A stretch of 33,318 bases of DNA from Eubacteriales bacterium (lineage in GTDB: Bacteria; Bacillota; Clostridia; Oscillospirales; CAG-382), in assembly GCA_045653405.1 (NCBI GenBank), contig JAZOLW010000066.1, forward strand, positions 1-33,318, given 5' to 3'. The translations under genes and the position numbers were made by a program. The first letter of the stretch is position 1; each line of letters starts with the position of its first letter. Below, one piece after another: positions 1 to 33,318 of the stretch. Under the pieces are notes generated by a model, which was not told the origin of the DNA, ran no database searches, and saw only the letters and a program-made list of their open reading frames with translations.

Positions 1-63
1 TCAATCGGCACATACGGCAGATTCGATGATGCTGCAAAGTACATCGATCCCCGTAAGAACTAA
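1..63 (+). CDS. 3' end (partial) of the NifU/IscU-like scaffold-domain protein that normally precedes GGGtGRT
   Basis: Frame 1 reads SIGTYGRFDDAAKYIDPRKN*, resembling the YGRF..A.K.IDPR C-terminus I recall for this partner family; directly upstream of the GGGtGRT RBS. Confidence 0.7.
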   Translation, partial: SIGTYGRFDDAAKYIDPRKN

Positions 64-82
64 TCACAGGAGGTACTGAATA

Positions 83-1081
83 ATGGCATTGTTTGAAAGC
101 TATGAAAGACGCGTTGACAAAATCAATGCAGTTCTTAAGGAATATGGCATTTCTTCCATCGAAGAATGTAAAGAAATCACACTTGCAAAGGGTATCGACT
201 GCGATAAGATCGTAAGAGAAACTCAGCCTATCTGCTTTGAAAACGCAGTATGGGCATACACAGTAGGTTGCGCAATTGCAATCAAGTCAGGCTGCACAAA
301 GGCTGCTGACGCTGCTGCCGCTATCGGTATCGGCCTCCAGGCTTTCTGTGTACCCGGTTCTGTTGCTGAAAACCGTAAGGTTGGTCTCGGTCACGGTAAC
401 CTCGGTAAGATGCTTCTTTCCGAAGAAACAGAATGCTTCTGCTTCCTTGCAGGTCACGAATCCTTCGCAGCTGCTGAAGGCGCTATCAAGATTGCTCTTA
501 ACGCAAACAAGGTTAGAGTAAAGCCCCTCAGAGTTATCCTCAACGGTCTTGGTAAGGATGCTGCATTCATCATTTCCAGAATCAATGGCTTCACATACGT
601 TGAAACTGAATTTGATCCTTATACAGAAGAAGTTAAGGTTGTATACGAAAAGCCTTACTCCAACGGCCCCAGAGCAGACGTTAAATGCTACGGCGCTGAC
701 AATGTTCCCGAAGGCGTTGCAATTATGAGACTTGAAAACGTTGGCGTTTCCATCACAGGTAACTCAACTAACCCCACAAGATTCCAGCATCCTGTTGCAG
801 GAACATACAAGAAGTGGTGTAACGAAAACGGCGTAAGTTACTTCTCAGTTGCTTCCGGCGGCGGTACAGGTAGAACACTTCATCCCGATAATATGGCTGC
901 AGGTCCTGCATCCTACGGTATGACAGATACAATGGGAAGAATGCACTCTGACGCTCAGTTTGCAGGTTCTTCTTCCGTTCCTGCTCACGTAGAAATGATG
1001 GGTCTCATCGGCATGGGCAACAACCCCATGGTTGGTGCTACAGTTGCTTGTGCAGTTGCTGTTGAAGAAGCAAGCAAGTAA
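83..1081 (+). CDS. GGGtGRT protein (function unknown)
   Basis: Contains the namesake motif SGGGTGRTLHPD, plus FLAGHESFAAAEG and MMGLIGMGNNPMVG; SD AGGAGG upstream; strongly biased codons. Confidence 0.95.
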   Translation: MALFESYERRVDKINAVLKEYGISSIEECKEITLAKGIDCDKIVRETQPICFENAVWAYTVGCAIAIKSGCTKAADAAAAIGIGLQAFCVPGSVAENRKVGLGHGNLGKMLLSEETECFCFLAGHESFAAAEGAIKIALNANKVRVKPLRVILNGLGKDAAFIISRINGFTYVETEFDPYTEEVKVVYEKPYSNGPRADVKCYGADNVPEGVAIMRLENVGVSITGNSTNPTRFQHPVAGTYKKWCNENGVSYFSVASGGGTGRTLHPDNMAAGPASYGMTDTMGRMHSDAQFAGSSSVPAHVEMMGLIGMGNNPMVGATVACAVAVEEASK

Positions 1082-1101
1082 TAAATAATACCATATAAAT
1101 A

Positions 1102-1138
1102 AAAAACACATTCTGAAGTAAATTCGGAATGTGTTTTT
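1102..1138 (+). terminator. Intrinsic terminator (possibly bidirectional)
   Basis: aaaaacacattctgaa-gtaaa-ttcggaatgtgttttt hairpin with T tract just after the stop codon. Confidence 0.85.
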
Positions 1139-1210
1139 GTGTTTATTTGAAGTAGTCGTTTCACAACTGTTACTTTAATTATACAACAGAAAAACATCAC
1201 TGATACACTC

Positions 1211-1267
1211 GTCAATATACGAGTCACGATTGACGAGTATATTGACAAATAAAGAGGCTTCGCCTCC
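1211..1267. repeat. 57-bp hairpin repeat, copy A
   Basis: gtcaatatac...gtatattgac stem followed by a gaggc-ttc-gcctc hairpin; 49/57 ungapped identity to 4877-4933. Confidence 0.85.
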
Positions 1268-1348
1268 AAAAACCACACAAAACCACATTTATACAAACGC
1301 AAAACAACAAAAATGTCGAACAAAACACGAAAAATATCAAAAATCCCC

Positions 1349-1377
1349 TTGACAAAGAGGACGGGCTGTTATATAAT
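1349..1377 (+). promoter_or_regulatory. Sigma-A promoter of the BMC operon
   Basis: TTGACA-17 nt-TATAAT, perfect consensus, with A-tract-rich DNA upstream. Confidence 0.85.
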
Positions 1378-1459
1378 ATAATAGAAATAAAAGTATATGT
1401 GGAACTGTGAGTGTTTTTAGTGTTCCCGTATGTGTTATAGGAAAGGACGGCAGATCAGT

Positions 1460-2848
1460 ATGATGGACGAAAAGTATGTCAGCGAGATTGTCGCAAGCGT
1501 TGTTAAATCAATGGCAACCGGCAGCGGCGCCAAGAAGCAGAAGGGCGTATTTCCCACAATGGCAGAGGCGCTGGAGGCTGTTCAGAAAGCATATATTCAG
1601 TATAAGGGCTATAGCATCGAGCAGAGAGAAAAGATGATTTCTAAAATCAGAGAACTCACTCTTGCAGAAGCTGAAGTTATGGCTGAAATGGGCGTTGAAG
1701 AAACAGGCATGGGCAGAGTTTCCGATAAGATTATCAAGCATCAGCTCGTTGCAAATAAAACTCCCGGTACAGAGGATATTCATCCCAGCGCATTCTCAGG
1801 CGACTGCGGTCTTACCCTTGTTGAAATGGCTCCCTACGGTGTTATCGGAAGTATCACTCCTTCTACAAACCCCAGTGAAACAGTTATCTGTAACTCAATC
1901 GGTATGATTGCAGGTGGTAATGCAGTTGTATTCAATCCTCATCCCAATGCCTGCAAGGTTGCAAACTACGCAGTAGACCTTGTTAACCGCGCAATTCTTG
2001 AGGCAGGTGGTCCTGAAAATCTTGTCGTTACAGTTGAAAAGCCTACAAAGGAAAGCTCCGATGAAATGATGGCTTCTCCTGCGGTTAAAATGCTTGTTGC
2101 AACAGGCGGCCCCGGTGTTGTTAAGGCGCTCCTTTCTTCAGGTAAGAAGGCAACCGGTGCAGGCGCAGGTAATCCTCCTGTAATTGTTGACGATACAGCA
2201 GATATTGAAAAGGCTGCAAAGGATATTGTTGCAGGTGCAAGCTTTGATAACAATCTTCCTTGTATCGCTGAAAAGGAATGTTTTGCGTTCGATAATATCG
2301 CAGACGACCTTATCAAGTATATGACACAGAACGGTGCTTACCTTATCAAGGGCGAACAGATTGACCAGCTTGTAAAGGTATGCCTTGTTGAAAAGAACGG
2401 CAAGTATACAATCAATAAGAACTGGGTAGGCAGAGATGCTTCAAAGTTCCTTAAGGCTATCGGCATTGAAGCTGATGCAAGACTTGTTATTGCTGAAGTT
2501 CCCGAAGACCATCCTTTCGTATATGAAGAAATGATGATGCCCGTACTCGGTATCGTAAGAGTAAAGAACATTGACGAAGCAATTGCAATGGCTTGCAAGG
2601 CTGAACACGGAAACAGACATTCCGCACATATCCACTCAAAGAACGTAGATCACCTTACAAGATTTGCAAAGGCTGTTGAAACAACAATCTTCGTAAAGAA
2701 TGCTCCTTCCTATGCAGGTATAGGTGCTGGCGGCGAAGGCTATACAACCTTTACAATTGCAGGTCCTACAGGTGAAGGTCTTACAGCAGCACACTCCTTC
2801 ACAAGACAGAGAAGATGCGTGCTTGTTGACGGTTTACATATTGTTTAA
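1460..2848 (+). CDS. CoA-acylating aldehyde dehydrogenase, EutE/PduP family (BMC-associated)
   Basis: ITPSTNPSET, ATGGPGVV, GAGAGNPP, catalytic FDNNLPCIAEKE, TIAGPTGEG; N-terminal amphipathic helix (EKYVSEIVASVVKSM) like an encapsulation peptide. Start placed at ATG 1460/1463 after AGGAAAGGA. Confidence 0.93.
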   Translation: MMDEKYVSEIVASVVKSMATGSGAKKQKGVFPTMAEALEAVQKAYIQYKGYSIEQREKMISKIRELTLAEAEVMAEMGVEETGMGRVSDKIIKHQLVANKTPGTEDIHPSAFSGDCGLTLVEMAPYGVIGSITPSTNPSETVICNSIGMIAGGNAVVFNPHPNACKVANYAVDLVNRAILEAGGPENLVVTVEKPTKESSDEMMASPAVKMLVATGGPGVVKALLSSGKKATGAGAGNPPVIVDDTADIEKAAKDIVAGASFDNNLPCIAEKECFAFDNIADDLIKYMTQNGAYLIKGEQIDQLVKVCLVEKNGKYTINKNWVGRDASKFLKAIGIEADARLVIAEVPEDHPFVYEEMMMPVLGIVRVKNIDEAIAMACKAEHGNRHSAHIHSKNVDHLTRFAKAVETTIFVKNAPSYAGIGAGGEGYTTFTIAGPTGEGLTAAHSFTRQRRCVLVDGLHIV

Positions 2849-2876
2849 GATACGTAAGATTTGAGGTATTACATAG

Positions 2877-3536
2877 ATGAAAGCATTAGGAATGGTTGAA
2901 GTTTACAGCTTCACAACAGTTGTACGTTGCGCAGACATAATGGCAAAAACGGGCAATATCAAGATTATAGCTTTTGACAGAAACAGACCTTTCGCAAAGG
3001 GATTCCCTGTACCCCTTATTATGGCGGTTAAGATTGAAGGCGATGTTGCTGACGTTAAGGCGGCAGTTGAAGCGGCAAAGGCTTATGCCGAGAGCAAGGG
3101 ACACTATATTGTTTCCCACATCATACCCAATCCCGGCGAGGATGTGGACAAGATGGCGTTCCTCAATGATATAAACAGAGATAAGTTCAACAAGAAGCTC
3201 CCCAAGAACTTCAGAGACCTTAAGGAATGCCCGAGATTTCAGGGTGATAACGCTATTGCGCTTCTCGAAGTTGAAGGTCTTGTTGCTTCCATTGAAGGTC
3301 TTGACTCAATGCTCAAGACTGCAGAAGTAAGACTTGTTCACACAGAAAAGAGACTTGGCGGACGTCTTGTAACACTTGTTGTTGCAGGTAAGGTTGACGC
3401 TGTTACAAGTGCGCTTGAACACGGCATGGCAACAGCAGAGCCTCTCGGTCCTGTTTACGGAACAGAGGTTATTGCTAATCCTCACCCCGAACTTCTCAAG
3501 TTCTTTGATATGGGCGAAGGTTCTATCGTAGAATAA
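2877..3536 (+). CDS. Tandem BMC-domain shell protein (two non-permuted PF00936-type domains)
   Basis: Domain 1 ALGMVE...ADIMAKT...EGDVADVKAAVEA...IPNP; domain 2 AIALLE...LDSMLKTAEV...GKVDAVTSALE...IANPHPE; linker of roughly 35-40 aa. Confidence 0.9.
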   Translation: MKALGMVEVYSFTTVVRCADIMAKTGNIKIIAFDRNRPFAKGFPVPLIMAVKIEGDVADVKAAVEAAKAYAESKGHYIVSHIIPNPGEDVDKMAFLNDINRDKFNKKLPKNFRDLKECPRFQGDNAIALLEVEGLVASIEGLDSMLKTAEVRLVHTEKRLGGRLVTLVVAGKVDAVTSALEHGMATAEPLGPVYGTEVIANPHPELLKFFDMGEGSIVE

Positions 3537-3557
3537 GCCTGAAAGGTGGTATCGTCA

Positions 3558-4196
3558 ATGTATGATGAAAAAATAATCGCCGAGGCGGTAAGAAAAGCGA
3601 TGGAACAGCTTTCGTCCGACGATAAGAATCAGATAAAAATCGGTGTATCTGCAAGACACGTACACCTTTCAAGAGAAGACCTTGACATACTTTTTGGCAA
3701 GGGATTTGAGCTTACAAAGAAGAAGACACTTATGGGCAGAGAGTTTGCATCCGACCAGGTTGTAACACTTGTTGGTCCGTCCCTCAGAGCTATTGAAAAT
3801 GTAAGAGTTCTCGGACCTGTAAGAAAGAACACACAGGTTGAGATTTCAAGAACTGATACATTTGTACTTAAAGTTAGCCCTCCCGTTAGACCTTCCGGCG
3901 AGATAGCAGGTTCAGAAAAGGTTGTAATTGTAGGCCCTAAGGGTTCTGTATATCTCAAAGAAGGCGTAATTATTGCCAACCGCCACATCCATCTTACTCC
4001 CGAATATGCTGAAAAGAACGGCATCAAGGACGGGGATTATGTAGATGTATTGGTTGACAGTGTGAAGCCTACAAAGTTCTTTGATGTTCAGGTAAGAGTT
4101 CGTGATGACTTCAATGTGGAAATGCATATTGACACAGATGATGCAAACTCTGCAGGACTCAAAAACGGAGATCTTGTAACCATCATAAAGAAGTAA
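3558..4196 (+). CDS. pduL: Phosphate propanoyl/acetyltransferase PduL
   Basis: SARHVHL, GPVRKNTQVEISRTD, ANRHIHL, EMHIDTDDANS; N-terminal helix EKIIAEAVRKAMEQL like an encapsulation peptide; SD AGGTGG before ATG 3558. Confidence 0.93.
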   Translation: MYDEKIIAEAVRKAMEQLSSDDKNQIKIGVSARHVHLSREDLDILFGKGFELTKKKTLMGREFASDQVVTLVGPSLRAIENVRVLGPVRKNTQVEISRTDTFVLKVSPPVRPSGEIAGSEKVVIVGPKGSVYLKEGVIIANRHIHLTPEYAEKNGIKDGDYVDVLVDSVKPTKFFDVQVRVRDDFNVEMHIDTDDANSAGLKNGDLVTIIKK

Positions 4197-4201
4197 AATG
4201 C

Positions 4202-4231
4202 AAGGGCAGTGACGAGTGTCACTGCTCTTTT
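4202..4231 (+). terminator. Intrinsic terminator of the BMC operon
   Basis: aagggcagtgac-gagt-gtcactgctctt followed by tt. Confidence 0.85.
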
Positions 4232-4246
4232 AATCTGTTCGGTTTT

Positions 4247-4297
4247 ACCTTCCCCGTTTCGGGGAAGGGGGACCACACGAAGCGTGGTGGATGAGGT
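4247..4297. repeat. REP-like GC-rich palindrome
   Basis: ccttccccg-ttt-cggggaagg, then ccac...gtgg and ggatgagg; the layout resembles CCTTCCCC/GGGGAAGG REP-type repeats. Only one copy in this window. Confidence 0.55.
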
Positions 4298-4300
4298 TAT

Positions 4301-4844
4301 GCCGAGTAGAAGGGATTTTTCGCCACTGCGATGGCGAGTTACTTTGCGTGAGCAAAGTAACCAAAGTCACGAGGGCTTAGCCCTTCGAACCCGCGCGTGT
4401 CAATTAAAATCACTACCAACTACTTCTAAACTTTAATCAAATGAGTGATTTTTGAGATTGACACGCGGTGCGAAGTGCGGTTGTACATAAACGCAAAATA
4501 AACTTTCACCTAAAGTGATATACGCATCAGGCGTAGTGCTTAGTGCAATTTGTTTTTTTGCAAATGTACACCTATGTCGGTTGCAAGTTATAATGTTTTG
4601 ATTTGTACAAATTTTAAGCTATGTGCCACTGATAAACTATTGATATAATCTGATATTCGCTGAAACCTCTTTGTGGCAGCGCAGTTGCACTTATATATGC
4701 GTGTCAATTTTAAAATTTTCTCATTTTGCTGAAATTTTGATAAAGTTGCACGGGAAATTTTTATTGACACGCTGGGGTCAAGGGAGCTCCCTTGCAATTT
4801 TGGTTACTTTGTTTGCACAAAGTAATCCGCCGGAGGCAAAAACC
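4301..4844. repeat. Non-coding inverted-arm element (MITE/REPIN-like or structured RNA), copy 1
   Basis: Collinear with 9669-10237; 4333-4391 matches 9702-9760 at 58/59; left and right arms are imperfect reverse complements. Confidence 0.88.
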
Positions 4845-4876
4845 TGATTTAAATGAGAGTATCATTGTTGCTCTCA

Positions 4877-4933
4877 GTCAATATACGAGTACCATTGTAC
4901 GAGTATATTGACAAAGAAAGAGGCTCCGCCTCC
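4877..4933. repeat. 57-bp hairpin repeat, copy B
   Basis: Direct repeat of 1211-1267; differences fall in the loops and the linker. Confidence 0.85.
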
Positions 4934-5012
4934 GCAGTGGCGAAACACTCCCTCTAAAAAAATGTCACTTCGCTTTTGCATATTGATATTATCATATCTG
5001 CATAAATATACA

Positions 5013-5045
5013 AAGAGAGCTGTGACTTTCCGTCACAGCTCTCTT
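5013..5045 (-). terminator. Terminator of the pot operon
   Basis: Perfect 14-bp stem aagagagctgtgac/gtcacagctctctt 4 nt after the potD stop. Confidence 0.8.
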
Positions 5046-5049
5046 AACG

Positions 5050-6252
5050 TTAATAGTCAATTTTGGACTTTCTGTGCTTTCTCACAACATAGAGAATAAC
5101 AAAAATTGCAAGTGCAAGCAAAATGATGATTGTAAGAGGGAATATAGTGCTGTCAAAGGAGCTTGTCGCTCTTACTCTCAGCCACATTACCTCCATAAGG
5201 GAAGTAGCGTAGTCACCAAGATTTACATAAGATTCCGAGTTTGCAATATCCTGCTCTGTAGGATAAACTCTCTCATCAATCTCCACTATTTCACTCGCCG
5301 CAGTGTGCGGTGTAAAATATGAAATGTATTCACAGTTGGCAACTGCAATTTCTGTTTCGCAAAGGAAGTTTATAAATGCTTCCGCCGCTTCTTTGTTTCT
5401 TGCTCCTTTTGGGATGCAAAGGGAGTCAATAAACTTGTTCACACCCTCTTTGGGATAAGCAAACGCAAGGTTTTCGTTTCGCTCCATCATAGTTATACAG
5501 TCACCTGCATAGTAGGGGGCAGCATAAGCATTTTCATTTGCCATCTTGTCAAATGTCTGGTCCATTGCATAAGCCTGATTTACAGCCTTCTGTGCTGTAA
5601 GAGCTTCTGCTGCTTCTTCAAGCTCATCGGCATTTTCGGAGTTAAGCGAATATCCAAGCTTCTTGAGAGCGATACCGAAAGCATCACGGCTGTTACCAAA
5701 CATCAACACCTTGCCGGCAAGTCTTTCGTTCCACAGAACATCCCAGGATGACGCTTCTTCTGCAGTTACATACTTTGTGTTGTATACAAGACCAACCATA
5801 CCCCATGTGTAAGGCACTGTGTACTCGCCGTTGGGGTCAAAGTCAACGTAGCGGTATTCATCTGCAATGTAGTGTATATTGGGGATATTGTCAAAATTTA
5901 TTTTTTCAAGTCTGTCTTCGTCAATAAGACGGGCTATCATATAGTCTGACGGAATAATTATGTCATACACCGAGCCGCCGTGTGTAATCTTGGCGTACAT
6001 ATCCTCGTTTGTATCAAACAGTGTGTAATTGACATCAATTCCCGAAATTTTTTCAAATTCTTCAACAACGTCAAGCGTTCCGTCTGTTCCGTCGGAAATG
6101 TATTCACCCCAGTTGTAAACATTGAGTGTTATATCCTGACCACGGAACTTTTCATAATAGCTTTCGTCATCAACAGTTACATCTGCAAATGCTGTAAGTG
6201 ACAGTGCAACAGCAACAATGCAGAGTAACAACGAAATATATTTAATTTTCAT
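5050..6252 (-). CDS. potD: Spermidine/putrescine ABC transporter substrate-binding protein
   Basis: LNVYNWGEYI, DIIIPSDYMI, PYTWGMVG, YPKEG; signal peptide; C-terminal TM helix. Confidence 0.92.
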   Translation of the reverse strand: MKIKYISLLLCIVAVALSLTAFADVTVDDESYYEKFRGQDITLNVYNWGEYISDGTDGTLDVVEEFEKISGIDVNYTLFDTNEDMYAKITHGGSVYDIIIPSDYMIARLIDEDRLEKINFDNIPNIHYIADEYRYVDFDPNGEYTVPYTWGMVGLVYNTKYVTAEEASSWDVLWNERLAGKVLMFGNSRDAFGIALKKLGYSLNSENADELEEAAEALTAQKAVNQAYAMDQTFDKMANENAYAAPYYAGDCITMMERNENLAFAYPKEGVNKFIDSLCIPKGARNKEAAEAFINFLCETEIAVANCEYISYFTPHTAASEIVEIDERVYPTEQDIANSESYVNLGDYATSLMEVMWLRVRATSSFDSTIFPLTIIILLALAIFVILYVVRKHRKSKIDY

Positions 6253-6282
6253 TTAGTTCCTCCATATTCAGTGTTACACCAT

Positions 6283-7083
6283 TTATTTCTTTGCAGCGCC
6301 CAGTGCCTTTTTCTTTTCTTTCTCGAATTTCATATCCACAAGGTTGTAAACGAGAAGAACTGCCAGTACGCATACGAACATAAGGGTGGAAAGCGCATAA
6401 ATTGTAGGTGTTACCTGTTTCTTTGTCATACTGTAAATCACGATAGGAAGTGTCTGGGACGTTGTTCCTGACGTAAAATAGCTGATAACAAAGTCGTCTA
6501 TGGAATAGGTGAGTGCCATTAGAAAGCCTGATACGATACCCGGCATTATTTCGGGAATAACCGCCTTCATAAACGCCTGCCTGCGGTTGCAACCAAGGTC
6601 CATTGCCGCTTCGTAAAGGCTTACATTCATTTGTCTGAGCTTAGGAAGTACACTGAGAACAACTGTCGGCACACAGAATGTAATGTGTGCAAGAATCAGC
6701 GTTGCAAAGCCCGATGACATCTTGAAGTATGCGAAAAGCAACATAAGAGAAATACCTGTTACGATTTCAGGGTTAAGTATCTGAATGTAAGTAAGTGTTC
6801 TCATTGTGCCTTTTGACATCTTCTTCATTCCGTGAATACCGAATGCTGCCATTGTACCGAGAATTGTAGCAAATACCGATGCGGTAAGAGCAACAATCAG
6901 GGTATTTATAAAGGATGAAATAATTTCCTCGTTTTTAAAGAGTTCAACATACCACTTTGTAGTAAATCCCGTCCAGGTTGCACCCTTACTTGAATTGAAA
7001 GAGAATACAATCAGTATAAGAATGGGCACATAGAGAAATGCAAAGCAAAGGGCTGTGTAAAATCTGGAGAATAAGTTTTTCAT
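6283..7083 (-). CDS. potC: Spermidine/putrescine ABC transporter permease
   Basis: FLYVPILILIVFSFN, EAAMDLG, SIDDFVISYF; operon position. Confidence 0.92.
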   Translation of the reverse strand: MKNLFSRFYTALCFAFLYVPILILIVFSFNSSKGATWTGFTTKWYVELFKNEEIISSFINTLIVALTASVFATILGTMAAFGIHGMKKMSKGTMRTLTYIQILNPEIVTGISLMLLFAYFKMSSGFATLILAHITFCVPTVVLSVLPKLRQMNVSLYEAAMDLGCNRRQAFMKAVIPEIMPGIVSGFLMALTYSIDDFVISYFTSGTTSQTLPIVIYSMTKKQVTPTIYALSTLMFVCVLAVLLVYNLVDMKFEKEKKKALGAAKK

Positions 7084-7901
7084 TTAATCGAATCCTCCAT
7101 TTCATCACTGTCAAACTGATTGAGTATACCCATACTGATAAGCACCACAATCATAAGGATAAGGGAGGTAGCGCTTCCTGCGTGGAAGCCTACACCTTTA
7201 AGTTTGAACTGTTCTTCGATGAGGTCACCGATAAGGTAGCAGTCGCTTCCGCCGAGAAGTCGGGAGATGATAAAGGTACTTACACAAGGAACAAATGTCA
7301 TTGTGATACCTGTTGCAATACCCGGAAAACTCAAGGGGAATATAACTTTCTTGATAACAGTCATAGGACTGCATCCAAGGTCCTGCGCCGCCTCAATAAC
7401 GTGGTTGTCAATCTTTGTCATAATTGAAAACAGAGGCATAATCATAAATGGCAGGTAGTTGTATACCATACCGAGCACCACGGCACCCGATGTGTTTATA
7501 AGCTGAAGCTGTGGGATGCCGAAAAATGCCAGAATATTGTTTATGATACCGTTGTCTTCAAGAATTGTCATCCAGGCATATGTTCTGAGCAGAAAGTTCA
7601 TCCACATAGGGAGCGTTATGAGAAGCATAAACACTCTCTGAACAGCGGCAGACTTTCTTGACATAATAAACGCAAGGGGATAGGCAATTATAAGACAAAC
7701 AATTGTTGCCATAAAAGCAAGGCATATGGATTTTATAAGTACAGGGAGAAAATAACTAGAATCAATTACATTGTCAAGTGTAAAGGACCCGTTTTTGTGA
7801 TTGGTAAACGCATAGTAGATTACCAGTATAAATGGAATAATTGTAAAAAGAACTATCCAGATAATGTAGGGCAGGGCAGTGAATTTAGCTGATTTTTTCA
7901 T
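7080..7901 (-). CDS. potB: Spermidine/putrescine ABC transporter permease
   Basis: [31 protein letters not shown]; start placed at MKKSAK (7901), overlapping the potA end. Confidence 0.92.
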
Positions 7902-8991
7902 TTCCTTCGCCCTCCATGGTAAGCTCTGCGTCAAGCACAGTGCCGGAAGCGTAGCTCTTATGCATTATGTGGATATCTTCGGGAGTGAGAGACATTCCGA
8001 TAAATGAGCCGACCTCTGCGGACTTTGTGGAGTGAATTTTCCACTTTGTGCCAAAGCTGTCAACAATAATTTCAAAATGTACACCCTTGAAGGTAACAGT
8101 TTCAACGGTTCCGTCAATAGTGTTGTCGGAAGGCTCGGTAACTCTGATGTCTTCGGGACGGATTACAACGTCAACCGGTTCCATCTTGTCAAAGCCCTTG
8201 TCAACGCAGACAAAATGCTTGCCTGCAAACTCAACGTCGAAGTCGTCGTGCATAATACCTGCCACAATGTTGCTCTCTCCGATAAATCTTGCAACAAATG
8301 TGTTGGCGGGTTCGTTGTATATATCTTCAGGAGAGCCTATCTGGTCAATGCGGCCTCTGTTCATAACAACAATACGGTCACTCATTGTCAGTGCTTCTTC
8401 CTGGTCGTGTGTAACGTAAATAAAGGTAATACCCAGCTGCTGCTGCATACGTTTAAGTTCTATCTGCATTTCTTTTCTCAACTGAAGGTCAAGAGCACCT
8501 AACGGTTCATCGAGAAGAAGTATTCTCGGATGATTGATAAGTGCGCGGGCAATTGCAACTCTCTGCTGCTGACCGCCTGAAAGAAAATCAACTCTCTTCG
8601 CACCGTAACCTTTGAGGTTAACAAGCTCAAGCATTTCAAGAACTCTTGTCTTGATTTCTTTTTCGGGAGTTTTCTTCAGTCTGAGACCGAAAGCGATATT
8701 TTCAAATACGTTCAAATGTGGGAAAAGTGCGTATTTCTGAAAAACAGTGTTAACCTGTCTTTTGAAAGGAGGCACATTGTTTATCAGTTTCCCGTCGAAG
8801 AAGACCTGTCCTTCGTGAGGCTCAATAAAACCGCCGATTATGCGAAGCGTTGTGGTCTTACCGCAGCCGGACGGGCCTAAGAAGGTAATAAATTCCTTGT
8901 CGTGGATATCAAGATTGATACCCTTTAAAACCTGCTCATCGTCATAGTTCATAACGATGTCTTTCAGACTAACAATTACACTTTTATCCAA
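7885..8991 (-). CDS. potA: Spermidine/putrescine ABC transporter ATP-binding protein
   Basis: Walker [29 protein letters not shown]-like tail; TTG start after GGAGGTG. Confidence 0.95.
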
Positions 8992-9135
8992 TCTTCACAC
9001 CTCCGCACCGTGTTGCTTTGCGGTGCATTTCCGCCGTGGGAGTTCCCACAGCTAAAACCCTCAAATCCTCGTGCAACATTCAGATTAAGGCAAGGGTGTT
9101 TGTATACAATAATCACATTGTATCAAAGTAAGATA

Positions 9136-9164
9136 ATAATACATATTGTGACACAATAATTCAA
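9136..9164 (-). promoter_or_regulatory. Probable sigma-A promoter of potABCD
   Basis: Minus strand TTGAAT-17 nt-TATTAT; the spacer holds the palindrome tattgtgacacaata. Confidence 0.55.
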
Positions 9165-9221
9165 TGATAAAATGGGACTAATATGTTAATAAATATAATA
9201 TGTAAGAATGAACATATCTGC

Positions 9222-9250
9222 TTTACAAAACATAAGGGGTGTGATATAAT
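9222..9250 (+). promoter_or_regulatory. Sigma-A promoter (extended -10)
   Basis: TTTACA-17 nt-TATAAT with TGn before the -10. Confidence 0.75.
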
Positions 9251-9286
9251 ACGAAAGAATAAGATAAACAGGAGATAATAAACAGT

Positions 9287-9631
9287 ATGCTGAATAAATT
9301 AAAGGCTTTTTTCTGCACCAAAAACAAGCAGACTGAAATAAACAGGCAGATTGCATCAAAGCTTCATAATATGCACGTCAAGTACATATCCGAAAAGGAT
9401 GAAAACGGAGTAGATACAATTATCGGCAGGAGCTGTCATATAAATATACTTGGTGAAAAAGGCGACGAGCTGTGTGCAAGCTGCGGTATTCAGACGGTGT
9501 TCAGACTTAAGATTGACGAAATGAACATATGGGAGTTTATGAGCCTTGACGGATGTGTTATAAGGTTTACCGATATTGACACAGGCACAGAGCGGAATGT
9601 CACCGTTTATTATGACAAGCATCTGACATAA
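9287..9631 (+). CDS. Hypothetical protein, 114 aa
   Basis: Own promoter, SD AGGAGA, host-like codons; no family recognised. Confidence 0.8.
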   Translation: MLNKLKAFFCTKNKQTEINRQIASKLHNMHVKYISEKDENGVDTIIGRSCHINILGEKGDELCASCGIQTVFRLKIDEMNIWEFMSLDGCVIRFTDIDTGTERNVTVYYDKHLT

Positions 9632-9658
9632 AAGCCTCATTTGTCTAAAAAGAGGAAA

Positions 9659-10237
9659 GCTCGGCTTCGCCGAGCAGGATGGATTATTTCGCCGTCAAGG
9701 CGGCGAGTTACTTTGCGTGAGCAAAGTAACCAAAGTCACGAGGGCTTCGCCCTTCGAACCAGCGCCCGTCAATTAAATTTTCTTTGATGTTGCATCTAAA
9801 GTTATGCAAAGTGAGAAAATTTTAAGATTGACGGGCGGTTCTTTGTGCGGATATATATTAACGCAACCGCATTTAAGCCTAAAGTGAAATCAATATCAGG
9901 CGTAGTGCTTTGTGCAATTCTTGTTGTCTGTCTGATGTACACCTTTGTCAGTTGCTCGTTCCGATAGTTTTGTTTGTGCCATTTCAAAACTATCTGCTAC
10001 TAATAAATATTGATATAATCTGATATTTCACTAAAACTTCTTTGTGGCAGTGCAGTTGCACTTATATATGCGCCCATCAATCTCAAAATTTTCTCACTTG
10101 GTGAAACTAAAAAATTAATTGGTAAGAAAATTTAATTGATGGGCGCAGGGGTCAAGGGTGCTCCCTTGCGGTTTTTGGGTTCTTTTGTCCGAACAAAAGA
10201 ACCCAAAAACCGCAATGGCGAAATTTTCTTTCTGCTC
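9659..10237. repeat. Non-coding inverted-arm element, copy 2
   Basis: Homologous to 4301-4844; outer ends gagcaggatggattatttcgcc and ggcgaaattttctttctgctc are inverted; perfect 23-bp stem at 10166-10215. Confidence 0.88.
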
Positions 10238-10251
10238 CTCGTATTTTCTTC

Positions 10252-10280
10252 TTGACAAAATCTTGTCACAGTGCTATAAT
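10252..10280 (+). promoter_or_regulatory. Sigma-A promoter of the permease
   Basis: TTGACA-17 nt-TATAAT with TGn; a tgacaa/ttgtca inverted repeat overlaps the -35. Confidence 0.85.
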
Positions 10281-10356
10281 ACGCCTCGTGTGCGTAGGAT
10301 GCACTGTTATTATTACACCTATAGCAGTATGATTTTGACAAGGAGAAATTTCGGGA

Positions 10357-11475
10357 ATGGCACTTGTAAATAAAGCAGCTTCTTTTACAAAAAAGAATAT
10401 CGTTTTGTGTATAGCAATTGTTGCCGCAGCGGTTACCTCTCTGATAGTTCCGCCTGATGCACAATATCTTGGATACTTTGATTTTAAAACATTAACCTGC
10501 CTTTTCTGTGTACTTGCAGTTGTGTGCGCTTTGCGTAATATCAACTTCTTTTACCTGCTGGCGCAGAATATTGTAAATATCTTCAAAACCACAAGAATGT
10601 GCGTTCTCGCACTTGTATATATCACATTTATCGGCTCAATGCTTATAGCAAACGATATGGCTCTTCTCACATTTCTTCCTCTCGGATATTTTGTGCTTTC
10701 CTCTGCGCATAAAGAGGATATTATGGCATTTGTGTTCATAATGCAGAATATAGCTGCAAATCTCGGCGGTATGCTGACACCCTTCGGTAATCCTCAGAAC
10801 CTTTACCTTTATACAAAATACAACATTCCCACAGGCGAGTTTATGTCAATAATGGCTTTTCCCTTTATTTTAGCTATTGGTGTTATCACAATTACCTGCC
10901 TTGTTTTTGTCAGAAACGAGCCTCTTACCGTGGAAAAATCCTGCATAAAGCTTCCTAAACTCAAAACAGCAATTTACCTTGCACTGTTTGCGTTTTCAAT
11001 TATCATTGTGTTCAGATGTGTTCCGTATCAGCTGGGACTTGTAATAATACCTGCTGTTTTGTTACTTTTTGACAGAAAGGCTTTGAAAGATGTGGACTAT
11101 GCGCTGCTGTTTACCTTTGTTGCTTTTTTTGTGTTTTCAGGTAATATGGCAAGGATTGAAGCTGTACGTGAACTCTTTGAATTTCTTCTCGGAAAAAGCA
11201 CTCTGCTGTTCAGTATTCTGTCCTGCCAGATTATAAGCAACGTTCCCTCTGCAATTCTTCTTTCTCAATTCACGGAAGATTATACTCATCTTCTGTACGG
11301 CGTAAATATAGGTGGAGTGGGAACGCTTATTGCGTCTCTTGCAAGTCTTATAACTTTTAAAGAATATACAAAAGTTAACCCCGGAAAAGGCGGTTATTAT
11401 GTAAAATGCTTTTCAACAGTAAATTTTTCATTTCTTTTCTTACTTACATTAGCAATGGTGATTACAAAAGTGTGA
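10357..11475 (+). CDS. Ion-transporter superfamily permease (CitMHS/SLC13/ArsB-NhaD-like)
   Basis: Polytopic; ANDMALLTFLP, AANLGGMLTPFGNPQNLY, ISNVPSAILL, NIGGVGTLIASLASLI. Confidence 0.88.
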   Translation: MALVNKAASFTKKNIVLCIAIVAAAVTSLIVPPDAQYLGYFDFKTLTCLFCVLAVVCALRNINFFYLLAQNIVNIFKTTRMCVLALVYITFIGSMLIANDMALLTFLPLGYFVLSSAHKEDIMAFVFIMQNIAANLGGMLTPFGNPQNLYLYTKYNIPTGEFMSIMAFPFILAIGVITITCLVFVRNEPLTVEKSCIKLPKLKTAIYLALFAFSIIIVFRCVPYQLGLVIIPAVLLLFDRKALKDVDYALLFTFVAFFVFSGNMARIEAVRELFEFLLGKSTLLFSILSCQIISNVPSAILLSQFTEDYTHLLYGVNIGGVGTLIASLASLITFKEYTKVNPGKGGYYVKCFSTVNFSFLFLLTLAMVITKV

Positions 11476-11549
11476 ATGAAAATTTACAAATTTTTCGGAT
11501 ATTTTTTGCTAAAAATGGTAAAAATGTGCAAAAATGAGGAAAATAATAC

Positions 11550-11578
11550 TTGCTTTTTGTTGGATGTTGTGTTATAAT
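11550..11578 (+). promoter_or_regulatory. Sigma-A promoter of hup
   Basis: TTGCTT-17 nt-TATAAT with TGn. Confidence 0.75.
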
Positions 11579-11641
11579 ACAAATGTTCATAGAAGTAAGC
11601 GCAGGCTTACACTAAATACTATTTTACGGAGGATATTTCCA

Positions 11642-11914
11642 ATGAACAAGACAGAACTCGTTGCAGCTATTGCTGAAAAGGCTGGCACATCCAAGAAGGA
11701 TGCAGAAAAGGTAGTTAACGCTACATTTGAAGTAATCACAGAAGCTATGGCTAAGGGTGACAAGGTTGCTCTCGTAGGTTTTGGCAACTTCGAAGTTAGA
11801 GAAAGAGCAGCAAGAGAAGGCAAGAACCTTCACACAGGCGAAAAGATCAAGATCGCAGCTTGCAAGGTTCCCGCATTCAAGGCTGGTAAGGCTCTCAAAG
11901 AAGCTGTTAAGTAA
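11642..11914 (+). CDS. hup: DNA-binding protein HU
   Basis: [11 protein letters not shown]...[18 protein letters not shown]...[10 protein letters not shown]; SD GGAGG; 90 aa from ATG 11642. Confidence 0.97.
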
Positions 11915-11932
11915 TAATTTAACATACTCTTT

Positions 11933-11961
11933 AATCGGACGGTAAACCCGTCCGATTTTTC
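11933..11961 (+). terminator. Intrinsic terminator of hup
   Basis: aatcggacgg-taaac-ccgtccgatt followed by a T tract. Confidence 0.88.
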
Positions 11962-12004
11962 TTGTTTATGACGTATTTTCTGATGTTGACGGCACAAAAT
12001 GGAC

Positions 12005-12033
12005 TTGACAAAAACAGCAAATAATGAGATAAT
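12005..12033 (+). promoter_or_regulatory. Sigma-A promoter of the rpiR-to-ispH operon
   Basis: TTGACA-17 nt-GATAAT with TGn. Confidence 0.65.
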
Positions 12034-12084
12034 TATATGATAATATGTAAAGCTGTGCAGTGATGCAGAACAGGAGATTTATTT

Positions 12085-12990
12085 ATGCAGACAGATTTGT
12101 TCGAACAGATAAAAAGAGCAATACCCGAAATGTCAAAAAGCCATAAGCTGATAGCGGGTTATATCCTTGACCACAGCGAAAAAGCGGCATATCTTACAGC
12201 AACAAAGCTGGGTGCAAACGTGGGCGTTTCGGAGTCTACGGTTGTCCGTTTTGCAATAGAGCTGGGTTTTGCAGGATACCCTGATTTTCAGAGCGAACTC
12301 CAGAAGAGCCTACGTTCCAAACTAACTGCTGTCCAGAGAATTGATGTCGCCGACAATCTTATCGGCGAGCGCAATATTCAGCACTCGGTAATTACATCGG
12401 ATATAAATAATCTTAAAGCTTCACTGTCAAGTCTTGATGAAGAATCCTTCGATAAGGCTGTTGAAGCAATCTGTGCGGCAAAGAATATCTACATACTCGG
12501 CAAACGCTCATCCTATATGCTTGCAGACTTTATGAACCACTATTTCAGATATATTTTCGATAGAGTACATCTCGTAGGTACTAACAGCACAAGCGAAATG
12601 TTTGAAGAAATATTCAGAATTTCCGAAGATGATGTGCTTATTGCAATATCCTATCCGAGATATTCAAAGAAAACAAAGAATGCGGCTGAATTTGCAAAAC
12701 GCAGAGGAGCAAAGGTTATTGCCCTTACAGACAGCGACATAGCTCCCATAACAGAGTATTCGGACATAAAGCTCTTTGCAAGAAGCGATATGGCATCCTT
12801 TGTTGACTCCCTTGTTGCACCTCTCAGCATAATCAATGCTCTTATTGTGGCAGTGGGAAGAAAGAACAGAGTAACTCTTGAGCATACCTTCAATGATCTT
12901 GAGGACATCTGGCACGAATTTGATGTTTATGAAAGTCCGAGAACCGTAGGCGCCCAGCCTGACGATTCCGGCAAGGATAAAAAACAGTGA
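12085..12990 (+). CDS. MurR/RpiR family transcriptional regulator (HTH + SIS)
   Basis: GVSESTVVRFAIELGFAGY HTH; SIS motifs IAISYPRYS, IALTDS. Confidence 0.93.
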   Translation: MQTDLFEQIKRAIPEMSKSHKLIAGYILDHSEKAAYLTATKLGANVGVSESTVVRFAIELGFAGYPDFQSELQKSLRSKLTAVQRIDVADNLIGERNIQHSVITSDINNLKASLSSLDEESFDKAVEAICAAKNIYILGKRSSYMLADFMNHYFRYIFDRVHLVGTNSTSEMFEEIFRISEDDVLIAISYPRYSKKTKNAAEFAKRRGAKVIALTDSDIAPITEYSDIKLFARSDMASFVDSLVAPLSIINALIVAVGRKNRVTLEHTFNDLEDIWHEFDVYESPRTVGAQPDDSGKDKKQ

Positions 12991-14273
12991 TGAAAAATAT
13001 AAGTATTGCAGTTATAGGCGGCGGTGCGGCAGGACTTATGTGCGCGTGTATTGCCGCTGAAAAAGGGGCAGATGTGACGCTGTTTGAAAAGAACAGGTCA
13101 GAAAAACAGCTTGCTTCCGAAAAATACTATGACAATGCGTATCTCGGCAAAAAGCTTCTTATCACGGGTAAGGGAAGATGTAATGTAACCAATGCCTGTA
13201 CCCAAGAGGAATTTATGGCAAGTGTAACCGGCAACAGCAAATTTATGTATGCCGCATTCAATGCTTTTCCTCCCGAAAAAACTATGGAGTTTTTTGAAAG
13301 TGCAGGTATTCCGCTGAAAACCGAAAGGGGAAACAGAGTTTTTCCGTTGTCGGACAAATCCATTGATATACTAAGAGCCTTCAAAAACAGACTGAAAGAC
13401 TCAGGTGTTAAGGTTATCAATCAGAAAATAGTTTCTGTTGAAAAATGCGGAGATGTGTTTTCTGTTTGCGATGGTGAAAAGCATAATTACAGCTTTGATA
13501 AGGTTGTTATAGCAACAGGGGGAGTTTCATATCCTCAGACTGGCTCCGACGGAGACGGATATGCTTTTGCGGAAAGTTTCGGACATACCGTTACCGAACT
13601 GAAACCATCCCTTGTACCCCTTGAATGTTATAAGGCGGAAATGTGCTCCGATATGGCAGGACTTTCCCTTAAAAATGTAAAGCTGACAGTGACGGATAAG
13701 ACCAAGAAAAAGGCAGTTTATTCAAATCTCGGAGAAATGCTGTTTACACATTTCGGAATTTCAGGACCGTTGGTACTAAGTGCCTCGGCGCATATGAAAA
13801 AATTTGCTCCCGACAAATACAGAGCAGATATAGATATGAAGCCGGCCCTTGATTTGCAGACAGTGGAATCAAAACTTATAAAGCTGTTTGAAAAAGAAAG
13901 CAACAAGAATCTTTCAAATGTGCTGTGTGATATGCTCCCAAGGAGTATGACCGAGCCGTTCTGTGAGTATTGCGGTATCTCTCCCGATACAAAGCCAAAT
14001 TCCATAAACAAGGCGCAGAGAAGAGTAATTGCAGAAGCCTTCAAGTGCTTTTCTCTTGATATATCCTCATTCAGGCCAATAGCCGAAGCCATTGTAACTT
14101 CAGGTGGTGTGAATGTTAAGGAAATAAACCCCTCAACTATGGAATCAAAAATTGTACCCGGACTTTATTTTGCCGGCGAAGTGCTTGATGTTGACGCATA
14201 TACAGGCGGATTCAATCTGCAGATTGCCTTTTCTACGGCATATCTCGCGGCAGTGAACTGTGTAGAATTTTGA
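12990..14273 (+). CDS. HI0933/BaiN-family flavoprotein (NAD(P)/FAD oxidoreductase)
   Basis: GGGAAG, GKKLLITGKGRCNVTN, ATGGVSYPQTGSDGDG, LFTHFGISGP, TGGFNLQIAFSTA; start GTG 12987 or ATG 12990. Confidence 0.92.
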   Translation: MKNISIAVIGGGAAGLMCACIAAEKGADVTLFEKNRSEKQLASEKYYDNAYLGKKLLITGKGRCNVTNACTQEEFMASVTGNSKFMYAAFNAFPPEKTMEFFESAGIPLKTERGNRVFPLSDKSIDILRAFKNRLKDSGVKVINQKIVSVEKCGDVFSVCDGEKHNYSFDKVVIATGGVSYPQTGSDGDGYAFAESFGHTVTELKPSLVPLECYKAEMCSDMAGLSLKNVKLTVTDKTKKKAVYSNLGEMLFTHFGISGPLVLSASAHMKKFAPDKYRADIDMKPALDLQTVESKLIKLFEKESNKNLSNVLCDMLPRSMTEPFCEYCGISPDTKPNSINKAQRRVIAEAFKCFSLDISSFRPIAEAIVTSGGVNVKEINPSTMESKIVPGLYFAGEVLDVDAYTGGFNLQIAFSTAYLAAVNCVEF

Positions 14274-14291
14274 ACCGAAAGGATGTTATAA

Positions 14292-14969
14292 ATGTTTCAC
14301 GCAATAGCAATAGACGGACCGTCAGGTTCAGGAAAATCAACCCTCGCAAAGGCTCTTTCAAAGGAGCTTGGATATCTTTATATTGATACGGGTGCTATGT
14401 ACCGCACAGTAGGACTTTACGCAAAACTCAACGGCATTGAACCGAATGACGAAGAAACAATATCAAAGCATTTTGATAAAATTGATATCTCTCTTGAATG
14501 GATTGACGGCTCACAGCATATATTCCTCGGCGGAGAAGACGTTTCGGACAAGATAAGAACTCCCGAAATGTCAATGTATGCGTCTGCTGTTTCTGCTCTT
14601 CCTGCAGTGCGTACATTTCTTCTTGACAGACAGAGAAATTTTGCACGCACTCATAATGTAATTATGGACGGCAGAGATATAGGCACCGTTGTGCTTCCCG
14701 ATGCAGGTGTTAAAATTTTCCTCAAGGCAGACGATAGGAAAAGAGCAGAAAGAAGATATGAAGAACTGCTTCTCAAGGGCGAAAAGGTAACTCTTGAGGA
14801 GGTATATAACGATATGGTAACTCGTGACAAGAACGACAGCACAAGAAAAACAGCACCCTGTGTTCCTGCAGAGGATGCGGTTTTCCTTGACAATACACAG
14901 TACGAGCCCGAGCAGACTGTAAGAAAGGCGTTGGAGATAATAAATGGAAAAATCGGCACAGACAAATAA
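14292..14969 (+). CDS. cmk: Cytidylate kinase
   Basis: IAIDGPSGSGKST, YIDTGAMYR, MDGRDIGTVVLPDA. Confidence 0.97.
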   Translation: MFHAIAIDGPSGSGKSTLAKALSKELGYLYIDTGAMYRTVGLYAKLNGIEPNDEETISKHFDKIDISLEWIDGSQHIFLGGEDVSDKIRTPEMSMYASAVSALPAVRTFLLDRQRNFARTHNVIMDGRDIGTVVLPDAGVKIFLKADDRKRAERRYEELLLKGEKVTLEEVYNDMVTRDKNDSTRKTAPCVPAEDAVFLDNTQYEPEQTVRKALEIINGKIGTDK

Positions 14970-15615
14970 TAACAAAATTTTTGAAAACCCTATGAGATTA
15001 TACAGAAGTGTAATAGGTGCTGCTTCCGTGTTGTGCAAACTTATTTTCCGTATGGAAATAAAAGGAGCGGAAAATATGCCCAAAGAAGGAGCCTGCTTTG
15101 TATGCGGAAATCATCTTTCCAACTGGGACCCTGTTCTTATGGCAGTTGCAGTAAAACGCCCCGTTCACTTTATGTCTAAGAAAGAGCTGTTCAAAATCCC
15201 TGTTCTCAGAAGCATATTAAGAACTGTAGGTGCTTTTCCAATTGACAGAGACGGAGCTGACCTCACTGCGATGAAAACCGCACTCGGTCATATTAAGCAC
15301 GGTAATCCGCTGGGTATTTTTCCGCAGGGTACGAGGTGTATAGGAAAATCTCCCGAAGAAATCGGAATCAAAAACGGAACCGGTATGCTTGTACATAAGA
15401 CAGAAGCAACGGTTATCCCCGTTTCAATTTATACTAAAGATTACAGAATAAAGCTTTTCAGAAAGGTGTATGTAACTGTAGGAAAGCCTATAACTCCGGA
15501 AGATTACAAGCCCGGAGAAAAAAGTCCTGAAGAGTATCAGAGAATAAGCGACATTATCTTTAATACTATCTGCGGACAGGTAAACGAATCAAAAGAAGAA
15601 GCTGAAAGAAAATGA
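14944..15615 (+). CDS. plsC: 1-acyl-sn-glycerol-3-phosphate acyltransferase
   Basis: NHLSNWD (HX4D), FPIDR, IFPQGTR; exact start uncertain. Confidence 0.9.
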   Translation: MEKSAQTNNNKIFENPMRLYRSVIGAASVLCKLIFRMEIKGAENMPKEGACFVCGNHLSNWDPVLMAVAVKRPVHFMSKKELFKIPVLRSILRTVGAFPIDRDGADLTAMKTALGHIKHGNPLGIFPQGTRCIGKSPEEIGIKNGTGMLVHKTEATVIPVSIYTKDYRIKLFRKVYVTVGKPITPEDYKPGEKSPEEYQRISDIIFNTICGQVNESKEEAERK

Positions 15616-16583
15616 GTAAAAGAAATGTCAGCATAAAGGTTGCCGAAAACTGCGGGTTCTGCTTTGGGGTTCGGCGTGCGGTTGATACGGTTTACAAGCT
15701 GAGAAAAAGTACAGATAAAAAAATATATGTTGTGGGAGAGTTAATACACAACGAAACTTTCATAAAGCGCCTTGAAAAAGACGGGGTATACTGCATTAAT
15801 GAGCAGGATATCGACAGCCTGCTTGAAAGTTGCGAGGATGCAGTGTTTGTAATACGCACTCACGGGGCAACAAAGCAGTTGAACGATAAGCTCCTGTCAA
15901 GCGGAAAGCAGATAGTGGATGCAACCTGTCCGTTTGTCAAGCGTATACACAAAATTGTGGAAGAAAACTCACCTGGATGTGACTGTACCATAATAGTCGG
16001 TGACAGAAATCACCCCGAAGTCATAGGAATAAGAAGCTATGCCAAAGGGGATACAGAGGTGTGCCTCAACGATGATGAGTGTTCCCAGTTTGTTAACAAA
16101 TCGACATCAAAAAAACTCGAAAAACCTCTGTTGGTGTCACAAACCACAGGGAATAATGAAAAATATGTAAATTGTCAAAAAATTATAAAAAAACTATATA
16201 CAAAAGCGAAAATTTTTGATACAATATGTAATGTTACGGAAAATCGACAGAACGAAGTTAAAAATATGGCTGAATGTGCGGATATTATGTGCATAATAGG
16301 CTGTACCAAGAGTTCTAATACAAAGAAACTTTATGAAATTGCTTTGGCATACTGTGACAATGTGTTTCTTATGGAAACAGCATCTGATGTGCCTGAAGAA
16401 AGCTTCAAAGAGTTATACAGTATGTATGAAAACAAAAGGAAAGACGGCTGTGAGGCCGATTTCACCGTAGGGATTACAGCAGGTGCATCAACACCTGATG
16501 ATATTATACAGGAGGTAAAAGTCAGAATAGAAGAAATATTCAATTCTGATGAAAAACAAAATGATGGACACATCAATGATTAA
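15612..16583 (+). CDS. ispH: 4-hydroxy-3-methylbut-2-enyl diphosphate reductase
   Basis: GFCFGV, DATCPFV, HPEV, DTICNVT, SSNT, GITAGASTP. Confidence 0.95.
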   Translation: MSKRNVSIKVAENCGFCFGVRRAVDTVYKLRKSTDKKIYVVGELIHNETFIKRLEKDGVYCINEQDIDSLLESCEDAVFVIRTHGATKQLNDKLLSSGKQIVDATCPFVKRIHKIVEENSPGCDCTIIVGDRNHPEVIGIRSYAKGDTEVCLNDDECSQFVNKSTSKKLEKPLLVSQTTGNNEKYVNCQKIIKKLYTKAKIFDTICNVTENRQNEVKNMAECADIMCIIGCTKSSNTKKLYEIALAYCDNVFLMETASDVPEESFKELYSMYENKRKDGCEADFTVGITAGASTPDDIIQEVKVRIEEIFNSDEKQNDGHIND

Positions 16584-17721
16584 CGACAGCATGAGCTTTG
16601 CAGAAATGCTCGATGCGTCATTCAAAACTCTCAGAACAGGAGAAAGAGTAAAGGGCACAGTAACATCTGTTACACCTACTGAGGTTCACGTAGACCTTGG
16701 TATCAAATATACAGGTTTAATTCCGCTTTCCGAACTTACAGATGACCCTACAGCCAAGGCTGAAGATGTAGTTAAGGTTGGCGATGAAATCGACGTAGTT
16801 GTAGTAAAGCCCAACGATGCAGAAGGCACAGTAATGCTTTCCAAGAAGAGAATCGATGCAGACAAGAACTGGGAAAACCTCGCTTCTGCTGAACAGAGCG
16901 GTGAAGTTCTCACAGGTAAGGTTGTTGAAGCAACAAGAGGCGGCATCGTTATCATCTGTGCATACGGCAAGGTATTTATCCCCGTATCTCAGACAACTCT
17001 TCCCAGAAGAGAAGAAGCTTACGAAGAAAAGGATCTTCAGCAGTTCCTCGGCCAGACACTTGAATTCAAGGTAATCGGCGCAGATTCTCACAAGAAGAGA
17101 GCAGTTGGTTCTGTAAGAGTAGTTGCTACAGAAAAGAAGAAGGCTGCAGAAGCTAAGTTCTGGGAAACAGCAGAAGTTGGACAGAAGTTCACAGGTAAGG
17201 TTAAGTCTCTCACAAGCTACGGCGCATTTGTTGACCTCGGCGCAGTTGACGGTATGGTACATATTACCGAACTGTCCTGGAAGAGAATCAAGAACCCTGC
17301 AGAAGTAGTAAGCGTTGGCGAAGAAGTTGACGTATTCATCAAGGCTCTTGACCCCGAAAAGAAGAGAATTTCTCTCGGTCACAGAATGGAAGCAGACAAC
17401 CCCTGGACAATCCTTTCTGAAAAGTACAATGTAGAAGATGTTGTAGATGTTAAGATCGTTAGCCTTACACCTTTCGGTGCATTTGCTGAAGTTATCCCCG
17501 GCATCGACGGTCTTATCCACATTTCTCAGATTTCCAACAAGAAGATTGCAAAGCCTGCTGATGAACTTACAGTTGGCGAAACAGTAACTGCAAAGATTAC
17601 TGCTATCGACTACGATGCTAAGAAGGTTAGCCTTTCAATCAGAGCTCTTATGGAGCCCGAAACAGTTGAAGAAGCTGTTGAAGAAGTTGCAGAAGCAGTT
17701 GAAGCAACAGACGCTGAATAA
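16549..17721 (+). CDS. rpsA: 30S ribosomal protein S1 (four S1 domains)
   Basis: Repeated S1 motifs (YGAFVDLGAVDGMVHITELSW, FGAFAEVIPGIDGLIHISQIS); high-expression codons; start uncertain (ATGs at 16549, 16561, 16564, 16576, 16591). Confidence 0.93.
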   Translation: MKNKMMDTSMINDSMSFAEMLDASFKTLRTGERVKGTVTSVTPTEVHVDLGIKYTGLIPLSELTDDPTAKAEDVVKVGDEIDVVVVKPNDAEGTVMLSKKRIDADKNWENLASAEQSGEVLTGKVVEATRGGIVIICAYGKVFIPVSQTTLPRREEAYEEKDLQQFLGQTLEFKVIGADSHKKRAVGSVRVVATEKKKAAEAKFWETAEVGQKFTGKVKSLTSYGAFVDLGAVDGMVHITELSWKRIKNPAEVVSVGEEVDVFIKALDPEKKRISLGHRMEADNPWTILSEKYNVEDVVDVKIVSLTPFGAFAEVIPGIDGLIHISQISNKKIAKPADELTVGETVTAKITAIDYDAKKVSLSIRALMEPETVEEAVEEVAEAVEATDAE

Positions 17722-17745
17722 TTTCAGTTATAAATAATAAAAGTT

Positions 17746-17782
17746 TACAGCCGGAGAGTGTACCCATTCTTCGGCTGTATTT
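17746..17782 (+). terminator. Terminator after rpsA
   Basis: tacagccggagagtg-tacc-cattcttcggctgta then ttt, with G-U pairs on the + strand. Confidence 0.7.
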
Positions 17783-17811
17783 ACAATTATGAAAAAAGCA
17801 GGGATAAAAAT

Positions 17812-18339
17812 ATGTTTATACCGGATTATATGTTTGATACAGTGTACGATATTCCGCTGAATCTTTTTGAAGAAAACGGAATTAAGTGTCTGTTTCTCGA
17901 TATCGACAATACCCTTGTGCCTTATGAAATAGCAGAGCCGACAGATGCAAATCTCCGATGGTTTGAAAGCCTAAAGAAAATGGGAATAAAACTGTTTTTC
18001 GTTTCAAACAATCATCTCCCCAGAGTTGAAAAATATGCTGAAAAGCTTGACATTCCATACGAAGCGGATGCAGGCAAACCCTTTGTTAAAAAATACAGAA
18101 AGCTTGCCGCTGAAAATGGCATTAATCTTAAAGAAAGTGCCTGCGTAGGTGACCAGATTTTCACTGATGTGCTTGCGGCGGATTTGCTGGGAGTAAAGAG
18201 TTTTCTTGTTCTTCCCATACACGACCTTACAACAAAGTTCAACAGATTTAAAAGACTTTGCGAAAAACCCTTTGTAAAGGCATACAGAAAAAGAGAACAG
18301 AAAAGAGTACATACCATAAACGAAGGGAATGATAAATAA
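17812..18339 (+). CDS. yqeG: YqeG family HAD IIIA phosphatase
   Basis: FLDIDNTL, VSNN, AGKP, VGDQIFTDV; start placed at ATG 17812. Confidence 0.9.
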   Translation: MFIPDYMFDTVYDIPLNLFEENGIKCLFLDIDNTLVPYEIAEPTDANLRWFESLKKMGIKLFFVSNNHLPRVEKYAEKLDIPYEADAGKPFVKKYRKLAAENGINLKESACVGDQIFTDVLAADLLGVKSFLVLPIHDLTTKFNRFKRLCEKPFVKAYRKREQKRVHTINEGNDK

Positions 18340-19208
18340 TGAGTAACCGTGCATTATTCGGACCGGGAGGTAACTCCGACAGTTTCCACGCTGCAGGCAA
18401 AAAGAGTTCACTTGAGGCGCCTGCCTGGGTAAAAGAATTCGGTCTTGATGCCTATGAATATGAGGCAGGCAGAGGAGTACCTGCAGGTGTTGATAATTTT
18501 ATAAAGCTTGGCGTTGCGGCAAAGGAAGCAGGTATCAAGCTCTCAATTCACGCACCTTATTTCATTTCACTGTCATCCCTTGAAGAAGAAAAAAGGCTGG
18601 GAAGTGCAAGATATATTATAGACAGTGCCAAGGCGCTTTCTCTTATGGGAGGCGAAACAATGGTAATTCACGCAGGCTCCTGTGCAAAAATTGAAAGAAC
18701 CCTTGCTGTTGAATATGCCAAGGGCGCACTTCTTCACGCACTGTCAAGACTTAATGAACTTGGACTTTACGGACTGAAATTGGGAATTGAAACAATGGGC
18801 AAAGTAAACCAGCTTGGTACACTTGATGAAGTGCTTGAGCTTTGCACCCTTGACAGCACCGTTGTGCCGGTTGTGGACTTCGGACATATGCACGCAAGAG
18901 AGCAGGGCGGAGTGTTTATGAAGCCTGACGATTATAAGCGTATTTTTGATGAAATTGCAAAGAGAAAGAATCCCGAAGCGGCACAGAATCTCCACTGCCA
19001 TTTTTCAAAAATCGAGCATACCAAAGGCGGAGAAAAAAGACATCTCACTTTTGAGGATAATGTTTACGGCCCCGATTTTGAGCCTCTTATGAAAGCAATT
19101 TCCGATTTAGGTGTAACACCTACAATTATTTGCGAATCAGACGGAACACAGGCAGAGGATGCCCTCAGTATGAAAACCGAATATCTCAAACTGAAAGGCT
19201 TGAAGTAA
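18339..19208 (+). CDS. Endonuclease IV-like TIM-barrel protein
   Basis: SIHAPYFI, VIHAG, ETMGK, DFGHMHAR, HCHFS, GEKRHL, ICES metal ligands. Confidence 0.88.
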   Translation: MSNRALFGPGGNSDSFHAAGKKSSLEAPAWVKEFGLDAYEYEAGRGVPAGVDNFIKLGVAAKEAGIKLSIHAPYFISLSSLEEEKRLGSARYIIDSAKALSLMGGETMVIHAGSCAKIERTLAVEYAKGALLHALSRLNELGLYGLKLGIETMGKVNQLGTLDEVLELCTLDSTVVPVVDFGHMHAREQGGVFMKPDDYKRIFDEIAKRKNPEAAQNLHCHFSKIEHTKGGEKRHLTFEDNVYGPDFEPLMKAISDLGVTPTIICESDGTQAEDALSMKTEYLKLKGLK

Positions 19209-19210
19209 CT

Positions 19211-20278
19211 TTGAATAATTTTGAAAGAATAAAGGCGGCAACTGACAAAGAATTTGATGCGGTTTTGCTTGTTTCCCCAATAAACAGAAGATATATTACA
19301 AATTTCAGGTCAAGTGCGGGATATGTTGTCATAAAGCCCGATAAAACTTATTTCATCACCGATTCCAGATACTTTTTTGCGGCAAAGGAGAAATGCACCG
19401 AGGCGGAGGTTATACTCCAGAACAAGGTGTATAATCAGCTCAATGACCTGCTTTGCAGATGCAAAAAAGTGCTTATCGAGGAAAAATATCTCACTGTTGC
19501 AGATTTTGAAAGTTTTAAAGAAAAGCTTTGCGACTATGAGCTGGTAACAGGCGCTTCGGAGGCTGTTGAAAAGCTGCGTGCTGTCAAAAGCGATGCAGAA
19601 CTCAGCAAAATAATAAAAGCGCAGGAGATAACCGACAAGGCATTTACCCATATCGTGAACCGGCTTTCCGATAATATGGGTAAGAATACTGTTACGGAAG
19701 CCGATGTTGCATTGGAGCTTGAATATTTTATGCGTAAAAACGGTGCAGACGGAATTGCTTTTGATACCATTGCAGTGTCAGGAGCAAAATCGTCTATGCC
19801 ACACGGTGTACCCGAAAACATTCCGTTGTCAAAAGGTTTTCTGACTATGGATTTCGGAGCAAGCTTTGACGGATACTGTTCAGATATGACAAGAACAATC
19901 TGCATAGGCAAGCCCACGCAGGAAATGATAAAGGTGTACGACACCGTACTTAATGCACAGCTTCTTTCTCTTGAAGCAATAAGTGCAGGCAAGTCAGGCA
20001 AAGAAATATATGCTGTTGCAAGGGATTTCATTTATTCAAGCGGATATGAGGGAAGATTTGGTCATTCCTTGGGCCATTCTCTTGGTCTTGAGATACACGA
20101 AAGCCCCAACTTCTCGCCGTCATATGAGGGTATTATTCCTGAAAGAGCAGTGCTCAGTGTTGAGCCGGGCATATATATTGACGGAGAATTCGGCGTAAGA
20201 ATTGAAGATATTGTAAACATTACTGCTTCAGGGTGTGAAAATCTGACAAAAAGCGGTAAAGAATTGATAGTTTTGTAA
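19211..20278 (+). CDS. Xaa-Pro aminopeptidase/dipeptidase (M24B)
   Basis: MPHG, DFGA, YCSDMTRT, HSLGHSLGLEIHE, EPGIY, GVRIED; TTG start at 19211; upstream of efp as usual. Confidence 0.93.
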   Translation: MNNFERIKAATDKEFDAVLLVSPINRRYITNFRSSAGYVVIKPDKTYFITDSRYFFAAKEKCTEAEVILQNKVYNQLNDLLCRCKKVLIEEKYLTVADFESFKEKLCDYELVTGASEAVEKLRAVKSDAELSKIIKAQEITDKAFTHIVNRLSDNMGKNTVTEADVALELEYFMRKNGADGIAFDTIAVSGAKSSMPHGVPENIPLSKGFLTMDFGASFDGYCSDMTRTICIGKPTQEMIKVYDTVLNAQLLSLEAISAGKSGKEIYAVARDFIYSSGYEGRFGHSLGHSLGLEIHESPNFSPSYEGIIPERAVLSVEPGIYIDGEFGVRIEDIVNITASGCENLTKSGKELIVL

Positions 20279-20287
20279 AAAAAGCTA

Positions 20288-20316
20288 TTGCAAAAGACAT
20301 TTTTTTGTGGTATAAT
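20288..20316 (+). promoter_or_regulatory. Sigma-A promoter of efp
   Basis: TTGCAA-17 nt-TATAAT with TGn. Confidence 0.8.
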
Positions 20317-20358
20317 GAATCAGTAAAATTTTGCTAATAATTTTTGGAGGATCATATT

Positions 20359-20916
20359 ATGGTTACAGCAGGAGATTTCAGAAACGGTCTTACTTTCGAT
20401 ATGGACGGCAGCGTTATGCAGATTATCGAATTCCAGCACGTAAAACCCGGTAAGGGCGCAGCTTTCGTAAGAACAAAGCTTCGTAATGTTATCACAGGTG
20501 CTGTTGTTGAAAAGACCTTCAACCCCACAGACAAGTACCCCACAGCTCTCGTTGAAAGAAAGGAAATGCAGTACCTTTACAGCGACGGCGAACTCTACTA
20601 CTTTATGGATATGGATTCTTACGAACAGCTTCCCGTTGACGGAAGCAAGCTTGGCGACAACTTCAAGTTCGTTAAGGAAGAAATGATGTGTAAGATTATG
20701 TCCTACAAGGGCAACGTATTCGGAGTTGAACCTCCTATGTTCGTTGAACTCGTAGTTACAGAAACAGAACCCGGCTTCAAGGGTGATACTGCAACAGGTG
20801 CTTCCAAGCCCGCAACTCTTGAAACAGGCGCAACAATCAAGGTTCCGTTGTTTGTAGATATCGGCGACAAGCTCAAGATTGACACAAGAACAGGCGAATA
20901 CCTCGAAAGAGCGTAA
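20359..20916 (+). CDS. efp: Elongation factor P
   Basis: [40 protein letters not shown]; SD GGAGG. Confidence 0.98.
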
Positions 20917-20956
20917 GTTTAGATAATCCCGACTATTAAGAAAGGCGGATTTAATT

Positions 20957-21271
20957 ATGGAAATCAATGAAAAGGTATCCCACCTCAAGGGACTTATCGA
21001 AGGTATGGAATACGACCTTACAACAAAGGAAGGCAAAATCATTTCCGAAATTCTTGACATTCTTTCCGATATGGCTGATGAAATAGCTTGCCTCGGTGAA
21101 GATGTAGAAACTCTTTATGATTATGCTGATGAACTCGATGCAGACCTCGGCGAAGTTGAAACAGAGCTTTACGGCGATTTCGATGACGACGATTACTGCT
21201 GCGATTGTGAAGAATACGACGACTGCGAATGTGACGGCGACTGTGCAAGTTGCGGAGACGACGCAGAATAA
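20957..21271 (+). CDS. CD1247-like small acidic protein with a Cys-rich tail
   Basis: EKVSHLKGLIEG...KEGKII...DADLGEVE N-terminus, as in the gene commonly after efp in Clostridia. Confidence 0.75.
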   Translation: MEINEKVSHLKGLIEGMEYDLTTKEGKIISEILDILSDMADEIACLGEDVETLYDYADELDADLGEVETELYGDFDDDDYCCDCEEYDDCECDGDCASCGDDAE

Positions 21272-21288
21272 TTCAGACAACAAAAGTG

Positions 21289-21316
21289 AAGGACACCGCT
21301 TGGCGGTGTCCTTTTT
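21289..21316. terminator. Terminator between convergent genes
   Basis: aaggacaccgc-ttg-gcggtgtcctt followed by ttt. Confidence 0.85.
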
Positions 21317-21318
21317 GC

Positions 21319-23805
21319 TTATTGAGGAGAACTCTTGTTTGTAATTTTTCTGTATTTTACCTCATCACCCTCAAGATATGCCTCGACAGTATCTCCGGAC
21401 TTGATTTTTTCTTCAAGCATCTCAACAGATAAACTGTCCTCGATTTTTCTCTGCATAGCACGGCGCAGGGGTCTGGCCCCGTAAACAGGGTCAAATCCTG
21501 CCTTTGCGAGGTAGCTTACAACATCGTCACCAAAGGAAATGTTTATATTCATACCCTCAATTCGCTTTTTGATTTCACCCAGCATAAGAACAGCAATTTT
21601 CTTTATATCCTCGTCACTCAGTTTTCTGAAAACAACTATTTCGTCAAGTCGGTTGAGAAATTCAGGTCTGAATGAGCGCTTGAGCGCTTCGTTTACAGCC
21701 TTTACATTTTTGTCCTGCTCTGCATCGGCAGAGGGTTTGCTTTCGGTGAATCCAAGGGATTTAGGCTCTGCTACAGCTCCTGAGCCGAGGTTTGAAGTCA
21801 TAATGATTACAGTGTTCTTGAAATCTACAACTCTGCCGTGAGAGTCGGTGAGCCTGCCGTCTTCAAGAATCTGAAGCAAGATGTTGAATACATCAGGGTG
21901 TGCCTTTTCGATTTCATCAAACAGCACAACGGAATAAGGATTTCTTCTTATCTTCTCAGTAAGCTGACCTGCCTCATCGTATCCCACATATCCGGGAGGG
22001 GAGCCGATGAGCTTTGATACGCTGTGTTTTTCCATATATTCAGACATATCAATTCTGATAATTGCGTTTTCACTTCCGAAAAGTGTGTCGGCAAGAGCCT
22101 TTGAAAGCTCGGTTTTACCAACGCCTGTAGGACCGCAGAATATAAATGAGCCTTGCGGACGCTTGGGGTCTTTAAGTCCCGTTCTGCCGCGGCGGATTGC
22201 TCTCGATACAACACTTACCGCATCATCCTGACCGATAACCCGACCTTTTAAAATCTCGTCGAGTTTTAACAGCTTTTCGCTTTCTTCCTTTTCCAGCTTT
22301 GTTACGGGAATCTTTGTCCAAAGCGTTACAATATCTGCAATGTCTTCTTCAACGATTGACGGCATATTTGAACCGCTTGTTGTGTTTTTCCAATCGTTCT
22401 TTTTGTTTTCAAGTTCTTCAGTGAGTGCCTTTTCGGTATTTCTCAGTTCAGCCGCTTTCTCAAATTCCTGATTGCGCACAGCTTCCTCTTTGTCGGCTTT
22501 AATCTTTTTGATTTTGTCTTCAAGCTCACGCAAATCGGGGGGAGCTGTTATCTGGGAAATTCTTTTTTTGGAAGCCGCTTCGTCCACAAGGTCAATTGCC
22601 TTGTCGGGAAGAAAACGGTCGCTTATATATCTTGAAGAAAGGTTGACAGCCGCTTCAATTGCTTCATCAGTAATTTTTATCTTGTGATGCGCTTCATATT
22701 TGCTTCTTAAACCCTTGAGTATAAGAATTGCTTCCTCTTTTGTGGGTTCGCCTACATTTACAGACTGAAAACGTCTTTCAAGTGCCGCATCCTTTTCGAT
22801 ATACTTTCTGTATTCGTCAATGGTGGTAGCACCGATAACCTGAATTTCACCTCGTGCAAGGGCAGGCTTTAGAATATTTGCGGCATCAACAGCACCCTCT
22901 GCGCTTCCTGCACCCACGATTGTGTGAATTTCGTCAATAAAAAGTATTATGTCCTTTGCCTTTTTAACTTCATCCATAACACTTTTTATGCGTTCCTCAA
23001 ATTCGCCCCTGTATTTTGCGCCGGCAATCATTCCCGAAAGGTCAAGCGTTACCACTCTTTTCCCCGCAATACTTTCGGGAACATTTCCTTCAATAACTTT
23101 CTGTGCAAGACCTTCAACAACTGCGGTTTTTCCCACACCCGGCTCGCCGATAAGACAAGGGTTATTCTTTGTTCTGCGTGAGAGTATCTGAATTACTCTC
23201 TGCATTTCGGTATCTCTGCCGATAACGGGGTCGACAGCACCCTCACGGGCAAGTTTGGTGAGGTCTGTACCGTACTGGTTAAGGGTAGGGGTGTCCTTGA
23301 ACGAACCGCCTGACTTTGACGATGTGCCGTTTGAAGATGCTCCCTTTGCGCTCATTTCGCTGACTGCCTGTTCACCGCCTGTCATAACGGAAAAGGTTTC
23401 GTTTGTCAACTCTCCTATGTTGACGCCTTCTTTTTTCAGCAATCTTATTGCCATACTGTCGCGCTGTTCAAGAAGAGCCGCAAGAAGATGCTCTGTTCCT
23501 ACAAAGCTCTGACCTGTGCGCCCTGCAAGAACGGCGGAGCTTTCAATAATGCCGTTAAACCTGGGAGTAGCTTCGGGAATCAAATCCCCGAGAGGTTCTC
23601 CCACACCTATTTCTTCGGCAACTGACTCAAAAATTTTCTGATAGGTTACACCCTTTGCATTCATCAGCTTTGAAGCAACAGACGTTGTTCCGAGAAGCCC
23701 CATTAGGATGTGTTCACTGCCTATATATGTGTGTCCCAGCTTTTTCGCCGAGTTTATTGCGGCATTGATTGCGTTTGCCGCGTTTTCAGTAAATCTGTTG
23801 TTCAA
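21319..23805 (-). CDS. clpC: ATP-dependent Clp protease ATP-binding subunit ClpC
   Basis: Two Clp-N repeats, GEPGVGKT, UVR coiled coil, GPTGVGKT, LGF ClpP-docking loop; TTG start. Confidence 0.97.
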   Translation of the reverse strand: MNNRFTENAANAINAAINSAKKLGHTYIGSEHILMGLLGTTSVASKLMNAKGVTYQKIFESVAEEIGVGEPLGDLIPEATPRFNGIIESSAVLAGRTGQSFVGTEHLLAALLEQRDSMAIRLLKKEGVNIGELTNETFSVMTGGEQAVSEMSAKGASSNGTSSKSGGSFKDTPTLNQYGTDLTKLAREGAVDPVIGRDTEMQRVIQILSRRTKNNPCLIGEPGVGKTAVVEGLAQKVIEGNVPESIAGKRVVTLDLSGMIAGAKYRGEFEERIKSVMDEVKKAKDIILFIDEIHTIVGAGSAEGAVDAANILKPALARGEIQVIGATTIDEYRKYIEKDAALERRFQSVNVGEPTKEEAILILKGLRSKYEAHHKIKITDEAIEAAVNLSSRYISDRFLPDKAIDLVDEAASKKRISQITAPPDLRELEDKIKKIKADKEEAVRNQEFEKAAELRNTEKALTEELENKKNDWKNTTSGSNMPSIVEEDIADIVTLWTKIPVTKLEKEESEKLLKLDEILKGRVIGQDDAVSVVSRAIRRGRTGLKDPKRPQGSFIFCGPTGVGKTELSKALADTLFGSENAIIRIDMSEYMEKHSVSKLIGSPPGYVGYDEAGQLTEKIRRNPYSVVLFDEIEKAHPDVFNILLQILEDGRLTDSHGRVVDFKNTVIIMTSNLGSGAVAEPKSLGFTESKPSADAEQDKNVKAVNEALKRSFRPEFLNRLDEIVVFRKLSDEDIKKIAVLMLGEIKKRIEGMNINISFGDDVVSYLAKAGFDPVYGARPLRRAMQRKIEDSLSVEMLEEKIKSGDTVEAYLEGDEVKYRKITNKSSPQ

Positions 23806-23840
23806 TCATATCAGTCCTTCCGTGTGAACTCAGTTTTATG

Positions 23841-24854
23841 TTACGAAAGCTGTCCCCTTATGTAGCTTGCTCTGTAGATATCCCTTTTTTCGGGAGTTGT
23901 CCCATCGGGAAATCTCTCACTGATGTGAGCAGGCATTATTTCAAATAACAGCTTTACAAGATTGATGTTCTTACATTCGGGAATTATTCCGCATACAGCA
24001 CCAAGGCGCACATTGGATATAAGTCTTGCCGCTTCGGATGTATCAAGCTTTCTTGCAAATTTAAGTGTGCCGTATGAGCGCCACAGCTTGTCGGCAAGAT
24101 TGCTGTCGTCTCTCTGCATCATATTGCTTCGTAAATCCCGTTCTTTTGAAATTATCTGGTTTACTGCATTTTTTAACTTTTCGATTGCATCGGTTTCGGA
24201 AATTCCGAGAGTTACCTGGTTTGAAAGCTGATACATACAGGCAGTTCCGTCACTGCCCTCACCGTATATTCCTCTTACGGTAAGTCCGATTTTGGTCATA
24301 AGCCCGGAAAGGTTTTTGATGTATCCGTAAGCGCACATTGCAGGTAGATGCAGCATTACAGATGCACGAAGCCCCGTTCCTAAATTTGTGGGGCAGGCAG
24401 TGAGATATCCGAGATTGTCGTCAAAAGCAACCGATATATTTTTTGAAAGAGCCTCATCAGCCTTTTTTGCCGTTTCATATGCCTTATCAAGTTCAAACCC
24501 AGAATACAGTGCCTGAATTCTTACATGGTCTTCTTCGTTTACCATTATTGCAAGCTCTCCGTTTTCGTCCGTGAGAAGCACCTTTTCGAGAGGGGAGTCA
24601 GCACAGAAATCAGGAGAAATTATGTGGTCTTCAACAAGTACATTTTTATTTGCGCTTACAGAATTTATATTTGTTGCTTCAAGAGGGATGTCAAGATTTC
24701 CCGTAAGCGCCGCAGTGACTTTTTCCGCTACAAGCAATGATGCTGAGTGGTTAAGCTTTGAAGTAAAAGGGAATTCGTCAAGGTTTCTTGCAAGGCGAAC
24801 TCTTGAACTTATAACTATATCGTGACCGTTTCCGGCCTTATCATACCATTTCAC
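23841..24854 (-). CDS. mcsB: Protein arginine kinase McsB
   Basis: SSRVRLARN, NEEDH, GYLTACPTNLGTGLRAS. Confidence 0.95.
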   Translation of the reverse strand: MKWYDKAGNGHDIVISSRVRLARNLDEFPFTSKLNHSASLLVAEKVTAALTGNLDIPLEATNINSVSANKNVLVEDHIISPDFCADSPLEKVLLTDENGELAIMVNEEDHVRIQALYSGFELDKAYETAKKADEALSKNISVAFDDNLGYLTACPTNLGTGLRASVMLHLPAMCAYGYIKNLSGLMTKIGLTVRGIYGEGSDGTACMYQLSNQVTLGISETDAIEKLKNAVNQIISKERDLRSNMMQRDDSNLADKLWRSYGTLKFARKLDTSEAARLISNVRLGAVCGIIPECKNINLVKLLFEIMPAHISERFPDGTTPEKRDIYRASYIRGQLS

Positions 24855-24885
24855 TTAAATCATTCCTTTTCTATGTCGTATAAGA

Positions 24886-25422
24886 CTATTCTTCGTTGTC
24901 AAGTTCCTTGATTTTGTCTCTGTATTCAGCCGCTTTTTCGTATTCCTGATCTTCTACGGCTTTTTTCAGCAGTGCTTCGTATTCGGAACGCTTGTCCTGC
25001 TTGGTTTTATGAATTGCTCTGCCCTCGGGTATTCTTCCTGTGTGCTTTGTGTTTCCGTGGAGCTTCTGCAGAGTGGGGGATATGGCGTCCTTAAAAGTAA
25101 CATAGCATTTTGCGCATCCTGCCTTACCGCCCTGCATAAATTCGTGAAGCCTCATGCCGCAGAATGGACACACAGCAGACTCTTGTATGGACTTTGAAGG
25201 AGAACCCTTGAACATTCCTCCGATAAGCTCACCAAGCATTGTTTCGCTGTGGTCAAAAAGGCTGTCGGAAAAACCGAAGGAACCAAATATCTTGTTGCTG
25301 TCATCTACAAGCCCCGAATTTTGTGCACATTCGTGGCAGAGATGCTTTTCAGATATATTACCGTTATCGTTTGATGTATAGTGAAATGTTGCCTGTTTTT
25401 TACCGCAAGACTGACAAAGCAT
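24886..25422 (-). CDS. mcsA: McsA activator (CxxC motifs + UVR)
   Basis: Four CxxC motifs, LHGNTKHTG, EYEKAAEYRD. Confidence 0.93.
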   Translation of the reverse strand: MLCQSCGKKQATFHYTSNDNGNISEKHLCHECAQNSGLVDDSNKIFGSFGFSDSLFDHSETMLGELIGGMFKGSPSKSIQESAVCPFCGMRLHEFMQGGKAGCAKCYVTFKDAISPTLQKLHGNTKHTGRIPEGRAIHKTKQDKRSEYEALLKKAVEDQEYEKAAEYRDKIKELDNEE

Positions 25423-25444
25423 TATGTATCATCCTTTCTTTGCT

Positions 25445-25924
25445 TTAATCCTTGTTTGAACGGATTGTAAGAATTATAGACCTTAAAATATCAGCACGCA
25501 CTGCGTCGCGAAGTCCTCTCGGGCAAACACCCAGTGCTCTGTCTGATACCGATGAATATATGTACTGCAATTCCCGTTCTGTTATAATTCTGTTTTCATA
25601 CAGAGAGATAAGAACCGCTTTTGCACTCATTACATCAATAGAATCGCCAATTGCCGCAAAAGTATGCATAAGCAGGGCGTCTGTTCCGTCAAAGTTTACC
25701 TTGGTAATCTTTACAAAGCCACCGCCTCCGCGTCTGCTTTCAACTATATATCCTCTGTTGGAGTTGAATCGGGAGGTTATGACGTAATTTATCTGGCTGG
25801 GAACACATCCCACACTGTTTGCAAGCTTGTTTCTCTGTAGCTCCAGCTCTCCGCCGTTTTCTTCGAGCATCTGTTCTATAATCGCCGCTATTTGTTCTGT
25901 AAGAGGATTTCCCATTTTTATCAT
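25445..25924 (-). CDS. ctsR: Class III stress-gene repressor CtsR
   Basis: CVPSQINYVITSRF, VESRRGGGGF; start may be 25915. Confidence 0.95.
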   Translation of the reverse strand: MIKMGNPLTEQIAAIIEQMLEENGGELELQRNKLANSVGCVPSQINYVITSRFNSNRGYIVESRRGGGGFVKITKVNFDGTDALLMHTFAAIGDSIDVMSAKAVLISLYENRIITERELQYIYSSVSDRALGVCPRGLRDAVRADILRSIILTIRSNKD

Positions 25925-25943
25925 CCTTTCTTTGCAGAGAATC

Positions 25944-26032
25944 TTTGACTTTCCCTGACCTTGATTAAATTATAAGCCGAAAGTCAAAGAAAGTCAAACA
26001 ATACGAAAGTCAAAGAAAGTCAAACTTTGACC
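25944..26032 (-). promoter_or_regulatory. ctsR operon sigma-A promoter with CtsR boxes
   Basis: Minus strand TTGACT (25992-25997)-17 nt-TATAAT (25969-25974); several RGTCAAA-NAN-RGTCAAA heptad pairs. Confidence 0.92.
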
Positions 26033-26044
26033 TGTTTAAAGAAA

Positions 26045-26242
26045 TTAACTCTGCTTTTCTCGTTTTTTCTCACTGTTTTTAGGCTTTGCTTGATTTTTCA
26101 CCCTTTTGGGTGCGTGCGGAATAAGACTGCTCTGTACGTTTTCGGGAGCAGGATAGAGGTTGTCGTAAAAATCGGGAATGGTGCGGATGTCATCACCTTC
26201 AAGGGGAGAGTATGGGGGAATGCCATACTTTTTTGAGTTCAT
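26045..26242 (-). CDS. Small hypothetical protein, 65 aa
   Basis: GGAGG 8 nt before ATG 26242; Pro-rich N-terminal half, Lys-rich tail. Confidence 0.6.
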   Translation of the reverse strand: MNSKKYGIPPYSPLEGDDIRTIPDFYDNLYPAPENVQSSLIPHAPKRVKNQAKPKNSEKKREKQS

Positions 26243-26383
26243 AAAATCAGCCTCCGAATCATAAATAATAGTCAAAACTAAAAAGAAATTTTGTAAAAAC
26301 TTTAAATTTTTAAAATCCTCTTTATTATTTTTCCTATGTATGCTATACTTATACCAAAGGCTTAACGAAAGGATTGAATTTCA

Positions 26384-27691
26384 GTGGCACAGTACCGTGA
26401 TAGCGAAACGAATGCAAGAGAAAGAGCCATATATGAACAGCGCCGTCGCCGTGAAAAGCAGATGAGAAAAAAGAGAAGGGAAAAAATGATTGCTTATGCA
26501 TCAAGAATAGTACTTCTTGCCCTTATTTCATCAGTTTTGTTCGGTATAGTGCTTACTTGTGCTCTCGCTTATGACTTTTCCAGAACTCCGGAAAAATATG
26601 AATATACACTTGATATAACCCTTAACGGAGAAAAGGTTAAAGGCGGGTATAACATAAAGACATCAGACAATACCTGCTATGTGTCTCTCGGCAGTGTTGC
26701 CAAGCTTACAAACTGCAAAATTATGGGTGATGTAAATGTTATGTCGGCAGTTTTTGATGACAATAACTCTGTTTCATTTTATATCGACACACCAGTATAT
26801 TCAGTAAACGGAATTTCGAGAACTATGGATAAACCTTCGTTTTTCTCAGGCATTGACGGAGATGTGTATATACCCGTAGATTTCTTTAACGGCACTTTTG
26901 AAGGCATTGAACTTTCCGGTGAAAAGAAAGGAAACAGAATAGATTACACACTCAGCATAACAGACGGATTTGCTCCTGTGTTCGGTAATGTTTCACCGGT
27001 AAGCATTCCTGCTGAACTGAAGAATAACAGCAAGTTTATTGTTCCTGCTAACAAATTTGTTGCAGACCTTTCGGCATATGAAAAATATATGAATCCCGAA
27101 AACAGGGACGAATATATTACACTTATAAACACATCGCACCCTCTTGGTGAAAACTATATCCCCGATGACCTCATAGATATTTCCTATACAAGAAACGACA
27201 GAAAAGCAGTGCAGATGCGTGAATATGCCGCAAAAGCACTTGATGCTATGTTTATCGAGATGAAGGCAAACGGATTCACCGATGTGTCGGTTACAAGTGC
27301 GTATCGCTCATATGACTATCAGCAACAGCTTTTCAACAATTCCCTTAACACTTTTAAGCAGTCATATGACTACGATACAGCATATGCAAAAACAGCGGCA
27401 CAAATTGCAATTCCGGGAACAAGCGAGCATCAGAGCGGACTTTGTGCAGACCTGCATAACCTGCCGTCAGCATCCCAGCGTTTTGAAGCGGAGGAGGCAT
27501 ATAAGTGGCTTTATACCCACTGTGCAGACTTTGGCTTTATCTTGAGATTCCCAAAGGATAAGAGCGATATCACAGGCATAATATTCGAGCCGTGGCATTA
27601 CAGATATGTGGGAAGATACCACGCACAGAAGATAATGAAAAGCGGTTTGTGTCTTGAGGAATACTGTGAGCAGAATGGATTAGGAATGTAG
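26384..27691 (+). CDS. Membrane-anchored VanY-like (M15B) D,D/L,D-carboxypeptidase
   Basis: SAYRSYDYQ, PGTSEHQSGLCAD, EPWHYRYVG; basic N-terminus, TM helix and an intermediate beta-rich domain. Confidence 0.9.
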   Translation: MAQYRDSETNARERAIYEQRRRREKQMRKKRREKMIAYASRIVLLALISSVLFGIVLTCALAYDFSRTPEKYEYTLDITLNGEKVKGGYNIKTSDNTCYVSLGSVAKLTNCKIMGDVNVMSAVFDDNNSVSFYIDTPVYSVNGISRTMDKPSFFSGIDGDVYIPVDFFNGTFEGIELSGEKKGNRIDYTLSITDGFAPVFGNVSPVSIPAELKNNSKFIVPANKFVADLSAYEKYMNPENRDEYITLINTSHPLGENYIPDDLIDISYTRNDRKAVQMREYAAKALDAMFIEMKANGFTDVSVTSAYRSYDYQQQLFNNSLNTFKQSYDYDTAYAKTAAQIAIPGTSEHQSGLCADLHNLPSASQRFEAEEAYKWLYTHCADFGFILRFPKDKSDITGIIFEPWHYRYVGRYHAQKIMKSGLCLEEYCEQNGLGM

Positions 27692-27992
27692 TTGGTTCTT
27701 CGCTTTATGTTAGCATAAAAGACGGAAAATATTTGTCGCATTTTGAAAACTGTACCATAATTTCAGAAGCACACGCTTTTTCAAACGGGTGCTTCTGGTA
27801 AAAAGAAAACCCGCCATAGTTGAAATGGTAAAATACAAGGTAGACACATGGAAAACCACCATGTATCCACCTTGTTTCTTTATGTGTTAAAATATATGTG
27901 AGGTGAAGCGAAAATAAAAAAAGACAAAAGCAGCTAATAATAAATTTCTCATTTTTTTGGACTACTCAACATTGAATAGTCCAGCATTCCTT

Positions 27993-29207
27993 TTATTTAA
28001 TTTTCTCTGCCTCGGCCAGCATATTCTCAATAAATATCCCATATCCACGTGTTGGATCATTCACAAATACGTGTGTAACTGCTCCAACTAACTTCCCGTT
28101 TTGAACTATTGGGCTGCCACTCATTCCCTGAACAATTCCTCCTGTGAGTGAAAGAAGCTCAGAGTCTGTTATCTCCACAACAAAGCACTTTGTTCCATCT
28201 GAACGGCGGTCAACTTTGGACAACTCGACAGTGTATTCTTTGACACCTTTTCCGTCGGGATTTGAACGTATTGACGCTTGTCCTTCGGTCACTTCGTTTC
28301 GGGATGCAACGGGAAGGGAAGGAGGTAATCTGTCGGGTGCTCTGTCAAGTATGCCATACACACCTGCACGGGTATTTCCCGTAAGAGCTCCCTGCTTTTC
28401 GTAGGAGAATACACCTTTCAATTCTCCCGGCTGTCCCGGTTTTCCGGGTACCACTTCAGTAATATCCACATCTACAACAGTCCCCCTCAGAAGCGGCATA
28501 AGTTCTCCTGTGACAATGTCGCAAATCCCGTGCCCGAGACCCATAAAATATCCGTTTTCGGGGTTGTAGCAGGTTATTGTTCCGATACCTGCAGTGCTGT
28601 CGCGCACCCATATTCCTGTTTTGTATTTTTTATCGGTAACCGACATTACGGGATTCAGTTCGCATTCATATTCTTTTCCGTTTCTTGTGTATTGGATAAA
28701 CAAGGGCTTTCCAGAACATTCCTCAACAATTTCAGCAAGAGATTCCACTGTATTTACTTCTGTTCCGTTTACTTTGGTGATTATATCATTTTTGTATATT
28801 CCCGCTTTTTCCGCGGGACTTATGAATCCCTCGTTACTCTCGATTTCTGTAGTTCCTATTACTATTACACCCTTAGTAAAAAACTTGATTCCGAATACAT
28901 CTCCGACAGGGCAGAGTTTCAGATCGTGTACAACGTCAACGCTTACATTTTTTATGGGAATTGCACCGAAAAGCTTCGCTTTTGCAGTGTAGCTTCCTGC
29001 TTCAACTTGCTGCGCTACGCCCCAAACAGGGGAGGAGGACTCCCCGAAATATGTGAATTTATCGGGGATTGCCCGTGTTGCTGCACATACTACCGCAATA
29101 TATATTGCAGCAATGTAAACAGCACAGTTTTTTATTACTTTTCTGATTGTTGACCTTGTTTTATTATCGGTATTTTTCATTGTCTTTTCCATCCGTTTCT
29201 GTTGCAT
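27993..29207 (-). CDS. spoIVB: SpoIVB peptidase (S55, PDZ)
   Basis: WVRDSTAGIGT, LGHGICD, TGGIVQGMSGSP, GAVTHVFVNDPTRGYG; start may be 29192 or 29180. Confidence 0.95.
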   Translation of the reverse strand: MQQKRMEKTMKNTDNKTRSTIRKVIKNCAVYIAAIYIAVVCAATRAIPDKFTYFGESSSPVWGVAQQVEAGSYTAKAKLFGAIPIKNVSVDVVHDLKLCPVGDVFGIKFFTKGVIVIGTTEIESNEGFISPAEKAGIYKNDIITKVNGTEVNTVESLAEIVEECSGKPLFIQYTRNGKEYECELNPVMSVTDKKYKTGIWVRDSTAGIGTITCYNPENGYFMGLGHGICDIVTGELMPLLRGTVVDVDITEVVPGKPGQPGELKGVFSYEKQGALTGNTRAGVYGILDRAPDRLPPSLPVASRNEVTEGQASIRSNPDGKGVKEYTVELSKVDRRSDGTKCFVVEITDSELLSLTGGIVQGMSGSPIVQNGKLVGAVTHVFVNDPTRGYGIFIENMLAEAEKIK

Positions 29208-29341
29208 TTCCGCCTGCGTAAATTACGTCGGCGCTTTCCTTAAATAATATTTGATGTACGGTTAATTTGTATGTACCCCAAAAAATTAACGGAGTGACAG
29301 ATATTGTTTTTTTGACTTTTTAATAAAGACTTTTTCAGTAT

Positions 29342-29371
29342 TATTCTTGCCGCTGTTTCTGAAATAAATAC
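29342..29371 (-). promoter_or_regulatory. Candidate sigma-F/G promoter of spoIVB
   Basis: Minus strand GTATT-15 nt-GGCAAGAATA versus the sigma-F consensus GYWTA-15-GGNRANANTW; spoIVB is forespore-expressed in Bacillus subtilis. Confidence 0.55.
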
Positions 29372-29580
29372 TTATAAAACTTATATAAACCGTACTCACT
29401 GATATAATATCTTCCAAAATTGGTATATTTAAAATAAAATCTGGAATAGTGACCGTTATAATTGATGAAGTTATTTGAATTTTATTTCTGTCAAATAAAC
29501 TTGGATATGTCTCTGAAGTTGCGAAATCTCATCTCTTAAAAATGTTTTCATTTCTTTTCATAAAAAAGAAACCACGACAC

Positions 29581-29609
29581 TTGAATTCAAAAAGAAAAGG
29601 TGCTATAAT
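29581..29609 (+). promoter_or_regulatory. Sigma-A promoter of topB
   Basis: TTGAAT-17 nt-TATAAT with TGn. Confidence 0.75.
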
Positions 29610-29647
29610 TCTATAGTAACAATTTTTGCGAAGCAAAGGAGAAAACT

Positions 29648-31834
29648 ATGTCAAAAACAGTTGTACTTGCAGAAAAACCGTCAGTGGGCAGAGAACTTGC
29701 AAAGGTGCTTGGATGCAGAATTAAAGGTGACGGATGCTTAATTGGCGATAAGTATATCGTAACCTGGGCACTGGGACACCTTGTAACACTTGCAGACCCC
29801 GAACAGTACGATGAAAAGTATAAAAGATGGTCAATGGAAACACTCCCCATGCTTCCCGAAAAAACAGAACTGTGTGTGATTCCCGAAACAAAAAAGCAGT
29901 ATTCTGCAGTCAAAAAGCTTATAAAGGATAAAGAAACCGACTGCGTTGTAATTGCAACCGACGCAGGTCGCGAGGGTGAACTTGTAGCACGCTGGATTCT
30001 TGAAAAAGCAGGGTATAAAGGTGCTGTCAAAAGACTCTGGATTTCTTCCCAGACAGAAAAAGCTATAAAGGAAGGCTTTGCAAAGCTGAAAGACGGCAAA
30101 GAGTATGTAAATCTTGCCAATGCTGCAAAAGCAAGAGCAGAAGCTGACTGGCTTGTAGGACTTAACGTAACAAGAGCGCTGACCTGCCGTCATAACGCAC
30201 AGCTCTCAGCGGGACGTGTACAAACACCAACCCTTGCGTTGATTGTCAACCGTGAGCAGGAAATAAAGGACTTCAAATCCAAGGAATATTTCAATGTTCA
30301 CGCAGACTTCGGCACATTTTCCGCCCTGTGGAAAAACGATAAGAACCTCTCTGCCATCAGCGATATAAATAAGGCAAATGAACTGTGTGCAAAGGTAAAA
30401 GATAAAGATTTTAAGGTTGTGGAGGTTACCAAAACCCTTAAGAAAAAGCCGTCGCCTATGCTCTATGACCTGACAGAGCTCCAGAGAGATGCCAATAAGA
30501 TGTATAAGATGTCCCCCAAGGAAACTCTCAATATTATGCAGAGACTTTATGAATATCACAAGGCACTCACATACCCGAGAACCGACTCAAGATATCTTTC
30601 TGACGATATTGTTCCCACACTGCCCGAAAGACTTAAAGCAATGAGAACAGGCTCACTGTCAGCACCCGTAAATGACGTTATCCGTTCAGGCAGAAGCATT
30701 GCCAAAGCGTGTGTAAATAATGCAAAAGTGTCTGACCACCACGCAATTATTCCCACCGAACAAGCTCCCGACTTTTCTTCATTCTCAACAGACGAAAAGA
30801 AAATATATCTGCTTGTTGCGATGCGTTTTTTGTGCTGTTTCTGTGAGGACTATACCTATAATCAGGTAAAAGCAGTGCTGGAATGTAACGGAGAACGATT
30901 CTTTGCAACAGGAAATACCGTTGTCAATGAGGGCTGGAAAAAGATAAGTATTTCAAATGACGACGAGGACGACGAAGACAGCGCACCTGATGCATCGGAG
31001 CAGAAGAATCTGCCCGAAATGAAAAACGGCGATGTATATAAGTGCAAAAAGACAGTGATAAAATCACTCAAAACCTCACCGCCCTCAAGATATACCGAAG
31101 CATCTTTGCTCTCGGCAATGGAAAATCCCTCAAAATATATTACGGATAAGGCTATGAAGGAATACATAGGCGGAGGACTCGGTACACCTGCAACAAGAGC
31201 CGATATTATTGAAAAGCTGTACTCTACTTTTTATATTGAAAAGAAAGACAATGTGATTTATCCCACTGCGAAAGGAATGCAGATTATTAAAATTGTTCCT
31301 CCCGAACTGAAAGAGCCTCTGCTCACTGCAAAATGGGAAATGCGCCTTGAAGCAATTTCCAAGGGAAATGCAAAAAAAGACGAATTCATTGATGAAATGA
31401 AAAAGTATGCAGGCGACCTTGTAAAAACAGTTTCAAACAGTGATGTTCAGTATGTCCACGAAAATGTGACAAGAACTCCCTGTCCCGTGTGCGGAAAGTT
31501 TATGCTTGAAGTAAACGGCGAAAAAGGTAAGATGCTTGTGTGTCAGGACAGAGACTGCGGATACAGGGAGAGCCTTTCAATTACAACAAATGCAAGATGT
31601 CCCGAATGTCACAAAACACTTGAACTGCGCGGGAAAGATGATAAGCGTATATTTGTGTGCAAGTGCGGTTTCAAGCAGAAGTATGAGATTTTCTCCGCAC
31701 AGAAAAAAGAGAAGTCAAATACTGCAAATAAGCACTATGTAAATGCTTTCCTCAAAAATCAGAATAAGAAAGAAGAAAAGACTGAGAGTGCATTTGCGGC
31801 AGCACTTAAGGCGGCGCTTGAAGAAAAGAAATAA
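29648..31834 (+). CDS. topB: DNA topoisomerase III (type IA)
   Basis: AEKPSV, ATDAGREGE, SAGRVQTP, catalytic TYPRTDS, GLGTPATRA, C-terminal Zn ribbons. Confidence 0.95.
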   Translation: MSKTVVLAEKPSVGRELAKVLGCRIKGDGCLIGDKYIVTWALGHLVTLADPEQYDEKYKRWSMETLPMLPEKTELCVIPETKKQYSAVKKLIKDKETDCVVIATDAGREGELVARWILEKAGYKGAVKRLWISSQTEKAIKEGFAKLKDGKEYVNLANAAKARAEADWLVGLNVTRALTCRHNAQLSAGRVQTPTLALIVNREQEIKDFKSKEYFNVHADFGTFSALWKNDKNLSAISDINKANELCAKVKDKDFKVVEVTKTLKKKPSPMLYDLTELQRDANKMYKMSPKETLNIMQRLYEYHKALTYPRTDSRYLSDDIVPTLPERLKAMRTGSLSAPVNDVIRSGRSIAKACVNNAKVSDHHAIIPTEQAPDFSSFSTDEKKIYLLVAMRFLCCFCEDYTYNQVKAVLECNGERFFATGNTVVNEGWKKISISNDDEDDEDSAPDASEQKNLPEMKNGDVYKCKKTVIKSLKTSPPSRYTEASLLSAMENPSKYITDKAMKEYIGGGLGTPATRADIIEKLYSTFYIEKKDNVIYPTAKGMQIIKIVPPELKEPLLTAKWEMRLEAISKGNAKKDEFIDEMKKYAGDLVKTVSNSDVQYVHENVTRTPCPVCGKFMLEVNGEKGKMLVCQDRDCGYRESLSITTNARCPECHKTLELRGKDDKRIFVCKCGFKQKYEIFSAQKKEKSNTANKHYVNAFLKNQNKKEEKTESAFAAALKAALEEKK

Positions 31835-31860
31835 TTTAATATTTTAGTTTGCGAAAGTAC

Positions 31861-31889
31861 TTTACAAAACTAAAATAATTTGCTACAAT
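31861..31889 (+). promoter_or_regulatory. Sigma-A promoter of the yerC operon, overlapped by palindromic boxes
   Basis: TTTACA-17 nt-TACAAT with TGn. Confidence 0.7.
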
Positions 31890-31929
31890 AAAGTGATAAA
31901 GAATTATAACTTTGCAGGAAGTGATATAT

Positions 31930-32223
31930 ATGAACGAAAAGCTGAAAAGTCCCGACGTAAATAACCTGTTCAATGCAATACTTGCCCTTGAGAATATCGA
32001 GGAATGTTATGCATTATTTGAAGATTTGTGTACCGTTGCGGAAATCAAGGAAATGGCAAAAAGACTGAAAGCGGCAAAGATGCTGTCTGACGGAGCAAAG
32101 TACACTGAAATTTCCGAAATAACGGGGCTTTCAACTGCAACAATCAGCAGAGTAAACCGTTGCCTTAAGTACGGCTCTGACGGTTATGCAAAACTCCTTG
32201 AGAGGATAGAATATGAGCAGTGA
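31930..32223 (+). CDS. YerC/YecD family TrpR-related regulator
   Basis: ECYALFEDLCT, TGLSTATISRVNRCLKYGSDGY. Confidence 0.93.
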   Translation: MNEKLKSPDVNNLFNAILALENIEECYALFEDLCTVAEIKEMAKRLKAAKMLSDGAKYTEISEITGLSTATISRVNRCLKYGSDGYAKLLERIEYEQ

Positions 32224-32983
32224 GGGATACGGAAGATATCTGTCACAGACATATGACCTGCTGAATTCTGAAATAGACTACCGTGAGTGGGCAGATTTTT
32301 ACGAAAAGTGCTTTGAAAAATATGCAAAGACAAAAGTTAAAAATGTCTGCGAAATGGCGTGCGGCTCGGGAGAACTGGCTCTTGAACTCAAGAAAAGGGG
32401 ATATTCCGTTACTGCATTTGATTTGTCGGAGGATATGCTTACCTATGCCGACAAAAAAGCACAGGATAACGGTGTTACGGATATCAGATTCACAAAGCAG
32501 GATATGAGATCGTTCAAGGTTTATACCAGAGCGCAGGGTATAATCTGTATGCTGGACAGTATAAACTGCCTTGGCGATTCTGCAGCTGTACGGGATGCCT
32601 TTGAGAGCGCGAATGAAGCCCTTGATGACGGCGGAGTGTTTGTGTTTGATGTAAATTCAAAGCATAAATTTGAAAACGTGTACTCTGATAATGCCTATAT
32701 ACTTGAGGATGAGAGTGTTCTTCTTGCGTGGCAGAATTTCTATAACAAAAAGAGCAAGAAGTGCGACCTGTACCTCACATTCTTTCTTGAAGACGAGGAT
32801 GGCAGATATACAAGAGTGGATGAGCATATAAAGCAAAAGATGCATACAGTCAGAACTCTTGACAAACTGCTTGCAGAGGCAGGCTTTACCGTTGAAGCAC
32901 GTGTCGGCGGATTTGATTTCTGTGAAGCAGACGAGAACACCGACGACAGAATATATTATATTTGTACAAAATCAGAGCGCTGA
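32213..32983 (+). CDS. Class I SAM-dependent methyltransferase
   Basis: EMACGSG motif I, DLSEDML, QDMRSF, DSINCL, GGVFVFD. Confidence 0.9.
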   Translation: MSSEGYGRYLSQTYDLLNSEIDYREWADFYEKCFEKYAKTKVKNVCEMACGSGELALELKKRGYSVTAFDLSEDMLTYADKKAQDNGVTDIRFTKQDMRSFKVYTRAQGIICMLDSINCLGDSAAVRDAFESANEALDDGGVFVFDVNSKHKFENVYSDNAYILEDESVLLAWQNFYNKKSKKCDLYLTFFLEDEDGRYTRVDEHIKQKMHTVRTLDKLLAEAGFTVEARVGGFDFCEADENTDDRIYYICTKSER

Positions 32984-33028
32984 TGTTTTTGCATCTGCGC
33001 TTTGAAACGTATGACGAAAGGATAAACT

Positions 33029-33318
33029 ATGCTTGGCAATACAATAACCAGAGCAATGACAAAGTGCGGAAGCGCAAGAATTATTGTTATAAATTCAAAA
33101 GAAATGGTAAATGATGCCATAAATTATCATAATCTTTCACCTACAGCTGCGGCAGCTCTCGGAAGAACTCTTACCGCAGCATCTATGATTGGTGTAATGC
33201 TTAAAAATAAGCAGGATACTGTTACAGTGTCCTTCAACGGCGACGGTGTTTGCGGAAAGATTCTCGCAGTTTCCGATTATTACGGAAACACAAAGGGCTT
33301 TGTGCAGTACCCTCAGGC
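33029..33318 (+). CDS. hslO: Hsp33 chaperone (5' partial; runs off the window)
   Basis: My translation (not in the ORF track): MLGNTITRAM...HNLSPTAAAALGRTLTAASMIG...GDGVCGKILAVSD...KGFV; SD GAAAGGA. Confidence 0.9.
   Translation, partial: MLGNTITRAMTKCGSARIIVINSKEMVNDAINYHNLSPTAAAALGRTLTAASMIGVMLKNKQDTVTVSFNGDGVCGKILAVSDYYGNTKGFVQYPQ

Follow-up and report, generated by a model that had tools for sequence, protein, structure and literature searches.

The question raised by this locus is what kind of object the two non-coding copies at 4301-4844 (copy A) and 9659-10237 (copy B) represent, both of which lie within a stretch of 33,318 nucleotides (the window) of contig JAZOLW010000066.1 from an Eubacteriales bacterium, whose assembly (GCA_045653405.1) is partial at 1.28 Mb and 68% completeness. 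A preliminary description had regarded them as two diverged copies of one element with compensatory stem changes, fitting either a non-autonomous REPIN/MITE-like mobile element or a large multicopy structured RNA. The copies are indeed collinear and in the same orientation (80% mean column identity in a MAFFT alignment), and copy A matches copy B with 76% identity over positions 1-521 of its 544 (E 8.0e-92, BLAST against the genome). The four stems quoted in support of compensation can be read in both copies, namely tcgccA..Tggcga versus tcgccG..Cggcga, gcgTGtcaat..attgaCAcgc versus gcCCGtcaat..attgaCGGgc, aaTCACt..aGTGAtt versus aaTTTTCt..aGAAAAtt, and ttactttgt..acaaagtaa versus ttcttttgt..acaaaagaa. 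As had also been stated, the copies have no ORF in common: none of at least 30 aa occupies the same place and frame in both, and the sole common peptide stretch derives from conserved M2-M3 DNA and starts differently in copies A and B. Both copies are intergenic, but the placement of each simply after a + strand gene was incomplete, as copy A also faces a convergent - strand gene (5050-6252).

Each copy is a long imperfect inverted repeat, a feature that had been missed, with the left ~140 nt and the right ~140 nt being 71-77% complementary (inverted-repeat pairs and minus-strand BLAST self-matches). The full element measures ~0.55 kb, or ~0.65 kb including a nested module, and is composed of two inverted ~140-nt arms, each a series of hairpins (M1-M4), around a ~230-nt non-palindromic core (Ca/Cb, CL and CR), while small hairpin modules (M0 and M6) are nested within or adjoin it (Table 1). 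The hairpins range from 16 to 75 nt, the latter being the size of M4. Copy A does not end at 4844 but at ~4956, because an M6-type module is located between M2' and the terminal M1'; this module harbors a minus-strand terminator-like hairpin (predicted site 4933..4919). A TTGATATAAT box is present within CR of the copy A core, and copy B has an extended M2' hairpin with arms (10163-10188 and 10193-10218) that are 96% complementary. When folded as single-stranded DNA, copy B has a z of -15.1.

Table 1. Coordinates of the element copies and associated modules in the window
Feature	Position	Strand	Evidence
M0 module, two small hairpins, adjoining the left end of copy A	4248..4298	+	nhmmer module map
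Copy A left terminus and M1 hairpin TCGCC-N6-GGCGA	4307..4338	+	inverted-repeat pair with 4927-4956, end alignment
Copy A M2 hairpin TTACTTTGCG..CAAAGTAA and M3 hairpin CGAGGGC..GCCCTTCG	4339..4392	+	module map
Copy A left M4 long hairpin	4391..4471	+	covariance model R1, 95.9 bits; pair counts
Copy A Ca segment (Cb, an M6-like module, instead in other copies)	4472..4525	+	alignments, module map
Copy A non-palindromic core (CL 4526-4601, CR 4602-4700)	4526..4700	+	nhmmer core matches, conservation profile
Copy A right M4', inverted M4 copy	4694..4776	-	model R1, 73.2 bits, minus strand
Copy A M3' CAAGGGAGCTCCCTTG and M2' TTACTTTGT..ACAAAGTAA	4777..4825	-	module map
Nested M6-type module in the right end of copy A	4826..4926	+	direct repeat with 1211-1267
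Copy A M1' hairpin and true right terminus	4927..4956	-	30 nt, 80% complementary to 4307-4336; right-end alignment
Copy B left arm, outer part	9659..9762	+	GCTCGGC..GCCGAGC hairpin, M1 9678-9705, M2 9706-9733, M3 9739-9760
Copy B left M4 hairpin	9760..9841	+	model R1, 88.4 bits
Copy B core (Ca 9839-9893, CL 9894-9971, CR 9972-10071)	9839..10071	+	nhmmer 9839-10069, E 5e-66
Copy B right M4' hairpin	10067..10148	-	model R1, 89 bits, minus strand
Copy B right arm, outer part	10149..10232	-	M3' 10153-10168, extended M2', M1' remnant, terminus
Solo M6-type module between two + genes	1196..1267	+	direct repeat; 86% identity to 4861-4933

The pair is real, but it belongs to a family of about thirty loci that lay beyond the view of the preliminary description. 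A BLAST search of the assembly yielded 32 merged loci that match copies A and B jointly and 69 matches to copy A, and according to the nhmmer module map, 53 loci carry one or more modules of a broader mosaic repeat system. The core has 27 nhmmer matches (13 full, 7 short forms, 5 cut by a contig end and 2 degenerate), M4 is present in 37 copies (covariance model), M0 in 12 (77-100% identity) and the M6-type module in 15, including the one at 4826-4926 itself; the most frequent 16-24-mers of the genome all derive from this hairpin repeat family. The order of the modules is constant from copy to copy (alignments and module map), which argues that the composite was copied as a unit. No two distinct loci are near-identical, and the best pair, at 94%, may represent two strain versions of a single locus; copy A and the C89 copy, which lies on a different contig, have identical left M4 hairpins. 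All 26 scored core copies lie between ORFs, the sole overlap being with one spurious 108-aa ORF, and mostly at gene 3' ends. Many contig ends fall within copies, for which the repeat family is a plausible cause. In three gut-metagenome DNA runs from three studies, the contigs of the flanking genes end at the element borders, and in two of them (X1 and X3) the summed contig depth of the repeat is ~5-13x that of the flanks.

The proposal that selection acts on secondary structure holds for the hairpin stems, where changes are compensatory, but not for the ~175-nt CL+CR core. In 35 M4 hairpins, 95.7% of cells are paired, compared with 84.3% in shuffles, and 65 cells are changed on both sides, compared with 16.5; neither value was reached in any of 500 shuffles, and 37-55% of cells pair in slid controls. 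Perfect hairpins of the M2 type occur 46 times in the genome and 0 times in a shuffled genome, and M2 exists in several stem variants, each of them perfectly paired. The core is as conserved as the stems, but in sequence only, with compensatory pairs at 1 of 28 and 0 of 15 on the two strands. The loops had been thought to diverge freely, which was overstated, since the M4 loop has a semi-conserved consensus; its internal loop is asymmetric and its apical loop semi-conserved. For a large structured RNA no positive evidence was obtained. The inverted repetition of the arms is genuine and extends to their loops, and wobble pairs in M4 are not favored over A-C (15 G-T versus 10 A-C of 700 cells). 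Across the whole window, Rfam returned no match at gathering score, and in E-value mode only weak generic matches, all far below the gathering scores and, for copy B, mostly to microRNA precursors.

Another reading is a smaller transcript, namely a multicopy small-RNA gene borne by a repeat, in which the TGnTATAAT box of CR would drive an RNA of ~150 nt through M4', ending at M3' and a T-run, with CUUUGUGGCAGUGCAGUUGCAC, a conserved stretch that is single-stranded, as the seed. The TTGATATAAT box and the next 50 nt are conserved in 11 of the 13 full copies, M3' followed by TTTT(T)GG scores as terminator-like on the + strand in both window copies, and conservation of the core in sequence without structure is what a seed or a promoter would show. 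We nevertheless consider such a gene quite unlikely, as the promoter scan does not call the box, because its -35 is poor, the short forms are conserved although they are devoid of CR, the wobble in right-arm M4 copies favors the opposite strand (10 G-T versus 4 A-C, small numbers) and Rfam offers no match. In one RNA run, for which contigs only are available and which is no test of this reading, copy A is uncovered and copy B almost uncovered.

The seven short forms end within ~20 nt of a single point, and each of them lies beside the stop codon of a convergent ORF, the gap ranging between 4 nt in C68 and ~640 nt in C98; in C33 and C68, the convergent ORF has no terminator of its own ahead of the element. 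Together with the 8 terminator-like sites predicted in the copy A region, where 0.7 are expected, this is consistent with intergenic hairpin cassettes that are non-mobile, selected by the host as terminators or mRNA-end stabilisers, and spread and homogenised solely by recombination. Such an origin is highly improbable, however, as a copying mechanism is needed to place a 0.55-kb unit with an unvarying series of modules at 20 or more unrelated loci, and the family was found in none of the 12 same-genus genomes searched (BLAST and M4 covariance model), which have ordinary intergenic DNA; likewise, the CitMHS promoter region of the closest relative is without the element. The preliminary description had suggested looking for further copies, and BLAST found many in the genome itself and none in 40 relatives, apart from one lone 30-nt match (E 3e-4) that we read as chance. 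The M4 covariance model matched none of 120 genomes of the family, an order-level search none of 400 genomes, and plasmid and phage sequences gave no match to the element. Among the 12 same-genus genomes, M6 has no match and M0 a 28-30-nt match only, in a single genome. The family is lineage-specific and restricted to this genome among those searched, and at the loci compared, synteny with relatives breaks where the element sits.

The arm variants are not side-specific, as arm subtypes and M4 variants are found on both the Ca and the CR side. Mean arm identity is 0.71 for left-left, 0.74 for right-right and 0.70 for left-right comparisons, and the two arms of an element resemble each other no more than they resemble the arms of other elements (0.686 versus 0.694), a pattern that is the expected product of repeated flipping or arm exchange. 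Since inverted repeats enclose an asymmetric core with a promoter-like box, the copies could be dispersed, inverton-like cassettes, in which the ~140-nt arms serve as recombination sites and the core flips. This is very unlikely: no small invertase was found in the assembled genome, its single serine recombinase being of the large type and its single tyrosine recombinase phage-like, copy A and all seven short forms face gene 3' ends, and ectopic recombination between copies accounts equally well for the arm shuffling. In known invertons, the repeats are short (10-30 bp) and a regulated gene lies alongside.

REPINs consist of two REPs and a short spacer, and the associated Y1 transposase, RAYT, is encoded by a single-copy gene flanked by repeats. 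REPs are imperfect palindromes, 20-40 nt in length, that carry GTAG or CGTC as an unpaired tag and are found mostly downstream of genes, between convergent or unidirectional ORFs (PMC3733652), a location that the present element shares. Like the BIMEs and REPINs of E. coli, the element combines short imperfect palindromes of alternating orientation into a clustered and nested mosaic that can fold into larger structures, with stems kept by compensation and with M4 loops that resemble those of protein-recognised hairpins. It could thus be a REPIN or BIME proper, the hairpins being REP-like units recognised as single-stranded DNA by a single-copy Y1 (RAYT- or IS200-type) HUH transposase, but we regard this as unlikely. 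The hairpins, at up to 75 nt, are far larger than REPs and accompany a long conserved non-palindromic core, and in the alignments no unpaired GTAG or CGTC tag was seen at the hairpin feet; where CGTC is present, in some M4 stems, it is paired, and GGTC, TGTC and CATC occur as variants. Core orientation is unbiased (agreement with GC skew in 9 of 26 copies and with the gene strand in 11 of 26), whereas lagging-strand targeting by Y1 predicts a bias. The Y1_Tnp profile (PF01797), positive in 6 of 14 known genomes as a control, has 0 matches in the assembled 68%, although the absence of Y1/RAYT is not proven by an incomplete genome.

The copies are best explained, at a probability of roughly 0.6, as a lineage-specific, putatively mobile, non-autonomous interspersed repeat of the MITE, BIME or pneumococcal BOX kind, and a non-autonomous mobile element is most likely, rather than a new RNA gene. 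The class proposed at the outset, non-autonomous and MITE/REPIN-like, remains the best one, because the family is multicopy, non-coding and without an Rfam match, while its HUH/Y1 component has no counterpart in the assembled 68%. An enzyme acting in trans, and encoded outside the assembled part, would have copied the element as a unit of DNA to other places on the chromosome, and stems and core would be kept because only copies retaining both are recognised and recopied, so that selection would act among the element's own copies, on DNA hairpins or binding sites. After insertion, copies decay, swap arms by recombination and take up nested M0 and M6/Cb modules, and their hairpins probably act as transcript-end structures for neighboring host genes. 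The 68%-complete genome has no match to the TnpB zinc ribbon (PF07282), IS110 (PF01548), rve (PF00665) or DDE_Tnp_1 (PF01609), and no repeated protein family is present in its assembled part. Empty sites were not found, as no contig joins across copy A or B in four runs and synteny with the same-genus genomes is lacking at the loci tested.

IS200/IS605-derived palindrome-associated elements (PATEs) have subterminal hairpins and are not known to give a target duplication or to have terminal inverted repeats; they insert in a single orientation relative to replication. The element resembles PATEs in relying on hairpins beyond simple terminal repeats and, as far as its blurred ends can be read, in showing no target duplication, but its ends are inverted repeats, its orientation is unbiased and neither a Y1 nor a TnpB gene was found in the assembled genome. 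With prokaryotic MITEs (PMC10969869), it shares being small, non-coding, multicopy and intergenic, with terminal inverted repeats and strong predicted folding, and it would count as a 'type II' MITE, because no related IS is known. Unlike MITEs, it has unusually long inverted repeats built of local hairpins, a conserved interior and a recurrent one-armed short form; at 9 left and 15 right termini, the ends of which are blurred by neighboring modules, no consistent direct repeat was read as a target-site duplication. Conservation of the core to the level of the stems is unlike the interior of an ordinary decaying MITE, and the shared end point of the short forms and the non-side-specific arms are not predicted by a plain cut-and-paste MITE model.

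The pneumococcal BOX, RUP and SPRITE repeats, for which species restriction and nesting are reported, come close: they are modular, hairpin-rich, non-coding and intergenic Firmicute repeats whose several small families cluster and are found inserted within each other. One of these families resembles a terminator, as does M6, all are limited to a single species and its closest relatives, and no dedicated transposase has been identified for BOX (Croucher et al. 2011, PMC3049150; PMC10969869). There is no sequence similarity to the element, which is present in fewer copies (about 30 loci in the 1.28 Mb assembled). BOX has the form A-B(n)-C, in which the count of B units varies, in contrast to the fixed order of the element, in which ~140-nt arms are exact inverted partners enclosing a unique, sequence-conserved core of ~230 nt.

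On this evidence, the sequence family is new and the kind of object an ordinary one. It is improbable, but would be of consequence, that it is instead a self-propagating cassette with a promoter-box core, a possible ~150-nt hairpin-terminated RNA and recombinogenic arms, which flips its core or swaps its arms and is moved by an enzyme other than Y1 or DDE; if true, one repeat family would supply about thirty sites on the chromosome with switchable outward transcription or RNA ends. Among the repeats of this uncultured Clostridia-like genome from an animal gut, those of this family dominate, and they offer an example of nested modular hairpin repeats in Firmicutes beyond pneumococcal BOX, RUP and SPRITE. 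With three features outside the simple MITE model, namely the conserved core, the one-armed form at convergent gene ends and the non-side-specific arms, it is a reasonable test case for the copying of hairpin repeats without an evident Y1 transposase.

Copies A and B, the two intergenic elements of the window, belong to a repeat family whose reality is well supported. As the preliminary description had it, the stretches 4301-4844 and 9659-10237 are collinear and in the same orientation (mean column identity 80% by MAFFT; 76% identity across 521 of 544 nt by BLAST, E 8e-92), both are intergenic, their ORFs of at least 30 aa do not correspond, and the stem pairs quoted there are all present, the copies differing at these positions by paired substitutions. 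Its limits needed correction at the right end of copy A, which extends to ~4956, because a module of ~100 nt of the M6 type sits between hairpin M2' and the terminal M1'. The copies lie among housekeeping genes on the chromosome of a spore-forming, Clostridia-like organism (SpoIVB, CtsR, ClpC, BMC/PTAC, LytB, S1 protein, topoisomerase). In the assembly searched (1.28 Mb, 102 contigs, 68% complete), copy A yielded 69 BLAST matches, both copies jointly marked 32 loci, and single-module profiles marked 53 loci, while a profile of the core fell on 27 places, namely 13 full elements, seven short forms, five copies cut by contig ends and two degenerate or weak ones. This family supplies all the most frequent 16-, 20- and 24-mers genome-wide, and many copies are located at contig ends, as expected for repeats that break assemblies.

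The full element of ~0.55 kb has two inverted arms carrying hairpins M1-M4 (M1'-M4' on the right) around a core, and its right ~140 nt are the reverse complement of its left ~140 nt, loops included. Folded as single-stranded DNA, copy B reaches -132.5 kcal/mol, compared with -64.3 +/- 4.5 for shuffled sequences (z -15.1). The seven short forms, all internal to their contigs (C33, C68, C98, C101, C78, C55 and C100), consist only of the left arm, Ca or Cb, and CL, and all of them break within ~20 nt of a single position (...CAGTTGCACGTTCCGAT; positions 130-150 of the core profile); a copy on contig C35 has only the CR end and the right arm. The smaller hairpin modules M0 and M6/Cb are found solo as well, M6 with 15 matches in the genome (query counted) and M0 with 12 copies at 77-100% identity. 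Copies of M0 vary less than those of the large element, with 11 of the 12 at 87-100% identity, and at eight of the 12 loci M0 adjoins an end of the large element in the module map; this uniformity and siting suggest that the M0 family is younger and favours a particular landing site.

Modules of the element and features located in the window or in a related genome
Feature	Position (window, unless stated)	Description
Full element, left to right		(M0), (CTCGGC..GCCGAG hairpin), M1, M2, M3, M4, Ca/Cb, CL, CR, M4', (M6), M3', M2', M1'
M1		TCGCC-N6-GGCGA
M2		GTTACTTTTGT..ACAAAAGTAAC and variants
M3		CGAGGGC..GCCCTTCG, or CAAGGGAG..CCCTTG
M4		75-nt hairpin: 11-bp outer stem, 9-bp inner stem, asymmetric internal loop, semi-conserved apical loop
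Ca		Alternative in the same place is Cb, an M6-like module
CL		~75 nt
CR		~100 nt, carries TTGATATAAT
M6-type module in copy A	4826-4926	Nested in the right arm
Solo M6-type hairpin module	1196-1267	Between GGGtGRT and aldehyde dehydrogenase genes; 86% identity to the nested module of copy A
M0 copy	4248-4298	One of the 12 loci
Microcompartment-type gene run	83-4196	GGGtGRT-family gene, aldehyde dehydrogenase, BMC shell protein, PTAC phosphotransacylase; stops just before copy A
Promoter	10252-10280	Perfect TTGACA-17-TATAAT with upstream TG, ahead of the CitMHS transporter gene
Tandem repeat	25978-26025	Two exact copies of a 22-nt unit (CGAAAGTCAAAGAAAGTCAAAC)
ctsR operon	25924 down to 21319, - strand	ctsR, UVR-motif gene, ATP:guanido phosphotransferase, clpC; the tandem repeat is just upstream
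M0 first-hairpin matches (L111, L113, L115)	G008 (same-genus genome), C29:10971-11765	Three matches of 28-30 nt, 90% identity, within 800 nt

The claim that selection acts on the stems proved right for the arms; the core is kept as sequence, with no pairing signal. On the given two-helix structure of M4, counted in 35 of 37 copies with two left out, 95.7% of 679 cells pair, compared with 84.3 +/- 0.8% after shuffling (0 of 500 shuffles as high), and 65 cells are altered on both sides, compared with 16.5 +/- 3.2 (0 of 500). Such double changes occur at nine of the 20 M4 pairs, and sliding the partner by 1-3 columns as a control lowers pairing to 37-55%. For M2-M3, perfect hairpins were tallied per copy, because MAFFT misregisters the stem subtypes in the alignment; the genome holds 46 M2-type perfect hairpins of at least 8 bp, a shuffled genome none, and M2 stems come in at least four common variants, all perfectly paired. 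In the CL+CR core of the 13 full copies, compensatory change was seen by RNAalifold at one of 28 predicted pairs on the + strand and at none of 15 on the - strand, yet the mean pairwise identity of this core is 0.67-0.88 per 15-nt window (10 of the 13 full copies, those with both M4 within a contig), the level of the M4 stems, with loops and Ca lower (0.3-0.6). Compensatory pairs in the arms and next to none in an equally conserved core thus demonstrate selection on pairing for the arms only.

The other reading offered by the preliminary description, a large structured RNA, found no support. Rfam gave no match in the whole window at gathering scores, and in E-value mode only weak generic matches (for copy B mostly microRNA precursors), all far under gathering scores. 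That the arms mirror each other down to the loops is a trait of DNA elements, and an RNA gene has no need of it. The sequence would allow an RNA of ~150 nt, running from a promoter-like TGnTATAAT box in CR through M4' to the terminator-like M3' and its T-run, but the promoter scan does not call this box and the short forms are missing it. In the assembled contigs of one RNA run, copy A is uncovered and part of copy B is covered at ~1x; as contigs, they speak neither for nor against expression. Wobble pairs were considered as an indicator of the strand of function and set aside: in the M4 stems, G-T cells (15) are not clearly above A-C cells (10) among 700, counts that are too small, and a split by side, with the right arm of the C35 copy counted as left, carries no usable signal.

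The fixed order of modules, together with M4 sequences that are identical or near-identical between loci, shows that copying involves the composite as a whole. The two arms of an element resemble each other no more than arms taken from separate elements do (0.686 vs 0.694, 10 elements), and neither arm subtypes nor M4 variants are confined to one side of the core (mean identity left-left 0.71, right-right 0.74, left-right 0.70), with 24 of 35 nearest neighbours on the same side. The alternative blocks, Ca or Cb and two CL sub-blocks with two versions each, make the copies mosaic. From these blocks and from arms that are not side-specific it follows that copies have swapped parts, whether through ectopic recombination or because the core inverts between the arms. 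Compared as possible diverged tandem duplicates, CL and CR give a local alignment score of 24 vs 17.4 +/- 3.3 for shuffled sequences, a borderline value that 23 of 500 shuffles attain and from which no duplication is claimed.

Mobility of the element is something we infer from its architecture and from the number and dispersal of its copies. Inspection of the element ends brought out no consistent target-site duplication. No partner enzyme came to light: Y1_Tnp, the TnpB zinc ribbon, IS110, rve and DDE_Tnp_1 gave no match in the assembled, 68% complete genome, in searches whose positive controls were detected. The recombinases of this assembly are limited to a tyrosine integrase of phage type and a large serine recombinase truncated at a contig end, and an all-against-all comparison of its 1195 ORFs revealed no repeated gene family, contig-end overlaps aside. 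Among the assembled contigs of three DNA runs and one RNA run, none bridges or skips copy A or copy B, a result that argues neither for nor against empty sites, and the cross-copy joints derive from other family members. A synteny comparison with same-genus genomes, made for the sequences on both sides of copies A and B and of the copies on contigs C24 and C5, revealed no clean empty site. At all four loci the same-genus gene order changes at or beside the element, the flanks being on different contigs or having different neighbours.

Each of the 26 core copies scored is sited between ORFs, and the gene on the CR side is convergent in 13 and co-directional in six. For the short forms this gene is convergent in 7/7, the distance from the break to its stop codon ranging from 4 nt (C68) to ~640 nt (C98), and on C33 and C68 there is no other terminator between gene and element. 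Core orientation shows no bias relative to GC skew (9/26 agree) or to gene-strand bias (11/26). Contigs should be oriented arbitrarily, yet of the 26 core copies with E up to 1e-8, 21 are found on the contig's + strand. The closest same-genus genome retains the promoter region of the CitMHS gene, with a different gene upstream of it and no element there. The tandem 22-nt copies upstream of ctsR resemble CtsR operator repeats and may be such.

By BLAST, the element was found in none of 40 relatives (12 of the same genus, 12 of the same family and 16 of the same order), where a single 30-nt match (E 3e-4) is read as chance. The M4 covariance model has 37 matches in its own genome and none in 120 other genomes of the family, copy B has none by BLAST in 400 genomes of the order (two candidates scored per genome), and M6 has none in 12 same-genus genomes. 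Outside its own genome M0 has matches in one of 12 same-genus genomes only, three of 28-30 nt, and these are the only trace of any module beyond the window's genome. Plasmid and phage collections gave no match. In pattern scans, exact or degenerate, of public contig collections, which may omit the window's own species, a core 22-mer had no match in genome_contigs and viral_contigs, nor a CL 21-mer in metagenome_contigs. An M4 20-mer matched one Fenollaria record in genome_contigs, without a neighbouring module, and a gapped M4 pattern gave 13 metagenome matches, which score at most 16.6 bits with the M4 profile, have no further module next to them and are dismissed as chance. The genomes searched are a sample, and some are incomplete, so the results show non-detection in this set and not absence of the element. 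Gut-metagenome runs, several labelled bovine gut, contain relatives of the window at ~90-99% identity. In two of these DNA runs (X1 and X3), contigs with the flanking genes stop at the element borders and the summed contig depth on the repeats is ~5-13x that of the flanks, hence these samples, too, carry the family in multiple copies.

Among known systems the element comes closest to the pneumococcal BOX/RUP/SPRITE repeats, which are modular, hairpin-rich, mutually nested and nearly confined to one species, with one terminator-like family (PMC3049150; PMC10969869). The BIME/REPIN systems of Proteobacteria are close as well (PMC3733652). The MITE/REPIN-like reading of the preliminary description is the best class for the element. 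It departs from REP/REPIN sequences in unit size, and it lacks their unpaired GTAG/CGTC tag and, so far in a 68%-complete genome, a RAYT gene. With generic MITEs it shares size, absence of coding, inverted ends and copy number; a consistent target duplication, a partner IS and an insertion polymorphism were looked for and not found in the ends, assembly and loci covered. Three traits go beyond a simple MITE model, namely a core conserved in sequence, a one-armed form that recurs where convergent genes end, and arms without side specificity; they keep alive a more interesting reading, to which we give only an outside chance. With no match to its sequence in Rfam or in the collections covered, the family may be unpublished; the literature search was for related classes rather than this sequence. 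Judged by its sequence, the family appears to be a new one among the bacterial non-autonomous hairpin-mosaic repeats, a known kind of object.
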